Program-made: the position numbers and the translations under genes
Part shown: in pieces, positions 1-64,000 of the stretch
Layout: the number at the start of each line of letters is the position of its first letter
Numbering within the stretch: position 1 is the stretch's first letter
Assembly: GCA_041655935.1 (NCBI GenBank)
Contig: JBBAEK010000002.1
Span: forward strand, 5,548 to 69,547
Origin: Eubacteriales bacterium
GTDB lineage: Bacteria > Bacillota > Clostridia > Oscillospirales > CAG-272
Direction: 5' to 3'
DNA: 64,000 nucleotides
Notes under the pieces: model-generated
The model's input: only the letters and a program-made list of their open reading frames with translations
Databases searched by the model: none
Told to the model about the DNA's origin: nothing

Positions 1-513
1 CGTATAGGTCAGGTCCTCCCGCGCGCCGCCCGCCCAGGAATGGTAGGGGTAGGCACCGTGCCCGGTGTTCTCACAAACGCCGTCAATGGCGTTGCGTTCA
101 AAAAAGCTGGGGTCCCCCCGCGTCACGAAATTGGCGCCGGCATGAGGGTAGTATTTGGCGGGCCCCTGGCGGTCATGCGCATTGAGCGCAATGTTGCCGT
201 AGGCGTAAATCTCCTCCTCGAACGGCTCGCTCACCGCGATGGTGTGGCTCTCCCCCGTGAAGGCTTCCTTGCCGTACCCGCCATTACGCAACGGCCCAAA
301 GGGAATCTCAAACTCCAGCCGCCCCCCCGGCACATACAAAAGGCTCTCCGCCAGGCATTCATCCAGTTTGGTGCGTAAAAACTGCCCCTCGCTCATCTGT
401 ACCCGAATGCAGTCGCCCTCGCGGTAGGGTGCCCGGTACTCTGCCCGTATGGAGCTGCCCTTTTCCTCGAAAACCACCTCTTTGTTGACATTGAGCACCT
501 GCAAAGTCAGCAT
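1..513 (-). CDS. hypothetical protein, N-terminal part (gene runs off the left edge of the window)
   Basis: Minus-strand frame is open from ATG (revcomp of cat 511-513, GAGGG Shine-Dalgarno just upstream) to position 1. It is absent from the ORF track because it is truncated. Translation begins MLTLQVLNVNKEVVFEEKGSSIRAEY. The plus ORF 40..378 is its antisense shadow. Divergent from an AraC regulator. Family not recognised. Confidence 0.5.
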   Translation of the reverse strand, partial: MLTLQVLNVNKEVVFEEKGSSIRAEYRAPYREGDCIRVQMSEGQFLRTKLDECLAESLLYVPGGRLEFEIPFGPLRNGGYGKEAFTGESHTIAVSEPFEEEIYAYGNIALNAHDRQGPAKYYPHAGANFVTRGDPSFFERNAIDGVCENTGHGAYPYHSWAGGAREDLTYT

Positions 514-708
514 AGACCCTCGCTCCCTCGCTTTTTCTCTCATGCTTCCATTGTACCATATTTAAATTGCAAATTTATTGCAGAAATGTTAATTGATATT
601 GCAAAGTTCACCATTTTGTGTTATCATAAGGCCACTTGGGCGGCACCGCGCATCAGCGCTGTACGCCTCTGTCAAAAGTATACCATATTGCGCAGAGAAA
701 GGCAATGC

Positions 709-1572
709 ATGAAGTCATGTTTTTATGAAAGCTGCCGCGACGCCGTGCAGGCGGCGGGCAAGGAGCAGGGGTACGGCGTCTACTACTCCGACCGGCAGGA
801 GCCCGACCAGCAGCTGCACATTCACGAGTGCTGTGAGGTGCTGCTCTGCCTGTCGGGGGGCAAGACCTTTTTGATTGACGGGCAGGTCTATGATGTGCAG
901 GACCGGGACCTGTTTGTCATCAACCAGTTTGAGGTGCACAAGATCACCTTTGACCCTCATTGTTATTTTGTCCGCTATATCCTGCAGGTCAATCCGACCT
1001 TCCTCTATGCCCACTCCACCGAAAATACCCGGCTGACCCAGTGCTTTTTCGGGCGGGAGGAGGGCGCACCCGCCAAAATATCACTGACGGAGGACGCCTG
1101 TCAACAGCTTGTCTCTTTGTTTGAGCAACTCAAAGAGGAGCGCGCATACGGCGGGGACCTCTATCAAAAAATGACAGTGATGGAGATTTTGATTGAAATC
1201 AACCGCCTTTTCGCCACCCATTTGGAGGGCTGGGCGGGCGAGGAGGGACACCGCACCATTCAGGCGGCCATTGACTATATCAATGAAAACTATGCCAAAC
1301 CACTCACCCTGCAAAGCGTCGCCAAGCAGGTATACATATCGGTCAACCAGTTAGGCCGTCTGTTCAACCGCTATGGCGGCACCACCGTCTCCCGCTACAT
1401 TGTCTCCAAACGCATCACAGAGGCGAAAAAGCGCCTGCTGGCGGGTCTGTCCATCACCGACACCGCCTACCAGTGCGGATTTAAGGACTATGCGAACTTT
1501 ATCCGCGTGTTCAAAAAGCATGTCGGGCTCCCCCCCGGCCAGTACAGCCGCCAGTCCCGGCCGGCGAAGTAG
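709..1572 (+). CDS. AraC family transcriptional regulator (cupin sensor domain + C-terminal HTH)
   Basis: C-terminus is typical AraC HTH (LTLQSVAKQVYISVNQLGRLF ... DTAYQCGFKDYANFIRVFKK). N-terminal half is cupin-like. ATG at 709 has a GAAAGG RBS; the track ORF starts at 586 in the same frame. Confidence 0.85.
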   Translation: MKSCFYESCRDAVQAAGKEQGYGVYYSDRQEPDQQLHIHECCEVLLCLSGGKTFLIDGQVYDVQDRDLFVINQFEVHKITFDPHCYFVRYILQVNPTFLYAHSTENTRLTQCFFGREEGAPAKISLTEDACQQLVSLFEQLKEERAYGGDLYQKMTVMEILIEINRLFATHLEGWAGEEGHRTIQAAIDYINENYAKPLTLQSVAKQVYISVNQLGRLFNRYGGTTVSRYIVSKRITEAKKRLLAGLSITDTAYQCGFKDYANFIRVFKKHVGLPPGQYSRQSRPAK

Positions 1573-1645
1573 CCCCACCGGAGCTGTGCGCCGTTCCCGG
1601 TAGCAGGATTTTCCCGGAGAAATTGAGCAAAACCTTTGGGAAGCC

Positions 1646-1674
1646 TTTACAAGCGCCCTGAAATATGCTATGAT
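1646..1674 (+). promoter_or_regulatory. sigma-A type promoter for mtaB-glyQS (TTTACA-17-TATGAT, TGc extended -10)
   Basis: TTTACA at 1646-1651, 17-nt spacer, TATGAT at 1669-1674 preceded by TGC. Confidence 0.5.
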
Positions 1675-1729
1675 AACCTATTGAAACACACCGAATTTAC
1701 CGATGATGAAAGAGAAGTTTGGAGGCCTC

Positions 1730-3124
1730 ATGCCACACCGCTACCGTGTCGGGCTCTACACATTAGGCTGCAAGGTTTCCCAGTATGAAACAGAAGCCAT
1801 AGCCGAGGATTTTGTCAAACACGGTTTTGTCGAGTGCCCCTTTGACCAACCCTGTGACATCTATGTCATCAACACCTGCACCGTCACCGCCGAAAGCGAC
1901 CGCAAATCCCGGCAGATGATTCGCCGCGCCATCCGGCAAAACCCCGCCGCGCGGGTGATGGTCGTCGGCTGCAGCGCGCAAAGCCACAGTGCCGCCATGG
2001 CCGCCATCCCCGGCGTTGCCTTTGTCGGCGGTTCCTATGGCAAGATGCGGCTGGCCGAGCGTGCCCTGTCACTGTTGCAAGCGCCCGCCGCCCCCCCCCT
2101 CTGTGAGGTGGGGGATGTCAATGCCGTCCCCTATGAGGAGATGACCATCAACCGCACCACCGGTGCCCGCACCCGCGCCCACTTCCCCGCGGAGACCGAT
2201 ACCGACACGACGGCCAACGTCCGCACCACCGGTGCCCGCACCCGCGCCTATGTGAAAATAGAGGACGGCTGTGAGTGCTGCTGCAGCTATTGCGCCATTC
2301 CGGCGGCGCGCGGTTCGGTCAAGTCGCGCCGGCCCGCCGACGTACTGGCGGAGGTCAACCGACTGGCCCGGGAGGGCACCCGGGAAGTGGTGTTGATCGG
2401 TATTGAAATCGCCTCTTACGGTGCGGATTTTGACAACTATCGTTTGCTTGATTTGCTGGAAACATTAGACGCTCAAAGCACCGTTGAGCGGATGCGGTTG
2501 GGTTCTCTCACCCCCGAGTTTTTGAAAGAGGATGTGATTGCCCGCCTGGCAAAGCTTCGCCGGCTCACCCCCCACTTTCACCTGTCGGTGCAGAGCGGCT
2601 CGAGTCCGGTGCTGGCCGCCATGAAGCGGCGCTACCGCGCCGAGCAGGTGCTGACAGCCGTCGGGCAGTTGCGGGCGAACATCCCGTCGGTACAGTTTAC
2701 CGCCGATATCATGGTGGGTTTTCCGGGCGAGAGCGAGGAAATGTTTGAGCAGACCCTCGATTTTTGCCGTCGGGTGGGCTTTTTGAACCTGCACATCTTT
2801 GTTTACTCCGCTCGACCGGGCACGCCCGCCGCCACCTATCCCGACCAAGTCCCCCCCGCCATTGCCAAGTCCCGCAGCGCCGCCCTGGCACGCCTGCGCG
2901 ACAAGATGCGGGCGGAACTATACGCCGGGGTCATCGCCCAGGGCAGGCCGCTGCCGGTGATTTTTGAAAGCGAGGAGCAGGGGCTGTGGTCGGGACATTC
3001 GGACAACTTCATGCCCGTCCTTGCCCACAGTGAGGAAAATATCCGGGGCGAGCTTTTGTGGGTGAAGCCCCAAGCAGTCCGCGGGGACTGTCTATACGGA
3101 ACCATTACAAACTGGGAGAGATAA
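1730..3124 (+). CDS. mtaB: tRNA threonylcarbamoyladenosine methylthiotransferase MtaB (radical SAM MiaB-like)
   Basis: [21 protein letters not shown]-terminal MTTase domain, radical-SAM Cys motif [10 protein letters not shown]-terminal TRAM-like region. ATG 1730 follows GGAGG (1721-1725); track start 1703 is in the same frame. Confidence 0.88.
2152..2248 (+). repeat. exact 28-bp direct repeat pair (2152-2179 and 2221-2248), offset 69 bp, inside mtaB
   Basis: CCGCACCACCGGTGCCCGCACCCGCGCC occurs twice, 69 nt (23 codons) apart. It encodes RTTGARTRA twice, immediately before the radical-SAM Cys motif. Confidence 0.95.
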
Positions 3125-3125
3125 C

Positions 3126-4517
3126 ATGGACAACACAAAAAAAACAATGGACAAGATTGTCGCCCTCTGTAAGAACCGCGGCATCATTTACCCCGGCTCC
3201 GAGATTTACGGCGGGCTTGCCAACTCGTGGGACTACGGCCCCTTGGGCGTGGCGCTGAAAAACAATGTGAAACAAGCGTGGTGGAAGCGCTTCATCCAGG
3301 AGAGCCGCTACAATGTAGGGCTGGACAGCGCCATCATCGTCAACCCGCGGGTCTGGGTGGCGTCGGGTCATGTGGGCGGTTTTTCCGATCCCCTCATGGA
3401 CTGCCGTGCCTGCAAAACCCGCCATCGCGCCGATAAATTGATTGAGGAGCATGTCGCCGCGCACGGCCTGTCGGACAACCCTGCCGGCTGGGACTTCGCG
3501 CGCATGGCGGCGTATATTAAGGAGCAGGGGATCACCTGCCCCTCGTGCGGCTCGACCGATTTTACCGAGATTAAAAAGTTCAACCTGATGTTCAAAACCT
3601 ACCAGGGCGTGACCGAGGACTCCACCACCGAGCTCTACCTGCGCCCCGAAACGGCACAGGGCATTTTCGTCAACTTCAAGAACATCGCGCGCTCTACCCG
3701 CCGCAAACTGCCCTTCGGCGTGGGACAGATAGGCAAATCCTTCAGAAACGAGATCACCCCCGGCAATTTTGTCTTTCGTACCCGGGAGTTCGAGCAGATG
3801 GAGCTGGAGTTCTTCTGCAAGCCGGGCACTGACCTTGAGTGGTTCGCCTACTGGAAGGACTTCTGCGCCTGCTTCCTTTACGACCTCGGGCTGCACAAGG
3901 AAAACCTCAAGCTCCGCGACCACGACCCGGATGAGCTGAGCTTTTACTCCAAAGCCACCACCGACTTCGAGTACCTCTTCCCCTTTGGCTGGGGCGAGCT
4001 GTGGGGCATTGCCGACCGCACCGACTACGACCTGACCCAGCACCAGAACACCAGCGGGGAGTCCATGGAATACTTTGACCCGGAGACCAACGAAAAGTAT
4101 GTTCCCTATGTCATCGAGCCCTCTTTGGGGGCTGACCGCGTCCTGTTGGCGTTTTTGGTGGACGCCTATGACGAGGAAGTGGTGGGCGAGGGCGATACGC
4201 GCGTGGTACTGCGCCTGCACCCCGCGCTGGCACCCGTGAAGGCCGCCGTGCTCCCCCTGTCCAAGAAATTGAGCGAGGGCGCCACCGCCCTGTACGACCG
4301 CCTGGCCAAGCATTTTCCCGTCGAGTTTGACGAGACCGGCTCGATCGGCAAGCGCTACCGCCGCCAGGATGAAATCGGCACTCCCTTCTGCGTCACCTAC
4401 GATTTCGACACCGAAACAGACGGCGCGGTCACCGTGCGCGAGCGGGACAGCATGACGCAAGTGCGCCTGCCCATGGACGAGGTGTCGGCGTATATCGCCT
4501 CCAAAATCACATTTTAA
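3126..4517 (+). CDS. glyQS: glycine--tRNA ligase (homodimeric GlyQS type)
   Basis: [34 protein letters not shown] and class II motifs throughout. The start lies 1 nt after the mtaB stop. Confidence 0.95.
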
Positions 4518-4691
4518 CCCGAGTCCGCCTTTCGCCACGGTTTTTTTGCGTGCCTCGAAAGGGCGCGCAGCCCTCTGGGGGAAGGAACCGGCCCCGGCTT
4601 TTCTTTCGCATGAACGGCCGCCCTTTTTCATATACTACCCAAGGGTCACTGCCAAGGTAGTGATGCAAACAATGTAAAGGAGAAGACAAAC

Positions 4692-5453
4692 ATGCCGCAG
4701 TGGTTACAGAATTTATGGGACACCCTCCGGGCAAATGCAGACACCGTGCTTCGTTTTATACTGGTACTGGTTGTCGGCTACCTGCTGATTCGCTTGCTGT
4801 TGTCCTTCGTGAAACGCGCCTTTGGCCGCTCGAAGATTGAACGCGCCATCGTGGGCTTTATCACGCAGCTCATCAAAATCGCCCTCTATATCGTCTATAT
4901 CATCAGCCTCTGCTCCCTGCTGGGCATCCCCACCACCTCGCTGGTCGCCCTGCTGTCGGCAGGCGCCCTAACCGTTTCGCTGGCAATGCAAAATTCCCTG
5001 TCCAACATCGCCAGCGGCTTTCTCATTCTTTCCAACAAAATCTTCAAGGTAGGGGACACCGTTGAAGCGGCGGGCGTCTCGGGAGTGGTGCAGTCGGTCA
5101 ACATCATGAGAACCGTGCTGTTGACCTTTGACAACAAGGTGGTTTCCCTTCCGAACAATGCCGTCATGAACGCCAACATTACCAACCTGTCCGCCCACAG
5201 CGAACGCATGCTCGACATGACCGTTACCGTGGGGGCGCGTAGCGATATCGAGCAGGTCAAGGGCATTCTGATGGACATTCTCAGCGACCATGAAAAAGTG
5301 CTGAAAGACAAAGAGATGAGCGCCAGGCTGAAAAACCGTACCCTCGCCGCACTGGACTTTTCCGTGCGCGTCTGGACGAGGAGCGAGGATTATGCCGAGC
5401 TGCAAAGCGACCTGCTCGAGACCATCACCGCGAGGCTCGCAGCGTTAGGCTGA
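4692..5453 (+). CDS. mechanosensitive ion channel family protein (MscS-like)
   Basis: Three N-terminal TM helices followed by the MscS beta-domain signature (GDTVEAAGVSGVVQSVNIMRTVLLTFDNKVVSLPN). AAGGAG RBS. Confidence 0.85.
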   Translation: MPQWLQNLWDTLRANADTVLRFILVLVVGYLLIRLLLSFVKRAFGRSKIERAIVGFITQLIKIALYIVYIISLCSLLGIPTTSLVALLSAGALTVSLAMQNSLSNIASGFLILSNKIFKVGDTVEAAGVSGVVQSVNIMRTVLLTFDNKVVSLPNNAVMNANITNLSAHSERMLDMTVTVGARSDIEQVKGILMDILSDHEKVLKDKEMSARLKNRTLAALDFSVRVWTRSEDYAELQSDLLETITARLAALG

Positions 5454-5510
5454 GAGGCACCCCCACAGCGATCCGACTTATACTGATCATTCACCAGAAG
5501 GAGTTTTTTT

Positions 5511-6890
5511 ATGGGCAAGTATTTTGGCACCGATGGTTTCCGCGGGGAGGCCAATAAGACACTGACAGCGGAGCACGCCTTTCGCACGGGGCGGTTTTTA
5601 GGCTGGTATTACGGTCCTGCCGGGCACGGACTGCGCCCGCGGGCACGGATTGTGGTGGGCAAGGACCCCCGCCTCTCCTCCTATATGCTGGAGTATGCGC
5701 TGATGGCCGGGCTGGCTTCCTCCGGGGCGGACGCCTATATGCTGCATGTCACCACCACCCCCTCCATCGCCTTTGTGACCCGTGGGGATGATTTCGACTG
5801 CGGCGTGATGATTTCTGCCTCCCACAACCCCTTTTACGACAACGGTATCAAGATCATCAGTGCCAAGGGCGAGAAGCTGGAGGAGGAGGTCATCACCCTC
5901 ATTGAGTCCTACTTGGACGGGGACCTGTCCCCCCTGGGTGTCATCGCGCCCGATTTGCCCTTGGCGACGGGTGCGGATATCGGCTGCATTGTGGACTACT
6001 ACAGCGGCCGCAACCGCTATGTCGGCTACCTTATCTCACTGGCTGCCCATTCTTTCAAGAGTCTGCGCATCGGGCTGGACTGTGCCAACGGCGCCGCCTG
6101 GATGATCGCCCGGTCGGTCTTTGAAGCCTTAGGGGCGAAAACCCATGTCATCAATGCCGAACCCGACGGGGTCAATATCAATCGCAATGCCGGCTCCACG
6201 CATATCGAGCAGTTGCAGCGATTTGTCACCGACAACCGTCTGGATGTCGGCTTTGCCTTTGACGGGGATGCCGACAGGTGCCTGGCAGTGGACGAAGAAG
6301 GAAAGGTCGTCACGGGGGACCATATTCTCTACATTTTTGCAAAAATGCTGCGCGACCAGAACATATTGGCACAAAACACCGTGGTCACCACCGTGATGTC
6401 CAACATCGGGCTGTACAAAGCGCTGGATGAGCTGGGGATCCGCTCTGTCAAAACCGCCGTGGGCGACAAACATGTCTATGAAAACATGCAGGAGAACGGG
6501 TATTGTCTGGGCGGCGAGCAGTCGGGGCATATCATCCTGAGCAAGTACGCTACCACCGGCGACGGCATCCTCACCGCCATCAAGCTGGCCGAGGCGATGG
6601 TCGCCTCTAAATTACCTCTCAGCAAGCTGACCGAGTCCATGCCCTTTTTCCCGCAGGCGGTGCGCAGTGTGCAGGTGGTGGACAAAGGAAAAGTGACCGA
6701 AAACCCGCACATCAAAGCAGAAGTGACCGCCATCACCAAACAGTTGGGGGACAACGGCCGCATCCTGCTCAGGGCCAGCGGCACCGAGCCGGTGGTGCGC
6801 ATCATGGTCGAGGCGCCCACAGAGTTGGTCTGCCAAGCGATGCTGAAACGCATCGAGGATATCATCATTCAATATAGACTCTATCTGTAA
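5511..6890 (+). CDS. glmM: phosphoglucosamine mutase
   Basis: MGKYFGTDGFRGEAN start, active-site SASHNP, GDGDADR metal loop. 459 aa. Confidence 0.95.
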   Translation: MGKYFGTDGFRGEANKTLTAEHAFRTGRFLGWYYGPAGHGLRPRARIVVGKDPRLSSYMLEYALMAGLASSGADAYMLHVTTTPSIAFVTRGDDFDCGVMISASHNPFYDNGIKIISAKGEKLEEEVITLIESYLDGDLSPLGVIAPDLPLATGADIGCIVDYYSGRNRYVGYLISLAAHSFKSLRIGLDCANGAAWMIARSVFEALGAKTHVINAEPDGVNINRNAGSTHIEQLQRFVTDNRLDVGFAFDGDADRCLAVDEEGKVVTGDHILYIFAKMLRDQNILAQNTVVTTVMSNIGLYKALDELGIRSVKTAVGDKHVYENMQENGYCLGGEQSGHIILSKYATTGDGILTAIKLAEAMVASKLPLSKLTESMPFFPQAVRSVQVVDKGKVTENPHIKAEVTAITKQLGDNGRILLRASGTEPVVRIMVEAPTELVCQAMLKRIEDIIIQYRLYL

Positions 6891-6905
6891 AGGAAGAAAA
6901 GACTC

Positions 6906-8030
6906 ATGAAGCTGAAAAAACCGGCAAAAGTCACTGTTTGGGTCCTGGTCGGTGTGTTGGGCGCGGTAGCTGCCGTGATGCTGGGCTACCTGATTTTCCT
7001 GCTGAGCACCTACAACCGTTTGGAGGACAACCTGTCGCTGGAGATTGAGGCAGGGGCACACACCGAGTCCGACCTTGTCGTTCCGATCATCAAAGAGCTG
7101 AATATCATCACCTGGAACATGGGATTTGGTGCTTACAGCCCGAACTTTGACTATATCCTGGACGGCGGCAGTGAGTCCCGGGCGCCCTCCGACCGCACGG
7201 TCCGAGAGAACATGAACGCTGCCCTGGCCCTGCTCTACAACGACTATGCCGGCGGCACCGACTTCTTTTTGCTACAGGAAATCGATACAGACGCCACCCG
7301 CAGCCACCGGGTCGATCAAAAAAGGTTGGCACTGGAGAAATTTGATGTTTACTATGCTGCCTTTGGCAGCACCGCCCATACCCCCTACCTCCGCCACCCC
7401 CTGTCTGCCCCGCTGGGAAAGATCGACTCGGGGATGTTCACCCTGTCCTTCTTTGAGCCGTCCGAAGCGGTGCGCCGCAGCCTGCCCACCGAGGAGGGAC
7501 TGCGCAAGTTTTCCGACCTGGACCGCTGCTACACCCTCACCAAAATTCCGGTGGAAAACGGCCGGTACCTCTGCCTCTACAATGTCCAGCTACCGGCCTA
7601 TACCAAGGACCCTGAGGTGGCAAAAGAACAGCTCAGGCAGTTGCTTGAAGCCATGGACATGGAGGTTTATGCGGGCAACTATGTGATTGCCGGCGGGGAC
7701 TTCGGGTATGATTTGCTGGAGGACTCTGCGCAGTATTTTGAGAGTGAAGCCCAAAAGGATGAGGCCTGGGCTCCCGCGCTGCCCGACGACCTGATTACTG
7801 CTCTGCGACTGGTCAACGATGTCGATTTTACCGAAACCCCCACCCCCTCCTGCCGCAAAGCGGACAGCCCTTATCAGGCAGGCAAAAGCTTGGTACTGAC
7901 CACCGACGGCTTTTTGGTCTCGGGCAATGTGCGGGTGGAGCTGGTGGAGGTCATTGACACGGGTTTTGCCTACTCCGACCACAACCCGGTCCGCATGACC
8001 TTCCACTTGCTGCCGATGGCTCCCGATTAA
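6906..8030 (+). CDS. membrane-anchored endonuclease/exonuclease/phosphatase (EEP) family protein
   Basis: N-terminal TM helix. EEP motifs (ITWNMGFGAY ... LLQEID ... GGDFG ... SDHNPV). Confidence 0.75.
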   Translation: MKLKKPAKVTVWVLVGVLGAVAAVMLGYLIFLLSTYNRLEDNLSLEIEAGAHTESDLVVPIIKELNIITWNMGFGAYSPNFDYILDGGSESRAPSDRTVRENMNAALALLYNDYAGGTDFFLLQEIDTDATRSHRVDQKRLALEKFDVYYAAFGSTAHTPYLRHPLSAPLGKIDSGMFTLSFFEPSEAVRRSLPTEEGLRKFSDLDRCYTLTKIPVENGRYLCLYNVQLPAYTKDPEVAKEQLRQLLEAMDMEVYAGNYVIAGGDFGYDLLEDSAQYFESEAQKDEAWAPALPDDLITALRLVNDVDFTETPTPSCRKADSPYQAGKSLVLTTDGFLVSGNVRVELVEVIDTGFAYSDHNPVRMTFHLLPMAPD

Positions 8031-8214
8031 GGTATCCGACCGTCGCCCGACCGATTTGGCTCGTGTCCGCCCATGGCACACGGCATGCCCCCTCTGTGAG
8101 CCAAAACAGAGGGGGTTTGCGCATCCAATCAACCTTTGCCTGCCCAAACAGAACAGCCGGCTTGGTATCCGAGCGAGAAACATGCCCCAAGAACCATCCA
8201 CAAAGGAAGTGCTT

Positions 8215-8919
8215 ATGAACTTGTCCGAGTACCGTTTCAAAATAGAACTGCACGCCCACTCCGCTCCTGTCAGCCCCTGTGCCGACATGACCCCGGAGGC
8301 ATTGGTTGACATTTATCAACAATTAGGCTTTGATGCCCTCGTCCTCACCAACCACTTCAATGAGGAGGTGTTGGCAGCCTCCCCGGCAGGCATGAGCCGG
8401 GTGGACTATTATCTCAGTGATTACGACCGTGCCCGGCGTCGGGGTGCGGAGGTAGGGCTGTCCGTGTTATTAGGACTGGAGATTCGCTTTACGGAGAACC
8501 ATAACGACTACCTGGTATACGGGGTGACCGAAGGGGAGCTGCCCGTTGCCGCCGGGTATTTTGACAAGGGGTTGGCCGCCTTTTATCAAGGATTCAAAAA
8601 TGACCGCAACCTCATCCTGCAGGCGCACCCTTTCCGCTCCGGGATGCAGCTGGCCGATCCCGCCTGCTTAGACGGCATAGAAACCTTCAATATGCACCCC
8701 GGCCACAACTCGCGGGTGGCAGTCGCCGCTCGCTATGCCGCGGCACAGGGATGCCTGGCGGTGGGCGGGTCGGATGCCCATTTGCCTGCCCACGCGGGCG
8801 GCGCGGCCCTGCGCACCAAGACCCTGCCCGCCACCTCCGACGAGCTGGCCGCCCTGCTTAAAAGCCGGGACTACCTCTTTGACATTGGCGGTAGCCTGGT
8901 GCTGCCTTACGGCATCTGA
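8215..8919 (+). CDS. PHP domain metal-dependent phosphoesterase
   Basis: IELHAHSAPVSPCA ... LTNHFN ... QAHPFR ... GGSDAH motifs. ATG 8215 follows AAAGGAAG; track ORF starts at 8056 in the same frame. Confidence 0.75.
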   Translation: MNLSEYRFKIELHAHSAPVSPCADMTPEALVDIYQQLGFDALVLTNHFNEEVLAASPAGMSRVDYYLSDYDRARRRGAEVGLSVLLGLEIRFTENHNDYLVYGVTEGELPVAAGYFDKGLAAFYQGFKNDRNLILQAHPFRSGMQLADPACLDGIETFNMHPGHNSRVAVAARYAAAQGCLAVGGSDAHLPAHAGGAALRTKTLPATSDELAALLKSRDYLFDIGGSLVLPYGI

Positions 8920-8978
8920 TAAGCCAACGCCTCTGGAGGTTTTGGCCTCTTGCCGCCGCCGCGCCGTGGACGACCCCC

Positions 8979-9578
8979 TCAGACGGTCTCTGTTTCCTGA
9001 ATATGCAGTACCAAAAAAACCAGCATGAGAAACGAAAAGTAAATGCACTGTCCCCGAAACCACAAGAACCCCAGCGAAACAAACAGCACCCCCACGATAC
9101 ACAAAAGCGAGGTGACACGGCAGACAAGCCATGCCCGTTCGGCATCGGTTTTCATAGACACCACCGCCGAGAGCGCCCTGCCCCCGTCCAGCGTTTGGAT
9201 GGGTAGCAGATTGCCCGCGGCGACCAACAGCTGCATGGTGGCGCACAGGAGCAGGTACCCCTCTGCCTGCCGCGCAAACAATAGGCAAAGAGCGGCGGCG
9301 GCAAGGTTGGCGGTGGGACCGGCCAGTGCCGTCAGAAGTTCCTTCCGGTAGGACAGCGAACGCGCCGATAAGATGCGTACCCCCCCGGGACAGCCCCGGA
9401 TTTTCGGGGGTGGCTCTCCCAGTAGCGAGAAGGAAAGCAAGTGCCCGCATTCGTGCAGCACCACGGCAAACACCACCGCCAGCGTGACGGCAACCGTTTC
9501 GTAGCACAGCATCGCCGCTGTCCATAGCGCGGTCGGAATGGCGGAGATCACCCTGCCCCAGACTGCCCGCCTGCCCAT
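8979..9578 (-). CDS. site-2 protease (M50) family membrane metalloprotease
   Basis: HECGH (HExxH) in a TM helix plus NLLPIQTLDGG motif. Polytopic, 199 aa. Confidence 0.75.
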   Translation of the reverse strand: MGRRAVWGRVISAIPTALWTAAMLCYETVAVTLAVVFAVVLHECGHLLSFSLLGEPPPKIRGCPGGVRILSARSLSYRKELLTALAGPTANLAAAALCLLFARQAEGYLLLCATMQLLVAAGNLLPIQTLDGGRALSAVVSMKTDAERAWLVCRVTSLLCIVGVLFVSLGFLWFRGQCIYFSFLMLVFLVLHIQETETV

Positions 9579-9857
9579 ACACCTGCCCCCTTTTCTCTTC
9601 GCTCAGCTTTCCCAATATATGAAAACCCTTGCCTGTTTAGACATGGACATGACTGCTCCGGCGGCTCCTTTGGCGGCAGGTTTCAGGCGTGACATCGACC
9701 ACACCAAAATCCCCTTGCCCCAGCCTCTCCCCTGCCAAGCCGCCCCCCGGCCACGGAAAACACAAGCCCTGCCGCGCTCCTTTGCCGGAGCGGACAGGGC
9801 TGTTTTGGTAAGGGCTATTCGTTGTGTCAGGCAAGAGACGGGGCAAACCCGCCGCCC

Positions 9858-10022
9858 TTAGGAGGCATCAGCGGGAGAAAACTGCTCCTTGGGTGCGCCG
9901 CAAACCGGGCAGACATAATTCTCGTCAAGATCCGCCCACTTGGTGCCGGCGGGGATGTCGTTTTCAGGCTCGCCTACTGCCTCGTCGTATTCATAGCCGC
10001 AGATGTCACAGATGTATTTCAT
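9858..10022 (-). CDS. rubredoxin (54 aa, below the ORF-track cutoff)
   Basis: Hand translation: MKYICDICGYEYDEAVGEPENDIPAGTKWADLDENYVCPVCGAPKEQFSPADAS. Contains CxxCG and CPxCG motifs. AGGAGG RBS upstream. Confidence 0.85.
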   Translation of the reverse strand: MKYICDICGYEYDEAVGEPENDIPAGTKWADLDENYVCPVCGAPKEQFSPADAS

Positions 10023-10048
10023 CGCAAACCCTCCTGTTTATTTGATTT

Positions 10049-10423
10049 TTACGCTTTCCAAAGTCCGTGCAGGTTGCAGTATTCGTAAGCGGCAACCACC
10101 TCGTCGCCGTCACAAATCATGAAGGTTGCCACGGGCGGCTGCCCGGGCTTCAGTGCTTTCCGTTGGTTGCCTTGCTTGGTTTGCAGCGCCACCCATTCAA
10201 TGTAATGCTCAGGCAGCATGGGGTGGTCGACAGAGCCGATACGCACCGTGACCACGTTGCCCTTGACCTCTACCACAGGCACGTGCTTTTCCTTGGAGGC
10301 GTCAATCGTGTTGGGGACCAGCTCAGACATCTCCTCATTGCAGCAGACCACCGCCACGCCCTTGTTTGCGGCGTATGCGATCAGATTCCCGCATTGCTTG
10401 CAGGCGAAAAATCTCATTTCCAT
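10049..10423 (-). CDS. dfx: desulfoferrodoxin (2Fe superoxide reductase)
   Basis: N-terminal desulforedoxin-like CKQCGN...VVCCNEEM. C-terminal SOR domain (KHVPVV ... HPMLPEHYIEW ... CNLHGLW). ATG at 10423 follows AAGGAGAAGGAGAA; track ORF is extended to 10501. Confidence 0.9.
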   Translation of the reverse strand: MEMRFFACKQCGNLIAYAANKGVAVVCCNEEMSELVPNTIDASKEKHVPVVEVKGNVVTVRIGSVDHPMLPEHYIEWVALQTKQGNQRKALKPGQPPVATFMICDGDEVVAAYEYCNLHGLWKA

Positions 10424-10475
10424 GTTGTTCTCCTTCTCCTTATTGTATTTGGAATAACCGATCTCAATCAAGTGG

Positions 10476-11681
10476 TCACACGGGGTGGACGGTTTGGGCA
10501 ATGGCGTCTGCCAACTGCTCCAGCTCCTCTGCCTGCCCGTCTTTCAGCGCGGACAGCAGGGTGAGCGTGCGGTCCAGCAGCGTGATATTTTTCATGCCGC
10601 CAAGCAGCTCTCGCATCAGCTTGCCTGCCATCGGTACCCAAGAGCCGTTTTCAATGAGTGCGACGGTGCGGTTTTGCAGGTTGTGCGCCGCCAAATCACG
10701 CAACACCTCCTCCATGCTGACGAAAATACCGGCATTATAAGTCGTACTGGCAAAGACCAGGTGGCTATGGTAAAAGGCTGCGGCCACAATATCGGAGGCG
10801 GCCTTTACGGATACATCAAACATTTGCGTAGCGATCCCGCGCTCACGCAGACGGCACGCCAAAATTTCCGCGGCATTCTCGGTATGGCCGTAGACCGACG
10901 CATAGGCGATCATCACCCCTGCCGCCTCGGGCGTGTAAGTACTCCACCGCCGGTACTTCTCCACATAGTAGCCGATGTTCTCCCGCCAGACAAAGCCGTG
11001 CAGCGGGCAGAGCAGGCGCACATCCAGCGCTCCAATTTTCCGCAACAACGCCTGTACCTGCGGCCCGTACTTGCCGCAGATATTGGCATAGTACCGCCGT
11101 GCCTCGGAGAGATAGTCCCGTTCAAAGTCCACCTCGTCTGCGAACAACGCGCCGTTCAGCGCCCCGAACACCCCGAACGCATCGGCCGAAAACAGGATGC
11201 CGTCGGTGCTGTCATAGCTCACCATGACTTCCGGCCAGTGCACCATGGGCGCCATCATAAATGTAAAGTGATGTTTACCAGAGGAAAAGGACTCCCCCTC
11301 TTTGACCAGCCTGCATCGCGCTTGCAGTTCCGTGCCGAAAAACTGCCCGATCATAGCAGAGGTCTTGGCATTGCAGATGATGGTGACTTGCGGGTAGCGC
11401 AGCACCAGCTCGGCCAAACAGGCCGAATGGTCGGGTTCCATATGGTGGACCATCAGAAAATCCAGCGTCCTGCCGCCCAGTGTGTGGGCAAGGTTTTCAA
11501 AAAAGATCGGCCCCGTCACCTGGTCTACCGTGTCAAACAACACGGTTTTCTCGTCCAGCAGCAGGTAGGCATTGTAGGATACCCCGTCAGGCACCGAGTA
11601 AATGCCCTCGAACATGGCGAGGCGGCGGTCATTGGTACCCACCCAGACGAGGTCGTCTGTGACTTTTCTTGTGCAGTGCAT
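10476..11681 (-). CDS. flavodiiron protein FprA (metallo-beta-lactamase-like diiron domain + flavodoxin domain; O2/NO reductase)
   Basis: VTDDLVWVGTNDRRLAMFEG ... HMEPDHS diiron motif, C-terminal flavodoxin-like domain. 401 aa. Confidence 0.9.
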   Translation of the reverse strand: MHCTRKVTDDLVWVGTNDRRLAMFEGIYSVPDGVSYNAYLLLDEKTVLFDTVDQVTGPIFFENLAHTLGGRTLDFLMVHHMEPDHSACLAELVLRYPQVTIICNAKTSAMIGQFFGTELQARCRLVKEGESFSSGKHHFTFMMAPMVHWPEVMVSYDSTDGILFSADAFGVFGALNGALFADEVDFERDYLSEARRYYANICGKYGPQVQALLRKIGALDVRLLCPLHGFVWRENIGYYVEKYRRWSTYTPEAAGVMIAYASVYGHTENAAEILACRLRERGIATQMFDVSVKAASDIVAAAFYHSHLVFASTTYNAGIFVSMEEVLRDLAAHNLQNRTVALIENGSWVPMAGKLMRELLGGMKNITLLDRTLTLLSALKDGQAEELEQLADAIAQTVHPV

Positions 11682-11721
11682 GAAACGGCGGCTCCTTTAC
11701 AGCCAATGGCCCGCGACAAAA

Positions 11722-11736
11722 CACGAAATGTTCGTG
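11722..11736. promoter_or_regulatory. 6-3-6 palindrome CACGAA-ATG-TTCGTG in the fprA upstream/leader region (candidate operator or RNA hairpin)
   Basis: Perfect inverted repeat read directly from the sequence, 41-55 nt upstream of the fprA ATG. Confidence 0.35.
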
Positions 11737-11756
11737 CGAAAAATCGCGAAAAACCA

Positions 11757-11785
11757 TTGCTTTGTTTCGCTCATTATACTATAAT
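11757..11785 (+). promoter_or_regulatory. promoter of the Crp/Fnr gene (TTGCTT-17-TATAAT), overlapping a minus-strand TATAAT (11778..11773) for fprA
   Basis: TTGCTT 11757-11762, TATAAT 11780-11785. The sequence ATTATACTATAAT holds a -10 hexamer on each strand. Confidence 0.5.
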
Positions 11786-11799
11786 GAAAACAAAAAGTC

Positions 11800-11815
11800 G
11801 GTTGTTTTAACAACG
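11800..11815. promoter_or_regulatory. GTTG-N6-CAAC palindrome (gGTTGTTTTAACAACg) between the promoter and RBS of the Crp/Fnr gene
   Basis: Same core and spacing as the palindrome upstream of the hcp operon (44706-44721). Confidence 0.4.
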
Positions 11816-11827
11816 AAAGGCGTCGCT

Positions 11828-12493
11828 GTGATAGAAATTTTACAAAAATCCCCTCTTTTCGAGGGGCTGAGCGGTGAGGAAGTGGGACAGCTGACCGCTT
11901 GTCTGGGCATTTCCATGGGCACCTTCGGCCGGGGCAAAACCATCACGCGTCAGTCCGCCGCCAAAAGGGAAGCGGGCGTGGTACTGAGCGGGCAGGTGCT
12001 GGTGGTTCAGGAGGATTTTTGGGGGCACGAAACCATTGTCAGCGTCTGTCAGCCCGGTCAGCTTTTTTGGTTGACCGGGCAGGGCGGGCACGAACAGTTC
12101 GCCGTCACCCACACCCCCTGTCAGGTGATGTTTGTGGATGTGACAGCCATCCTGCTCCCTTGTCAGCGAAACTGTCACTACCACCGCCGTTTGGTGAGCA
12201 ATCTTTTCGAGCTGGCGGTCATCCATAACCGCGACCTGATGGTGAAAATCACTCACCTCACCAAGCGAACCCTGCGGGAGAAACTGCTGTCCTATCTATC
12301 CGAACAGGCAGAACGGCAAAACAGCGACTCCTTTGACATCCCCCTGAATCGTCAGCAGCTCGCCAACTATTTGGCGGTGGATCGCTCCGCCCTGTCCAAT
12401 CAGTTGTGCAAAATGCGGGACGAGGGGTGGCTGACTTTCCACAAGAACCACTTCACCCTGCACCGTCCGTGCCCCCACCACCCCGCACCCTGA
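11828..12493 (+). CDS. Crp/Fnr family transcriptional regulator
   Basis: cNMP-binding-like fold (LQKSPLFEGLSGEEVGQL) and C-terminal HTH (RQQLANYLAVDRSALSNQLCKMRDEGWL). GTG 11828 follows GAAAGG. The track start 11762 is a TTG sitting inside the promoter. Confidence 0.8.
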   Translation: MIEILQKSPLFEGLSGEEVGQLTACLGISMGTFGRGKTITRQSAAKREAGVVLSGQVLVVQEDFWGHETIVSVCQPGQLFWLTGQGGHEQFAVTHTPCQVMFVDVTAILLPCQRNCHYHRRLVSNLFELAVIHNRDLMVKITHLTKRTLREKLLSYLSEQAERQNSDSFDIPLNRQQLANYLAVDRSALSNQLCKMRDEGWLTFHKNHFTLHRPCPHHPAP

Positions 12494-12545
12494 CTCCCAC
12501 GAGGGGGTACCCACAACCGCACCGCAAGCGGTGCGTGAGAAGTCC

Positions 12546-12574
12546 TTGCTTTGGAGCGCGCAATGTGCTACAAT
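12546..12574 (+). promoter_or_regulatory. promoter for uxaC (TTGCTT-17-TACAAT with TGc)
   Basis: TTGCTT 12546-12551, TACAAT 12569-12574. Confidence 0.5.
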
Positions 12575-12669
12575 GAACTATGTACGACCGGCCCCCTGTC
12601 GGGAGCCCCTGCTTTGGCAGATCTTTGTCCGGGCAGACCAAACTTTGAAAGGACCATGAGGGTAAACTG

Positions 12670-14097
12670 ATGAAAGCATTTTTAGGAGAAGATTTTTTGC
12701 TGCAGACCCGCACCGCCGGCATTCTGTACCGGGACTATGCCAGCCGGATGCCCCTCTACGATTTTCACTGCCATCTCAGCCCGAAGGAGATTTACGAGGA
12801 CAAACCGTACACCAGCCTCACCGAGGCATGGCTTGCCACCGACCATTACAAGTGGCGGCTGTTGCGTGAGATGGGGGTCTCTGAGGACTATATCACCGGC
12901 GGGCGGACAGCCAAAGAAAAGTTTTTGAAATTCGCCGAGATGATGCCCTATGCCTTGGGCAACCCGATGTATCACTGGACCCACCTCGAGCTGCGCCGCT
13001 TTTTCGGCATTGATTTACAGCTCAACCCCGACAATGCCGAGACCATTTGGGAGAGGGCAAATGCTCAGTTACCCACCCTGACCCCCCGTCAAATTCTGCT
13101 CAGAAGCCATGTTCACACCCTGAACACGACCGATGACCCCACCGACGAGCTGACCTACCACCGCCTGTTGGCGGCAGACGCCTCCTTCCCGGTACGGGTG
13201 CGTCCCACCTTCCGCCCCGACAAACTGCTTGCCATCGACCGCCCCACCTTCGCTCCCTGGATAGCGAAATTGCAAGAACTCACCCACGTCTCCATCCGCA
13301 CTTTGGCAGACTTTGAACATGCCCTGGAGCAACGCCTTGCCTACTTTGCCGAGCAGGGCTGCCTGTGTGCCGACCACAGCCTGGAGGAAGTGGCGTACCT
13401 GGAAACCGACCGCGCCGAGGCCGACCGTATTTTGCAAAAGACGCTGGCCGGCATCCCGCCGACACCGCAGGAGGTCATTGCCTACAAAACCTACCTGCTC
13501 CGTTTCTTGGGACAGGCGTACCACGCCCGTGGCTGGGTGCAGCAGTACCATATCGGTGCCATGCGCAATGTCTCCAGCCGCTGCTTTGCCGCTTTGGGGC
13601 CGGACAGCGGCTATGACTGTATCAGCGACCGGCACTTTGCCCCCGAGCTTTCGCAGTTGCTGGATGCTTTGGACCGCACCGACCAGCTACCCAAAACCAT
13701 TCTGTACTGTCTCAACCCCGGTGCCAATGAGATTCTCGCCGCCCTGAAAAACGGCTTTTCCGCGCCGGGAGTGGCCGCCAAAGTGCAGTTTGGCAGCGCC
13801 TGGTGGTTCAACGACCAAAAGGACGGGATCGAAAGACAGTTAGAGGCGCTGGCTCAAATGGGCCTGCTCTCTCGCTTTGTCGGGATGCTCACCGACTCGC
13901 GCAGCCTGCTGTCCTATGTGCGCCATGAGTATTTCCGCCGCATCCTGTGCAACAAAGTCGGCCGCTTGCTGGAGGAGGGGGAGTACCCCTATGACCTGCC
14001 GTTTGTCGGACAAATTATCGAGGACATTTGCTTCAACAACGCCTTCCGTTACTTTGAATGCACACCAAAGTTGACAAAAGAAGAGGAGAAGATCTGA
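12670..14097 (+). CDS. uxaC: glucuronate isomerase
   Basis: MKAFLGEDFLLQTRTAGILYRDYASRMPLYDFHCHLSPKEI is a typical UxaC N-terminus. 475 aa. Confidence 0.95.
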   Translation: MKAFLGEDFLLQTRTAGILYRDYASRMPLYDFHCHLSPKEIYEDKPYTSLTEAWLATDHYKWRLLREMGVSEDYITGGRTAKEKFLKFAEMMPYALGNPMYHWTHLELRRFFGIDLQLNPDNAETIWERANAQLPTLTPRQILLRSHVHTLNTTDDPTDELTYHRLLAADASFPVRVRPTFRPDKLLAIDRPTFAPWIAKLQELTHVSIRTLADFEHALEQRLAYFAEQGCLCADHSLEEVAYLETDRAEADRILQKTLAGIPPTPQEVIAYKTYLLRFLGQAYHARGWVQQYHIGAMRNVSSRCFAALGPDSGYDCISDRHFAPELSQLLDALDRTDQLPKTILYCLNPGANEILAALKNGFSAPGVAAKVQFGSAWWFNDQKDGIERQLEALAQMGLLSRFVGMLTDSRSLLSYVRHEYFRRILCNKVGRLLEEGEYPYDLPFVGQIIEDICFNNAFRYFECTPKLTKEEEKI

Positions 14098-14939
14098 TGA
14101 AACACCTTGACCTCACCAATAAAACCGTGGTAATCACCGGGGGTGCGGGCGTCCTTTGCAGCGAGTTTTCCCGTGCGGTGAGCGCTTGCGGCGCCAAAAC
14201 GGCGATTTTGGGGCTACACGTAGAGAAGGCCGCCCGTCTTGCCGCCCGGATACAGGCAGAGGGGGGGATTGCCCGGGGCTTTGCCGTGGATGTGACGGAT
14301 AAGGACAGTGTGATTGCCGCTCACCGGGCAGTGACCGAAGCTTTCGGCCCCTGTGACATTCTCATCAACGGTGCGGGCGGCAACCAGCCCGGCGCCACCT
14401 GTGACGACGAGTTTTTCAGTCGTGAGCTGTACGGCAAGGAAGGGCACCGGAGCTTCTTTGACCTGGAGCCCGAGGGGATCAGTTCCGTGTTCGGTCTCAA
14501 CATGATGGGCACCCTGTTGCCCACCCAGGTATTTGCCCGCGACTTCATCGACCGTCCCGGCGGGGTGATTGTCAACATCAGCTCCATGAACGCCTTTACC
14601 CCCCTCACCAAAATTCCCGCTTACAGTGCCGCCAAAGCCGCCGTCTCCAACTTTACCCGTTGGCTGGCTGTCCATTTCGCCAAAAGCGGCGTGCGGGTCA
14701 ACGCCATTGCCCCCGGCTTTTTCTCCAGCGAACAGAACAAGACCCTGCTTTGGCAGCCCGACGGTACCCCCACCCCGCGGGCGAACAAGATTTTGACGCA
14801 CACCCCCCTGGGGCGTTTTGGCGAGGCAAAGGAGCTGGTCGGCACCCTGCTGTGGCTGATAGACAATGACGCGGCGTCTTTTGTCACCGGCATCGTGGTG
14901 CCGGTAGACGGCGGTTTTTCCGCCTATGCGGGTGTGTAA
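14097..14939 (+). CDS. SDR family oxidoreductase (UxuB-like; probable hexuronate-pathway reductase)
   Basis: TGGAGVLC Rossmann motif, NISS, YSAAK catalytic motif. The ATG overlaps the uxaC stop (TGATG). Confidence 0.85.
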   Translation: MKHLDLTNKTVVITGGAGVLCSEFSRAVSACGAKTAILGLHVEKAARLAARIQAEGGIARGFAVDVTDKDSVIAAHRAVTEAFGPCDILINGAGGNQPGATCDDEFFSRELYGKEGHRSFFDLEPEGISSVFGLNMMGTLLPTQVFARDFIDRPGGVIVNISSMNAFTPLTKIPAYSAAKAAVSNFTRWLAVHFAKSGVRVNAIAPGFFSSEQNKTLLWQPDGTPTPRANKILTHTPLGRFGEAKELVGTLLWLIDNDAASFVTGIVVPVDGGFSAYAGV

Positions 14940-14989
14940 CCGCCCCAAGGCCGCCACTCGTCAAAACCAACGGGAGACAAAACAAAGAG

Positions 14990-15763
14990 ATGAAGTTGCC
15001 AGCGCTCAAGCATGAAAAGATCGGACGCAAAACCATGAAGGCTACCTATATGCTCAAATCGGAGGGCCGCCGCATTTCGGTCGAGGTGCTTTTTAAGCCG
15101 GTCAAGACCACCCGTCTGCGTGTTTTCCCGGACGGGCGGGTCAGTCTGACCGTGCCCACCCACGCCCCCGAACGCTGGGTGTGGGATGTGCTGGAACAAA
15201 AATCCGCGTGGATTGCCCGGAAGGTCGCGCTGGCCGAGCAACAGCGGACCGGCACAGCCGAGCTTGTCCGCGCGAGCGGGATTGTCGTCATTTTAGGGAC
15301 CCCGCTGCGCATAGAGCTCTCTCATGCCCGCCCCAAGCGCGTGTGGGTGGGCAACGGCGACGGCAAACTCTATCTCCAGTCCCCCAAGGCGGAGGACTCC
15401 GCCGCGCTGGAGAGGCAGCTCGACGCCTGGTGGAAAAAAACCGCCGCACTCTATTTCACCCAGCTGATCAAGCAGTGGTACCCCCTTTTGGGCAGGGAGG
15501 AGCAGCTCCCCGCCCCGCAAATTTCCGTGAAGAAAATGCGTACCCGCTGGGGGAGCTGTAATTGGCAGAAAAATAAAATCAACCTGAATTATTACCTGTT
15601 CAGGGCGACTCCCGCCTGTGTGGAATTTGTTATCCTGCATGAATTGGCGCACCTGCGCTACCCCAAGCACGACAAGGACTTTTACGCCTTCCTTGACCGG
15701 CAAATGCCCGACTGGAAAACCCGCAAAACCACCCTGGACCGCGATTACACCACCGCCTTGTGA
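14990..15763 (+). CDS. M48-like metal-dependent hydrolase (YgjP/DUF45 family)
   Basis: RWGSC ... ILHELAHLRYPKHDKDF zinc-binding motif near the C-terminus. Confidence 0.8.
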   Translation: MKLPALKHEKIGRKTMKATYMLKSEGRRISVEVLFKPVKTTRLRVFPDGRVSLTVPTHAPERWVWDVLEQKSAWIARKVALAEQQRTGTAELVRASGIVVILGTPLRIELSHARPKRVWVGNGDGKLYLQSPKAEDSAALERQLDAWWKKTAALYFTQLIKQWYPLLGREEQLPAPQISVKKMRTRWGSCNWQKNKINLNYYLFRATPACVEFVILHELAHLRYPKHDKDFYAFLDRQMPDWKTRKTTLDRDYTTAL

Positions 15764-15912
15764 GCCCGGCGCGGTGTGCGCTCAGCCCGGCCGGAGTTGC
15801 CCCCCGCCCAAAGATCAGCCGTCCCGGCCTGCACGCACACGGGAAGCTGCCCCCCGCCCGGCACTGCTTACGGGAGGGCGGCCACCTGTTTTCCCTTTTT
15901 TGAAAATTCACA

Positions 15913-15941
15913 TTGACAAACCCAAAAGAATATGCTAACAT
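15913..15941 (+). promoter_or_regulatory. promoter of the lysine-riboswitch operon (TTGACA-17-TAACAT)
   Basis: TTGACA 15913-15918, TAACAT 15936-15941 preceded by TGC. Confidence 0.55.
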
Positions 15942-15950
15942 TAAGAAAAT

Positions 15951-16171
15951 GATAGAGGCGCACCTCGTAAAGAGTAAAGACGTGCATAAACCCCGCAGGG
16001 TCTTGCGTTTTTGAAAGGTACGGGTGCCGAAGACAACCAATGCGTACGGTTGATCTGGCAACACAGAGAACATCTGTTTTGCTGTCGCACGATTTGCGGA
16101 GAGCTATCTTTACAGGGCGGGCAGCCTTTTGCCGGCCGGTGTATGGATAGCCGTCAGACGGCTATTTTTTT
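15951..16171 (+). promoter_or_regulatory. lysine riboswitch (L-box) with intrinsic terminator expression platform
   Basis: All L-box landmarks are present: AGAGGCGC (15954-15961), AGTA, GAAAGG, GGTGCCGAAG, CTGTC, GGAGAGCTATCT (16098-16109). P1 pairs GATAG with CTATC. Terminator is ATAGCCG-TCAGA-CGGCTAT plus T8 (16146-16171). GCTATC of P1 can alternatively pair with GATAGC of the terminator. Confidence 0.9.
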
Positions 16172-16261
16172 ACCGCTTCATGCCCCGGGCATACGGTACC
16201 AAAACAGTCGGACCGCGTCGTGCGGATCCGGCTGTTTTTGACTGATAGGGAGGAAAGCATC

Positions 16262-17149
16262 ATGAAGAATACTGTTTTTAAGGGCGTTGGCACGGCGCTG
16301 ATTACCCCTTTGACCCCAAGCGGCGTGGACTATGTGAAGTTTGCGGCGCTGATGGAGTGGCAGATTGCGCAGGGGGTACAGGCGCTGGTCATTTGTGGGA
16401 CGACCGGGGAGTGCTCCACCCTCACCGATGCGGAACATAGGGAAGTGCTCGCCTTTGCCGTCCGTCAGGTCAGGGGGCGTGTGCCCGTCATTGCCGGCAC
16501 CGGCTCTAATGACATTGCCTATGCCATTGACCTCACCCGTTACGCCAACGACATCGGCGCCGACGCCATGCTGGTGGTCGCCCCCTACTATAACAAGGCG
16601 ACCCAGGCTGGTCTGATTGCTTCTTTCACCGCCATTGCCGACGCCAGCGCCAAGCCCCTCATTTTGTACAATGTTCCCTCGCGCACCGGCTGCAACATCC
16701 TGCCCAAAACAGTGCTCGCGTTGGCTGAGCACCCCCATATTGTCGGCATCAAGGAAGCCAGCGGCAACATTTCGCAAATGGTGGAGTTGGCCTCCCTGGT
16801 CCGCGGGAAAATGGATATTTATTCGGGCAACGATGACCAGATCGTCCCCCTGCTTGCCCTGGGCGGCATGGGCGTGATTTCGGTGCTTTCCAATGTGATG
16901 CCTCGGGAAACCGTGCAACTGTGCGAGCTGTTTTTTAACGGCGATATCGCCGGCAGCGCCAAGATGCAGCTTGACCTGCTCCCCCTGATCGAAGCACTGT
17001 TCAGCGAGGTCAACCCCATCCCGGTGAAGGCCGCCATGGCAGCCATGAATTTCTGCCAAAACATCGTTCGACTGCCCCTAACCCCCCTGGAAGCGGCGCA
17101 CGAACAGCACCTGCTCGAGATCATGAGACAGCATGGCCTATCGGTTTGA
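16262..17149 (+). CDS. dapA: 4-hydroxy-tetrahydrodipicolinate synthase
   Basis: FKGVGTALITPL ... GTTGE ... YNVPSRTG ... KEASG motifs. GGGAGGAAAG RBS before ATG 16262. Confidence 0.95.
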   Translation: MKNTVFKGVGTALITPLTPSGVDYVKFAALMEWQIAQGVQALVICGTTGECSTLTDAEHREVLAFAVRQVRGRVPVIAGTGSNDIAYAIDLTRYANDIGADAMLVVAPYYNKATQAGLIASFTAIADASAKPLILYNVPSRTGCNILPKTVLALAEHPHIVGIKEASGNISQMVELASLVRGKMDIYSGNDDQIVPLLALGGMGVISVLSNVMPRETVQLCELFFNGDIAGSAKMQLDLLPLIEALFSEVNPIPVKAAMAAMNFCQNIVRLPLTPLEAAHEQHLLEIMRQHGLSV

Positions 17150-17258
17150 CCGGGCTGCAAGGGCTTACCGGTGCACGCACACCGCCAAAGCGGCGGCACC
17201 TCAGGCCGATACCACTGAGGGGATGCACCCATCCCCGTATGAAGTAAGGAAGTAGAAG

Positions 17259-18005
17259 ATGAAAATTATCATTAACGGCGCCGGCGGACGCATGGGACAA
17301 GAGCTGGCCGCTTTCGCCCAACACAGCTATTCCGGCACCATTGTGGTGGCGGGTGTGGACAAACAGCCCGTCCCCTCCGCCGCTTTCCCCTGCTACACCG
17401 GTTGGGAGAGCGTGACAGAGACAGCCGACTGTATCGTGGATTTTTCGTTTCACACCGCCACCTCCGCCCTGCTGGCGTACGCCCTCTCGCACAAGCTCCC
17501 GGCGGTCATTGCCACCACGGGGCATACCCCGTCCGAGCTTGCGGAAATCAAGGAAGCCGCGCGAGCCATCCCCATTTTCCAGTCAGCCAATATGTCGCTG
17601 GGCATTGCCCTGCTGGCAGAGCTGGCAAAGACGGCGGCAAAGACCATGGCGGGCGCCAATATTGAGATCATCGAGCGCCACCACAACCGAAAGGAAGACG
17701 CCCCCAGCGGCACCGCCCTGTTGCTGTATCATGCGATCAAAGAGGTGCGCCCCGATGCCACAGCGGTGTACGGCAGGTACGGGCATACACAGCGCAGCGA
17801 CGACGAGATCGGCATTCACGCGATCCGTATGGGCAACCTGGTCGGGGAGCATGAGGTAATTGTCGGCACCGACACCCAGACCATCACCCTCAGCCACCAG
17901 GCGCACACCCGGGCGCTCTTTGCCGAGGGGGCCATCGCCGCCGCCAACTTTTTGATGACCCAGCCCGCCGGCTACTACACCATGCATGATATGATCAGAA
18001 ACTAA
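17259..18005 (+). CDS. dapB: 4-hydroxy-tetrahydrodipicolinate reductase
   Basis: MKIIINGAGGRMG ... ERHHNRKEDAPSGTA signature. Confidence 0.95.
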   Translation: MKIIINGAGGRMGQELAAFAQHSYSGTIVVAGVDKQPVPSAAFPCYTGWESVTETADCIVDFSFHTATSALLAYALSHKLPAVIATTGHTPSELAEIKEAARAIPIFQSANMSLGIALLAELAKTAAKTMAGANIEIIERHHNRKEDAPSGTALLLYHAIKEVRPDATAVYGRYGHTQRSDDEIGIHAIRMGNLVGEHEVIVGTDTQTITLSHQAHTRALFAEGAIAAANFLMTQPAGYYTMHDMIRN

Positions 18006-18033
18006 AAAACAGGCACCGGAATAGGAGAGAACC

Positions 18034-19014
18034 ATGAAAATCGGCATTTACGGTTACGGCAATTTAGGCAAAGGCGTTGAGTGCGCCGTCAAACAAAACC
18101 CGGATATGGAGCTTGTCGCCGTCTTTACCCGGCGCAATCCGGCTGAACTTGCTATTTTAACCGAGGGCGTCCCCGTGATCGCCGCCGATGAGGTGCTTTC
18201 CATGAAGGGGCGGCTCGACGCTCTGATCATCTGCGGGGGCAGTGCGGTCGACCTGCCGGAGATGACCCCCGCGCTGGCACGGCATTTCAATGTGATTGAT
18301 AGCTTTGACACGCACGCCAACATTCCCACCCACTTTGCCGCAGTGGATGAGGCGGCCCGCGCAGGCGGTCACCTCGCCCTGATTTCGGTGGGGTGGGATC
18401 CGGGCATGTTTTCGCTCAACCGCCTGTATGCCGAGGCGATTTTGCCCGGCAGTACGGGCTACACCTTTTGGGGCAAGGGCATCAGCCAGGGTCACTCGGA
18501 CGCCATCCGCCGTCTCCCCGGCGTGGCGGATGCCCGGCAGTACACCATCCCGTCCGAAGCAGCGCTGGAGGCGGTGCGAAACGGCACCCGTCCCGCCCTC
18601 AGCACCCGGCAGAAGCACACCAGGGAGTGCTATGTCGTCCCCCGGGAAGGCGCGGACCTCGCCCGGATTGAAGAGGAGATTTGCACCATGCCCCATTACT
18701 TTGCGGAGTATGACACCACCGTGCACTTCATCACCGCCGAGCAGCTCAAACAGGCGCACAGCGGTATGCCGCACGGCGGCAGGGTGATTTACAGCGGAGC
18801 AACCGGTCGGCATGGCGAGCACCGGCACCTCATCGAGTACCACCTGCAACTTGACTCCAACCCGGAGTTTACCGCCAGCGTGCTGCTTGCCTTTGCCCGG
18901 GCTGCCCACCGGATGCATGCGCGCGGGGTCGTGGGGTGCAAGACGGTGTTTGACGTTGCCCCGGCCGACCTGTCCCCGCTGTCGGGCGACGAGTTGCGCG
19001 CCCGCTTCCTGTGA
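18034..19014 (+). CDS. ddh: meso-diaminopimelate D-dehydrogenase
   Basis: MKIGIYGYGNLGKGVE N-terminus and WDPGMFS ... GHSDA motifs typical of Ddh. 326 aa. Confidence 0.9.
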   Translation: MKIGIYGYGNLGKGVECAVKQNPDMELVAVFTRRNPAELAILTEGVPVIAADEVLSMKGRLDALIICGGSAVDLPEMTPALARHFNVIDSFDTHANIPTHFAAVDEAARAGGHLALISVGWDPGMFSLNRLYAEAILPGSTGYTFWGKGISQGHSDAIRRLPGVADARQYTIPSEAALEAVRNGTRPALSTRQKHTRECYVVPREGADLARIEEEICTMPHYFAEYDTTVHFITAEQLKQAHSGMPHGGRVIYSGATGRHGEHRHLIEYHLQLDSNPEFTASVLLAFARAAHRMHARGVVGCKTVFDVAPADLSPLSGDELRARFL

Positions 19015-19052
19015 CCCCCGCCACCGAAAGAAAAAAAAGAGAGCTGCAAGTT

Positions 19053-20396
19053 ATGATTTGTGACAACCTATCCATCAACAGCCAAGGCCACCTGTGCTTT
19101 GCCGGGCAGGACACCACGTTGCTCGCCGAAACTTACGGCACCCCTCTCTACCTGATGGACGAGGATAAAATCCGCGCCAACTGCCGCCTGTACAAGCACG
19201 CTATGCAGCAGGCCTTTGGCAAGCGGGCCCGTGTGCTGTACGCCGGCAAAGCCGCCGCCTTCCGCCATATGTATACCATCATGAAGGAGGAGGGCATGGG
19301 CATTGATGTGGTGTCGGCAGGCGAGATATACACGGCCGTCGCCGCCGGCTTTCCCATGGCGCAGGCGTATTTTCACGGCAACAACAAGACCGATGCCGAC
19401 ATCAGCTTTGCCATGGACCACGGAGTGGGCTATTTTGTGGTGGATAACCAGGAGGAGCTGGAGGCCATCCGGCGGCAGGCCGCCGTGCGGGGCATCGAGC
19501 AGCAGGTACTGCTGCGCCTGACCCCGGGCATAGACCCGCACACCTTTGCCGCCGTGGCCACCGGCAAGGTAGACTCCAAGTTCGGCTCCGCCATCGAGAC
19601 CGGGCAGGCAGAAGCCATCACCGCCGCCGCCCTTTCCGGCTCGCACATCCGACTGGTGGGTTTCCACTGCCATGTAGGCTCCATGGTCTTTGACGCGGAG
19701 GTGTTCATCAGTACCGCCGCCATCATGCTGCGCTTTATCGCCCATATTCGGGACACATACGGCTATACCCCCGAGCTGTTGGACCTCGGCGGCGGCTTCG
19801 GCGTGCGCTATATCGAGGCACACCCCACCATAGACATCCCCGCCTGTATCGAGCAGCTGGCGGTCGCCATGAAGACACAGGCGGACAAACTCCGGCTACC
19901 GCTGCCCGTCATCGCCCTCGAGCCGGGGCGCAGCATCGTGGCCGATGCGGGCATGACCCTCTACACCGTGGGGACGGTCAAGACCATCCCCGCCTATAAG
20001 AACTATGTCTCGGTGGACGGCGGCATGACCGACAATCCGCGCTATGCGCTGTACGGCTCGCCCTACACCGTCCTGCTGGCGAACCGCGCCGCCGACCCCG
20101 CCGACTTTCCCTGTTCGGTGGTCGGCCGTTGCTGTGAGAGCGGCGACATCATCCAGGAAAATATCGCGCTGCCCTCCGGCATCGTCCGCGGCGAGCTGAT
20201 CGCCGTGCTCACCACCGGGGCTTATAACTACTCCATGGCGTCCAACTACAATCGTATCCCCCGCCCCCCCATCGTCCTGTTACAGGGCGGCGGGGCGAGG
20301 GTAGCCGTCCGCCGCGAAACCCTCGAGGACCTGCTCCGCGCCGACCTCCCCTGCCACCTCAAAATCAACTCCGACCAGTGCCTCCCCACCCGCTGA
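19053..20396 (+). CDS. lysA: diaminopimelate decarboxylase
   Basis: GTPLYLMDE ... YAGKA (PLP lysine) ... GGGFG ... EPGRSIVA ... CESGD motifs. Track ORF begins at 19011 in the same frame. Confidence 0.93.
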   Translation: MICDNLSINSQGHLCFAGQDTTLLAETYGTPLYLMDEDKIRANCRLYKHAMQQAFGKRARVLYAGKAAAFRHMYTIMKEEGMGIDVVSAGEIYTAVAAGFPMAQAYFHGNNKTDADISFAMDHGVGYFVVDNQEELEAIRRQAAVRGIEQQVLLRLTPGIDPHTFAAVATGKVDSKFGSAIETGQAEAITAAALSGSHIRLVGFHCHVGSMVFDAEVFISTAAIMLRFIAHIRDTYGYTPELLDLGGGFGVRYIEAHPTIDIPACIEQLAVAMKTQADKLRLPLPVIALEPGRSIVADAGMTLYTVGTVKTIPAYKNYVSVDGGMTDNPRYALYGSPYTVLLANRAADPADFPCSVVGRCCESGDIIQENIALPSGIVRGELIAVLTTGAYNYSMASNYNRIPRPPIVLLQGGGARVAVRRETLEDLLRADLPCHLKINSDQCLPTR

Positions 20397-20472
20397 CCGC
20401 AGGTTTTCCTTGCGGACCGTATGCGCTATCTGCCGTGCGAATTCGTCCGTCCGCGCGAGATGGTTTCATGTG

Positions 20473-20514
20473 AAACAAACAGGCGCTGCCCGGTGGGGCA
20501 GCGCCTGTTTGTTT
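20473..20514. terminator. bidirectional intrinsic terminator between lysA and the convergent small gene
   Basis: 19-bp perfect stem AAACAAACAGGCGCTGCCC / GGGCAGCGCCTGTTTGTTT with a GGTG loop and T/A-rich flanks. Confidence 0.75.
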
Positions 20515-20530
20515 GGATAGACACACGGGG

Positions 20531-20905
20531 TCATTCCGGATAATAGCGGGTGAGGTGCCAGGTGGTATCCTCCGAAAAACGCAACGTGAGGTCATCGCCC
20601 GACAGCGTGATGGTGGCGCGGTCGGCGGAGGAGGGCCCGAAGGAAATGAGCAGTTCCCCGTCCCTGACCCGGTAGGTGAAGGCACTGGTCCCGCTACCGC
20701 TCTCATCGCTGTAACGGAGCAGCCCTTGCCCCCTTTTTTGAAACTCGTAAATTTCCACCATCCCGTTCCGGGTGGTTTGCCACGAGCCATAGAGGTCTTT
20801 CGCCGACAGCTTCCACGGCTGTATGACCATCAGGAAAATCAGCGTGAGGGCCAGCACCAGGGGAACGAGCAGTAGCCACTTGTTTTTCATCTTTTTATCT
20901 CTCAT
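20531..20905 (-). CDS. hypothetical exported/membrane-anchored protein (124 aa)
   Basis: N-terminal signal/anchor (KNKWLLLVPLVLALTLIFLMVI) followed by a beta-rich domain. No family recognised. Confidence 0.6.
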   Translation of the reverse strand: MRDKKMKNKWLLLVPLVLALTLIFLMVIQPWKLSAKDLYGSWQTTRNGMVEIYEFQKRGQGLLRYSDESGSGTSAFTYRVRDGELLISFGPSSADRATITLSGDDLTLRFSEDTTWHLTRYYPE

Positions 20906-21031
20906 CTCTGTCTGTCACTTGGTGCGCACGCCTGCCGAAAGGGTATCTACGCACCGGGGACCCCGGCTTTTTTTGCCGTGAGGGGGAGCGGGCAAGTTCG
21001 GCGCAAAGTGCCGTTCATTTTCAAAAAATGC

Positions 21032-21060
21032 TTGACAAAGCTGTCCGCTTGTGGTAGGAT
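21032..21060 (+). promoter_or_regulatory. promoter for tRNA-Lys (TTGACA-17-TAGGAT)
   Basis: TTGACA 21032-21037, TAGGAT 21055-21060. Confidence 0.55.
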
Positions 21061-21076
21061 AGATAAGTCCGAAAAA

Positions 21077-21152
21077 GCTCCTGTAGCTCAGAAGGTAGAG
21101 CATTTGACTTTTAATCAAAGGGTCCGGAGTTCGAATCTCCGCAGGTGCACCA
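21077..21152 (+). tRNA. tRNA-Lys (anticodon UUU), CCA encoded
   Basis: Hand-folded cloverleaf: D arm GCTC/GAGC, anticodon stem TTTGA/TCAAA with loop CTTTTAA, T arm CGGAG-TTCGAAT-CTCCG, discriminator A, CCA. The acceptor stem has one U3:U70 mismatch. Confidence 0.9.
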
Positions 21153-21163
21153 TTTCCGCAAAT

Positions 21164-21201
21164 CCGCACAGCCTGAGGCAACGATGGCTGGCGGTTTTTT
21201 G
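21164..21201 (+). terminator. intrinsic terminator after tRNA-Lys
   Basis: CCGC(A)CAGCC ... GGCTGGCGG stem followed by T6. Confidence 0.7.
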
Positions 21202-21274
21202 TTTGGAGGGCCATGCTGCCCCGTCACTTTGCAACCCTTATCATACCACAACACCGCGGCGGTGTCAATCGCCG

Positions 21275-21314
21275 AAAAACAAAAGGATGCGTCATGGACT
21301 GACAGCATCCTTTT
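21275..21314 (-). terminator. intrinsic terminator after rpmF
   Basis: AAAAGGATGC..GCATCCTTTT hairpin, followed on the minus strand by GTTTTT. Confidence 0.65.
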
Positions 21315-21325
21315 GTTTGGGTGCG

Positions 21326-21517
21326 TTACGCTTTCTTTTCCGCAACCGGCACAATTTCTTGGCCCTTGTAGTAGCCGCACTTTTTGCAGACACGGTGGGT
21401 CAGATTGAATTCACCGCATTTGGGGCATTTGCAGATGGCGGGCAAATCCAGCTTCCACACACTGGACCTTCTTTTATCTCTGCGTGCTTTGGATGTTTTC
21501 CTCTTCGGTACTGCCAT
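21326..21517 (-). CDS. rpmF: 50S ribosomal protein L32
   Basis: [17 protein letters not shown] start and zinc-ribbon CPKCGE...CKKCG. Confidence 0.95.
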
Positions 21518-21558
21518 GGTCATAACCTCCTTTAGGTTGAGAGCGACGGGCGCCCTAT

Positions 21559-22119
21559 CTATATTTTATTTTCTGAATCAGGGTTGGCTTGTTTCAGCTC
21601 GTCCAATATCTTTTGCAGGGGTGCCAAGCGAGGGTCAGGTGCTTCCTTGCAGTCACAGCTACCCTCATTCAGGTCCTGCCCGCACTGCTGGCAAAGCCCA
21701 CGGCAATCCTCGGCGCACAGCAGACGGGAGGGAAACTCCATCTCCAGCAGCTCCAGCAACAGCTCGTCTATGTCTAAAAAGCCGTCCCGGATCTCCACAT
21801 ACTCGTCCAGTTTGTCCTCGTTGATCCCATCCAGCACCTTGGTAGGGGCGGCGGTTTTCTCGAGCTCAAGGTGAAAGGTACCGTCAATGTCCCGTAGACA
21901 TCGTGCGCAGGGCGCGATATACGGCACCCAGAGCGAGAGCTGCAGGCGTATATACCCGGCAGTGTTCACCACACTGCCCTGCACATGCATCGCCTGGGGG
22001 AAGCGAACGCCCCACAGATGGGGGACAGAGACAGACAGCTCGTCAGGAAGGGTGAGCTGAAAATCAATGGGCAAAGCGCGGATCTCTCCCGCCAGCAACG
22101 CCCGCAAATCTATCTTCAC
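21559..22119 (-). CDS. yceD: YceD/DUF177 family protein (large-subunit rRNA accumulation protein)
   Basis: Conserved position upstream of rpmF. C-terminal Cys-rich [26 protein letters not shown] start after GGGGAGG. Confidence 0.88.
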
Positions 22120-22188
22120 GCAATCCTCCCCACCCGGCGCACCAAAAGCGCGCCATCATTCGTGCGCCCATTCAAAGTCGCACAAACC

Positions 22189-22217
22189 ATTATACACATA
22201 CTTTCTCCACTTGTCAA
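22189..22217 (-). promoter_or_regulatory. consensus promoter for yceD-rpmF (TTGACA-17-TATAAT, TGtG upstream)
   Basis: Minus strand reads CTTGACAAGTGGAGAAAGTATGTGTATAATGG. Confidence 0.65.
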
Positions 22218-22229
22218 GTACCGGCACTG

Positions 22230-22391
22230 AAAAAAGACAGAGCCCCCCAAGTAAATTCCACCGTGGAATTTACTTGGGGGATTTACTCAAGACAAACCAT
22301 CCCCATCGGATACCAGCCACCCGAAAAAGCAAGCCCATCAAACAAGCCGACGGCAAGCACCCGTGTGCAAATCCCCCAAAACCGGTTTCAT
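22230..22391 (-). ncRNA. candidate small RNA or very short leaderless ORF, minus strand
   Basis: Minus-strand promoter TTGCTT (22425..22420)-17-TATGTT (22402..22397). A 17-bp hairpin CCCCCAAGTAAATTCC../..GGAATTTACTTGGGGG (22280..22244) is followed after 8 nt by U6 (22235..22230). No family assigned. Confidence 0.3.
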
Positions 22392-22467
22392 GTGTTAACA
22401 TAGGGCATATTTTCAAGACAAGCAAAAAAGGCTTGCGAGAAAATCATCCTTGTGATAAACTTTGGGT

Positions 22468-22713
22468 GCTAAGCATCCGGCGGATTCGGAGACAGCCACC
22501 GACGGCACGGCGATAGTTGTCACAGCTCCCGCTACAACGCAACCAATTTGACCGACAATTATGCCAACGACTACCGGAAACGCAACCCTTAAGGGATGTC
22601 AGTCGGGTGTTCGCGCCTGTCCCACAGGGGCTACTGCGAAGGCATGGGGCCCCACGGGGACCGATCACAAGCGGCTTTCGGCATCTGTCTTGCCGAAAGC
22701 CGCTTCTTTTGTG
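22468..22713 (+). ncRNA. candidate structured small RNA (~245 nt), family unknown
   Basis: Promoter TTGCGA (22433-22438)-17-TGaTAAACT (22453-22461). 15-bp perfect terminator stem AAGCGGCTTTCGGCA/TGCCGAAAGCCGCTT (22669-22705) followed by CTTTTGTG. The body is GC-rich with several local helices (e.g. GGUG-UUCG-CGCC, CCUGU-CCC-ACAGG). The next gene has its own promoter. Confidence 0.45.
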
Positions 22714-22802
22714 CAGTCAAGGAGCGTGCAAAAAGGTGCTTTTGCAAAGTACCGGCGGCACGGAGGGGGCGCAGATTTGGGCAAGAAGATGACCGAGTTG
22801 AT

Positions 22803-22831
22803 TTGACAAGACGGCATTTCTGTTGTACAAT
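22803..22831 (+). promoter_or_regulatory. promoter for the hypothetical gene pair (TTGACA-17-TACAAT)
   Basis: TTGACA 22803-22808, TACAAT 22826-22831. Confidence 0.55.
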
Positions 22832-22860
22832 GGGAGTATCTTTTGATGTGAGGTTTGGGG

Positions 22861-23532
22861 ATGTCGGATTATCAATATGGGGACTATGATAAGTACGAAG
22901 GCGAAGAAGAGCGGGAAATCACCCCTTTCGGGCGGGTGGCGTCGATCGTGGCGAAGACGGCGGCGGCACTCATTGCGGTATTTGTCATTGGCACACTGGT
23001 GTTTCGCATGAGCTTTGGGGCCTACTATCCAAGGGCGATGAAGTCGCTGTACGAGACCCAGGCGCTGGCGCTCTACCGCCAAAGCGTGGGCGGGGAGCCG
23101 GAGGTCCTGACCCAGAAGATCCGGGTGCCCTATGAGGACGCCTCCAACGGGTACTTCATGGCGGACAACCTGATTGTGGTGCCCGAGGCGGGCAACCTGC
23201 AGTGCAGCATTCGCCTGAACAAAAGGGTGTATCGGCTCATGGCAGAAGCGTATGGCTGGGAAGAGATACCCAAGGCGGGGGCGGAGATCTTCACCTTTGT
23301 GCTCTATGACAACCACGGGCAGGCCTACCCGGCCGGCCATGTGCAGATGGAAACAAAACTTTACTACGTGTACTACAAGCTGGTCTTTGACGGAGTAGAC
23401 CTGTCAGAAGCTACCCAGTGGTGTCGGGTGAACATCCATATAGACGGGGTGACAGACACCGAGCAAGAGCCGGCGGCGGCGATTGCGGTCTATGAGAACA
23501 ACGACACCTACTCGTTTTTTGAACCTTATTGA
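22861..23532 (+). CDS. hypothetical single-pass membrane protein
   Basis: Acidic N-terminal tail (DYQYGDYDKYEGEEEREI), one TM helix (VASIVAKTAAALIAVFVIGTLVF), ~170-aa extracytoplasmic domain. ATG 22861 follows GAGG; the track start 22855 is a TTG. Confidence 0.6.
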   Translation: MSDYQYGDYDKYEGEEEREITPFGRVASIVAKTAAALIAVFVIGTLVFRMSFGAYYPRAMKSLYETQALALYRQSVGGEPEVLTQKIRVPYEDASNGYFMADNLIVVPEAGNLQCSIRLNKRVYRLMAEAYGWEEIPKAGAEIFTFVLYDNHGQAYPAGHVQMETKLYYVYYKLVFDGVDLSEATQWCRVNIHIDGVTDTEQEPAAAIAVYENNDTYSFFEPY

Positions 23533-23580
23533 GTCGGCGAGTCGCCGCGAGAGTCGCCCATAAGGAAGGGAAGTGATGGC

Positions 23581-24105
23581 ATGAGCCCCTATCTATGCAC
23601 GCTGAAGGGGCAAAACCGACGGGGGTTTTGGCTGATGAGCGCCCTTTTGGCGGCGTTGGCATTGTCGGCGGTGGGGCTGATGCTGAACTTCGGGAGCAGG
23701 CCCCTGATGCGGGGACTGCTCTTTGTCTTGCTGGGGCTGTCACTGTGGATGGCCACGCGCGGGTACCTGATCAGTTATCTCTATGCCATTGAAGTGCTGG
23801 ACGGACAGCTTTTTTTGCTGGTGCGGGTGCGCCGGGGGCGCCGGGTGAGTACACGAGTGCAGTTACGGCTGGACTACCTGCGCGAGGTGACCGAGTGCGA
23901 ACGAGGCGTCCAGTCGGTCCCCAAAGGGAAGCCCAAGGAGGGGCGGTACCGCAACTGCTGCCAGGATATCCTGCCCGACCGCTACCAGTTGCTCCGCTTT
24001 GACGACGGATATGAGGAACAACTGGTGTCAATCCAGGTACACGAGGCGTTTGTACAGGTACTGACCGAGCAGGTAGAACGCCATCGGGAACAGGCGGAGC
24101 CATAG
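23581..24105 (+). CDS. hypothetical two-TM membrane protein with a C-terminal soluble domain
   Basis: Two TM helices, then a ~100-aa domain rich in Arg and beta-strand-like segments (possibly bacterial PH-like; not verified). AAGGAAGGGAAG RBS. A terminator hairpin overlaps the stop (AGGCGGAG..CTCCGCCT + T5). Confidence 0.6.
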   Translation: MSPYLCTLKGQNRRGFWLMSALLAALALSAVGLMLNFGSRPLMRGLLFVLLGLSLWMATRGYLISYLYAIEVLDGQLFLLVRVRRGRRVSTRVQLRLDYLREVTECERGVQSVPKGKPKEGRYRNCCQDILPDRYQLLRFDDGYEEQLVSIQVHEAFVQVLTEQVERHREQAEP

Positions 24106-24202
24106 GGCACTCCGCCTGTTTTTCTGTCTGGTTTCAGGTATTTTTGCGTGGCAGGTATGGTTTTTTGGTAGGGGGAGACAGTATGGGTGAGGAGGTGAGG
24201 CA

Positions 24203-24427
24203 ATGCCGAAACAAAGGTCAAACAAAAAGCTGCAGGGCAAGCCGAGCGGCGCCCCCAAAGACGAGGGCAACAACCGGTGGACAAACAACAATCTAAGGTA
24301 TTTCCCCGACGAGCGGGAACGCAGGGATGGCCCCGGCGGCGAGGATATGCTGCCGGAAGAGCCGGGGTGGGATGAGAAGCGAGACCACCTGAAGGGCCTT
24401 GCAGACCGCCGTGACGACAATGGATGA
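24203..24427 (+). CDS. hypothetical small highly charged protein (74 aa)
   Basis: GAGGAGG RBS 7 nt upstream. Low-complexity Lys/Arg/Asp/Glu/Asn-rich sequence. No family recognised. Confidence 0.4.
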   Translation: MPKQRSNKKLQGKPSGAPKDEGNNRWTNNNLRYFPDERERRDGPGGEDMLPEEPGWDEKRDHLKGLADRRDDNG

Positions 24428-24540
24428 ATGACAGGGCGCCCCGCAACAGGCAGCTTCTTGCCTTAGGGCGCGCTTTTGCGGCTGTTGCGGGGCGCGCAAA
24501 CACTTTTGTCGTTTGTTTGGGCGGGCGGGCAAAGTGGGAC

Positions 24541-24568
24541 TTGACTTCTCACGATTTTTCTATATAAT
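24541..24568 (+). promoter_or_regulatory. promoter for metA (TTGACT-16-TATAAT)
   Basis: TTGACT 24541-24546, TATAAT 24563-24568. The leader is short, leaving no room for an S-box. Confidence 0.55.
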
Positions 24569-24602
24569 AAAGCTATGACATTATCTGAAGTGAGGTAAGA
24601 CT

Positions 24603-25517
24603 GTGCCAATTAGGATTCCCCAGCGTTTGCCGGCGCGGGAAACGCTGGAAAACGAATATATCTTTGTGATGGACGAGGGTCGGGCTACCAGCCAGGACAT
24701 TCGTCCCCTGAAAATCGCCGTGCTGAACCTGATGCCCACCAAAATCACTACGGAAACCCAGCTCATCCGCCTGCTGTCCAACACCCCTCTGCAAATCGAG
24801 CTGACGCTACTGCACACCAAAACACACAAGGGAACCCATACGTCGGCAGAACATATCGATGCTTTTTACCGTGGGTACGAGGAGGTGCGGGAGACCCGTT
24901 TTGACGGGCTGATCATCACCGGTGCGCCGGTCGAAAACCTGCCCTTTCAACAGGTGGACTACTGGCAGGAGCTGTGCGATATCATGGAATGGACGAAAAC
25001 GCACGTTTACTCCACTTTCTATATCTGCTGGGCGGCCCAGGCGGGGCTGTACTACCATTACGGGATCGAGAAGCACGCCGTGCCGAGCAAGGTATTCGGG
25101 GTGTTCAGGCACCGCCCCTTAGACGCGCGGCACCCCCTGTTGCGCGGTTTTGACGAGGTGTTCCTCGCGCCCCACTCCCGCCACACCGAGGTCAGGGCGG
25201 CGGATATTGTCGCCTGCCCGGAACTGGATTTGCTGTCGGTCTCGGAGGAAGCGGGGGCATACTTGGCGGCGACCCGTGACCTGCGCCGCATCTTTGTCAC
25301 GGGACATGCGGAGTATGACCTTGACACACTCGACAAGGAGTACCGGCGGGACCTGGACCGGGGACTGAACCCCGCGCCGCCCAAACACTATTTCCCGGGT
25401 GACGACCCCACCCAAACACCGCTCAACACCTGGCGGGGACATGCCAACCTCTTGTTTGCCAACTGGCTCAACTACGCCGTGTACCAGAGAACGCCGTACG
25501 ACCTGTCCGACCTGTAA
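24603..25517 (+). CDS. metA: homoserine O-acyltransferase (MetA family)
   Basis: MPIRIPQRLPARETLENEYIFVM ... LKIAVLNLMPTKITTETQ is a typical MetA N-terminus. GTG start. Confidence 0.93.
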   Translation: MPIRIPQRLPARETLENEYIFVMDEGRATSQDIRPLKIAVLNLMPTKITTETQLIRLLSNTPLQIELTLLHTKTHKGTHTSAEHIDAFYRGYEEVRETRFDGLIITGAPVENLPFQQVDYWQELCDIMEWTKTHVYSTFYICWAAQAGLYYHYGIEKHAVPSKVFGVFRHRPLDARHPLLRGFDEVFLAPHSRHTEVRAADIVACPELDLLSVSEEAGAYLAATRDLRRIFVTGHAEYDLDTLDKEYRRDLDRGLNPAPPKHYFPGDDPTQTPLNTWRGHANLLFANWLNYAVYQRTPYDLSDL

Positions 25518-25523
25518 AGTCTC

Positions 25524-25572
25524 CCCATAGAAAAATCCACTCAAAGCAGCTTTGAGTGGATTTTTCTATGGG
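25524..25572. terminator. bidirectional terminator between metA and the convergent membrane-protein gene
   Basis: 23-bp stem CCCATAGAAAAATCCACTCAAAG / CTTTGAGTGGATTTTTCTATGGG. Confidence 0.7.
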
Positions 25573-25599
25573 CTAACCCCCAACACTTTGGCGGGTCCC

Positions 25600-27030
25600 T
25601 CAGGTATCCATCCAGCGGGTCTCGGCGGACTGGCGGAGGGCGGCGAACAGGTTGGCGGCGTAGACCAACCAGATGACGGAGAGGGCGAGCGGGACGGTCC
25701 AAAACCAGCCGAACATGGGCATAGTAGCAGAGAGGCCCATGCCCGCCTCCGGGCGAAGCCGGACGGTTTGGGTGAACTGGATGAGGTACTGGTAGGCGAA
25801 AGTAGACAGCCCGCTGCACAGTCCCAGCGCCACGAAAAGGCGGGTGCGGCGGCAAAGCTGCCGGCAGTACTGGGCGTCATAGGGGCCCCTAGACGAGTCG
25901 GGGGCTTGCTCGCCGCCGATATAGTGCAAGATGAGGCGAACGAGGACCGGCGCGAGCAGCAGCAGGCAGGCGGCAAACGCCAAAAACTCGGCGGCGGATG
26001 TCACGAGCACCCAGCTGTACATATGCCGGGCGGGCTCGGAGATGGCTAAGGTACTATACGCGTATTGGGACAGGAACTTCACGGTGAAGAGGTAGTTCGC
26101 CAAGCTGAATGCGGCATATACGGCAGAGGCGACAGCGGCGGGGCGTGCCCGCTTCTCCAGTCGTAACATGAACAGCATGGCGGCGCAAAAAAGCCCCGCA
26201 CTGACCACATCGGGCAGGACATTGATATCGTCGAAAATAAAATCCAGCCCAAAGCCCACCGCGGCGATGAGCAGGGTGAGCACCACGCTCAGGATGCGAT
26301 AGGTGTCCTTGTTTTTCATGGTAGCGGCTTTATCGGCAAAGTGAGACCGTAAAAAGTCCTGCAGTCCCCGGTCCGCCCGCAGGTGGCGCAGGTAGGCAAA
26401 CATCATGTATGCCCACAGGCAGCCGAAAGCAATCCCCAGCACCAGAGCGAGCAGCAACAACAGCGGGTAGTAGCTCACCCAGTTGACAGAGAGGCCGCCT
26501 GTCATCTGGTCAATGTCCGTGAGGTAGATGAGGCTGAACTCGGGCAGACAGGCCAGTGCGGCGCGAACCGCAAAAAAGCCGACGGTGATCGTGGTGAGCT
26601 GCTCGGCGCGCAGCTTTTGCAGGGTAGAGGGCAGGGTGATGGTAGCGATACAGCCGTGCCGCTCCCCTAAGTAAAAGAAGCCCTCAAACAGGTTTCGGAA
26701 GGCGGGAATGAGGAAAATCAGCTCTATGACGGCATAGGTCAGGGCGAACACGGTGATGATGGACTTCTGGGCGGTGTCATTGCTCCAGATGACCAGCATC
26801 AGAATGAGGGCGGGCACCTTGGACAGGTTGATCCACATCAACTTGACAAACCCCTCCCGCGCCTCGGCAAAGTAGGGGAAAGCGTCCGCCGCATAGCTGA
26901 TCCCCATCGCCAACAGGATATAGGCGACAAAGTCGGGCAACGGGTCAAACAGGTTGATGCTCGGGTTGGCCAGCAGGATCACGGCGGTGAGAAGAAAGCC
27001 ATACCTGATAATCGTTCTTTGTTCCTTCAT
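25600..27030 (-). CDS. hypothetical polytopic membrane protein (476 aa, ~12 predicted TM helices, internally duplicated)
   Basis: Hydrophobic throughout. N-terminal module (ANPSINLFDPLPDFVAYILLAMG) recurs near residue 260 (DDINVLPDVVSAGLFCAAM). Last gene of the secA transcription unit. Confidence 0.65.
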   Translation of the reverse strand: MKEQRTIIRYGFLLTAVILLANPSINLFDPLPDFVAYILLAMGISYAADAFPYFAEAREGFVKLMWINLSKVPALILMLVIWSNDTAQKSIITVFALTYAVIELIFLIPAFRNLFEGFFYLGERHGCIATITLPSTLQKLRAEQLTTITVGFFAVRAALACLPEFSLIYLTDIDQMTGGLSVNWVSYYPLLLLLALVLGIAFGCLWAYMMFAYLRHLRADRGLQDFLRSHFADKAATMKNKDTYRILSVVLTLLIAAVGFGLDFIFDDINVLPDVVSAGLFCAAMLFMLRLEKRARPAAVASAVYAAFSLANYLFTVKFLSQYAYSTLAISEPARHMYSWVLVTSAAEFLAFAACLLLLAPVLVRLILHYIGGEQAPDSSRGPYDAQYCRQLCRRTRLFVALGLCSGLSTFAYQYLIQFTQTVRLRPEAGMGLSATMPMFGWFWTVPLALSVIWLVYAANLFAALRQSAETRWMDT

Positions 27031-27064
27031 AGGGCGGGCAAGCTCCTTTCTTGAGGGTATCGGG

Positions 27065-27652
27065 TCACTTTGGCCGGCGGTTTTGCCGGCTGACCCGCGG
27101 GGTCATCTCTATGTCCTCGGGCATGCAAATCCACATATAGCAGTTGTAAATCAGGCGCAGGTTGCTCAACATCACGAAAAAGCCGTACAGCAGAATAACC
27201 AGGCTGATCTTCGCGACCACGGGAAGTTGCGCCTCACTGTAATTCAGGTTCAGGAAAACGGCACAGACGAAGTACAGCGCGCTCAGCAGTCGGCAGCGGA
27301 GGGCACGGAGGCGGATTTGCGGCAGGTTGGTTTCCGCCGCCACCCTTTGGATGCCCTCAAACAGCAGCCAGTGAAACAGCAGCATGAGCAGCAGCGCGGC
27401 AATGCTCAGTCCGCTGTTCAGCCGCTCGTCAAACGCCCGGCCCCCCCGCACGGACAAGAGGGCAGACAGGGGCGCGAGGATCCCCAGAGCCCCCAAGGGC
27501 ACGAGCACATATTTCGCCCACGCAAAAGGTCGGTTGATGGGCGTGAGCTTGCAGAGCGCCCAAAAGAGCAGCACGCAGGCGGGCAGCAGCAAATAGTTGT
27601 TGAACAGGTTCAAAAAGAACAGATACCCCAGAAACAACAGTCCGAATCCCAT
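27065..27652 (-). CDS. hypothetical polytopic membrane protein (195 aa)
   Basis: About 6 TM helices. Its AAGGAG RBS overlaps the secA stop codon (TTAAGGAGTGCCATG). Confidence 0.6.
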   Translation of the reverse strand: MGFGLLFLGYLFFLNLFNNYLLLPACVLLFWALCKLTPINRPFAWAKYVLVPLGALGILAPLSALLSVRGGRAFDERLNSGLSIAALLLMLLFHWLLFEGIQRVAAETNLPQIRLRALRCRLLSALYFVCAVFLNLNYSEAQLPVVAKISLVILLYGFFVMLSNLRLIYNCYMWICMPEDIEMTPRVSRQNRRPK

Positions 27653-27660
27653 GGCACTCC

Positions 27661-30405
27661 TTAACCGGACACCGCCTTACCGGCACCGTGACAAAACTTA
27701 TATTTCCGTCCGCTGCCGCAGGGGCAGGGGTCGTTCCGTCCGACTTTTTTCTGTGAGCGCACCGGCTGAGGCGCCCCTCCGCCGCCGGGGGCAGCGGTGT
27801 TTTGAGGCTTGGCGACCTCCACACGGCGTATGGGTTGGCTTTTGGGCACGACGGTGAACAACATGCGCACCGTGGACTCGCGGATGTCGTCAATCATATT
27901 GTCAAACATCTCCGCACCCGCGATACGAAATTCGCTGATCGGGTTGCGCTGGGCATACGAGGCGAGCCCCACCGTCCCCTTGAGCTCCTCCATGGCATCC
28001 AGGTGGTCCATCCATTTCGAGTCCACATTGCGCAGCAAAATCACACGCTCCACCTCGCGCATGATCTCGGGAGTGAACAGAGCGTCCTTGTCGTGGTAGC
28101 GCCGGAGTGCCAGCTCGGTCAGCTCCGCCAGCAGCGCCTCGCGGTCCAGCGACTGCTTTTCCTGCTCGGTGTAGCGGTAGGCGCCGGCGGGCAGCAAAAT
28201 CCCTTGGTACTGGGCACGCAACCCCTCAAAGTTCCACTCGGCGGGGTCCTCGCCGCTGACATAGTGCGCAAAATTGGCGGCGACAGACTCGGTGATCATT
28301 TTTTCAAGCAGCGGGCGCAGGTCCTTGCCGTCCAGCACTTCCGCGCGCTGGTTGTAGATGATGGTGCGCTGCTGGTTCATCACATCGTCATATTCCAGCA
28401 CATGTTTGCGCCGCTCAAAGTTCATGCCCTCGATGCGCTTCTGGGCACCCTCAATGGAGCTGGATAGCATGCGGGCGTCAATGGCGGTGTCCTCATCCAT
28501 GCCCAGGCGGGCCACGAGGTTCTGCACGCGCTCACCCGCGAACAGCCGCATCAGGTCGTCGTCCAGCGACAGGAAAAACTTTGACTCTCCGGGGTCGCCC
28601 TGCCGGCCGCTGCGCCCGCGCAACTGGTTGTCAATCCGGCGGGACTCGTGCCGCTCGGTGCCTAAAATGAACAGCCCGCCTGCCGCCTTGACCCGTTCGG
28701 CCTCGGGGCGGATTTCCTCGCGGTACCGCTCTACCAGTTGTTTGAATTGAGAGCGCAGTTCCAGCACCTCCGGGTCGGTGGTGGGGGTGGTGCTGTACGC
28801 TTCGGCTAACCTGTCCTCCGCAACGCCCAGGCGGCGCAGCTCGGCTTTCGCCAAAAACTCGGGGTTGCCGCCCAGCATGATGTCGGTGCCGCGCCCCGCC
28901 ATATTGGTAGAGATGGTGACCGCCCCCTCCTTACCGGCCTGGGCAACGATTTCCGCCTCTCTTTCATGGTGCTTGGCGTTCAGCACGGTGTGTTTGATGC
29001 CGTTTTGCTTGAGGAGTTGCGAGAGCTCCTCGGACTTTTCGATGGAGATGGTACCCACCAGCACGGGCTGCCCCTTTTGGTGACAGGCCTTGATCTGCTC
29101 GACAATGGCGCGCAGCTTGCCTTGCCGGGTGCGGTAGACCGAGTCGTTGTGGTTGATGCGAATCATGGGCATGTTGGTGGGGACTTCCACCACATCCAAG
29201 CGATAGATTTCCCGAAACTCGTTCTCTTCGGTCAGCGCCGTACCGGTCATGCCCGAGAGTTTCTTGTACATACGGAAGTAGTTTTGAAAGGTGATGGTCG
29301 CCAGTGTCTTGGACTCTTTTTGCACCAGCACCCGTTCCTTGGCCTCAATGGCCTGGTGCAGGCCGTTGTTGTAGCGTCGGCCGGGCATCAGCCGCCCCGT
29401 GAAGGGGTCCACGATGATGACCTGGTTGTCCTTGACCACATAGTCGTCGTCCCGCCGCATGATCCCGTGCGCGCGGATGGCCTGGTTGATATGGTGGTAG
29501 AGGGTGGCGTTTTCCGGGTCGGACAGGTTCTCAATGCGGAAGAACTGCTCCGCCTTCTCGATGCCGCGGCGGGTCAGCACGACATTTTTGGCTTTTTCGT
29601 CCACAATGTAGTCGTCTGCCACATCCTCATAGTCAACTTTTGTGTCCATTTCTTTGATGACGAATTTTTTGAGACCACGGGCGAACTTGTCTGCCTTTTC
29701 GTACAGATCGGTGGACTTGTCACCCTCGCCCGAGATAATCAGGGGGGTTCGGGCCTCATCAATCAAAATAGAGTCCACCTCGTCAATGATGGCAAAGACA
29801 TGGCCGCGCTGGACCATCTGCTCCTTGTATACCACCATGTTGTCGCGCAGGTAGTCAAAGCCGAACTCGTTGTTGGTACCGTAGGTGATATCGGCGTCGT
29901 AGGCCTGTTTCTTTTCCTCTTTGGTTTGACCGGGCACCACCAGCCCCGTGGTCAGGCCGAGGAAGGTATACACCCGCCCCATCTCCTCACAGCCGGTGCG
30001 TGCCAGGTAGTCGTTGACGGTGACGATGTGCACCCCCTTGCCGGTCAGCGCGTTCAGGTAGGCGGGCAGGGTGGCAACCAGTGTTTTGCCCTCCCCTGTT
30101 TTCATCTCGGCAATACGGCCTTGGTGCAGCAACACACCGCCCAGCAACTGCACGCGGAAGGGGCGTTTCTGCAGGATGCGGTCATCGGCTTCCCTGACCA
30201 GGGCAAAGGCATCGGGCAGAATGTCGTCCAGGGTCTCGCCAGCGGCCAGTCTCTCCCTGAGCTGCCCGGTGACGGCCTGCAACTGCTCGTCGGTCATCGC
30301 GGCATACTTGGGCGCGAGCGCCTCTATTTGGTCTACCAGCCCACCCAGCGCCTTGCACTGCCGTTCGCTGTAGGTGCCGAATAATTTATCTAACAATCGT
30401 CCCAT
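27661..30405 (-). CDS. secA: preprotein translocase ATPase SecA
   Basis: 914 aa. DEAD-like motor motifs ([27 protein letters not shown]). C-terminal zinc finger [14 protein letters not shown]. Confidence 0.97.
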
Positions 30406-30550
30406 GGTTCACTCCTCACTCTATCGTATTTTTTATTTTACCATAATCAAAAGGGAATGTCATGGTATAATTGTAAATTATTTAAGGCGGCGCCGTATCG
30501 GCTTCTCCGGCGCGCCACCTGCCTGCCGTGGGCCTCATGCGTTTTCGCAC

Positions 30551-30579
30551 TTGCGCTTTTGGGGGCGGTGTATTACAAT
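30551..30579 (+). promoter_or_regulatory. promoter for trmL-asnB (TTGCGC-17-TACAAT)
   Basis: TTGCGC 30551-30556, TACAAT 30574-30579. Confidence 0.45.
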
Positions 30580-30657
30580 AGAAGCGTGAGGCGGCGAGGG
30601 CCCTCGCACACAGGCACCCGGAAATATCTTCAAAAAAAATGCATAAGGACCGGCAAG

Positions 30658-31155
30658 ATGAGAAAAATCAATATAGTGCTTCACTGCCCCGAAATCCCGC
30701 AAAACACCGGCAACATTGCCCGCACCTGCGCCGCCACCGGCGCGGCACTGCACCTCATTCACCCCTTGGGCTTTTCTGTTGACGACCGTCAGTTGAAGCG
30801 GGCAGGGCTGGACTACTGGCACGAGCTGGACATCACCCACCATGAAAGCGAGGCGGCTTTTTTCGAATTTCTGGGGGAGCGGGCGGTGTATTATTTCAGC
30901 ACCAAAGCGCCCCGTTCGTATACCGAGGTCAGCTATCCCGACACAGTTTTCCTCCTGTTCGGCAGAGAGACCCGGGGATTGCCCGAGCCACTGCTGCAAG
31001 CGCACCCCGAGTGGGCGGTTCGGATTCCCATGCTGTCCAACCTTCGTTCGCTCAACCTGTCAAATGCGGCGGCGGTGGCTGTGTATGAAGTGCTCCGGCA
31101 AAGGGGGTTCGCAGGGCTCGAGGCAACGGGACACCCGAGCACTTTTGATTGGTAA
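30658..31155 (+). CDS. trmL: tRNA (cytidine/uridine-34-2'-O)-methyltransferase TrmL (SpoU/TrmH family)
   Basis: INIVLHCPEIPQNTGNIARTCAATG ... LLFGRETRGLP ... IPM...RSLNLSNA motifs. 165 aa. Confidence 0.9.
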   Translation: MRKINIVLHCPEIPQNTGNIARTCAATGAALHLIHPLGFSVDDRQLKRAGLDYWHELDITHHESEAAFFEFLGERAVYYFSTKAPRSYTEVSYPDTVFLLFGRETRGLPEPLLQAHPEWAVRIPMLSNLRSLNLSNAAAVAVYEVLRQRGFAGLEATGHPSTFDW

Positions 31156-31167
31156 AAAGGAGTTTTT

Positions 31168-32994
31168 ATGTGCGGAATCGTCGGTTTCAGCAGCCAGCAA
31201 AGGGAAGGGAAAAAGATTGTCCGTGCCATGACCGACGCCATCCGCCACCGGGGTCCCGACGGGGCGGGCTACTTTTTGGGGGACAGAACAGCGCTGGGCT
31301 TTTGTCAGCTCTCCCACACGCGGGAGAGTGTCTGCGAGCAACCCCTGTATAACGAGGGGCGCACTTTGGTGCTGGTCTGCGACGGGCTGATTTACAACGA
31401 CACCGAGCTGCGCGCGGCACTGATTGGGGCGGGGCACAACTTCCGTACCCGCAACCACGCAGAGGTCATCGTCCACGGCTATGAGGAGTGGGGCGAGGAG
31501 GTGGTGCTGCGCTTGCGGGGCATGTACGCCTTTGTCCTCTGGGACAAGGTGCACCGAGTGTTTTTCGGGGCACGCGACTCATTTGGGATCAAGCCGCTCT
31601 ACTACATCGCACAGGGCGGCTTTTTTGCGTTTGCCTCCGAAATCAAGGGGCTGCTGCGTCACCCCGACTGCCCGCGCGGGCTCAACCACAACGCCCTGCG
31701 CGCCTACCTGTCGCTGGAGTACAGCGGGGGCAACGAGACATTCTTTCGGGGGGTCATGAAGGTGCCGCCGGGGTACAGTTTTATTTACAAAGATGAGGTG
31801 ATGTTCCTGCGCCGCCGCTACCTGCCGCAATTCAGGGAGGGGCAGGCGGCGGGGCTCTATCAGATCGAGTCCGCTTTGCGGGACGCGGTGGCCCACTGTC
31901 GGCACTCCGGCGGCAAGGTGGGCGCTTTTCTGTCGGGCGGGGTGGACTCCAGTCTGGTGACGGCTTTGGCCAACCCCGACATTACCTTTTCAGTAGGGTT
32001 TGCCGAAAACGGTTTTGATGAAAGAGCTGACGCCGCCCGTCTGTCCGAGATTTTCAGCATCGAACACCAGGCCATGACCGTGACGGCGGGCGATTGCTTT
32101 GCGGCACTGCCCGACATCCTGTACCATATGGATGAGCCGCAGGCCAATCCGTCGGTACTGCCGCTGTGGTTCTTGTCTGACCTGGCGGGACGGCAGGTGC
32201 GCACCGTGCTGTCGGGAGAGGGAGCAGACGAGCTGTTTGGCGGGTATGAGACCTATGGAGACAGCACGCTGATGCAGACCTACCGCCGCCTGCCGCAACT
32301 GGTGCGCACGGGGGTGTCGGGGGCGGTACGGAGGCTGCCTTATTTCAAGGGGCGTGATTTTTTGGTGCGGGGCGGCGGCAGGCCGGAACAGCACTTCATC
32401 GGTCAGGCGCATGTGTTCTCCGCGCGGGAGGCGACAGAGCTGCTCACCCCGGCCTTTCGTTCGGGCCCGACCGCACTCCAGATAGCCGCCCGCTACTACA
32501 GCCAGGCGCCGGAGCTGGATGAGCTGACCAAAAAGCAATACCTGGACCTGCAGCTTTGGATGCCGGGGGATGTGCTGCTCAAGGCCGACCGCATGAGCAT
32601 GGCGCACAGCTTAGAGGTGCGGGTGCCCTATCTGGATACCGAGGTGGCACAGGCGGCGATGGCACTGCCCACGTCCATGCGGCTCAGCCCGACCGAGAGC
32701 AAGCCGGCGTTGCGCGCGGTGGCGCGGCGCCTCTTGCCCGCCGAGTATGCCAACCGCCCAAAAAAAGGTTTCCCGGTGCCCATCCGGCTTTGGTTGAGGG
32801 AGGCCCCCTATGCCCAGCTGCTGCGGGAAACTTTCCTGGAAAGCTACACCTCCCAGTTTTTCAACCGCCATGCACTGCTGGCCATGTTGGAGGAGCACCA
32901 AAAAGGCAGGAAGAACTACGGCCGCAAGCTCTGGACTGTGTATGTCTTTTTGGTCTGGTACCGCCTGTACTTCCTTGAATCAAGCCTCCTGTAA
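31168..32994 (+). CDS. asparagine synthase (glutamine-hydrolysing) family amidotransferase
   Basis: MCGIVGF Ntn nucleophile. SGGVDSS PP-loop. 608 aa. Confidence 0.9.
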   Translation: MCGIVGFSSQQREGKKIVRAMTDAIRHRGPDGAGYFLGDRTALGFCQLSHTRESVCEQPLYNEGRTLVLVCDGLIYNDTELRAALIGAGHNFRTRNHAEVIVHGYEEWGEEVVLRLRGMYAFVLWDKVHRVFFGARDSFGIKPLYYIAQGGFFAFASEIKGLLRHPDCPRGLNHNALRAYLSLEYSGGNETFFRGVMKVPPGYSFIYKDEVMFLRRRYLPQFREGQAAGLYQIESALRDAVAHCRHSGGKVGAFLSGGVDSSLVTALANPDITFSVGFAENGFDERADAARLSEIFSIEHQAMTVTAGDCFAALPDILYHMDEPQANPSVLPLWFLSDLAGRQVRTVLSGEGADELFGGYETYGDSTLMQTYRRLPQLVRTGVSGAVRRLPYFKGRDFLVRGGGRPEQHFIGQAHVFSAREATELLTPAFRSGPTALQIAARYYSQAPELDELTKKQYLDLQLWMPGDVLLKADRMSMAHSLEVRVPYLDTEVAQAAMALPTSMRLSPTESKPALRAVARRLLPAEYANRPKKGFPVPIRLWLREAPYAQLLRETFLESYTSQFFNRHALLAMLEEHQKGRKNYGRKLWTVYVFLVWYRLYFLESSLL

Positions 32995-33056
32995 GGAAGG
33001 GCCCACAGGCGGCGCCCTCTCTTTTGCCCCAATGACACGAAGCTGAGGAATGAAAG

Positions 33057-34289
33057 ATGAAAGCACCGTCATATGATATAGTACCCGTCTTGCTGGGGGC
33101 GGATCTGAATGCGTACAGCATGGCGCAGGCCTTTCACCGGGCCTACGGGGTGCGCTCCCATGCCTTTGGCCGCTACCCGCTCGGCGTGACGCAGCACTCG
33201 CGCCTGGTGGTGTTCCACGAAGTCCCCGAGCTGGAAAACCCGGTCATCTGCACACAGGTCCTGCGCGAATTTGCGGCAAGCCAATCAGGCAAAGCATTGT
33301 TTTTGTTCGGCTGCACCGACGAGTATGCTCTGTACCTGATTGACGAGCGGGCAGCGCTGAGTGACCTGTACCACATTCCCTGCCCCTCCCCCGCTGTGGC
33401 GGCGCGGCTGGCAGACAAGGCGGCGTTTTATGACACTTGCCGTGCCTATGGGGTGGAGATTCCCCGCACGGCTCTCTTTTCGGGGGTGCCGGAGGCGGCG
33501 GCAGTGGAGGCGGCGCAGCTCGGCTTTGCCTACCCCGTGGTGCTCAAGCCCTCCTCCAGCGCCGCCTACTGGCGCCACCCCTTTGCGGGGATGCAGAAAC
33601 GGTACTTGCTGCACTCACCGGCGGCGGTACTTGAGACGGCGGCGACGATCTATGGGGCAGGGTATGACCGATACCTCCTGTTGCAGGACTTTATCCCCGG
33701 GGGGGACGCGGACTGTCGGGTGCTGAACACCTATGTGGACAGGGAGGGGCACGCGGTCTTTCTGTGCTATGCGCAGGTGCTGCTGGAGGCACGGACAGCC
33801 AAGGGCAGGGGCAACCCTACCGCGGTGCTCACCGAGTCGCCGGATCCGGTTTGTCACCAACTGGTCGGTATGTTAGAGGCGATGGGATACCGGGGGTTTG
33901 CCAACTTTGATATGAAGTACGATGCGCGGGACGGCAAAATCAAGGTGTTTGAAGTGAACTTGCGGCAGGGACGCTGCCACGGCTTTGTCAATGCCGCGGG
34001 CATCAATGTCGCCCGGGTGGCGGTGCATGACTGCCTGCAAGGCGAGGCGCCCGTGACCCCCGGCCGGACACAGCCGGTTTTTTGGCACGAGGTGCCGCGG
34101 CGCGTGGTCAGACAGCATGTGAGCACGGCGGCAGACCGTCGTCGGGTCAGGGAATTGTGTGCAAAAGGGCGCGCCGTCTCCCCTTTCTTTTATCGGCCGG
34201 ACCTGTCCTTTAACTTGCCGCGCTTGGCATACCTGACCGTCCACACCCGCCGCCAATACCAAAAGTACCGGGGGATGGGAGAGGAATAA
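33057..34289 (+). CDS. ATP-grasp carboxylate-amine ligase (candidate D-aspartate ligase)
   Basis: PVLLGADLNAYSMAQAFHRAYGV N-terminus, YPVVLKPSSS ATP-grasp core, FANFDMKYD...KVFEVNLRQG C-terminal lobe. 410 aa. Confidence 0.75.
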   Translation: MKAPSYDIVPVLLGADLNAYSMAQAFHRAYGVRSHAFGRYPLGVTQHSRLVVFHEVPELENPVICTQVLREFAASQSGKALFLFGCTDEYALYLIDERAALSDLYHIPCPSPAVAARLADKAAFYDTCRAYGVEIPRTALFSGVPEAAAVEAAQLGFAYPVVLKPSSSAAYWRHPFAGMQKRYLLHSPAAVLETAATIYGAGYDRYLLLQDFIPGGDADCRVLNTYVDREGHAVFLCYAQVLLEARTAKGRGNPTAVLTESPDPVCHQLVGMLEAMGYRGFANFDMKYDARDGKIKVFEVNLRQGRCHGFVNAAGINVARVAVHDCLQGEAPVTPGRTQPVFWHEVPRRVVRQHVSTAADRRRVRELCAKGRAVSPFFYRPDLSFNLPRLAYLTVHTRRQYQKYRGMGEE

Positions 34290-34459
34290 CCCGATTTCCC
34301 CCACCCACGAACACACCACAAGGTTTTTGCGGGGGCCATCACGGGTGCAGGTTGCCCCTTGAAAAACAAACTGCCACACAACAGAGCAACCGTGCCGTCC
34401 ATGCCGGGCACAGGGATGTCGGATGAGCCGGAGCTTTTTTGAACCGCAAGGAGGCAAGT

Positions 34460-35179
34460 ATGATCTTAGGCATTATCGGCGGCATGGGGCCGATGGCGAG
34501 CGCCTACTTTTACAAACTGCTCACCGCCCTGACCCATGCCGCCTGTGACAGTGAGCATGTGCGGCTCCTCTTGTCCAGCCGCTGTGATACCCCCGACCGC
34601 AGCGCCTTTCTACAAGGCACCTCGGAGGCGGACCCCACCCCGGTGTTACAGGAGGAAGCGCAGCGGTTGGTAACGGCAGGGGCGGAGCTGTTGGCGATTC
34701 CCTGCCATACTGCCCACTGCTTTTATGACAGGGTGGCGGCGTCCGTGTCGGTGCCGGTGTTACATATGCCCCGGGAAACCGTCCGCAGCCTGGCGCAACA
34801 GGGGGTCGGGAGCATCGGGCTTTTGGCGACGGCGGGACTGTATGCGGGCGGCCTCTACCAACGACTTTGCGACGGGGCGGGGCTGCGTTGCTTGGTGCCC
34901 CCACCCGAACAGCAGGCGGGGCTGCATCAGATGATCTACCGGCAAATCAAGGGCGGCGGCAGGGGAGAGCCTGAGCTGCCGGCGCAAATGGCTGCCTCGC
35001 TGCAACGGCGGGGGGCGGATGTGGTGGTGCTGGGATGCACCGAGTTGTCTGTCCTGTATGACGGGCAGTTGCCGGATGAACGGTGGGTAGACCCGCTCGA
35101 GATATTGGCGGCAGTTGCCATTTCGTTATGCGGCAAAAAAACGGGACCACAAGGGAGCCGCATGCATGTTGCTATCTGA
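34460..35179 (+). CDS. aspartate racemase (Asp/Glu/hydantoin racemase family)
   Basis: ILGIIGGMGPMAS start. Two catalytic Cys contexts, IPCHTAH and LGCTELS. AAGGAGG RBS before ATG 34460. Confidence 0.85.
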   Translation: MILGIIGGMGPMASAYFYKLLTALTHAACDSEHVRLLLSSRCDTPDRSAFLQGTSEADPTPVLQEEAQRLVTAGAELLAIPCHTAHCFYDRVAASVSVPVLHMPRETVRSLAQQGVGSIGLLATAGLYAGGLYQRLCDGAGLRCLVPPPEQQAGLHQMIYRQIKGGGRGEPELPAQMAASLQRRGADVVVLGCTELSVLYDGQLPDERWVDPLEILAAVAISLCGKKTGPQGSRMHVAI

Positions 35180-36644
35180 GTTTTCGGGCATATTCGGCAG
35201 GGAAATACCCCGCGCCCTCCGGGTCGGGGGGCTCTGCCAGGACAGCCGCCGGGCAGGGGCGGAGGACATTTTTTTTTGCGTACGGGGACTGCGCTCGAAC
35301 GGCCATCTCTATGCGGTCGAGGCGTACCAAAGAGGGTGCCGGGTATTTGTGTGCGAGGAGCCACTCTCTTTGCCCGAGGACGCCGTGGTGCTGCAGGTGC
35401 CCGCGGTCAGGGAGACAATGGCGCAGGCGGCACACCTGTTTTACGGGCACCCCTCCCATCGCCTGACCCTTATTGGGGTGACCGGTACCAAGGGCAAGAC
35501 CACCACCGCACAGATGATCGCCCGCCTGCTCCATGCGGCGGGGGTGCCGAGCGGGTATATCGGCACCAGCGGCGCGTGGTTCGGGGAGTGGCACCGGGAT
35601 ACCGCCCACACCACCCCCGAGGCCATTGAGCTCAACCGATACTTGGCGCACATGGCGGCGGCGGGGGCGCAGGTGGCGGTGCTGGAAGTCTCCTCACAGG
35701 CCATCATGACCCACCGGATTTTTGGGTTGCGCATTCCATATGCCGTCTGGACCAACCTTTCCCCCGACCATATCGGGCCGGGGGAGCACCCCGATGATGC
35801 GCATTATAAGCGTACCAAGGCGCGACTGTTTGCCGAGTACGGCTGCACATGCGCCATCTATAACCGGGATGACAGGGAAGTCCTTACCCTACTGGCCGCC
35901 GCTCCGGTCCCCCGAACCCTGTCCTGTTCGGTGGGCGGGCAGGCGGACTGGGTGGCGTCCGGGTTGCGGCCAACCAGGCGCGCGGCGGGGCTCGGCATGG
36001 AATTTACGGCGAGAAACGGTGCGGCTGCCTACCCGGTGAGTCTCCCGCTGCCGGGGGAGATGAATGTCTCCAATGCCCTGTTGGCACTTGCCTGTGCGCA
36101 GGCAGTGCTGGGAGGCACGGAAAGCCGGCCTTTGCCCGTCGGCGCTTTGGCGGAGGTGGCCATTCCGGGCCGCTTTGAGGTTGTGCCGCTTTTTTCGGAC
36201 CGCCTGTTTCTTCTTGACTTTGCCCACAACGGTTACAGTGTCAGCGCGGCACTCTCAGCCCTGCGCGCCTACCGTCCCGCCCGGCTGGTGTGCGTGGTCG
36301 GCGCAGTCGGCGAGCGCTGCTTTGAGCGGCGGGCGGATATTGGTAGGGCGCTCGGCGAGGCGGATGTGGTCATCCTCACGTCAGATAACCCCGGACATGA
36401 AAACCCGCTCGCCATTCTCGGCGATATCTATGCCCATATCCGGCACCCACAAAGGGTTACCATCATCCCCGACCGTGCGGAAGCACTCAGGTATGCCGTG
36501 CAAGTCTCCCTGCCGGGCGACATGGTGCTGGTCGCCGGCAAGGGGCAGGAAAAGTACCAATTGATCGGCAGCGAAAAGCTGTATTTTTCGGAAAAGGAAA
36601 TCCTGCAAAACGCTTTTCAATCAGCCCCCCTCCCCTTGCGCTGA
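35166..36644 (+). CDS. murE: UDP-N-acetylmuramoyl-L-alanyl-D-glutamate--diamino-acid ligase MurE (non-DAP-type motif DNPG)
   Basis: LIGVTGTKGKTTT P-loop and Mur ligase central/C-terminal domains. LTSDNPGHENP sits where DAP-adding enzymes have DNPR. The ATG overlaps the racemase stop. Confidence 0.88.
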   Translation: MLLSEFSGIFGREIPRALRVGGLCQDSRRAGAEDIFFCVRGLRSNGHLYAVEAYQRGCRVFVCEEPLSLPEDAVVLQVPAVRETMAQAAHLFYGHPSHRLTLIGVTGTKGKTTTAQMIARLLHAAGVPSGYIGTSGAWFGEWHRDTAHTTPEAIELNRYLAHMAAAGAQVAVLEVSSQAIMTHRIFGLRIPYAVWTNLSPDHIGPGEHPDDAHYKRTKARLFAEYGCTCAIYNRDDREVLTLLAAAPVPRTLSCSVGGQADWVASGLRPTRRAAGLGMEFTARNGAAAYPVSLPLPGEMNVSNALLALACAQAVLGGTESRPLPVGALAEVAIPGRFEVVPLFSDRLFLLDFAHNGYSVSAALSALRAYRPARLVCVVGAVGERCFERRADIGRALGEADVVILTSDNPGHENPLAILGDIYAHIRHPQRVTIIPDRAEALRYAVQVSLPGDMVLVAGKGQEKYQLIGSEKLYFSEKEILQNAFQSAPLPLR

Positions 36645-36785
36645 CCACTCACCCTGTGGGGTGCTGCACGGGCTGGCAAATGCTCCCCCATGATCGGCGA
36701 CCGGGGGGCGGGAAAGCTGCTTTTGATGGCGGACAGTCAGCCGCTCACCCGCTTTCCTGCGGCTGAAAAAAGAGGGAAAAAGGGC

Positions 36786-36814
36786 TTGACAAAACCAACC
36801 CCATCATATATAAT
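36786..36814 (+). promoter_or_regulatory. consensus promoter TTGACA-17-TATAAT, ~120 nt upstream of tRNA-Leu
   Basis: TTGACA 36786-36791, TATAAT 36809-36814. Confidence 0.6.
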
Positions 36815-36939
36815 AAATCCTGCTGAACGAAAACAAATCCTGTCTTTTGGCACTTGCCATCCCCTCCGAAACGACCGTGTGTTCACCAACCGCCCGTTTT
36901 TGCCCGGGGTTTGACCTGTTCAAGCACATTTCCTTTCCT

Positions 36940-37023
36940 GCGAGAGTGGCGGAACTGGCAGACGCGCACGTTTGAGGGGCGTGTGGTTTATCCGTACGGG
37001 TTCAAGTCCCGTCTCTCGCACCA
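36940..37023 (+). tRNA. tRNA-Leu (anticodon GAG), long variable arm, CCA encoded
   Basis: Acceptor GCGAGAG/CTCTCGC, anticodon loop TTGAGGG, variable arm TGGTTTATCCGTAC, T arm GGG-TTCAAGT-CCC. Confidence 0.92.
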
Positions 37024-37042
37024 ACCATGAGGCACATCCATG

Positions 37043-37077
37043 AAAAGCCCCGGAACATAAGCGTTCCGGGGCTTTTT
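37043..37077 (+). terminator. intrinsic terminator after tRNA-Leu
   Basis: AAAAGCCCCGGAAC ... GTTCCGGGGCTTTTT. Confidence 0.8.
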
Positions 37078-37320
37078 CCGCTTTGAACGTCCCTGCAAAG
37101 ATCTCCCTATCAGACAAGTGAACAATGACCATAAAATAATACTAACAAAAGATAGATAGAGTCTACACGAGACTGACAACGGAGCAAAACTATAGTGTAA
37201 AAACACAGGTTCTTTTCTTGCCGCCGTTCAGATACACTGCATGGCTTGATGGGGGAAATCCTTGCTAACTCGTGTAGACACATCCAGTGCCAAACCATTC
37301 AAAAAGTCAAAGACAGCACA

Positions 37321-37350
37321 AAAAATTCCGAGGCAAACCTCGGAATTTTT
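37321..37350 (-). terminator. intrinsic terminator immediately after the minus-strand tRNA (also usable from the plus strand)
   Basis: AAAAATTCCGAGG-CAAA-CCTCGGAATTTTT. Confidence 0.75.
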
Positions 37351-37427
37351 TGGTGGGCCATCAGGGACTTGAACCCCGGACCAACCGGTTATGAGCCGGT
37401 AGCTCTAACCAACTGAGCTAATGGCCC
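37351..37427 (-). tRNA. tRNA with CAU anticodon, most like tRNA-Ile2 (lysidine type); elongator Met not excluded
   Basis: Revcomp reads GGGCCATTAGCTCAGTTGGTTAGAGCTACCGGCTCATAACCGGTTGGTCCGGGGTTCAAGTCCCTGATGGCCCACCA. Perfect 7-bp acceptor stem. Anticodon stem-loop CCGG-CTCATAA-CCGG resembles Firmicute Ile2. Confidence 0.88.
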
Positions 37428-37513
37428 CGGTTTGTGCCGTTGGTAAAGCGCAGAGCATGGTTCATTATAGCAGTGCTTTGTGTGCTGTTTTTGAACGGTC
37501 CATGAACAAATCA

Positions 37514-39439
37514 TTAACTTCCCGCGATTTTCTTGCCCTGCTTTTCATCGCTTCTCAGGGGTGGCGGCAACACCTGTTTGGGGTGCGGCTCGGGGATAGC
37601 GGGGGCCTCCGGCAGCGCAGGCAGCTCTACCCGCTCGGCAAACAATTGGGGGGAGATCATTTGCAGAATCCTGGACTGCATGGTATCGCTTTGCAGTTTT
37701 GTTTTGAAATAGTTAAAGAGAAACGACTTCTTTTGCCCGCTGTCGGTGATGGTGGACAGCAGAGAGTTGACCATGTGGTTGCCGGGCAGCTCGCTGCACT
37801 GAATCCGCATCCCCCGCTTGGTATAGAAAAACTTGAGCTGACGGGTGTTGGGCAGCTCGGGGAACTGGATAGACAGCTTCAGCACCGGCTCATGGTCCTC
37901 GTTGAGGGCGAACTGCCCCAGCGCGGCAACCAGATATTTTTCCCCCGCAAAGTCCAGCTCGGTGAGGCAATGCTCATAAAAACCGATCTCAAAGGTATAG
38001 TCCGCCTGCCCCTCCAGAAAGCTGATCATCATTTTTTCTCCCTCTATTGAAAAAACAATGCGGCTCAGCCCGGCGGTATGATTGTTTTGCATGAAGCGGA
38101 TAAACAGGGGCAACATGCCGGTATTATTTTTGGCCAGCAGGTACGTGCCTTCGATTTCCCGGCATTGCGGGGGAAGGGGTCTGATGGGTAAACGCAGCGT
38201 GCGCCGCACAGACCCCGCCCAAAAGCCGACTTTGGGGAGGGGTTTTGCCCACAAACGAGTGCGATAGAACTCTTTTTGAGCCACGCGCAAGGCTTGAGAC
38301 GCCAGCGTATTTTTTGCCAGCGCGTAATGCTTGGGGTGATAATTCGAACCGAAATAGTCGGCAATGATGCGCAGGGTGCTGCTGTGCTGGAACAGCTCGC
38401 TGTTGCCCGCAGTCACCACCACCACGATCTGGTTTTGCGGGCAGACCCAGATGTCTTGCCCCAACATGCCGTTGAAAAGATAGCTACTGCCGTCCCGCGC
38501 CAGCCAGATATGGTAGCCGTAGTTATAGTCGCCGTACGCCTCGTCCGTGACAAAAGCGGGGGATAGCATCTCCTGCAGCCACCCCTCACTCACCAGCGGC
38601 TTTCCCTGCCAGCGGCCGCGGTTGAGCAGCAACTGCCCTAACTTTGCCATATCCTCCGGGGGGAGGTACAGCCCCCAGCCCCCTTTTTCAATCCCCTCGG
38701 GGCTGTATTCCCACACCGCATGCCGGACATCCAGCGGCTGCCAGAGGCGCCCGGTCAAAAGCTCACTCAGCCCCTGCCCGGTCACCTTGCGCACAATGGC
38801 GGAGAGTATATAGGAATTCATACTGTTGTAGTGAAACCGACTGCCCGGGTCAAAGGTCGGCGAGCTTTCAAGGTATGACCGTACCCATGTCGTCTCGGCG
38901 ACCGACGCCGCCTCGTTGAATACCGTCACCCCCGAGGACATGGTGAGCAGGTGCCGCACCGTGATGGCTTTCATGCGCCCGCTCATCATCATGGGGCGCT
39001 CCTCTCTGAACAGATCCACCAGCTTGGCATCCAGCGTCAGGGCGCCGTCGTCCACCAGCATCCCGATGGCCAGCGCCGTGATGGTCTTGGCCATCGAGTG
39101 GGTGAGCGCCCAGGTGTTCACATGGTAGCCGGGGGCCGCCGCCTCGGCAATGACCATGCCGTGGCGCAGCACCAACACGGTGTGCAGGTTCGAGTGGGTG
39201 TCCCGCTCCAGCGCTTGCAGGAAAGCACGGACATGCCCGCTGGCCACCCCCCGGGACTCGGGCGTTGCCCGCCGAAGGGTGCGGTGAGGGGTGCGGCCGA
39301 GAAAGGACTGGGTTTTCTGTGCCTGATAGGGAATCTGCGCCACATCAGTCTCGCCCTTGATGCCGTAACTGACCAACAGGTCAAGAATGCGCGTCTGGAT
39401 TCGCAAGTCCACAAACGCCCCCTCCTTTACGAAAATCAT
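37514..39439 (-). CDS. serine hydrolase, beta-lactamase/PBP4-like family, with a large C-terminal domain
   Basis: SxxK motif (THSMAKTITALAIGML) and YNSMN (YxN). 641 aa. Confidence 0.8.
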   Translation of the reverse strand: MIFVKEGAFVDLRIQTRILDLLVSYGIKGETDVAQIPYQAQKTQSFLGRTPHRTLRRATPESRGVASGHVRAFLQALERDTHSNLHTVLVLRHGMVIAEAAAPGYHVNTWALTHSMAKTITALAIGMLVDDGALTLDAKLVDLFREERPMMMSGRMKAITVRHLLTMSSGVTVFNEAASVAETTWVRSYLESSPTFDPGSRFHYNSMNSYILSAIVRKVTGQGLSELLTGRLWQPLDVRHAVWEYSPEGIEKGGWGLYLPPEDMAKLGQLLLNRGRWQGKPLVSEGWLQEMLSPAFVTDEAYGDYNYGYHIWLARDGSSYLFNGMLGQDIWVCPQNQIVVVVTAGNSELFQHSSTLRIIADYFGSNYHPKHYALAKNTLASQALRVAQKEFYRTRLWAKPLPKVGFWAGSVRRTLRLPIRPLPPQCREIEGTYLLAKNNTGMLPLFIRFMQNNHTAGLSRIVFSIEGEKMMISFLEGQADYTFEIGFYEHCLTELDFAGEKYLVAALGQFALNEDHEPVLKLSIQFPELPNTRQLKFFYTKRGMRIQCSELPGNHMVNSLLSTITDSGQKKSFLFNYFKTKLQSDTMQSRILQMISPQLFAERVELPALPEAPAIPEPHPKQVLPPPLRSDEKQGKKIAGS

Positions 39440-39541
39440 ACGGCATCAGTATAGCACACTTTCGGACGGGACGCAAGGCATATCTTGCCGCCGGAAAAAA
39501 GAGATTGCCGCAAAGAAGCTGTCACTTTCGCCGCGCAAAGC

Positions 39542-39570
39542 TTGACAACCCCCTGTCAATGCAGTATAAT
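39542..39570 (+). promoter_or_regulatory. consensus promoter for proS (TTGACA-17-TATAAT)
   Basis: TTGACA 39542-39547, TATAAT 39565-39570. The leader is ~40 nt, so no T-box. Confidence 0.65.
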
Positions 39571-39615
39571 ACACCCATCCAATCAGCAAAGCCAAGCGCG
39601 TAGGGAGAGGCAGAT

Positions 39616-41055
39616 ATGAGCAACAACGAAAAGAAACTGGTGGAGCAAATCACCTCCATGGATGAGGACTTTGCCCGGTGGTACACCGATATTGTCAAAA
39701 AGGCCGATCTGATCGACTATTCCTCGGTCAAGGGCTGCATGATCATCCGTCCCTACGGCTATGCCATTTGGGAGCATATCCAGCGCCTCTTGGACACCCG
39801 TTTCAAGGAAACGGGGCACGAAAACATTTACATGCCCCTGTTCATCCCGGAATCCCTGCTCAACAAGGAAAAGGAGCATGTCGAGGGCTTTGCTCCCGAG
39901 GTGGCATGGGTCACCATGGGCGGCAGCGAGCACCTCACCGAGCGTCTGTGTGTGCGCCCCACCTCCGAGGTGCTGTTTTGCGAACATTACGCCAACATCA
40001 TCCGCTCTTACCGCGACCTGCCCAAGCTGTATAACCAGTGGTGCTCGGTGGTGCGCTGGGAAAAGACCACCCGCCCCTTTTTGCGCAGCCGGGAGTTCCT
40101 CTGGCAGGAGGGGCACACCATGCACGCCACGGCAAAGGAAGCCAAGGCAGAGACACTGCAGATGCTGGATGTCTACGCCGACTTTTTCGAACAGCAGCTC
40201 AGCATCCCCGTGCTGAAAGGGCAAAAAACCGACAAGGAAAAGTTCGCCGGGGCGGTCGCCACCTACACGGTAGAGGCACTCATGCACGACGGCAAGGCCT
40301 TGCAGGGCGGCACCAGCCACTATTTCGGAGACGGCTTTGCCCGGGCCTTTGACATCCGCTACCTGGACAGTGACAACCAGCTCAAGTATTGCCACCAGAC
40401 TTCCTGGGGCGTTTCCACCCGCATCATCGGCGGGATCATCATGACCCACGGCGACGACAGCGGACTGGTACTCCCGCCTGCCGTTGCCCCCATCCAGGTG
40501 GTCATCATCCCCGTGCAGCAGCACAAGGCCGGTGTGCTGGAGGCAGCCGAGGCGCTGCGTGCCCGGCTGGCAGGACGGTACCGGGTTTCGATGGACACCA
40601 CCGACAACTCCCCCGGCTGGAAGTTTGCCGAGTATGAGATGAAGGGTGTGCCCCTCCGGCTGGAGATCGGCCCCCGCGATATAGAGGCAGACCGGTGCGT
40701 GCTGGTGCGCCGCGACAACCGACAGAAGCTCACCGTGCCGCTCGCCGAGCTGGAAGCTGTGGTCTCCGAGCAGTTGGAAGCTTTGCGCGTCGCCCTCTAT
40801 GAGAAGGCAAAGGAAAACCGCCGGGCCCGCACCTACACTGCCCACACCCTGGATGAGGTAAAGAGCATCGCTGCCGAAAAGGCCGGCTACATCAAGGCCA
40901 TGTGGTGCGGCGAGTCGGCGTGTGAGGAAACACTGAAGGCGGCAGCCGACATCTCCTCCCGTTGCATCCCCTTCGGAGAGTCCCCCATCGGGGACAGTTG
41001 CGTCTGCTGCGGCAGCCCCGCCAAGAAACTTGTCTACTGGGGCAAAGCCTACTAA
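39616..41055 (+). CDS. proS: proline--tRNA ligase (archaeal/eukaryote-like short form)
   Basis: [35 protein letters not shown] ... class II motifs ... C-terminal zinc-binding CxxC. 479 aa. Confidence 0.95.
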
Positions 41056-41204
41056 AATTCGCAGAACCCCCACAGATATCACCCTATACCCGCCACCAAG
41101 AACAGCCATGGGAAGTCTCCGATGGCTGTCTTGTATGCAAGGACTCTCCCTGCACTGCGGCTTTGGTAAGCCGGTCAGGACGATGAAGGAATCGGAGATA
41201 ACCT

Positions 41205-42086
41205 ATGGGATACATTTACCTGCTGCTGGTCACACTGGGCTTCAGCTTTGTGGGCGTGTTTGTCAAAACCGCCTCGCTTGCCGTCAACGCCTACTGGATT
41301 TCCTTTCTCCGCTTTGCCGTCTCGCTGGTGCCGCTCCTGATCATCATGCTCTATCGGGAGCGAAAAATCAGGCTGCGCCTCTTTTTGCCCGCCATTGTGA
41401 TCGGCGCCCTTGGCAAGTCCCTGAACTACTTAGCCGAAAACTACGCCCTTGAGCAAGGGGTTTCCTATGGCAATATTCTTGTCTGGCCGGTGCAGTGCAT
41501 TGTCGCACTTTTCTTTTCGGTGTATCTGTTTCGTGAAAAAATGACCGGACAGAAGTTGTTTGGCGCACTGCTCTGCCTGCTTGGCATCGGCGCCATTGCG
41601 TGGAACGGCGCTTCCCTTTCCAACTTTCTCGGGGAAAACCTGCTGTTCACCGCGCTGTATGTGCTGGCGGGCTTGGGGGCTTCGGCTTTCATGGTGGTCC
41701 AGCGCAAACTCCTGTACCGCATGAGCGCACTCGAGGCAAACACCTCCATGTTCGTTGTGGCAACGGTCGTGACCGCCCTTCCCCTGCCTTTTGTGGGGGA
41801 GACCACGGGGGTTTTCCCCTTTTCTTCCCTGTTGGCCATCGCAGGCTTGGCGCTGGTGTCGGCGTTTGGCTTTTTGATGGTGGCAGCCGCCATGAAAACC
41901 GTCCCTTTCTTTATGGTCTCCATTATCCAAAGCACCTCGGTCCTGTTCACCCTGCTCTGGGGAAGCCTGTTCTATCGGGAACCCATCACCGCCTACATCA
42001 TCATCGGCACCCTGTTGTTTGTGGCAGGCATCGTCTTTGTGAACCTGCGGCTCACCCCCCGCAAGAAGGAAGAGCGCCTCTCCTGA
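41205..42086 (+). CDS. DMT superfamily (EamA-like) transporter
   Basis: Ten TM helices in two EamA repeats. 293 aa. Confidence 0.85.
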   Translation: MGYIYLLLVTLGFSFVGVFVKTASLAVNAYWISFLRFAVSLVPLLIIMLYRERKIRLRLFLPAIVIGALGKSLNYLAENYALEQGVSYGNILVWPVQCIVALFFSVYLFREKMTGQKLFGALLCLLGIGAIAWNGASLSNFLGENLLFTALYVLAGLGASAFMVVQRKLLYRMSALEANTSMFVVATVVTALPLPFVGETTGVFPFSSLLAIAGLALVSAFGFLMVAAAMKTVPFFMVSIIQSTSVLFTLLWGSLFYREPITAYIIIGTLLFVAGIVFVNLRLTPRKKEERLS

Positions 42087-42183
42087 ACCCCGCCGCGCAA
42101 AAAAAAGCCGCCTTTGGGCGACTTTTTTTGTTTGGAGAAGAGGTGGGGCATCGGAGAGCTTCCCTAACATACCCACGGTGCCG

Positions 42184-42948
42184 TCAAGTCCTCGTGCGGA
42201 CATAGATGATCTGACCGTTGGGATTTTGCTTATTGGCCTTGCCACTCACCTTTTTGATTTCAAACTGGTTGAAGGAGGAGAGAAAAGGCACCATTTTCTT
42301 ATGCCCGTAGTTGCGCACATCAAAGTCGGGCTTGCGCTTGGGCAGTTGCGTGCCCACATCACTGAGCAGCATCCAGCCGTCCTCGTCCGACTCGGAGGCA
42401 ATCAGCTCCTTGATGATCGCCACGATATCATCCTCCGGGGGAGTCGCGGCCGGCTGGGGTGCGGGCTGCACCACGACAGGTGCGGGCGCTTTCTTTTCGG
42501 GCTGCACCTCAATTTGCGCGGCGATTTTATCCAGGTACTTGAAGGTGCTGCAGGCGGAAATCATGGGCTTGGGGGTGTGCTGCATCCCCATGCCGATGAC
42601 CAGCATCCCCGACTCCTTGAGGCGGGTGGCAAGCCCCGTGAAGTCACTGTCCGAGGTCACCAGGCAAAAGCCGTCCACCCGACCGCCGTACAAAATGTCC
42701 ATCGCGTCAATGATGATCGCCGAGTCGGTGGAGTTTTTGCCCATCGTATAGCTGCATTGTTGCATGGGATGAATCCCGTTTTCCAGCAAAACCCCCTTCC
42801 AGGATTGTAGCTGAGGGCTGGACCAGTCCCCATAAATGCGCTTGAAAGTGACGTTGCCGAAACTGCTTGCCTCGTCCAAAATGGTCTTGGCGTACCGGTA
42901 TGAAATGTTTTCCGCATCAATTAAAATGGCCAATCTTTTTTCGTCCAT
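42184..42948 (-). CDS. NYN (LabA-like PIN-fold nuclease) domain protein with C-terminal OST-HTH/LOTUS domain
   Basis: LAILIDAENISY ... GKNSTDSAIIIDAMD ... LVTSDSDF acidic NYN motifs. Pro/Ala-rich linker. C-terminal ~75-aa LOTUS-like module (DGWMLLSDVGTQLPKRKPDFDVRNYGHKK). ATG 42948 follows AAGGAG. Confidence 0.8.
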   Translation of the reverse strand: MDEKRLAILIDAENISYRYAKTILDEASSFGNVTFKRIYGDWSSPQLQSWKGVLLENGIHPMQQCSYTMGKNSTDSAIIIDAMDILYGGRVDGFCLVTSDSDFTGLATRLKESGMLVIGMGMQHTPKPMISACSTFKYLDKIAAQIEVQPEKKAPAPVVVQPAPQPAATPPEDDIVAIIKELIASESDEDGWMLLSDVGTQLPKRKPDFDVRNYGHKKMVPFLSSFNQFEIKKVSGKANKQNPNGQIIYVRTRT

Positions 42949-43009
42949 CGAACGCTCCTTTCGTATTTGTTTATGATAATTTGATTGATGAGTCTTTGCT
43001 CCGCTGCTT

Positions 43010-44545
43010 TTATGGCATGCCCGCTCCCGCTTCAAATGCCATGGCATCCACAAAAGCCTCCGCAAAATAGCTGTCGCAGTTGAGGTCTACCACCGTGCAA
43101 GCCTCCCTCAGCCGCGCCAGCTCGGCCTGTCGGTCGGAGCGCAGGCAGAGCTCCGCTCCCGCCAGTGAGGTGTTGCCCACCGCGGTAATCCGCCCGGCAA
43201 AGGCGGGCGGGAACAGCCCGCAACGCAACAGGCTCTCCGGAGAGACATGGTAGCCCAGTCCCCCTGCCACATGTACCTGCCCGATCTCCTCCGCACGGCT
43301 CCCCGCCACATGTAGCAGTGTTTCCACCACCCCGCGGATGGCCGCCTTGGCGGTCTGAAAGGCACGCACATCCCGCTGGGAGAGCGACAGTTCTTCCTCA
43401 AAGAAAAATCGGTCGCCGCGCAGATGAGAGCGTAAAAGGGTGTCCGCTTCATCGAAAGCGCCCCCTTCGTCCACCACGCCGGCTTCCAGCAACACCGCCA
43501 TCAGGTCCATCAGTCCGCTGCCGCAAATGCCCGCCGGGGGTGCCTCCCCGATGGTGGAGAGGAGCAGTTTGTCGCCCGCCGGGCGCACATGGCTGACCGC
43601 TCCGAGGGTGCCGCCCATGCCGCAGCTGATATTGGCGCCCTCCAGTGCCGGACCGGCCGCCGCGGAGGTCGCGAACAGCCGCCCCCCCACCTGCAGCACC
43701 ACCTCGGCATTGGTACCCAGGTCCACAAACAGCCGGTTGGTGTCATCCTGCAAGTAGCCCACCGACAGCAGGCCCACCAGGATATCCGCCCCGATGAAAC
43801 TACTGACAGAGGGCAGCAACGTCACCGACAGGTGCGGCAATCCCTCCAGACAAGCCCCCAATTCCCGCGCGTCGACAAACACCGGCGTATAGGGTGCCTG
43901 CCCGATAGAGGCAGGGTTGACCCCCGCTGCCAGGTGCTGCATGGTGGTGTTGGCAGCCACGGCCGCCCGTCGGATGCGCCCCTTGCCGACCAGGCGCTCA
44001 AAGGCGTGCGCCATGCCTGCCAGTGTGCGCAGCACCGCCCGTTGCATGGCCGGTAAGTGCCCTCTTTCGGCGGCAAGGATGCGGCTGATGACATCCGCTC
44101 CCCACACTGCCTGCGGGTTCTCCAGCGCGCAGGTAGCGACCCGCGCCCCGCTTGCCTCCTGTAGCAGAGAGGCGGCGATGGTGGTGGTGCCCAAGTCAAC
44201 CGCCATGACGTAACTGCCCGCGTCCGTCGCCCCGACAGACGGGTCAAGCACCGTGACAGGCGGCAATACCCCCGCCAGAGCACCGCTTGGAATGACGATG
44301 GTAGCATCGGTCAGCACCCGTGCCCGGCAGGACAGGATACGACCGTGCGCATCGGGGGTGACGCCCGAAAAAGACCCGTTTGTCAACTGTACTTGACATT
44401 TACCGCAGGTACCTCTGCCTCCGCAGGGTGCTTTCGGATACACACCGTTTGCCTGCAAAAGCTCCAGCAGTGTGGTGCCCACGGCTGCCTGCCAGGTGAG
44501 GGTTTCCTCCGCCAGGCCCACAGTGATTTGTTTGAGTTCCTCCAT
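43010..44545 (-). CDS. 2Fe-2S ferredoxin domain + ASKHA ATPase (DUF4445; RACo-like reductive activator family)
   Basis: N-terminal plant-type ferredoxin motif CGGRGTCGKCQV. The C-terminal ~400 aa have an actin/HSP70-like fold pattern (VDLGTTTIAA ... VDLGTNAEV ... GICGSG). Confidence 0.78.
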   Translation of the reverse strand: MEELKQITVGLAEETLTWQAAVGTTLLELLQANGVYPKAPCGGRGTCGKCQVQLTNGSFSGVTPDAHGRILSCRARVLTDATIVIPSGALAGVLPPVTVLDPSVGATDAGSYVMAVDLGTTTIAASLLQEASGARVATCALENPQAVWGADVISRILAAERGHLPAMQRAVLRTLAGMAHAFERLVGKGRIRRAAVAANTTMQHLAAGVNPASIGQAPYTPVFVDARELGACLEGLPHLSVTLLPSVSSFIGADILVGLLSVGYLQDDTNRLFVDLGTNAEVVLQVGGRLFATSAAAGPALEGANISCGMGGTLGAVSHVRPAGDKLLLSTIGEAPPAGICGSGLMDLMAVLLEAGVVDEGGAFDEADTLLRSHLRGDRFFFEEELSLSQRDVRAFQTAKAAIRGVVETLLHVAGSRAEEIGQVHVAGGLGYHVSPESLLRCGLFPPAFAGRITAVGNTSLAGAELCLRSDRQAELARLREACTVVDLNCDSYFAEAFVDAMAFEAGAGMP

Positions 44546-44619
44546 AGATGTCCCCTATGACTTCTTTTGCAAGGGCACTGTCTGCTGAGCACACAGCCGC
44601 CGTCCCGCTGACGACTTTC

Positions 44620-44648
44620 ATTATAGCATGAAAACGCACAAAAGACAA
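44620..44648 (-). promoter_or_regulatory. promoter for the RACo-like gene (TTGTCT-17-TATAAT, TGc)
   Basis: Minus strand reads CCTTGTCTTTTGTGCGTTTTCATGCTATAATG. Confidence 0.55.
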
Positions 44649-44705
44649 GGCTGACAGTACCACACGCCCCCTCTCTCCAAAATTTTTTTCAAAAAACAGA
44701 TGATT

Positions 44706-44721
44706 TGTTGGAATTCCAACA
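44706..44721. promoter_or_regulatory. perfect 16-bp palindrome TGTTGGAATTCCAACA, candidate CRP/FNR-family (HcpR-like) activator site for the hcp operon
   Basis: The centre (44713/44714) lies about 29.5 bp upstream of a TAGAAT -10 candidate (44743-44748). This puts it at about -41.5 from the predicted start. Confidence 0.5.
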
Positions 44722-44811
44722 GAGTTCAGGCGACCTATACGGTAGAATCAAGGCAACCGACAACCACAGGTGCCGATTCATCGGTACCGATACCAAGAAG
44801 GAGAGACCAAC

Positions 44812-45546
44812 ATGATTCGTAAAATCATCAAAATCGACGAGGAAAAGTGCAACGGTTGCGGTCTGTGTGCACAGGCGTGCCATGAGGGTGCGATCGGCAT
44901 GGTGGACGGCAAGGCAAAACTGTTGCGGGACGACTATTGCGACGGCTTGGGCAACTGCCTGCCCGTCTGCCCGACCGGCGCCATCAGCTTTGAGGAACGT
45001 GAGGCGGCGGATTTTGACGAGGCGGCTGTGCAGCAGCATATGCAGCAGAAAAAGCAGGACCAGCGTCCCGCGCCGGCCCCCCAGCCGCCGGCAATGCCCT
45101 GCGGCTGCCCGGGGATGAATGTCAGGCAGATCCGGCGGGCCACCAAGGAGACCCCCGAGGCGCCCGGCACCCACGAGGCAAAAAGCTACCTGTCCCAGTG
45201 GCCGGTGCAAATCAAGCTGGCTCCCGTGAACGCCCCCTATTTTTCGGGCGCCAATTTGCTGATTGCCGCCGACTGTACGGCGTATGCGTACGGTGACTTT
45301 CACACGCGCTTCATTCGCAACCGGATCACGCTCATCGGTTGCCCGAAGCTGGACGCCGGGGATTACAGTGAGAAACTGACCGCCATCATCAAGCAAAACG
45401 ACATCAAGAGCGTGACCATCGTGCGCATGGAGGTACCCTGCTGCGGCGGGCTGGAGTACGCCGCACGGCAAGCCCTGCAAAACAGCGGCAAGTTTATTCC
45501 CTGGCAAGTGGTCACGATTACCACCGATGGTAAAATTTTGGATTGA
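44812..45546 (+). CDS. 4Fe-4S dicluster domain protein (ferredoxin-like, hcp-associated)
   Basis: CNGCGLCAQAC and CDGLGNCLPVCP cluster motifs. Gln/Pro-rich linker. C-terminal Cys-containing domain (CPKLD ... VPCCGG). AAGGAGAG RBS. Confidence 0.8.
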   Translation: MIRKIIKIDEEKCNGCGLCAQACHEGAIGMVDGKAKLLRDDYCDGLGNCLPVCPTGAISFEEREAADFDEAAVQQHMQQKKQDQRPAPAPQPPAMPCGCPGMNVRQIRRATKETPEAPGTHEAKSYLSQWPVQIKLAPVNAPYFSGANLLIAADCTAYAYGDFHTRFIRNRITLIGCPKLDAGDYSEKLTAIIKQNDIKSVTIVRMEVPCCGGLEYAARQALQNSGKFIPWQVVTITTDGKILD

Positions 45547-45561
45547 CAAGAGGATGAGAAT

Positions 45562-45870
45562 ATGGTAGAAAAAGAATACAGGCTTGCCCGGACCGATGAA
45601 AAGACGATTGAGAAGGTCTTGCTGGACCAAAACATTCATTACCTGCACATGGTGCTGCCCGCCGGCGACGGACTGCCCGTGCACCATTGCAACGCCCCCC
45701 TCTATATGACCGTGGTGCGGGGCACCTTATCCATCGAGCTGGACGGGCAGCCCGTGCACGAGTACCCCTCCGGCACCCTGCTCACCATCCCCGACCGGAC
45801 CCTGATGCACGTCAGAAACCTGCACCCCGACACACTGGAGCTGATTGTCGTCAAGGCGCCCGCTCCTTAA
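45562..45870 (+). CDS. cupin domain protein (102 aa)
   Basis: [13 protein letters not shown]...[16 protein letters not shown] beta-barrel motif pattern. Confidence 0.65.
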
Positions 45871-45907
45871 CAGGAGCCCGCCCTTAATTGAGAAAGGAGA
45901 CACACGC

Positions 45908-46072
45908 ATGAAACAGTACAGGTGTATTCCGTGCGGGTATATTTATGATCCCGCGCAGGGCGACCCCGACCAAGGCATTGCCCCCGGCACTGCCTTTGAG
46001 GACTTGCCCGAGGACTACCATTGCCCCATTTGCTATGTGGGTCGGGATGAATTTGAAGAAATTAAAGAGTAA
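45908..46072 (+). CDS. rubredoxin (54 aa)
   Basis: [66 protein letters not shown]. The track ORF is extended upstream to 45845. Confidence 0.9.
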
Positions 46073-46093
46073 GTGAGAAAAGAGGAACTACCA

Positions 46094-47728
46094 ATGAGCA
46101 TGTTTTGCTTCCAATGTCAGGAAACGGCGGGCGGCAAGGGCTGCACCATCCGCGGAGTTTGCGGCAAGACCGAGGAGGTCGCGCACCTGCAGGATTTGTT
46201 GATCTACATACTCAAGGGTGTCTCGGACATTGTCGTCAAGGGCAAACTTGACGTCCAAACGTTGGGGCGTACCAACTATGAGGTGCTGAACAGCCTGTTC
46301 ATGACCATCACCAACGCCAACTTTGACGACGGCTCGCTCGAGCGGCAGATTGTGAAAATGCTTGCCATCAGGGAGAGCCTGAAAAGCACCGTCACCACCC
46401 AAAAAGCCTTGCACGACGCCGCCACCTTCACGGTGAGCGACCGGCAGTCCATGCTGGACAAGGCCGCTACCATCGGGGTGCTTGCCACCGCCGACGAGGA
46501 TGTGCGTTCGCTCCGTGAGATGATTACCTACGGGCTGAAGGGGATGGCGGCGTATACCGAGCACGCCACGAACATCGGCAAGCAAGACCTCTCGATCAAC
46601 GCCTTCATCTATGAGGCGCTGGCAGCCCTGCTGGACGACTCGCTCACGGCGGACGAGCTGGTCGCGCTGACCCTCAAAACAGGCTCCGTGGGGGTGCAGG
46701 CCATGGCGCTACTGGACAGTGCCAACACCGCCCGCTACGGCAACCCGGAAATCACCGAGGTCGCCATCGGCACGCGCCAAAATCCCGCCATCCTGATTTC
46801 CGGCCACGACCTGACCGACCTGGAGCAACTGCTGGAGCAGACCCGGGACAGTGGCGTGGATGTCTACACCCACAGCGAGATGCTGCCCGCCCACTACTAT
46901 CCGGCGTTCAAGAAGTATCCGCACTTTGCCGGCAACTATGGCAACGCTTGGTGGAAGCAGGTGGATGAGTTTGTCACCTTCCGCGGACCCATCCTGTTCA
47001 CCACCAACTGCATTGTCCCCCCGCGCAGCGAGGAGGTACGCAGCAGAATTTACACCACCGGCTCCACCGGCTACCCCGGCTGTCAGCATATCGTCCCCGA
47101 CGAACAGGGGCACAAGGACTTTTCTGCCCTCATCGCCCACGCCAAACGCCTGCCCCCACCCGAGGAGATTGAAAGCGGCAGCATTGTCGGCGGCTTTGCC
47201 CACCACCAGGTGTTCGCACTGGCGGACAAGGTGGTAGACGCGGTGAAAAGCGGTGCCATCAAGAAGTTTTTTGTCATGGCGGGCTGTGACGGCCGCATGA
47301 AGTCCCGCGCCTACTACACCGAGTTTGCCGAGGGACTGCCCAAGGACACCGTCATTTTAACTGCCGGCTGTGCCAAGTACCGCTATAACAAGCTCCCCCT
47401 CGGCGACATCGGCGGCATCCCCCGCGTGCTGGACGCCGGACAGTGCAACGACTCCTACTCCCTCGCCCTCATCGCGCTGAAACTGAAAGAAGTGTTCGGG
47501 CTCCAGGATATCAATGAGCTGCCCCTCGCCTTCAACATTGCCTGGTACGAGCAAAAGGCAGTCATTGTGCTGCTGGCACTGCTCTCCCTCGGGGTGAAGA
47601 ACATCCATTTAGGCCCCACCCTCCCCGGTTTTCTCTCCCCCCATGTGGCAACCGTGCTGGTCGAGAAGTTCGGCATCGCCGGCATCGGCAGTGTGACAGA
47701 CGACATCAACCTGTTCATGAACGCCTGA
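46094..47728 (+). CDS. hcp: hybrid cluster protein (hydroxylamine reductase) Hcp
   Basis: [24 protein letters not shown]-terminal cubane-cluster motif. Typical length (544 aa from ATG 46094). Confidence 0.95.
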
Positions 47729-47740
47729 GCCACCCGTCAG

Positions 47741-47778
47741 ACGCCCTCTGCGCAAGACCTGCGCGGAGGGCGTTTTTA
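47741..47778 (+). terminator. intrinsic terminator after hcp
   Basis: ACGCCCTCTGCGC-AAGACCT-GCGCGGAGGGCGT followed by TTTTT. Confidence 0.8.
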
Positions 47779-47954
47779 TTCCGGCGCAAGGCAACACCTT
47801 GTTGCCTGTCTCTTTGGCCCTGCCGCTCTCCCTCTTGCCTATACACCCTCCGGAGCGTCCTGCCTTTATTTTCGTGCTGCTGTCATTGCTTTTTCATCTG
47901 TTTTTTTCACATTTGACACTTGACAACGCCTGCGGGCATATGCTACTATACAGA

Positions 47955-47976
47955 TGAACGATTGAGCAACTGTTCA
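47955..47976. promoter_or_regulatory. candidate ArsR/SmtB operator TGAACG-N10-TGTTCA
   Basis: Inverted repeat located between the -10 region and the RBS of the arsR-family gene. The half-site TGAACA resembles SmtB/CzrA-type operators as I recall them. Confidence 0.45.
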
Positions 47977-48003
47977 AGTGTTGCGGAAAGAGAGGGAAAC
48001 AGG

Positions 48004-48384
48004 ATGACAAAGCGTCACGAGCCAAGGCGACCGGAAGGACTGCTCTGCAGCGAATGCGCGGCGCATCTGGACATGGTCGGTCGGCGGGAGGTAGCTCGTT
48101 GCGGCAAAAGCGGGGAGGCAGAGGCGCTGGCGTCTCTGTTCAAGCTGTTGGGCGACCCTACGCGCATGCGTGTGCTGTTGGCGCTGGCAGGGAGCCCCCT
48201 ATGCGTATGCGATTTAGCCGACTCACTGGGCATGACCGCCTCCGCCATTTCCCACCAGTTGCGCCTGTTGAAACGGGGGGGGCTGGTGAAAAGCGAAAAA
48301 AGCGGCAAGCATGTCTGCTACTCGCTGGACGACAGCCATGTGTACGCCATCATCCACCCCGCGCTGGAGCATATCAGGGAGTGA
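48004..48384 (+). CDS. ArsR/SmtB family metalloregulator (CadC-like)
   Basis: LFKLLGDPTRMRVLLALAGSPLCVCDLADSLGMTASAISHQLRLLK winged HTH with a CVC metal site. N-terminal Cys pair CSEC. Confidence 0.88.
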   Translation: MTKRHEPRRPEGLLCSECAAHLDMVGRREVARCGKSGEAEALASLFKLLGDPTRMRVLLALAGSPLCVCDLADSLGMTASAISHQLRLLKRGGLVKSEKSGKHVCYSLDDSHVYAIIHPALEHIRE

Positions 48385-48470
48385 CGCCCCAATCGGGGCC
48401 ACGCCTGAATGCGCATTTCCCCCCACGCCTGCGGGCATGTGAATACTACCAAATCAAAGGAATACATACC

Positions 48471-48689
48471 ATGAAAACCAAGTACGAAGTGACGGGACTG
48501 GACTGCCCCAACTGTTCGAAAAAACTCGCCACCCTCCTGCAGAAACAGGAGGGGATCACCGCCGCGTTGGTGAATTTTCTCACCGAGGAGCTCACCGTGG
48601 AAAGCGAGCTGTCGGCGCCGATGCTCGACGCGCTGGTGCAGGCCGCCGGCCGGGCCATGGGGTCAAGGGTCAAAATCAACAGAAAGTAA
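48471..48689 (+). CDS. stand-alone heavy-metal-associated (HMA) domain protein (72 aa)
   Basis: MKTKYEVTGLDCPNCSKKLATLLQ has the GxxCxxC ferredoxin-like fold motif. Its TAA stop is directly followed, in the same frame, by the ATPase ORF. Confidence 0.75.
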   Translation: MKTKYEVTGLDCPNCSKKLATLLQKQEGITAALVNFLTEELTVESELSAPMLDALVQAAGRAMGSRVKINRK

Positions 48690-50546
48690 GTGCCGGGGAT
48701 GAAACGATTGCTCACCTATGAAAAAGAGCTCCGCATGGCGCTGTCCGCCGTACTGCTGTTGGTCGCCCTGCTGCTGGGCCCGGGAATAGCTGCTTTGTCG
48801 GTATCGGCGGCGGCGCTGCTACTGGTGGGCGTGCCCGTGATGGCAGAGGCAGCCCGCGGGCTTTTGCGCGGCGGATTGCTGGACGAAACCTTTTTGATGT
48901 CCCTGGCCGCCCTTGGCGCTTTTGTGATTGGCGAATATACCGAGGGGGTGGCGGTCATGCTGTTTTACAGCGTGGGCGAGTACTTTGAGGGACGCGCCGT
49001 CTCCACCTCCAAAAGAATCATCCGCTCCCTGATGGACATTAACCCGGACACCGCCTGCCTGTTGCGGGATGGCGCTGAGCTTCGCATCCCCGCCGCTGAG
49101 GTAGCGGTAGGGGATGTATTGCTCATCCGCGCGGGAGAACGGGTCCCCGTGGATAGCGTGGTGCTGTCGGGGGAGGCGGCGGTGGACACCTCTGCCCTGA
49201 CCGGAGAGGCGCTCCCCTTAGCGGCGCAGGCCGGGACAGAACTGTCCAGCGGGATGCTGTGCATTGACGGGGTACTGCGGGTACGTGCCGTCCGCATTTG
49301 TGAGGAGTCGGCGGCGGCGCGCATTTTGGCCTTGGTCAGTGAGGCACAAAGCCGCAAGTCCCGGCAGGAAAACTTCATCACCCGTTTTGCGCAGTGGTAC
49401 ACCCCCGCCGTGGTGGCGGCTGCCCTGCTGGTGGCGTTGCTGCCCCCGCTGTTCTTTGGGCAGGGCTGGCTCGACTGGCTGTACAAGGCACTGGCTTTCC
49501 TGGTGGTCTCCTGTCCCTGTGCGTTGCTGATCTCGGTACCCCTCAGCTTTTTCGGGGGGATTGCGGGGGCGGCTTCCCGCGGCATCCTTTTCAAGGGCGG
49601 CAACAGTTTTGAGGCGATGGCAAAGGCGGAAACGGTCGTCTTTGACAAGACAGGTACCCTGACCGAGGGGCGCTTTACCGTCGCCAAGGTATCCCCGGTG
49701 CAGGGCATGAGTGAGGCCGAGCTGCTCACCTTAGCCGCCACCGCCGAGCACGGCTCCACACACCCCCTCGCCCGTGCCATCTACCAGTCGGTGACCTCTC
49801 CGCCCCCGCCGCCCGACTCGGTCAGCGAATACGCCGGCAAAGGGGTGATCGCCACCCTTGGCGAAGTACAGATTGCCGTGGGTAGCCGGGCACTGCTGTC
49901 TATTGTGGGTGCGGACAGCGGACCGCTGCCCGAGGGCAGCGTGGGCGTGGCGCGCAACGGCGTGTTTGTGGGCACCATTGACCTTTCGGACACCACCCGT
50001 CCCGGCGTACGGCAAGCCATCGCGCGCCTGCGCGCACTCGGTGTCAAAAGGACCGCCATGCTCACCGGCGACAGCCTCGGCCGCGCGCAGACGGTGGCAG
50101 ACGAGGCAGGCATTGACTTTGTGAAGGCCGGGCTCCTGCCCCAGGACAAATATGCCGCACTCGAGGCGCTGATGAGCGACGGGACGGGCAGCGTGGTCTA
50201 TGTCGGGGACGGCATCAATGACGCACCGGTGCTCGCGCGGGCGGATGTCGGGGTCGCGATGGGCGGCATCGGCAGTGACGCCGCCATTGAGGCGGCAGAC
50301 GTGGTGCTGATGCACGACGCGCCCGACAAACTGGTACAGGCCAGGCTCATTTCTCGCCGCACCCTGTCCATTGCCCGGCAGAACATCATCTTTGCGTTAG
50401 GGGTCAAGGTAGGGGTCATGGCCGTGGTGACGGCAGGGTGGGCAGGGCTTTGGTGGGCGGTGTTCGCCGATGTCGGTGTCGCCCTGCTCGCCATCCTCAA
50501 CGCCATGCGCGCCATCTTCCCGCCCCGGAAAAAGGAAGACCGCTGA
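48690..50546 (+). CDS. heavy-metal translocating P1B-type ATPase (Cd/Zn/Co-type), lacking a fused N-terminal HMA domain
   Basis: CPC in TM6 (VSCPCALLIS), DKTGTLT phosphorylation site, GDGINDAP hinge. Start is either GTG 48690 or ATG 48699. Confidence 0.92.
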   Translation: MPGMKRLLTYEKELRMALSAVLLLVALLLGPGIAALSVSAAALLLVGVPVMAEAARGLLRGGLLDETFLMSLAALGAFVIGEYTEGVAVMLFYSVGEYFEGRAVSTSKRIIRSLMDINPDTACLLRDGAELRIPAAEVAVGDVLLIRAGERVPVDSVVLSGEAAVDTSALTGEALPLAAQAGTELSSGMLCIDGVLRVRAVRICEESAAARILALVSEAQSRKSRQENFITRFAQWYTPAVVAAALLVALLPPLFFGQGWLDWLYKALAFLVVSCPCALLISVPLSFFGGIAGAASRGILFKGGNSFEAMAKAETVVFDKTGTLTEGRFTVAKVSPVQGMSEAELLTLAATAEHGSTHPLARAIYQSVTSPPPPPDSVSEYAGKGVIATLGEVQIAVGSRALLSIVGADSGPLPEGSVGVARNGVFVGTIDLSDTTRPGVRQAIARLRALGVKRTAMLTGDSLGRAQTVADEAGIDFVKAGLLPQDKYAALEALMSDGTGSVVYVGDGINDAPVLARADVGVAMGGIGSDAAIEAADVVLMHDAPDKLVQARLISRRTLSIARQNIIFALGVKVGVMAVVTAGWAGLWWAVFADVGVALLAILNAMRAIFPPRKKEDR

Positions 50547-50664
50547 ACATACGCATAAGGCCCCTCGTGTGCGGTGCGCTCCTCGGCCTTGCCTTTCCCC
50601 CTGCCCTGAGTGCCCGCCGCACGTGTGGGGCTATGTCGCCCGTTGGCCCCCCCGCCAAAAAAAG

Positions 50665-50693
50665 TTGCATTCTCTTGCAAACTATGCTACAAT
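50665..50693 (+). promoter_or_regulatory. promoter for DUF512-der (TTGCAT-17-TACAAT, TGc)
   Basis: TTGCAT 50665-50670, TACAAT 50688-50693. Confidence 0.55.
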
Positions 50694-50819
50694 TATTAGG
50701 AATGAACAAATGGTTCCGCTGAACAGTTCCGCGGAACCATTTCCACCCCCACCGGTTTTCTGCTTTTGGCGTACCGGGAGCAGACAAAGCAGTGAAAAGA
50801 AAGGTCACCCCACAAGAGT

Positions 50820-52160
50820 ATGGTTTCGATTACCACCGTGCAAGCGTCCTCCCCCGCCCACCGGGCCGGCATCAGGAGCGGGGACTCTTTGCTTGCCATC
50901 AACGGACACGCCATCCGCGACGTGCTGGACTACCGCTTTTACTTAGCCGAGCCGCAACTCACGCTGTCGCTGGTGCGGGACGGGCACCCCTTTGAGGTCT
51001 CCATCGTCAAGCCCACGTATGACGACATAGGGCTGGGCTTTGCGACGGCGTTGATGGACAGCAAGCAAAGTTGCCGTAACGGCTGCGTCTTTTGCTTCAT
51101 TGACCAACTGCCCCACGGGATGCGCCAAAGCCTGTACTTCAAGGACGACGATGCGCGGCTCTCCTTTTTGCACGGCAACTATATCACCCTCACCAACCTC
51201 AGCCGACAGGATGTGGATCGCATCATCGCCATGCGCATCTCCCCCATCCGCGTGTCCATCCACACCACCAACCCCGCCCTGCGGGTGCGGATGATGAAAA
51301 ACAAATGCGCCGGAGAGGCGCTCTCCTATCTCACCGAGCTTTCAGAGGCGGGCATTGCCCTGCACGGGCAAATCGTGCTTTGCCGTGGGCTGAACGACGG
51401 CGACGAGCTGCACCGCACCCTTGCCGACCTGACCCGGCTGACCCCCGCGCTCGAAAGCGTGTCGGTGGTGCCGGTCGGGCTCACCGACCACCGACAGGGA
51501 CTCTATCCGCTCGAGCCCTTTTCGGCGGCAGATGCCGAAGCGGTCATTCAGACGGTGGACACCCATGCGGCCGCCCACCTGGCCCGGTTTGGCACCCGCC
51601 TTTTCTTTTGCGCGGACGAGTTTTACCTGAAAGCCGGCTTACCCCTGCCCGATGAGGCATACTATGAGGGGTATCCGCAAATTGAAAACGGCGTGGGGAT
51701 GCTGCGCTCCCTCCTTGAGGAAACCACGGCGGCCATTGCCGCCTTGCCCGAGACCGGGGCACAGAGGGCCAGGGAAGTATCGGTGGCCACGGGCGTCGCC
51801 GCCTATCCGTATCTCTTGCAAATCAGCCGGACATTGATGCAAAAGGTCCGAAATTTGAAAATAAATATTTACAAAGTTATCAATCGCTTTTTTGGGGAAA
51901 ACATCACGGTGGCGGGGCTGCTGACCGGCGGGGACCTCCGGGCGCAACTGGCAGGCAAACCGCTGGGACAGCAGTTGCTGCTCTCCGCCAACACCCTGCG
52001 CGCCGGGGAGGCGGTGTTTTTAGACGATATGCGGCTGGAGGAGCTTGCCGCCGCCCTCGGTGTCCCTGTCCGGGCCGTTTCGGATGACGGCGGCGAATTG
52101 ATCAACGCCCTGTTGGGCATGGGAGAAGATACATGGGAAAACCAATCGTTGCCATCGTAG
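50820..52160 (+). CDS. DUF512 protein (PDZ + radical-SAM-like + DUF512)
   Basis: N-terminal PDZ (SPAHRAGIRSGDSLLAINGH), CRNGCVFCF Cys motif, conserved position upstream of der. Confidence 0.85.
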   Translation: MVSITTVQASSPAHRAGIRSGDSLLAINGHAIRDVLDYRFYLAEPQLTLSLVRDGHPFEVSIVKPTYDDIGLGFATALMDSKQSCRNGCVFCFIDQLPHGMRQSLYFKDDDARLSFLHGNYITLTNLSRQDVDRIIAMRISPIRVSIHTTNPALRVRMMKNKCAGEALSYLTELSEAGIALHGQIVLCRGLNDGDELHRTLADLTRLTPALESVSVVPVGLTDHRQGLYPLEPFSAADAEAVIQTVDTHAAAHLARFGTRLFFCADEFYLKAGLPLPDEAYYEGYPQIENGVGMLRSLLEETTAAIAALPETGAQRAREVSVATGVAAYPYLLQISRTLMQKVRNLKINIYKVINRFFGENITVAGLLTGGDLRAQLAGKPLGQQLLLSANTLRAGEAVFLDDMRLEELAAALGVPVRAVSDDGGELINALLGMGEDTWENQSLPS

Positions 52161-53464
52161 GCAGGCCGAATGTAGGCAAAAGCACCTTGTTTAATAAACT
52201 CATCGGGGAGCGCCGCGCCATCGTCGAGGACACGCCTGGCGTGACCCGCGACCGCATTTACGGGGAGGGCGATTGGCGGGGACGCGCCTTTATTCTCATT
52301 GACACCGGCGGCATTGAGCCCAAAACCGATGACATTATCCTGCAGAAAATGCGTATGCAGGCGCAGATCGCCATTGACAGCGCCGATGTGATCATTTTCC
52401 TGTGCGACATTCAGGCGGGGCTGGTGGCGGACGACCGTGAAATTGCCGTGATGTTGAAAAAGAGCGGCAAACCCGTCATCGTTTGTGTCAATAAAGTGGA
52501 CCGCCTCGGTCCCCCGCCCATGGACTACTATGAGTTTTATGAGCTGGGTTTTGACTGCGACCCCATTGCCCTGTCCTCCATGCACGGCTCGGGCACGGGC
52601 GACCTGTTGGACGAGGTAGTGGCAGCATTCCCTGAGACACCCGAGGAGGCAGACGAGGGACACGTCATCCATGTCGCGGTCATCGGCAAGCCCAACGCCG
52701 GCAAGTCCTCTCTCATCAACCGCATGGTGGGCAGTGAGCGGCTGATCGTGTCGGACATTCCGGGCACCACGCGCGACGCGGTGGACACCCTGCTCGAGAA
52801 CGAGTACGGCAAGTTCAACTTCATTGACACGGCAGGCATCCGCCGCCAAAGCAAGGTGGAGGACAACATTGAAAAATACAGTGTGCTGCGCGCCCGCTTG
52901 GCTGTGGAGCGGGCGGATGTCTGCCTGCTCATGGTGGACGCCGCCGAGGGCGTGACCGTGCAGGACACGCACATTGCCGGCATTGCCCACGAGGCAGGTA
53001 AGGCGACGATCATTGTGGTCAACAAGTGGGACGCGATGGAAAAGGACAGCAACACCACCGTCGCCTATACCAAGGATGTCTATGCCGCCCTGAGCTACAT
53101 GACCTACGCCCCGTTGGTGTTCGTGTCCGCCAAAACCGGCCAACGGGTGACCAATCTCTATCCGATGATTGTCAACGTGGCAGAGCAAGCCGCCATGCGT
53201 ATCACCACAGGGGCGTTAAACGACCTGCTCAATGATGCCATGGCGCGCCACCAGCCCCCCTCTGACAGGGGCAAGCGCCTCAAACTCTACTACATGACCC
53301 AAACCGGGGTCAAACCCCCCACCTTTGTCGTCTTTTGCAACAGTGCGGCGCTGTTTCATTATTCCTACCAGCGGTTTATCGAAAACTGCATCCGAGAGGC
53401 GTGCGGCTTTTCGGGCACCCCCCTGCGCCTGGTCATCCGCGAGAGGGGCGAGCAGGGAGACTGA
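52133..53464 (+). CDS. der: ribosome biogenesis GTPase Der (EngA)
   Basis: Two GTPase domains (GRPNVGKSTLFN and GKPNAGKSSLIN) plus a KH-like C-terminus. Overlaps the DUF512 gene by 28 nt. Confidence 0.95.
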   Translation: MGKPIVAIVGRPNVGKSTLFNKLIGERRAIVEDTPGVTRDRIYGEGDWRGRAFILIDTGGIEPKTDDIILQKMRMQAQIAIDSADVIIFLCDIQAGLVADDREIAVMLKKSGKPVIVCVNKVDRLGPPPMDYYEFYELGFDCDPIALSSMHGSGTGDLLDEVVAAFPETPEEADEGHVIHVAVIGKPNAGKSSLINRMVGSERLIVSDIPGTTRDAVDTLLENEYGKFNFIDTAGIRRQSKVEDNIEKYSVLRARLAVERADVCLLMVDAAEGVTVQDTHIAGIAHEAGKATIIVVNKWDAMEKDSNTTVAYTKDVYAALSYMTYAPLVFVSAKTGQRVTNLYPMIVNVAEQAAMRITTGALNDLLNDAMARHQPPSDRGKRLKLYYMTQTGVKPPTFVVFCNSAALFHYSYQRFIENCIREACGFSGTPLRLVIRERGEQGD

Positions 53465-53623
53465 GCGGCGACCGGCAGCGGGCACGCCACGCCTCACCCG
53501 CCGGGCATCGTGAAATGCTTGCAGAGTTCCTGATCATATCGTCAATGTCAGAAAAACGGAGACAAAAAACACCCGCTGCAACTTGCACTGGCAAGCTGCA
53601 TATTCAATCAGTAGAGGTTACCT

Positions 53624-54898
53624 ATGTTTATTGACCGAGTCAGAATTTATGTGAAGGCAGGGGATGGCGGTAACGGCGCCGTCACCTTCCGTCGCGAAAA
53701 ATATGTCGCCGCGGGCGGCCCCGACGGTGGGGACGGCGGACGGGGCGGCAATGTCGTGTTTGAGGTCGCCGAGGGCATCAATACCCTGCTGGCCTTCCGC
53801 TACAAGCGAAAGTTCATTGCGACGAGCGGAGAAAACGGCAAAGGCGGGAAAATGCACGGCAAGTCCGGTGAGGACATCGTCATCCCCGTCCCCCCCGGCA
53901 CGCTCATCAAGGACGCCGAAAGCGGCAGGGTCATCTTTGATATGGCACAGGCGCCGCGCTATGTGCTGTGCAAAGGGGGCAGGGGCGGCTGGGGCAATCG
54001 CCATTTTGCCACCCCCACCCGTCAAATCCCCCGCTTCGCCAAAAGCGGCACCAAGGGGCAGGAACAAGAGGTCCTGCTTGAGCTGAAGATGCTGGCGGAT
54101 GTGGGGCTGATTGGCTTTCCCAACGTGGGCAAGTCCTCTATTCTGTCCCGCATTTCGGCGGCAAAGCCCAAGATTGCCGACTACCATTTTACCACCCTCA
54201 GCCCCAACTTAGGGGTCGTCTCACTGGGAGAGGGCAGGGGCTTTGTCGTTGCCGATATTCCGGGACTGATCGAGGGTGCCGCCCAGGGGCAGGGGTTGGG
54301 ACACGAGTTTTTGCGCCACATCGACCGTTGCCGGCTGCTGCTGCATGTGGTGGATATTGCGGCCACCGAGGGCAGGGACCCGCTCGAGGATATGGCAACC
54401 ATCGACCGCGAACTGGCGCAGTGGAACGGGGAGCTCGCCACCCGCCCGCAGATTGTGCTCGCCAACAAAAGCGACCTGCTCGATCCGGCGGACCCGCAAG
54501 TACAGGCCTTCAGGGACGCTGTCGCCACCCAGGGCAAGGAGCTGGTCTTTGTCTCCGCCGCTACCGGACAGGGGCTGGATGAGATGTTGCGCCTGACCGA
54601 ACAGAAGTTGGCGACCCTGCCCCCCCTGCTCGTGTACGAGAGCGAGGTAGCCCCCGAGGAACAGGTCACCTCCGACCGACAGGAGACCACCATCCGCCTC
54701 GAGAACGGGACCTACTTTGTGGAGGGCGAGTGGCTGCTGAACCTGCTCGGACAGGTCAACTTTGAGGATTACGAGTCACTCAACTTCTTCCAGCGTGTCC
54801 TGCAGAAAAGCGGCGTGTTCGACCGCCTCAGGGAAGCCGGTATCCGGGACGGCGACACCGTCAACATCTATGACTTTGAATTTGATTTCATCTATTAA
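53624..54898 (+). CDS. obg: GTPase ObgE/CgtA
   Basis: MFIDRVRIYVKAGDGGNGAVTFRREKY Obg fold, GFPNVGKSS G1 motif, C-terminal OCT/TGS-like domain. Confidence 0.95.
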   Translation: MFIDRVRIYVKAGDGGNGAVTFRREKYVAAGGPDGGDGGRGGNVVFEVAEGINTLLAFRYKRKFIATSGENGKGGKMHGKSGEDIVIPVPPGTLIKDAESGRVIFDMAQAPRYVLCKGGRGGWGNRHFATPTRQIPRFAKSGTKGQEQEVLLELKMLADVGLIGFPNVGKSSILSRISAAKPKIADYHFTTLSPNLGVVSLGEGRGFVVADIPGLIEGAAQGQGLGHEFLRHIDRCRLLLHVVDIAATEGRDPLEDMATIDRELAQWNGELATRPQIVLANKSDLLDPADPQVQAFRDAVATQGKELVFVSAATGQGLDEMLRLTEQKLATLPPLLVYESEVAPEEQVTSDRQETTIRLENGTYFVEGEWLLNLLGQVNFEDYESLNFFQRVLQKSGVFDRLREAGIRDGDTVNIYDFEFDFIY

Positions 54899-54931
54899 TG
54901 TTGACCGCGCCCCTCCAGTAACCGACACAGG

Positions 54932-54974
54932 AAAAAGACCGCTCATACCGAAATCGGTATGAGCGGTCTTTTTG
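54932..54974. terminator. bidirectional terminator between obg and the convergent DUF4956 gene
   Basis: AAAAGACCGCTCATACCGA-AA-TCGGTATGAGCGGTCTTTT. Confidence 0.8.
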
Positions 54975-55011
54975 TCTGTCGATACGCACGGTGCGCCTCA
55001 CGGGCGTGTGC

Positions 55012-55704
55012 TCACAACTCCTCAAACGAACGCTTCTTGACGCTGAGGATGACGGGCAGGTTGCCGTTGCGGACGCGAATGGCGTCCATGAACTCCTTAG
55101 CGGCGTTCTCCTGTTTCAAATGTATGAAATAGGAAAGCTCGTACATGCTGCCCAAGTTGGTGGTTTTGGAGCGGGTGAGGGTGTGTGTGGTGGTGTAGGT
55201 CTCAAACAGATCGTCAAAGGCATCGATGTAATTGAGCGACTCGGGGATCAGGATTTTCAGCTCTTTGTCGGTGACCGAGGTGATCCCGTACTTGGTCTTT
55301 GACAAAATGAACAGGAGTGCCGACAGCACCACCGCCAGCAGCACCGCGAGCAGCACAAAGCCCACGCCACAGGCGATGCCCACGGCGGTGCAGGCTAAAA
55401 TAGAGGCGATCTCCTGTGCGGAGCCCTGTGTGGAACGAAAGCGCACCAGGCTGAAGGTGCCCAGGACGGCGATACTCATGCCCAGGTCGCCGTTGACCAG
55501 CAAAATGATGGCGCAAACCGTCAGGGGCAAAATCACTAACGACACCGCATAGCTGCGGGTGCACTCGCCGGAGCGCATGTAGGTCAGAGAGATAAGAAAG
55601 CCCATCGCCAGTGCCACGCCAAAGCAGAGAAGCACTTTATAAAAATTGATGTCCATCACAATGCCGTCATGGAGAAAGATACTCTCAAGGATTTTTTCAA
55701 ACAT
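55012..55704 (-). CDS. DUF4956 family membrane protein
   Basis: Four to five TM helices followed by a ~90-aa soluble C-terminal domain. Its ATG overlaps the VTC gene stop by 8 nt. Confidence 0.78.
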   Translation of the reverse strand: MFEKILESIFLHDGIVMDINFYKVLLCFGVALAMGFLISLTYMRSGECTRSYAVSLVILPLTVCAIILLVNGDLGMSIAVLGTFSLVRFRSTQGSAQEIASILACTAVGIACGVGFVLLAVLLAVVLSALLFILSKTKYGITSVTDKELKILIPESLNYIDAFDDLFETYTTTHTLTRSKTTNLGSMYELSYFIHLKQENAAKEFMDAIRVRNGNLPVILSVKKRSFEEL

Positions 55705-56413
55705 GTTTTTCACTCCTGGTTTTGAACATTTTTTCTCTGTAGATGGTCCCGTATTTGGAAAAAGAGGTGGGATAAAGTTGATGAGCCGCCAAAATGCGCA
55801 CCAGCCAGTGTGGGATGGTGTCACTCACCTTGAGCTCCAAGAGGTATCCGGCATCGAGGGGGAGTAAAAGCTCGCCGTCGTCCCCCGCAGCGAGGGACAG
55901 TCGGTCCTGCCGAAAGCGGATTTTTTCATCAAAGGTCAGGCGGAAGGACGGGTTGGTTCGCTCCTGAAAGGCAATGCGGTCATAGGCCAAATATAGTTTG
56001 GGCACCAGCTCGAAGTGTTCGACTAAATAGGAAAGCTCCCGCAAAATCTGCGAGTCGGCCCTTTGGGGCAGGATATGGTCGTTGAGAAAGGCCTCGGCTT
56101 CCCGGAGGGTCAGGGTAACGCGGCGCTTGTACACCACCCCGTCGTACTTCTTCTTAACCTCCACATACACCATATCGTCCGGCCCCGGCACGTCGTATCC
56201 GCGCAAGCGCAACTTTTCCTTATACATCGGCTTTTCGATGGAACGGCGAATCAGGTCAAAGTGAATCGAGTCATAGTAGACATTGGAGATGGTATAGCGG
56301 GGAAACTTCCGGTCGGGCTCTATGTAAGGCTCAGCCTCACGGAGAAAGGCCTCATACACCGCGGGGGTCAGAAAGTACTTTTTTTCCTGCCGGGCAAAAA
56401 TTTGTTGCGCCAT
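55697..56413 (-). CDS. VTC-domain (triphosphate tunnel / polyphosphate polymerase-like) protein
   Basis: N-terminal FARQEKKYFL (ExK-type tunnel strand) and alternating basic/acidic beta-strands (KLRLRGY, YVEVKKKYDGVVYKRRV, LELKV). 238 aa. Confidence 0.78.
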   Translation of the reverse strand: MAQQIFARQEKKYFLTPAVYEAFLREAEPYIEPDRKFPRYTISNVYYDSIHFDLIRRSIEKPMYKEKLRLRGYDVPGPDDMVYVEVKKKYDGVVYKRRVTLTLREAEAFLNDHILPQRADSQILRELSYLVEHFELVPKLYLAYDRIAFQERTNPSFRLTFDEKIRFRQDRLSLAAGDDGELLLPLDAGYLLELKVSDTIPHWLVRILAAHQLYPTSFSKYGTIYREKMFKTRSEKHV

Positions 56414-56468
56414 ATGGTTCCCTCCTTTCGCACTCGTCTCCCATGGCACCCTTTATGTTGTCCCCTCA

Positions 56469-57140
56469 CTATTTTTGGTGATTTGAGAGGGGGTTGATGA
56501 TATATTGATACACTTCCCTTGGTGTCTCAGCCAGTGCTGTGGCGCCGGCACCGGTGAGCTCGGCGCGGCTGCCGTACCCGTACAGCACCCCCAGCGCATC
56601 CATGCCGCACGCCCGTGCCCCCACCACATCATGCTTGCGGTCGCCCACCATCAACACGGTGGCGGGGTCGGTGACCTGCAGCTTTTGCAGGGCATAGGCG
56701 ACCACCTCGTCCTTTCGCAACCGGGAAAATTCCAGCGCCCCCGCCACAAAATCAAAGTAGTCGAGCAGTCCGAAATGGTCTAAGATGTCCAGGGCTAACG
56801 GGTAGGGCTTGGAGGTGGCGACAGAGAGGCGGCATCCTTGCGCGCGCAACAGCTGCAACATCTCCGTCACGCCGTCGTACACCCGATTTTCAAACTTGCC
56901 CGTTTCTCCATAGTAGTCCCGGAACTTAAGGGTAGCGCCCACCGCGTCCTCGTGCGAGAAGCCGTAGGACTCCTTGAAGGTTTCAAGCAAGGGAGGACCG
57001 ATAAAAAAAGAAAGCATATCCAAGTCCGGCACGGCAATCCCATAACACTGCAGAGCGTAGGCGGCGGCTTTGATGATACCTTCTTTTGAATCGGTCAATG
57101 TCCCGTCTAAGTCAAAAAAAACATTTTGATATGCAGGCAT
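56469..57140 (-). CDS. HAD-IA family hydrolase (phosphoglycolate phosphatase-like)
   Basis: FFDLDGTLTDS motif I, SVATSK motif II, GDRKHD motif IV. Confidence 0.85.
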   Translation of the reverse strand: MPAYQNVFFDLDGTLTDSKEGIIKAAAYALQCYGIAVPDLDMLSFFIGPPLLETFKESYGFSHEDAVGATLKFRDYYGETGKFENRVYDGVTEMLQLLRAQGCRLSVATSKPYPLALDILDHFGLLDYFDFVAGALEFSRLRKDEVVAYALQKLQVTDPATVLMVGDRKHDVVGARACGMDALGVLYGYGSRAELTGAGATALAETPREVYQYIINPLSNHQK

Positions 57141-57220
57141 GCTGGCTTCCTATCTTAATTAAAAGCTGTGCCGGGGCATGAGATCGATGCCCCGGTACGC
57201 TTGTACTGACCGTTGCGGGA

Positions 57221-58927
57221 CTATTTTACCAGGTGGCGCTTGATCTTGCGCGAGGTGGTTTTTTCAAAGGGTTCGGTGCGTATTTCGACCGCACGGATTT
57301 GCTTATGGAAAACCAGCTTGCGGTTCATCGCGGCAATGTCGGCTTTGAGCTTGGCTTCCATGTCGGCAAGAGGGGTCCCCGGGGCAAAACTGTCCGTGTT
57401 GGGCACCACAATAGCGGTCAGGACGACAGCTTCGTCCCCCGCCTGCTGTCTGCCCAGCACCACCGCCTCAGCGATGCCCTCAATTTGAGACAGGTACTCC
57501 TCAAGCTCCTCGGGGAAAACATTTTTGCCGTTGTCCAGCACAATGACCGATTTCTTCCGGCCCGTGATGTAGATATAGCCGTCCTCATCCAAGTAACCGA
57601 CGTCCCCCGTGCGGAAGTAGCCGTCCTCGGTGAAGACCTCGGCATTTGCCGCCTCGTCGTCGGCGTAGCCAAGCATGACATTGTCCCCTTTGACCGCGAT
57701 CTCACCCTCCAAAAAGCCCTTGTCATTGGGGGCACCGTCCAGAATTTTGACGGTGCAGCAGGAGACTGCGGGGCCTACCGACCCCTTTTTGGGAGCAAAA
57801 TAGGGGTTGACCGCCACCAGGGGGGAACATTCGGTGATGCCGTATCCCTCGGCAACATCGATGCCAAACGCCTCAAATTTTTCGACAAGCTCGGGGTTGA
57901 GCGGGGCACCGCCCGAGACGATTTTCTCGAGTCGCCCGCCAAATGCCGCATGAATGTCCGCAAAGAGCTTGCGGCGGATATCAATGCCGAACAGGCGCAA
58001 CAACTGGGACAGCCGAATGGCGAAACGCAGCTGACCGGTCTTGCCCTTTTTCGCCGCCTCGTCCCAGATTTTTTTATACATGGTGTTCACCAGCAGGGGC
58101 ACGGAGGCCATGCCTGTCGGACGGAACACCGCAAAGTTCTTGAGCACATATTTGAGCGAGTCATTGATGCCGACGCACATGCCGTAATTCATGCCCGCCA
58201 GGATCCCGCAAGTGAGCTCATAGGTGTGGTGGATGGGCAACACGGACATCAGGGTATCCTCAGGGAAAAACTCCACGCTCCCGCAAGCCGCATTCACGGC
58301 GCTGGTGATGTTCTTTTCACTGAGCATCACACACTTGCTGGTCCCGGTGGTGCCGGAGGTAAACAGCAGCTGTGCCAGGCGGTTGGGGTCTTCTGTTTGC
58401 GGGAAGTCATAGCCTTGTTGTTCCGCGCCCAGCGCCAGCACCCGGTCAAACGGCACGACCTTTGGGTGTGCGGGAAGGTCCGGCCCCCCCTCCATAGGGA
58501 TGAAAAACTGCACCGTTTGGTGCGTATCATAGGCGTCGGCGAGCTTGGCATGAAAGGCGTAGGGGTACACCAACGCATCGGCCTTGGCACGAACCAGAAA
58601 ACGAAGCAGCTCCTCGGTCGGCAGCTCCTTGTCCATCGGAATGGCCACGCCGCCGCCCGCCACGGTCGCCAGGTAAGCTGTCACCCAGGCAGGAGAGGTC
58701 TCGCCCACCACGGCCACACGCTTGCCTGCCAGACCCAGCGAAGCAAAACCCGCCGCCATGTCCCGGACCATACCGGTCAGTGTGCGGTAGCTCATCTCGG
58801 TGAGCTGGTGGTTGCCGGTATAGTAGCGAAAGGCGATTTTGTCGCCGTGTCCCTCCCAGTTGGCCACATACTGACGCATGCTGTATACAGGGGTAAACCT
58901 GCGCTCGTTCCTGCTCTTTTTTCTCAT
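57221..58927 (-). CDS. AMP-dependent long-chain acyl-CoA synthetase/ligase
   Basis: LLFTSGTTGTSKCVMLS AMP-binding motif, TGD and GRKKS motifs. 568 aa. Confidence 0.88.
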   Translation of the reverse strand: MRKKSRNERRFTPVYSMRQYVANWEGHGDKIAFRYYTGNHQLTEMSYRTLTGMVRDMAAGFASLGLAGKRVAVVGETSPAWVTAYLATVAGGGVAIPMDKELPTEELLRFLVRAKADALVYPYAFHAKLADAYDTHQTVQFFIPMEGGPDLPAHPKVVPFDRVLALGAEQQGYDFPQTEDPNRLAQLLFTSGTTGTSKCVMLSEKNITSAVNAACGSVEFFPEDTLMSVLPIHHTYELTCGILAGMNYGMCVGINDSLKYVLKNFAVFRPTGMASVPLLVNTMYKKIWDEAAKKGKTGQLRFAIRLSQLLRLFGIDIRRKLFADIHAAFGGRLEKIVSGGAPLNPELVEKFEAFGIDVAEGYGITECSPLVAVNPYFAPKKGSVGPAVSCCTVKILDGAPNDKGFLEGEIAVKGDNVMLGYADDEAANAEVFTEDGYFRTGDVGYLDEDGYIYITGRKKSVIVLDNGKNVFPEELEEYLSQIEGIAEAVVLGRQQAGDEAVVLTAIVVPNTDSFAPGTPLADMEAKLKADIAAMNRKLVFHKQIRAVEIRTEPFEKTTSRKIKRHLVK

Positions 58928-59000
58928 GTCGTTCCCCTCTCAAGTCGGCCTGACGATCAATGAAAACTTAAGGTAATTATAACATCCCTTTGAGATTGTG

Positions 59001-60413
59001 TCAAGCTTTTGACTGCAAAGATATTTTCTGAGTGACATACTGATCAATGGCGGCGGCGGCGCGTTTTCCCGCCCCCATCGCCGCAATCACGGTAGCCGCG
59101 CCGGTGACGGCATCCCCGCCCGCGAATACGCCCGGACGGGAGGTGGCGCCGCTCGACTCCTCTGCCACGATACCGCCCCAGCGCTCGACCGCCAGCCCCG
59201 CCGTGGTATTCTTGATGAGCGGGTTCGGAGAGGTACCGATTGCCATGATCACGACATCCAGCGGGATGGTATACTCACTGCCCTCCCTGACATGCGGGCT
59301 GCGCCTTCCCGAGGCGTCCGGCTCGCCCAGCGTCATCTCCACACACTCCATGCCGCCCACGAACCCTGCCTCACCGGGGATGATGCGGGTGGGGTTGGTC
59401 AGAAAACTGAAGGCGACCCCCTCCTCTTTGGCGTGTTCGACCTCCTCCGCGCGGGCAGGCAGCTCAGCCTCCGAGCGGCGGTAGATGATCTGCACATGTG
59501 AGGCGCCGAGGCGCTTGGCGCAGCGGGCGGCGTCCATGGCGACATTGCCGCCCCCCACCACCGCCACGCGCGAGCCCTTGAAAATGGGGGTGCTGGCGTT
59601 CTTTTTGTAGGCTTTCATCAGGTTGACACGGGTCAGAAACTCGTTGGCGCTGTATACCCCTTTCAGGGTTTCGCCCGGGATGTCCATGAAGCGGGGCAGT
59701 CCGGCGCCCGTGCCGATAAAGACGGCGTCAAAGCCCTCCTCGTCCAGCAGCTCGTCCACCGAGACGACCTTGCCCACCACCATATTGACCGCGAACACCA
59801 CACCCATCTGTTGCAGATTTTCCACCTCCGCGCGCACAATGTCCTTGGGCAGACGGAACTCCGGGATGCCGTACACCAGCACCCCGCCCGCGACATGCAG
59901 GGCTTCAAACACCGTGACGGCATAGCCCGCCCGTGCCAGGTCCCCCGCGCAGGCCAGCCCGGCGGGACCCGAGCCGATGACCGCCACACGGTGCCCGTTG
60001 GGGACGGGCATCTTGGGGGGCTGCCGGTGGTGCTGCAGGTGGTAGTCGGCGACAAAACGCTCCAGCCGGCCAATCCCCACCGGCTCACCTTTCAGGCCCC
60101 TGACGCACACGCGCTCGCACTGGCTCTCCTGCGGGCAAACCCTGCCGCAGACGGCGGGCAGGGAGTTGGTGGAGAGGATGATCTGGTATGCCTTTTCAAA
60201 CTCGCCCGCCGCCACCGCCGCGATAAATTCCGGGATGTGCACATTGACAGGACAGCCCGCCACGCAGGGCTGGTGCCGGCAGTTCAGGCAGCGCCGGGCC
60301 TCCTCCATGGCCATCTCGGGGGTATACCCTGTGGCGACCTCATCAAAAGTTTGGGCGCGGAGGACGGGGTCAAGGTGCGGCATGGGGGTCTTGACAGGAG
60401 AATTATTTTTCAT
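59001..60413 (-). CDS. nfnB: NfnB-type NADPH-dependent glutamate-synthase-small-chain-like oxidoreductase (GltD/SudA family)
   Basis: CLNCRHQPCVAGCPV and CGRVCPQESQCERVC Fe-S motifs, two Rossmann GxGxxG motifs (VIGSGPAG, VVGGGNVAMD). ATG 60413. Confidence 0.86.
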   Translation of the reverse strand: MKNNSPVKTPMPHLDPVLRAQTFDEVATGYTPEMAMEEARRCLNCRHQPCVAGCPVNVHIPEFIAAVAAGEFEKAYQIILSTNSLPAVCGRVCPQESQCERVCVRGLKGEPVGIGRLERFVADYHLQHHRQPPKMPVPNGHRVAVIGSGPAGLACAGDLARAGYAVTVFEALHVAGGVLVYGIPEFRLPKDIVRAEVENLQQMGVVFAVNMVVGKVVSVDELLDEEGFDAVFIGTGAGLPRFMDIPGETLKGVYSANEFLTRVNLMKAYKKNASTPIFKGSRVAVVGGGNVAMDAARCAKRLGASHVQIIYRRSEAELPARAEEVEHAKEEGVAFSFLTNPTRIIPGEAGFVGGMECVEMTLGEPDASGRRSPHVREGSEYTIPLDVVIMAIGTSPNPLIKNTTAGLAVERWGGIVAEESSGATSRPGVFAGGDAVTGAATVIAAMGAGKRAAAAIDQYVTQKISLQSKA

Positions 60414-61254
60414 CGATGTTACCTTCTTTGAATAAGTTACAGGCTTCCCGGTGCTCCCTCTGCTCAAAGGGTCTGTACATATCGGAGCGCGCCATGGCGT
60501 CCGCAAAGTCCACTTCATGAGCATCAAAGTCGGGACCGTCCACACAGGCGAACTTTATCTTCCCGCCCACCAGCAGGCGGCAGCCGCCGCACATGCCGGT
60601 GCCGTCAATCATGACCGGGTTCATGCTGACTACGGTTTTGATGCCGTAGGATTTGGTCAGCGCCGCCACAAACTTCATCATCACCAGCGGTCCCACGGCA
60701 AACACCATGTCATACTGTTCGCCGCTGTCAATCAGCGCTTGCAGCGCATGGGTCACCAGCCCCTTCTCTCCGGCGCTGCCGTCGTCGGTCATGAGTTTCA
60801 TACGGGTGGCAATCGCCTTGAAGTCCTCCGCCAAAATGACCAGCTCCTTGTTTCTGAACCCCACGATGGCGTGTACCTCACAGCCGCTCTGTGCCAGCTT
60901 TTTCGCCACGGGAAAGGCGATGGCACAGCCAACACCCCCACCGACAACCGCTACTTTGCGCAGTCCTTCGATTTCGGTGGCGCGTCCCAAGGGACCGACA
61001 AAGTCGGCGATGGCGTCCCCCACCTGCAGGTGGTTGAGCTTTTCGGTCGTCGCCCCCACCACCTGAAAAATGATGGTGACGGTGCCCGCCTCCCGGTCAT
61101 AGTCGGCGATGGTCAGCGGGATGCGCTCTCCCTCGTCATCCACACGCAGGATGATAAACTGCCCGGGCTCGGCTTTGCGGGCGATCCGCGGGGCATCCAC
61201 CACCATTTTGGTGACGGTCGGGTTGAGCGGGATTTTCTCTCGGATGGTAAACAT
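60403..61254 (-). CDS. nfnA: NfnA-type ferredoxin-NADP reductase-like subunit (SudB/PyrK family)
   Basis: FAD/NAD(P) binding fold (RIPLTIADY, GPLG, VVGGGVGCA) and C-terminal 2Fe-2S CGGCRLL...FACVDGP. Overlaps nfnB by 11 nt. Confidence 0.86.
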   Translation of the reverse strand: MFTIREKIPLNPTVTKMVVDAPRIARKAEPGQFIILRVDDEGERIPLTIADYDREAGTVTIIFQVVGATTEKLNHLQVGDAIADFVGPLGRATEIEGLRKVAVVGGGVGCAIAFPVAKKLAQSGCEVHAIVGFRNKELVILAEDFKAIATRMKLMTDDGSAGEKGLVTHALQALIDSGEQYDMVFAVGPLVMMKFVAALTKSYGIKTVVSMNPVMIDGTGMCGGCRLLVGGKIKFACVDGPDFDAHEVDFADAMARSDMYRPFEQREHREACNLFKEGNIDEK

Positions 61255-61350
61255 TGTATACACCTCTTTACTATGGATGGGCGCAGGGAAACTCTGCGTT
61301 CGGGTACGGTAATGCCACATTGCAAATATCATACCATGTCGGGCGGCTTT

Positions 61351-61394
61351 TGTAAAGATTCATTCTTTACATATTTGCAAATGAGTGCTATACT
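61351..61394. promoter_or_regulatory. divergent promoter core: palindrome TGTAAAGA-TTCAT-TCTTTACA supplying a TTTACA -35 on each strand
   Basis: Plus strand: TTTACA 61366-61371, 17 nt, TATACT 61389-61394 (AEC transporter). Minus strand: TTTACA (61356..61351), 17 nt, TATGAT (61333..61328; nfnAB). Confidence 0.55.
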
Positions 61395-61420
61395 ATAGGG
61401 GCATGTAACGGAGGGCGCGT

Positions 61421-62365
61421 ATGAGAGAGGTTTTTTGGAACACGGCGACAGGGGTGCTCCCTGCTTTTTTGGTGATATTCATCGGCGCGTTTCTCCATCG
61501 GCTGGGTTTTTTTGGGAAGCAGACCAAGGACGATATCATCAGGCTGATTTTTTATGTGGGCACACCCGCCCTCATTATCCGGCAACTGGTGGCCGCTGAT
61601 TTCAGCCGGCTGTTCAACCCTCGGTTTCTCCTCTATCTGCTGCTGATCAGCTTGCTGCTGGTGGCGCTGGCCATCGCTCTTTCCTGGTTCATCAAAGATC
61701 CCCGCAAAAAGGGGGCAGTGGTGCAGATCGCTTTCCGCGCCAACATTGCCATTATCGGACTGCCCATCGCAGCCGGACTGATGGATGCCCAGGGCGTGTC
61801 GCTGATGGCGCTCTCGCTGGCACTGATGATTCCCCTCTATAACATTTTGGTAGTGATTATTCTCTCCCACTACGGCACGCCCGGGCAACGCCTGGGCCAA
61901 ACGCTGCTGAACATTGCCCGCAACCCCCTGATCCTCGCGGTGGTCGTCGGCATCCTGCTGAAATGGTCGGGCATTCCCATGGGGGGAACGTCGGTGCAGT
62001 ATCAGGTGCTGAATTATTTAGGGCAGATCGCGCAGGTCATGGGGCTGTTGGTCATCGGCACGGAGATCAAGCTCAGAGGGATGCGCGCAGACAGGGGCTA
62101 TGTCCTTTACAGCATTTTTTTGCGGAACGTGCTGTCTCCCGTTTTGTTGCTGGTCCCTGCCATTTGGCTGGGCTTTCGGGGCAATGAGCTGCTGGTCCTC
62201 GCCGTCATCGGTGCCGCTCCGCCCGCCATCAACTGCTATGTGATGGCGAAACAGATGGGGGTTTGCACCAATGTGACCGCATACAGCATCTCTTTGTCAA
62301 CTTTAGTATCCATTTTCAGCGTCTTTGTCTCTGTCTTTGTTCTGCATGCCGCCGGGTTGGCATAG
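61421..62365 (+). CDS. AEC (auxin efflux carrier) family transporter
   Basis: Ten TM helices and typical AEC N-terminus. 314 aa. Confidence 0.85.
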   Translation: MREVFWNTATGVLPAFLVIFIGAFLHRLGFFGKQTKDDIIRLIFYVGTPALIIRQLVAADFSRLFNPRFLLYLLLISLLLVALAIALSWFIKDPRKKGAVVQIAFRANIAIIGLPIAAGLMDAQGVSLMALSLALMIPLYNILVVIILSHYGTPGQRLGQTLLNIARNPLILAVVVGILLKWSGIPMGGTSVQYQVLNYLGQIAQVMGLLVIGTEIKLRGMRADRGYVLYSIFLRNVLSPVLLLVPAIWLGFRGNELLVLAVIGAAPPAINCYVMAKQMGVCTNVTAYSISLSTLVSIFSVFVSVFVLHAAGLA

Positions 62366-62396
62366 CACCCCCAAAAAACCTGCCGCGGGCGGCCGT

Positions 62397-63761
62397 TCAT
62401 AGCCCGAGCAGCGCGCTGGCGATCATAAAATACGTCAGCAGGGATACGGCGTCCACCACCGTGGTGATGAGGGGGCTGGCCATCACGGCGGGGTCAAGGT
62501 GCAGCTTTTGAGCCAGCAGGGGCAGGGTACAGCCGATCACTTTGGCGGCCAGTACGGTGAGCAGCAGGGTGAGACTGACCGACAGCACGACCGGCAGGGT
62601 GATTGCCGCACCAATGATCCAGCGGTCCAGCGTCAGCATTTTGATCGCGTTGACCGCGCCGAGCGTCACCCCGCACAGCAGCGAGACCCGCACCTCTTTC
62701 CACAGCACCGCCCAGACATCGGCGGGCTTGATCTCCTCTATGGATAAGGCGCGCACCACGGTGACCGAAGCTTGACTGCCCGAGTTGCCGCCCGTGCCCA
62801 TCAGCATGGGGATAAAGGCGGTGAGCACCACCGACGCCGCCAGCGCCTGCTCAAAGGAGGCGATGATCATGCCTGTGAAGGTGGCGGAGACCATCAGTAA
62901 CAGCAACCACGGAATGCGGCTTTTCCACAGCATCCCGACCGGTGAGCGCAGGTAGGGGGTTTCGGTGGGGGTGATGGCTGCCATCTTGGCAAAGTCCTCT
63001 TCCGCCTCCTCATGCAACACGTCCATGGCGTCGTCAAAAGTGACAATGCCCACCAGCCGGTTTTCCTTGTCCACCACCGGCAGCGCCATGAAGCCGTACC
63101 GTTCAAACATCTTGGCGACGGCTTCCTTGTCGTCAAGGGTATTCGCGCACACCACATGCTCGTTCATGATCCCCGACAGGATGTTGTCCGGGGGGGACAG
63201 CAGCAGGGACTTCACGTCCACCACGCCGAGCAGACGGCGGTTGTCGTCGGTGACATAGCAGGTATACACCGTTTCCTTATCCAGCGCCACCCGCCGGATG
63301 GTCGTAAAGGCATCCGTCACCGTCATATTCTGCCGCAGCCGCACATACTCGGTCGTCATCATACCCCCCGCACTATCGGGGGGGTATTGGAGCAATTCAT
63401 TGATTTCCGCCCGGCTTTGCGGCGTACTGTTCGCCAAAATCCGTTTCACCACATTGGCGGGCATTTCTTCAATTAGGTCCACGGTATCGTCGACATACAT
63501 CTCCTCCAGCACGACCGTCAGCTCTTTGTCGGTGAAGCCATGAATCAGTTGTTGCTGGACCTCCGTGTCCATTTCGGTGAACACCGCCGCCGCCACCTCT
63601 TTGGACAGCAGGCGAAACAGACGGGGGGCATAGATCGCGTCCAGCCCCTCAAACAGTTCGGCGACATCCACGGCGGTGTGCTCCCGCAGGGCTTGGCGCA
63701 GGGCGGGAATTTGTTTGGTCTCAAGCATCTCCGTGATGGCGGCGGGCGTGAGTGAGGTCAT
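62397..63761 (-). CDS. mgtE: magnesium transporter MgtE
   Basis: N-domain, tandem CBS domains, C-terminal 5-TM channel (PMLMGTGGNSGSQ). ATG 63761. Confidence 0.93.
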   Translation of the reverse strand: MTSLTPAAITEMLETKQIPALRQALREHTAVDVAELFEGLDAIYAPRLFRLLSKEVAAAVFTEMDTEVQQQLIHGFTDKELTVVLEEMYVDDTVDLIEEMPANVVKRILANSTPQSRAEINELLQYPPDSAGGMMTTEYVRLRQNMTVTDAFTTIRRVALDKETVYTCYVTDDNRRLLGVVDVKSLLLSPPDNILSGIMNEHVVCANTLDDKEAVAKMFERYGFMALPVVDKENRLVGIVTFDDAMDVLHEEAEEDFAKMAAITPTETPYLRSPVGMLWKSRIPWLLLLMVSATFTGMIIASFEQALAASVVLTAFIPMLMGTGGNSGSQASVTVVRALSIEEIKPADVWAVLWKEVRVSLLCGVTLGAVNAIKMLTLDRWIIGAAITLPVVLSVSLTLLLTVLAAKVIGCTLPLLAQKLHLDPAVMASPLITTVVDAVSLLTYFMIASALLGL

Positions 63762-63904
63762 GGTGTGTGTCCTCCTTTGGGGGCGTGTCGGCTGCCGCAA
63801 TGGACAAGCAGGGAGAGATAGGTTCCCCGGTTCGGTAGTGTCGAAAATACAATCATAAAAGTTAGGATATCACTCGTCCCGACCGGGACGAACAGGGTAG
63901 ACAC

Positions 63905-64000
63905 ATGAATGGTTTGATGGCAAAAATTTTGCTCTTGGCAGTCGCCTTGTCCATGGACGCCTTTGCGGTGGCTGTCTGCAAGGGGCTGTCTCTGCAAAGG
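63905..64000 (+). CDS. mntP: manganese efflux pump MntP, N-terminal fragment (runs off the right edge)
   Basis: MNGLMAKILLLAVALSMDAFAVAVCKGLSLQ has the MntP/DUF204 SMDAFAV motif. Only 32 codons are visible. Confidence 0.65.
   Translation, partial: MNGLMAKILLLAVALSMDAFAVAVCKGLSLQR

Follow-up and report, generated by a model that had tools for sequence, protein, structure and literature searches.

The region upstream of yceD in an uncultured Clostridia genome carries about 0.5 kb of extra sequence that is specific to one lineage and lies between two conserved promoters. Our reading of this island, held tentatively and with a little less than even confidence, is that it contains two independent, divergent, terminated and lineage-specific small transcription units. 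We infer the firing of their promoters, the ends of the transcripts and any regulatory function from the DNA itself. The plus-strand unit is the stronger of the two candidates, and its modelled properties would make it a reasonable stand-alone small RNA. The minus-strand unit is weaker, having a poorer promoter, no structure in its body and a less canonical U-tract. The features are collected in Table 1, where all positions are those of the window, that is, the whole 64-kb stretch of DNA that was analysed. The YceD encoded there is annotated 'MAG: Eubacteriales bacterium'.

The island is flanked on the left by yceD and rpmF and on the right by a gene for a membrane protein. With the yceD start at 22119 and that of the next CDS at 22855 (TTG) or 22861 (ATG), the gap is 735–741 nt, and the public assembly has no called gene within it. 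The initial annotation described this as the largest non-coding stretch of the window, and we find no longer gene-free stretch; a rival gap of 637 nt at 8031–8667 was rejected because most of it is covered by an ORF at 8056–8919. Each flanking gene has a promoter close to consensus, and the −35 hexamers of the two are 585 nt apart. The promoter earlier assigned to the downstream gene is recovered by the consensus scan and has an equivalent in syntenic relatives, so that the plus RNA is unlikely to be a mere leader of that gene.

Table 1. Features of the island upstream of yceD and of its flanks, in window coordinates.
Feature	Position	Strand	Description and basis
yceD (DUF177)	22119–21559	minus	with rpmF, left flank of the island
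yceD-rpmF promoter	22189–22217	minus	TTGACA-17-TATAAT; 12/12 to consensus; left island boundary; kept in relatives
Imperfect direct repeat	22211–22225 and 22742–22756		TTGTCAAGTACCGGC and TTGCAAAGTACCGGC; 13/15 identical; brackets the island; ~0.3 such pairs estimated by chance per 800 nt
Candidate small transcript	22230–22391	minus	~150–160 nt, G/U-rich; non-coding or with a tiny ORF; predicted promoter and terminator; fold z −3.2 with terminator
Terminator of minus RNA	22230–22281	minus	17–18-bp perfect hairpin (8 GC) at 22281–22243, then CUCUGUC and U6 (22235–22230); terminator scan
25-codon ORF, GTG start	22283–22360	minus	MLAVGLFDGLAFSGGWYPMGMVCLE; GGGGGA 10 nt upstream; stop just before the terminator; speculative
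Candidate sigma-A promoter of minus RNA	22397–22425	minus	TTGCTT (22425–22420), 17 nt, TATGTT (22402–22397); 7/12
Candidate sigma-A promoter of plus RNA	22433–22461	plus	TTGCGA (22433–22438), 17 nt, TG-a-TAAACT (TAAACT 22456–22461); 8/12, extended −10
Candidate small RNA	22468–22713	plus	~245 nt; predicted promoter and terminator; fold z −4.1 with terminator
UCCC motif	22527–22530	plus	predicted 4-nt hairpin loop on a 3-bp stem; unpaired probability 0.99 (single-sequence prediction); possible anti-Shine-Dalgarno seed
Intrinsic terminator of plus RNA	22669–22713	plus	15-bp perfect stem (9 GC), 22669–22683 / 22691–22705; 7-nt loop; tail CTTTTGTG / CUUUUGUG; terminator scan
Promoter of downstream gene	22803–22831	plus	TTGACA-17-TACAAT; 11/12; right island boundary; equivalent in syntenic relatives L057 and L031
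Downstream membrane-protein gene	22861–23532	plus	223 aa; no Pfam family on record; right flank

The open reading frames of the island have a flat base composition, with GC1/2/3 of ~0.5; in seven neighbouring genes GC3 is 0.68–0.82 and GC2 0.36–0.47, and in rpmF these values are 0.61 and 0.45. There are no meaningful Pfam matches in the island ORFs, and the sole tblastx match of the island, to the locus of a relative, passes through a stop codon. We therefore regard the island as non-coding, save for a theoretical peptide of at most 25 residues from the minus RNA, and on the evidence of GC3, Pfam and tblastx a hidden CDS or pseudogene is rejected. The earlier statement that neither transcript has a convincing ORF is thus upheld. 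The initial annotation also recognized no known RNA class and proposed a scan against Rfam, which has now been run with 6S, raiA, ROOL, Clostridiales-1, riboswitches, T-box, tmRNA, SRP and RNase P included; it gives no credible match. At the gathering score of Rfam 15 no family is found in the island. At E ≤ 10 the only entries are Srn266 (17 versus 63 bits) and isrA (13 versus 51 bits), neither of them credible; with nothing near the gathering threshold, membership in an Rfam 15 family is rejected. ARAGORN finds no tRNA or tmRNA in the island.

The most distinctive elements are two hairpins, both of which combine a stem-loop with a U-tract in the manner of an intrinsic terminator and pass the terminator scan. 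They point outward, each toward the promoter of a flanking gene, and no coding gene ends at either. The tail of the minus terminator ends 12 nt from the −35 hexamer of yceD, and that of the plus terminator 89 nt from the downstream −35 hexamer. On the plus strand the coordinates, perfect 15-bp stem and U-tract given at the outset are all verified. On the minus strand the hairpin and its placement upstream of the yceD promoter hold good, but the U-tract is less canonical than was implied. Here the two arms (22244–22261 and 22263–22280) are 18 nt long and 100% complementary; when folded they form 17 bp closed by a 3-nt loop, and the scan extends the hairpin to 22281–22243. The U6 run lies 7 nt past the main stem, or 4 nt past the extended stem, and it is the 7-nt spacing that makes this terminator the less canonical of the two. 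Perfect hairpins of 10 bp or more number only eight in the 64 kb, two of them in the island. Of the other six, four (20473, 25524, 37043 and 37319) coincide with the 3′ ends of genes or tRNAs, and those at 8088 and 54932 are unplaced. The perfection of the island stems (18/18 and 15/15) would speak against prolonged neutral decay.

Both units are proposed to start from the centre of the island, where the −35 hexamers of two divergent promoters are separated by 7 nt and the predicted starts fall at ~22468 for the plus RNA and ~22390–22391 for the minus RNA. These were initially called good sigma-A promoters. Their hexamers, spacers and −35 separation are exactly as described, but they are moderate in quality, falling short of the 9/12 required by the consensus scan, which reports only the promoters of the flanking genes. 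On a sigma-A weight matrix, an approximate one built for this analysis and used with a cut-off of at least 12 bits, the plus central promoter scores 13.7 bits and is the top plus-strand site inside the island, and the minus central promoter scores 12.2 bits. Three sites of at least 12 bits are found in the 585-nt island, compared with 0.35 ± 0.68 in 300 dinucleotide shuffles (P ~0.007); the background over the whole window is 0.4 per kb per strand. The distance from the best central site to the matching terminator is 245 nt on the plus strand and 150–160 nt on the minus strand. The third site (22295–22267, minus strand) lies within the minus hairpin and at 15.6 bits outscores both central promoters, so that promoter calls made on a single sequence are ambiguous.

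The predicted fold of the plus RNA comprises a long-range closing helix (~22472–22482 with 22600–22610), a multibranch core, a GC-rich hairpin at 22619–22662 and the terminator. The complete transcript folds better than shuffles (z = −4.1), but the signal of the body alone (22464–22664) is marginal at z = −1.9; the reverse complement gives z = +0.5. For both RNAs it is the terminators that supply most of the folding signal. One UCCC of the plus RNA is predicted to be exposed, and its two other C-rich motifs to be paired. The exposed loop is followed by a CA-rich, weakly paired stretch (22531–22590) in which ACGCAACC occurs twice; we estimate that ~0.5 repeats of such a length would be expected by chance. 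When the segment containing UCCC and the CA-rich stretch is used for target prediction, the initiation region of yceD ranks second of 49 genes with z ~ −2.2, through matches of 6–7 nt. This rank is too weak on such matches for yceD to be claimed as a target.

The body of the minus RNA, once its terminator is removed, gives no structural signal against shuffles (z = −0.9). Within this RNA a 16-nt segment (22379–22364) can pair with the 5′ arm of the terminator (22289–22274) at 88%, in the geometry expected of an antiterminator. Three small ORFs can be drawn on it. The 17-codon ORF begins with the ATG at 22391, the predicted start of the transcript, and would therefore be leaderless. The 22-codon ORF is not preceded by a Shine-Dalgarno sequence, and two arginines interrupt its hydrophobic stretch. 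The 25-codon GTG ORF is the only one with a Shine-Dalgarno-like sequence; its GC1/2/3 is 0.62/0.42/0.54, and it is too short to be judged on codon position. Hydrophobic peptides would be expected in any frame of an RNA so rich in G and U.

How far does the island extend among related bacteria? We fetched 80 related yceD loci by an alignment-based scan of genome contigs, a scan with the single protein having given nothing. Beyond the yceD promoter, searches with blastn, nhmmer, tblastx and a covariance model of the plus RNA reveal nothing resembling the island at any of these loci, and a search of the 64-kb window that included the same covariance model finds no second copy. The divergent gene pair itself is kept in 12 relatives, where the whole intergenic region is ~110–325 nt long and lacks the island; close inspection of L057 and L031 places their gene promoters ~70 nt apart. 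Within 800 nt upstream of yceD the 80 relatives have no perfect hairpin of at least 9 bp other than three that are A/T-rich, and none that is G+C-rich. Rfam returns only tRNAs from the yceD-upstream regions of the relatives. All other copies of the locus (in ENA, Logan and JGI) match that of the window over 20 kb with no more than one mismatch; in the 'second' member of the YceD cluster the sole difference is a V in place of M at the start codon, and a metagenome scan with YceD finds no further strains. Samples that contain the organism include ERZ27247346 and SRR8449813, and the assembly of the latter breaks at 22569–22661. The organism is isolated, the next-best YceD being only 59% identical. 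The initial annotation had offered lack of conservation in relatives as a reason to discard its own proposal, and formally that is the result, the island being absent from 80 of 80 loci including the 12 syntenic ones. However, since the nearest relative is so distant, the absence shows that the island is lineage-specific, and not that it lacks function.

The direct repeat that brackets the island is suggestive only. The ends of the island carry no terminal inverted repeats; the closest pairing between them is 16 nt at 75%. A blastn search of phage and plasmid collections with the island gives nothing relevant, DNA-pattern scans of viral contigs find no match to it, and a similar scan of metagenomes gives 16 matches, all of them by chance to the CA-rich repeat. 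With no terminal inverted repeats, a direct repeat of 13/15 and no second copy in the 64 kb or in the phage, plasmid and viral collections, we do not classify the island as a MITE or as the remnant of an insertion sequence.

The arrangement that we tentatively favour can be set out as follows. A lineage-specific non-coding island of ~510–585 nt would lie between two conserved, divergent gene promoters, and two units would fire outward from a common central promoter region. The plus unit (~22468–22713), with its extended −10 promoter, moderately structured body and textbook terminator, would generate a stand-alone small RNA. Its most likely mode of action, as a default guess, would be base pairing in trans with mRNAs, for which the UCCC loop and the CA-rich stretch at 22531–22590 are the candidate seed. 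The minus unit (~22391–22230) would be halted by its very stable hairpin before the yceD promoter, and yceD-rpmF would thereby be spared from read-in. The original proposal of two divergent, terminator-bounded small RNAs is thus sustained in part: the sequence is non-coding and belongs to no Rfam 15 family, the outward terminators are orphans and promoter-like sites are in excess, but the promoters are moderate and the folds of the bodies weak or no better than chance. Against the reading of two units stand the lack of conservation, promoters of 7–8/12, the existence of near-identical copies only, the z of −0.9 for the minus body and the weak target prediction.

The closest likeness is to the RsaA–K RNAs of Staphylococcus aureus. 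A screen for orphan terminators combined with promoters selected 36 intergenic regions in that species, leading to the characterization of 11 new RNAs, many with unpaired UCCC (PMC2790875). The default mechanism for small RNAs in Firmicutes is the pairing of exposed C-rich loops with translation-initiation regions (PMC2790875). Like the Rsa RNAs, the candidates are intergenic, with a predicted sigma-A-type promoter, a classical terminator, a length in the range of 100–300 nt and, in the plus RNA, a predicted unpaired UCCC (PMC2790875). Unlike them, the candidates are known from sequence alone, and the island has no similarity in sequence or structure to any Rsa or Rfam family. It offers a single exposed UCCC on a 3-bp stem and has no conservation at the level of the genus, whereas in the Rsa RNAs conservation is highest in the UCCC regions.

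Several other explanations compete with this reading. The island could be a neutral relic, either DNA inserted recently or what is left of decayed small genes or of a mobile element, in which hairpins and hexamers are fossils and any transcripts functionless. We consider this rather unlikely, although it accounts for the absence of the island from all 80 relatives, for the short intergenic regions (~110–325 nt) of the 12 syntenic ones and the ~70-nt promoter spacing in L057 and L031, and for the weak or absent structural signal in both RNA bodies. The imperfect 15-nt direct repeat that brackets the island would also fit, but such a repeat is within chance expectation (~0.3 per 800 nt). Moreover both hairpins are perfect and promoter-like sites are enriched over shuffles, and a relic should be reconciled with the lack of terminal inverted repeats, of a second copy in the 64 kb, of phage, plasmid or viral similarity and of any remnant of a CDS. 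A different view would make the minus unit a tiny protein gene (of 17, 25 or 22 codons), possibly a type I toxin partnered by the plus RNA. Known type I toxin-antitoxin systems with divergent transcription include tisB/istR-1, shoB/ohsC and zor/orz, and like these the island has two small divergent units, here predicted ones, in a gene-free setting, one of them with short hydrophobic ORFs. The predicted start falls on the ATG at 22391, and the 25-codon GTG ORF has GGGGGA 10 nt upstream and its stop just before the terminator. In contrast to the known pairs, there is no significant complementarity between the two RNAs, and neither a transmembrane segment nor a ribosome-binding site is convincing in the ORFs. 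In a crude full-length fold their duplex energy does not improve on shuffles (z = −0.6), and the RNAs share no inverted repeat better than 16 nt at 75%; on these two values a type I toxin-antitoxin system acting through RNA–RNA complementarity is not supported. Hydrophobicity is to be expected in G/U-rich RNA, the 22-residue peptide includes two arginines, there is no Pfam match and nothing else points to toxicity, and the tiny protein or toxin is on the whole improbable.

The hairpins might alternatively act as insulators, shielding the strong flanking promoters from stray transcription arising in inserted A/T-richer DNA, with no discrete functional RNA at all. Each terminator is indeed upstream of a flanking promoter, at 12 and 89 nt from the −35 hexamers. 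Yet the relatives cope with the same promoters and a far shorter region, having no perfect hairpin of at least 9 bp but the three A/T-rich ones, and we judge pure insulation to be very unlikely. It is in any case a sub-case of the two-unit reading, because insulation is needed only if the island has promoters. A role for the plus RNA as a riboswitch or attenuator, leading the downstream operon in cis from a distal second promoter, is also highly improbable. The RNA has the orientation of the downstream gene, and ~200 nt of structured body followed by a terminator is the layout of a riboswitch; a structured RNA that ends in a terminator upstream of a same-strand gene, together with the antiterminator geometry of the minus RNA, recalls attenuating leaders generally. 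Unlike in such leaders, however, a full-strength promoter stands between each terminator and the gene, there is no match to a known aptamer and the element is absent from orthologous loci. Specifically, the 148 nt from the end of the plus terminator to the start codon include a near-consensus promoter, the orthologous gene in syntenic relatives has no leader of this kind, no riboswitch or T-box model matches and the fold suggests no obvious alternative pairing of the antiterminator type. An extended form of our preferred reading goes further than the two units themselves, supposing a pair of new small RNA genes gained in one lineage, of which the plus RNA would be a structured class not yet described and possibly act on yceD-rpmF through complementarity to ACGCAACC. 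The initiation region of these ribosome-related genes has short complementarity to the repeated ACGCAACC segments. We give little credence to this larger proposal.

Lineage-specific orphan small RNA candidates are common. If both units are expressed, this deeply branching, uncultured lineage of Clostridia would have two regulatory RNAs that are missing from its annotation. They would also provide a clean case of the birth of small RNAs, in which the ancestral state of closely spaced promoters is still visible in relatives, a finding that would be useful if unsurprising.

A separate observation on the yceD-rpmF leader of the relatives may matter more than the island itself. In 56 of the 80 related genomes this leader contains a strongly conserved motif placed directly after the promoter. 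The motif has no Rfam match at E ≤ 10, nor is a leader of this kind recorded for yceD-rpmF in a published survey of ribosomal-protein leaders (PMC7247131). Nowhere in the window does the hairpin motif occur, and the window's own yceD-rpmF leader retains just the 5′ box TGTGCGACTTTG. In the relatives the motif reads TGTRCGAyTTTGGG, followed by a 5-bp hairpin with the loop CCUAAA, which is invariant save for one substitution, and then CCCAAA. One pair of the hairpin covaries: 33 sequences have A-U and 20 have G-C.

The 5′ leader of yceD-rpmF carries a motif that is conserved in 56 of the 80 related yceD loci (alignment A3 of their leaders). It consists of the sequence TGTRCGAyTTTGGG, a hairpin of 5 bp whose loop reads CCUAAA, and a final CCCAAA. 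The loop is invariant aside from a single substitution, and one pair of the hairpin covaries, being A-U in 33 sequences and G-C in 20. In the leader of the window the 5′ box TGTGCGACTTTG is the only part of the motif that is kept. The motif has no match in Rfam at E ≤ 10, and is not included in a published survey of ribosomal-protein leaders (PMC7247131). We regard it as a candidate new cis-regulatory leader, perhaps involved in feedback by L32 or YceD.

Coordinates of the leader motif and other sequence elements (window positions unless prefixed L061, one of the related loci)
Feature	Position	Strand	Remarks
Leader motif, example	L061:2918-3003		alignment A3
Leader motif, window counterpart	22182-22120	minus	
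Promoter-like site TTGTCT-17-TAAATT	22267-22295	minus	15.6 bits, weight matrix
Box, copy 1	22216-22229		immediately upstream of yceD -35 hexamer
Box, copy 2	22496-22510		within plus RNA, partly unpaired stretch
Box, copy 3	22747-22763		~40-55 nt upstream of -35 hexamer of downstream membrane-protein gene
Lysine riboswitch	15945-16114	plus	77 bits
tRNA gene	21077-21149	plus	
tRNA gene	37354-37427	minus	

A third promoter-like site lies within the terminator hairpin of the minus RNA, the candidate small RNA on the minus strand. If active, it would start transcription in the 3′ arm of the hairpin and provide a second, upstream promoter for yceD-rpmF. The same RNA also exhibits internal complementarity. 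Sixteen nucleotides near its 5′ end (22364-22379), overlapping the leaderless 17-codon ORF, are 88% complementary to 22274-22289, which comprises the 5′ arm of its own terminator together with the upstream flank. The geometry of this pairing matches that of an antiterminator, and we estimate the chance expectation for such complementarity at ~0.08 per region; the pairing is not used in the minimum-free-energy fold of the minus RNA.

A box resembling GTACCGGC(GGC)AC, which forms a near-palindrome when written as GTRCCGGYAC, has three copies in the window, a number that is within chance. It might represent an operator, or else a scar left by an insertion.

In Logan, SRR8449813 has been assembled independently, and that assembly is interrupted inside the plus RNA, the candidate on the opposite strand, with one contig (L002) ending at 22568 and the next (L084) starting at 22662. 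The gap (22569-22661) falls right in the 3′ domain of the candidate; micro-diversity among strains or low coverage there could account for it. Elsewhere in the window, the lysine riboswitch, located upstream of the dapA-dapB-ddh-lysA cluster, and the two tRNA genes are known, ordinary elements.

Follow-up and report, generated by a model that had tools for sequence, protein, structure and literature searches.

An operon-like gene module joining an arginine-less MurE to a D-aspartate ligase-like protein probably sets the peptidoglycan chemotype of a gut Clostridia lineage

Four adjacent genes of an Eubacteriales genome encode an AsnB-type amidotransferase, an ATP-grasp ligase related to D-aspartate ligases, an aspartate-racemase-family protein, and a MurE lacking the arginine that recognizes diaminopimelate (DAP). 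The arrangement is seen again in 62 of the 80 related species compared, far beyond chance. By analogy with known cross-bridge pathways, we consider it probable (roughly 0.7) that the four genes constitute one operon-like module that determines the peptidoglycan chemotype and would direct an A4-type (Lys/Orn-D-Asp/D-Asn) cell wall.

Gene order and identity of the encoded enzymes

The window, by which we mean the whole 64-kb stretch of DNA analysed, belongs to an uncultured gut Clostridia genome (Eubacteriales, roughly 59% GC). Its positions 31168-36644 on the plus strand carry asnB, the ligase gene, the racemase gene, and murE in that order (Table 1). The open reading frames and their translations agreed with the four consecutive same-strand genes described in an earlier note on this DNA, and gene prediction carried out independently on two further assemblies of this organism returned the same four genes. 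The racemase start was placed at ATG 34460, not at TTG 34439. The earlier note had further stated that the murE ATG overlaps the racemase stop. The two genes do overlap, by 14 nt, but the ATG at 35166 falls within the racemase gene, 9 nt upstream of the TGA (35177-35179), and not literally on it. The ribosome-binding site AAGGGAG lies immediately 5' of this ATG.

Table 1. Features of the asnB-ligase-racemase-murE locus in the window
Feature	Position	Strand	Size and predicted role
asnB-type glutamine-dependent amidotransferase	31168..32994	+	608 aa; candidate AsnH-like D-Asp alpha-carboxyl amidase
ATP-grasp carboxylate-amine ligase	33057..34289	+	410 aa; candidate D-aspartate ligase (Asl/AslA-like)
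PLP-independent two-cysteine aspartate-racemase-family racemase	34460..35179	+	239 aa; candidate RacD, D-Asp supplier
murE	35166..36644	+	492 aa; predicted ligase for a diamino acid other than DAP (L-Lys or L-Orn)
DNPG codons (MurE residues 407-410)	36384..36395	+	position of DNPR in DAP-adding enzymes

The motifs on which the AsnB-type identity had been proposed are present, namely the N-terminal MCGIVGF with Cys2 and the PP-loop SGGVDSS, and the TIGR01536 model (444 bits) and the Pfam domains GATase_7 and Asn_synthase agree with it. The protein is 44% identical to the product of the murE-linked asnB of Collinsella and 38.6% identical to that of the asnB adjoining an Asl-like gene in L. crispatus.

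All Pfam and NCBIfam matches of the ligase were below threshold. Its AlphaFold (AF2) model exhibited a classical ATP-grasp fold (pLDDT 90.5), and the catalytic-type invariants K164, Q210, E299, N301, and R303 are conserved. Pairwise comparison with P0192, a Pediococcus pentosaceus "D-aspartate ligase", revealed 31% identity over 415 aa (E 2e-71), and hhalign of the Clostridia ligase profile against the profile of the Lactobacillales family, whose members carry the name D-aspartate ligase (AslA) in JGI/UniRef, yielded a probability of 100 (E 3e-110, 407 columns). Unrelated ATP-grasp proteins scored approximately 50 orders of magnitude worse than this family. The tie to Asl runs through annotated Lactobacillaceae orthologues at ~30% identity. 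These results support placing the ATP-grasp protein in one full-length family with the Lactobacillales AslA proteins, as would be expected of the Asl-type relative that had been claimed.

In a plasmid collection, the only strong matches to the ligase outside Clostridia were Lactobacillaceae genes (E about 1e-57, vs about 1e-8 for other ATP-grasp proteins) and a decayed copy on a Bacillus mycoides plasmid. The plasmid homologue adjoins an amino-acid racemase gene in L. curvatus and asnB in L. crispatus, and has neither neighbour in L. fermentum. Natural ATP-grasp::racemase fusion proteins also exist.

The racemase matched TIGR00035 (173 bits) and Pfam Asp_Glu_race, and its best solved relative was the aspartate racemase of Pyrococcus horikoshii (1JFL, E 2e-40). 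Both catalytic cysteine contexts attributed to it, IPCHTAH and LGCTELS, line up with those of 1JFL. The comparison supports an enzyme closest to the characterised aspartate racemases.

A MurE subfamily lacking the DAP-binding arginine

The fourth product contains the Mur_ligase_M and Mur_ligase_C domains and scored 345 bits on the MurE model TIGR01085 (cut-off 257). None of the DAP- or Lys-specific equivalog models run on it reached its cut-off; the Lys-ligase model NF010628 gave 278 bits against a cut-off of 536. In DAP-adding MurE enzymes, the arginine of the DNPR motif binds DAP (PMC3829189). The window MurE reads LTSDNPGHE at this site, so the reported replacement of DNPR by DNPG is genuine, and the arginine was retained in none of 62 module-linked MurEs including that of the window (DNPD 49, DNPG 5, DNPA 5, DNPN 2, and DNQN 1). 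DNPR is present in the MurEs of the division and cell wall (DCW) clusters of Subdoligranulum variabile and Monoglobus and in those of Priestia and E. coli. Aspartate, the most frequent replacement, would push away the carboxylate of DAP and accommodate a positively charged side chain. In Staphylococcus aureus MurE, nevertheless, the fourth motif residue does not by itself determine specificity, because the A409R variant gains no DAP activity (PMC3829189).

The linked MurEs share further signatures, with DYAHNGxS replacing DYAHTPD and VGxR...RR replacing GGDRD..KRP, and in the tree the window MurE and 60 other linked MurEs make up a single clade, apart from the DNPR references. This Arg-less clade supports the non-DAP reading of the earlier note. 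The L-lysine-adding MurE of S. aureus (PDB 4C12), whose motif is DNPA, has likewise replaced the DAP-binding arginine, so that the pocket of either enzyme would offer the DAP carboxylate no partner. The window MurE is, however, only 28% identical to it and stands on a separate branch, and the DYAHNGxS and RR signatures and predominant DNPD of the linked clade set that clade apart. The linked MurE of P. canis found its best match among solved structures in the S. aureus Lys-MurE. For the window MurE, DAP-type solved enzymes and models gave slightly higher scores than Lys-type ones, which counts against a Lys/Orn reading. The window MurE probably inserts lysine or ornithine, not DAP.

The nearest outgroup of the linked clade was the MurE of Collinsella aerofaciens (Actinomycetota), a species whose chemotype we take to be Orn-D-Asp. 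As in the window, its asnB lies directly 5' of an Arg-less MurE (EDPA) with the AHN signature, but the pair has no adjacent ligase or racemase gene.

Synteny of the module among related genomes

The 62 loci with murE adjacent to the module comprised 33 with asnB-ligase-racemase-murE, 18 with ligase-racemase-murE, and 11 with asnB-ligase-murE; in 3 of the 18 the sequence breaks off shortly 5' of the ligase gene, and an upstream asnB is possible there. When the window was counted with the 80 related loci, the racemase gene adjoined the ligase gene in 69 of 81 and asnB did so in 58 of 81. Among the related loci, asnB stands directly 5' of the ligase gene in 46 of 80 and 3' of ligase-racemase in 11 more. 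No further conserved neighbour was found across these loci.

The ligase-murE linkage is widespread, extending to cultured low-GC Peptostreptococcaceae and Tissierella, and is not peculiar to the window genome or to GC-rich Clostridia. Cultured carriers of the module are Intestinibacter bartlettii, Peptostreptococcus canis, and Tissierella creatinophila; the chemotype of Peptostreptococcus is presumably Lys-D-Asp.

Proposed pathway and alternative readings

The four genes look like the D-Asp/D-Asn side-chain route of lactic acid bacteria, and the pathway itself would be of an ordinary, known kind. The three enzyme families of the RacD-AslA(Aslfm)-AsnH route of Lactococcus lactis and Enterococcus faecium (PMC4155827) and of lactobacilli such as L. 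curvatus (PMC13631041), which builds a D-Asp/D-iso-Asn cross-bridge on L-Lys (EC 6.3.1.12), are all encoded in the window, and racemase-ligase and asnB-ligase adjacencies occur in lactobacilli too. In contrast to those systems, the window ligase is only about 30% identical, the host is a member of the Eubacteriales, and all three genes share one same-strand block with murE overlapping the racemase gene.

On the analogy with Aslfm of E. faecium and RacD-AslA-AsnH of L. lactis, from which we infer every substrate and the step order, MurE would install at stem position 3 a diamino acid that has only one carboxylate (L-Lys, possibly L-Orn), and the racemase would convert L-Asp into D-Asp. The ligase would then activate the beta-carboxyl of D-Asp and join it to the position-3 side-chain amine of UDP-MurNAc-pentapeptide, and the amidotransferase would convert the free alpha-carboxyl into an amide (D-iso-Asn). 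The product would be an A4-type wall instead of a directly cross-linked meso-DAP wall. Each element of the originally suggested racemase-ligase-amidase route linked to MurE survived a test, and the route is backed by homology and comparative genomics.

It is possible, though doubtful, that the genome has two MurE paralogues, the linked one and a DNPR MurE in the DCW cluster that builds a different wall, or that the module is a cassette, acquired horizontally, that switches the chemotype. Two such walls would resemble those of Lysinibacillus sphaericus, which has Lys-D-Asp in its vegetative wall and DAP in the spore cortex; in 12 loci, SpoVA genes occur in the vicinity of the module. The separation of the linked clade from Firmicute DNPR reference MurEs favours such a reading, as do the position of the window murE outside a DCW context with tRNA genes after it and no other Mur ligase in the 64 kb, the flanks that vary by lineage, the GC content of the cluster (62-64% vs about 58-60% around it), and the conjugative nature of the B. 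mycoides plasmid, whose decayed copy comprises ligase, racemase, and asnB. However, a search of 7 kb on either side of the module revealed no second MurE at any of the 80 loci, and in many Lys-type Firmicutes the sole murE lies outside the DCW cluster. It is unlikely that the window AsnB is, instead of a D-Asp amidase, an ordinary asparagine synthetase or an enzyme that amidates another wall carboxyl in the manner of AsnB1/LtsA on meso-DAP. Lactobacillus plantarum likewise links an AsnB-type gene to murE, and in that species the meso-DAP added by MurE is amidated by AsnB1; AsnB similarity declines gradually from 48% to 37% without a break separating AsnH-like from ordinary proteins; and the 18 ligase-racemase-murE loci show no adjacent asnB. 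Unlike that of L. plantarum, however, the window MurE lacks the DAP arginine and so would leave no DAP carboxyl to amidate, and the window asnB travels with the ligase-like and racemase genes. Moreover, asnB stays with ligase-racemase in 11 loci where murE is unlinked, and it adjoins the Asl-like gene in L. crispatus.

We regard as improbable that the ligase uses a different D-amino acid (e.g., D-Glu) or acceptor (e.g., the meso-DAP epsilon-amino group), which would make the chemotype wrong in detail. S. variabile, Ruthenibacterium, and Owariibacterium carry ligase-racemase-asnB without a linked MurE, and the only detectable MurE of S. variabile is of the DNPR type in a DCW context, indicating that the ligase alone is no proof of a Lys stem. 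The modest identity to the AslA family points the same way, the TIGR00035 subfamily, "amino acid racemase", is broad, and a cysteate-racemase (CuyB) model also scored above its cut-off. The CuyB model, however, gave an equal score with the RacD-like protein of L. curvatus and does not discriminate; aspartate racemases were the best solved relatives (142 bits), whereas glutamate-racemase models reached ~45-52 bits on the related racemases tested; and in the window the ligase gene stands together with the gene for a MurE lacking the arginine. That the cluster makes a product other than peptidoglycan, for example a small peptide or secondary metabolite, is most improbable. Cyanophycin and other peptide pathways do include Mur-ligase and ATP-grasp enzymes, the window MurE weakly matches cyanophycin synthetase, and more distant ligase-family members are fused to DegT or FemAB domains, so that the wider family is not mono-functional. 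Against this, the MurE matches its subfamily model above the cut-off and along its full length, no conserved transporter, NRPS, or tailoring genes were found near the module, and its presence in at least 564 species resembles that of a housekeeping trait. On the preferred reading of an A4-type wall, the module would be a useful predictor of wall chemistry for hundreds of unstudied gut species.

Organization of the gene block and its flanks

The earlier note had described four consecutive same-strand genes, and the ORF coordinates and translations confirmed this arrangement throughout the block (31168-36644). Identical gene calls were obtained for the four genes in two further assemblies of the same organism, an uncultured Eubacteriales bacterium, and the four encoded proteins shared at most approximately 53% identity with any relative found. 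The murE start codon lies 14 nt inside the racemase gene and is preceded by AAGGGAG. The spacer between the ligase and racemase genes (170 nt) is unusually long for an otherwise tight block, and a T-run (GGAGCTTTTTTGAA) is located at its end, directly 5' of the racemase ribosome-binding site. When riboswitches and T-boxes were sought in and around the cluster, including this spacer, Rfam returned two tRNAs only, and a scan for promoters and terminators revealed nothing informative on the operon.

The SpoU-family methyltransferase gene and asnB lie on the same strand 12 nt apart; thus, the two genes may be co-transcribed. Neither this gene nor the downstream PF00144 gene is kept beside the module in other species. 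An ORF without a Pfam match further downstream was recognized from the gene calls of a sister assembly as a shadow of the prolyl-tRNA synthetase gene.

Coordinates of the module and its flanking features in the window
Feature	Position	Strand	Remarks
secA		divergent	upstream of the module
SpoU-family RNA methyltransferase	30658-31155	+	upstream of asnB
asnB	31168-32994	+	608 aa; MCGIVGF start, SGGVDSS PP-loop; TIGR01536 444 bits
ATP-grasp ligase	33057-34289	+	410 aa; all family-model matches below threshold
Ligase-racemase spacer	34290-34459		T-run at its end
Racemase	34460-35179	+	239 aa; ATG 34460, stop TGA 35177-35179; TIGR00035 173 bits
murE	ATG 35166, block end 36644	+	MurE subfamily model 345 bits; motif DNPG
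tRNA-Leu(GAG) with perfect TTGACA-17-TATAAT promoter upstream	36786-36814 and 36940-37023		downstream of the module
tRNA-Met(CAT) followed by 15-bp-stem terminator	37351-37427 and 37352-37319	-	downstream of the module
Beta-lactamase/serine-hydrolase family protein (PF00144)	37514-39439	-	641 aa; convergent with the cluster
Shadow ORF	39583-41109	-	508 aa; no Pfam match
Prolyl-tRNA synthetase	39616-41055	+	

The ligase, racemase and amidotransferase

Family models matched the ligase only below threshold (PF15632 and carbamoyl-phosphate-synthase-like models). Its AlphaFold (AF2) model, with a pLDDT of 90.5, exhibited the classical three-domain ATP-grasp fold, and the top Foldseek matches of this model were RizA, biotin carboxylase, PurK, and BL00235 (probability 1.0). 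The residues K164, Q210, E299, N301, and R303 were invariant in the ligase family alignment, and the nucleotide- and Mg-binding residues were intact; no solved structure of this family was found.

The earlier note had considered the ligase to be of the Asl type, and BLASTP and profile comparisons with the annotated AslA family of Lactobacillales supported this view by revealing full-length homology. The ligase shared 31% identity over 415 aa with a Pediococcus pentosaceus protein named D-aspartate ligase (E 2e-71), and hhalign matched the profile of the Clostridia homologues to that of the Lactobacillales family over 407 columns (probability 100, E 3e-110). A tblastn search of a plasmid collection, which includes mislabelled chromosome pieces, identified full-length matches with approximately 30% identity (E ~1e-57) in three Lactobacillaceae. 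The ligase gene stands last in the series aspS, amino-acid racemase gene, ligase gene in Latilactobacillus curvatus, follows asnB in Lactobacillus crispatus, and has neither a racemase nor an asnB neighbour in Limosilactobacillus fermentum. Other ATP-grasp proteins in the collection reached only ~1e-8, leaving aside a Subdoligranulum variabile homologue and a frameshifted copy on a Bacillus mycoides plasmid. Several members of the L. curvatus ligase's family, including that of P. pentosaceus, carry the JGI/UniRef name D-aspartate ligase.

In the described route, RacD makes D-Asp, AslA (Aslfm) joins its beta-carboxyl to the epsilon-amine of L-Lys in the precursor, and AsnH then amidates the product; in L. 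lactis, racD and aslA belong to one operon, and a scheme of the pathway has been drawn for L. curvatus (PMC4155827, PMC13631041, PMC10829024). On the basis of these reviews and the Lactobacillaceae orthologues named D-aspartate ligase, the ligase is predicted to be a member of the AslA family, and this candidate enzyme would add D-Asp to the epsilon-amine of UDP-MurNAc-pentapeptide.

The racemase gene adjoins the ligase gene in 69 of 81 loci, the window included. Among solved structures, the racemase came closest to 1JFL (E 2e-40), an aspartate racemase from Pyrococcus horikoshii; both catalytic Cys motifs aligned between the two (IPCHTAH to MPCNTAH and GCTE to GCTE), as expected from the assignment in the earlier note to the aspartate racemase family. 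The Arg of PDR and the Lys of IKGG aligned with R48 and K164 of PhAspR. TIGR00035, which the racemase also matched, describes a broad racemase subfamily. A cysteate racemase was considered as well, since the protein scored 206 bits with the CuyB equivalog NF052483 (cut-off 190). This model, however, yielded 206-220 bits on the ligase-linked racemases of the window and of four further loci (L059, from Peptostreptococcus canis; L086, from B. mycoides; L045; and L081) and 185 bits on the RacD-like protein of L. curvatus; it was thus non-specific for all Asl-linked racemases tested, and the cysteate reading was dropped. Given these scores, there is a hazard that aspartate racemases of the peptidoglycan route may be given the wrong name, cysteate racemase, in automated annotation; the ligase has no specific model.

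AsnB possesses the N-terminal Cys of class-II glutaminases (MCGIVGF) and a PP-loop synthetase domain (SGGVDSS); together with the TIGR01536 match, these features verified the proposed AsnB-type amidotransferase. Its best match in the plasmid collection (48%) was the AsnB encoded in the ligase module of S. variabile, followed by those of Planococcus and Sporosarcina (44-46%), the murE-linked AsnB of Collinsella (44%), the L. curvatus protein (40.5%), and the Asl-linked one of L. crispatus (38.6%). Ordinary Bacillus AsnB proteins (approximately 37%) followed the ligase- or murE-linked ones without a gap; hence, the assignment of AsnB as the candidate amidase of the D-Asp side chain rests mainly on synteny. 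A known alternative is offered by L. plantarum, in which an amidotransferase gene is likewise paired with murE (asnB1-murE) and AsnB1 amidates meso-DAP (PMC4155827). The AsnB of the window could act in the same manner, but meso-DAP amidation fits poorly with a MurE lacking the DAP-recognising Arg.

The linked MurE lineage and stem position 3

The window MurE contains the Pfam domains Mur_ligase, Mur_ligase_M, and Mur_ligase_C and a GTKGKTT P-loop, and it scored 344.6 bits with TIGR01085 (cut-off 257.3); no other Mur ligase was detected in the 64-kb window. The motif that is DNPR in meso-DAP-adding enzymes reads DNPG, and the absence of the DAP-recognising Arg that had been pointed out earlier was therefore upheld. 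None of the DAP- or Lys-specific equivalog models reached its cut-off. This motif and the score with the best DAP model, NF001126 (349.7 bits, cut-off 373), argue against a meso-DAP-adding MurE, and membership in the S. aureus-type L-Lys lineage was rejected on the basis of NF010628 (277.7 bits, cut-off 536) and a separate branch in the tree. Overall similarity gave conflicting results, with the window MurE scoring slightly higher on solved DAP-type enzymes and the P. canis MurE scoring higher on the S. aureus Lys-MurE; motifs and the tree were therefore used for determining the MurE type.

Among the 62 linked MurEs (those encoded in the same module as an Asl-like ligase) with a readable motif, the window included, none carried DNPR. 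The motif was DNPD in 49, DNPG in 5 (the window included), DNPA in 5, DNPN in 2, and DNQN in 1; the MurEs of Intestinibacter bartlettii and Tissierella creatinophila likewise have DNPD. DNPR was present in the MurEs of the division and cell wall (DCW) clusters of S. variabile and Monoglobus and in the MurEs of Priestia and E. coli, whereas S. aureus has DNPA. Two further signatures are common to the linked MurEs: DYAHNGxS replaces the DYAHTPD of the S. aureus and DAP-type enzymes, and VGxR...RR replaces the GGDRD..KRP of the DAP-type enzymes. A neighbour-joining tree placed the linked MurEs in one clade apart from the Firmicute DNPR MurEs, the S. aureus Lys-MurE, and E. coli. Its nearest outgroup was the MurE of Collinsella aerofaciens (EDPA, AHNQLS), which is encoded directly downstream of asnB and is followed by murI two genes downstream (NZ_OY725717.1); in Coriobacteriia, too, an amidotransferase is thus coupled to MurE in a similar way. 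The signatures of the linked clade beyond DNPR may be useful for predicting position-3 specificity.

Separately, one MurE-like gene on a Planococcus lenghuensis plasmid (NZ_CP019641.1) reads DHPG at the DNPR position, and the plasmid has another MurE-like match at a different site; its asnB, the second-best match to that of the window (45.5%), is not adjacent to the DHPG gene.

The Arg of DNPR binds the distal DAP carboxylate (Ruane et al., PMC3829189), and the S. aureus MurE selects Lys through an acidic pocket, with the A409R variant yielding no DAP activity (PMC3829189). The loss of this Arg, usually to Asp, thus points to a cationic, carboxylate-free side chain, and the motifs are suggestive of a residue such as Lys or Orn at position 3, which the motif does not separate. 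The window MurE may work like a Lys/Orn ligase outside the S. aureus Lys-MurE lineage.

Distribution and implications of the module

The ligase scan, with one genome per GTDB species, identified at least 564 relatives, and 80 loci were kept. The complete order asnB-ligase-racemase-murE occurred in 33 of these loci, ligase-racemase-murE in 18, asnB-ligase-murE in 11, ligase-racemase-asnB in 11 (Ruthenibacterium, Owariibacterium, and relatives), and asnB-ligase-racemase in 2; the remaining 5 were cut by contig ends. Further conserved neighbours (PBPs, Fem, and L,D-transpeptidases) were sought around the module and none was found, the flanks consisting of assorted housekeeping genes; apparent large neighbour clusters were dismissed as antisense shadow ORFs. 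Cultured carriers include P. canis and I. bartlettii (both ligase-racemase-murE) and T. creatinophila (ligase-murE-ApbE-racemase), and close ligase relatives are present in Romboutsia, Terrisporobacter, and Faecalimicrobium. When 1.84 billion representative proteins were searched with a profile, 547 clusters were retrieved at E <= 1e-30, among whose representatives were two natural fusions of the ATP-grasp protein to an Asp/Glu racemase (P0377 and P0407). Two more distant proteins (P0438 and P0484) fuse a DegT aminotransferase to the ATP-grasp domain, one of them with a C-terminal FemAB domain, indicating that the wider ATP-grasp family is not mono-functional.

The B. mycoides conjugative plasmid pl546 (CP067054.1, ~22.1-25.9 kb) carries a frameshifted ATP-grasp gene, an intact racemase gene, and a frameshifted asnB in the same order, which looks like a decaying, horizontally carried module.

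On the basis of the ligase homology, the synteny, and the Arg-less MurE clade, the best-supported interpretation remains the one proposed earlier, in which a racemase, ligase, and amidase route is linked to MurE: the cluster would be a side-chain module of the RacD/AslA/AsnH type, coupled to a dedicated lineage of MurE enzymes without the Arg. The peptidoglycan predicted from it is of the A4 type (Lys/Orn-D-Asp/D-iso-Asn). The pathway as such has been described before, and the module is widespread, with cultured species among its carriers.

S. variabile TSDC17.2-1.1 carries ligase-racemase-asnB without a linked murE (OY725879.1), and its deposited pieces contain a single detectable MurE, which is of the DNPR type and followed by murF (OY725839.1). 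A genome with the ligase module may thus have a DAP-type MurE as well, which suggests that S. variabile, and likewise Ruthenibacterium and Owariibacterium, attach D-Asp/Asn to meso-DAP stems or use the ligase in another role. Lysinibacillus sphaericus has Lys-D-Asp in its vegetative wall and DAP in its spore cortex; an arrangement with two MurEs would thus have a precedent. A broader scenario, which we regard as rather unlikely, is that the ligase, racemase, optional asnB, and Arg-less MurE of its own lineage travel together as a portable cassette for the wall chemotype, which has spread among Oscillospirales, Peptostreptococcales, and Tissierellales. Carriers that also keep a DNPR MurE in the DCW cluster would then build two stem peptides, for example for vegetative wall and spore cortex or according to conditions, and the MurE-free ligase of Subdoligranulum and Ruthenibacterium may decorate meso-DAP with D-Asp/D-Asn, a rare A4-gamma-like chemistry.

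The chemotype of Peptostreptococcus is probably Lys-D-Asp. Literature searches on the wall chemotypes of Peptostreptococcus, Ruthenibacterium, Owariibacterium, Romboutsia, and Tissierella found nothing usable, and the chemotype table of a 2024 review is blank for Ruminococcaceae, Peptostreptococcaceae, and most Oscillospiraceae (PMC11382707). The walls of most gut Clostridia being largely uncharacterised, the module provides a simple genomic marker in at least 564 species-level genomes that predicts Lys/Orn-D-Asp(Asn) versus meso-DAP walls. This difference in chemotype is relevant to the output of NOD1 as against NOD2 ligands, sensitivity to lysozyme and cationic peptides, endolysin specificity, and beta-lactam and L,D-transpeptidase biology.
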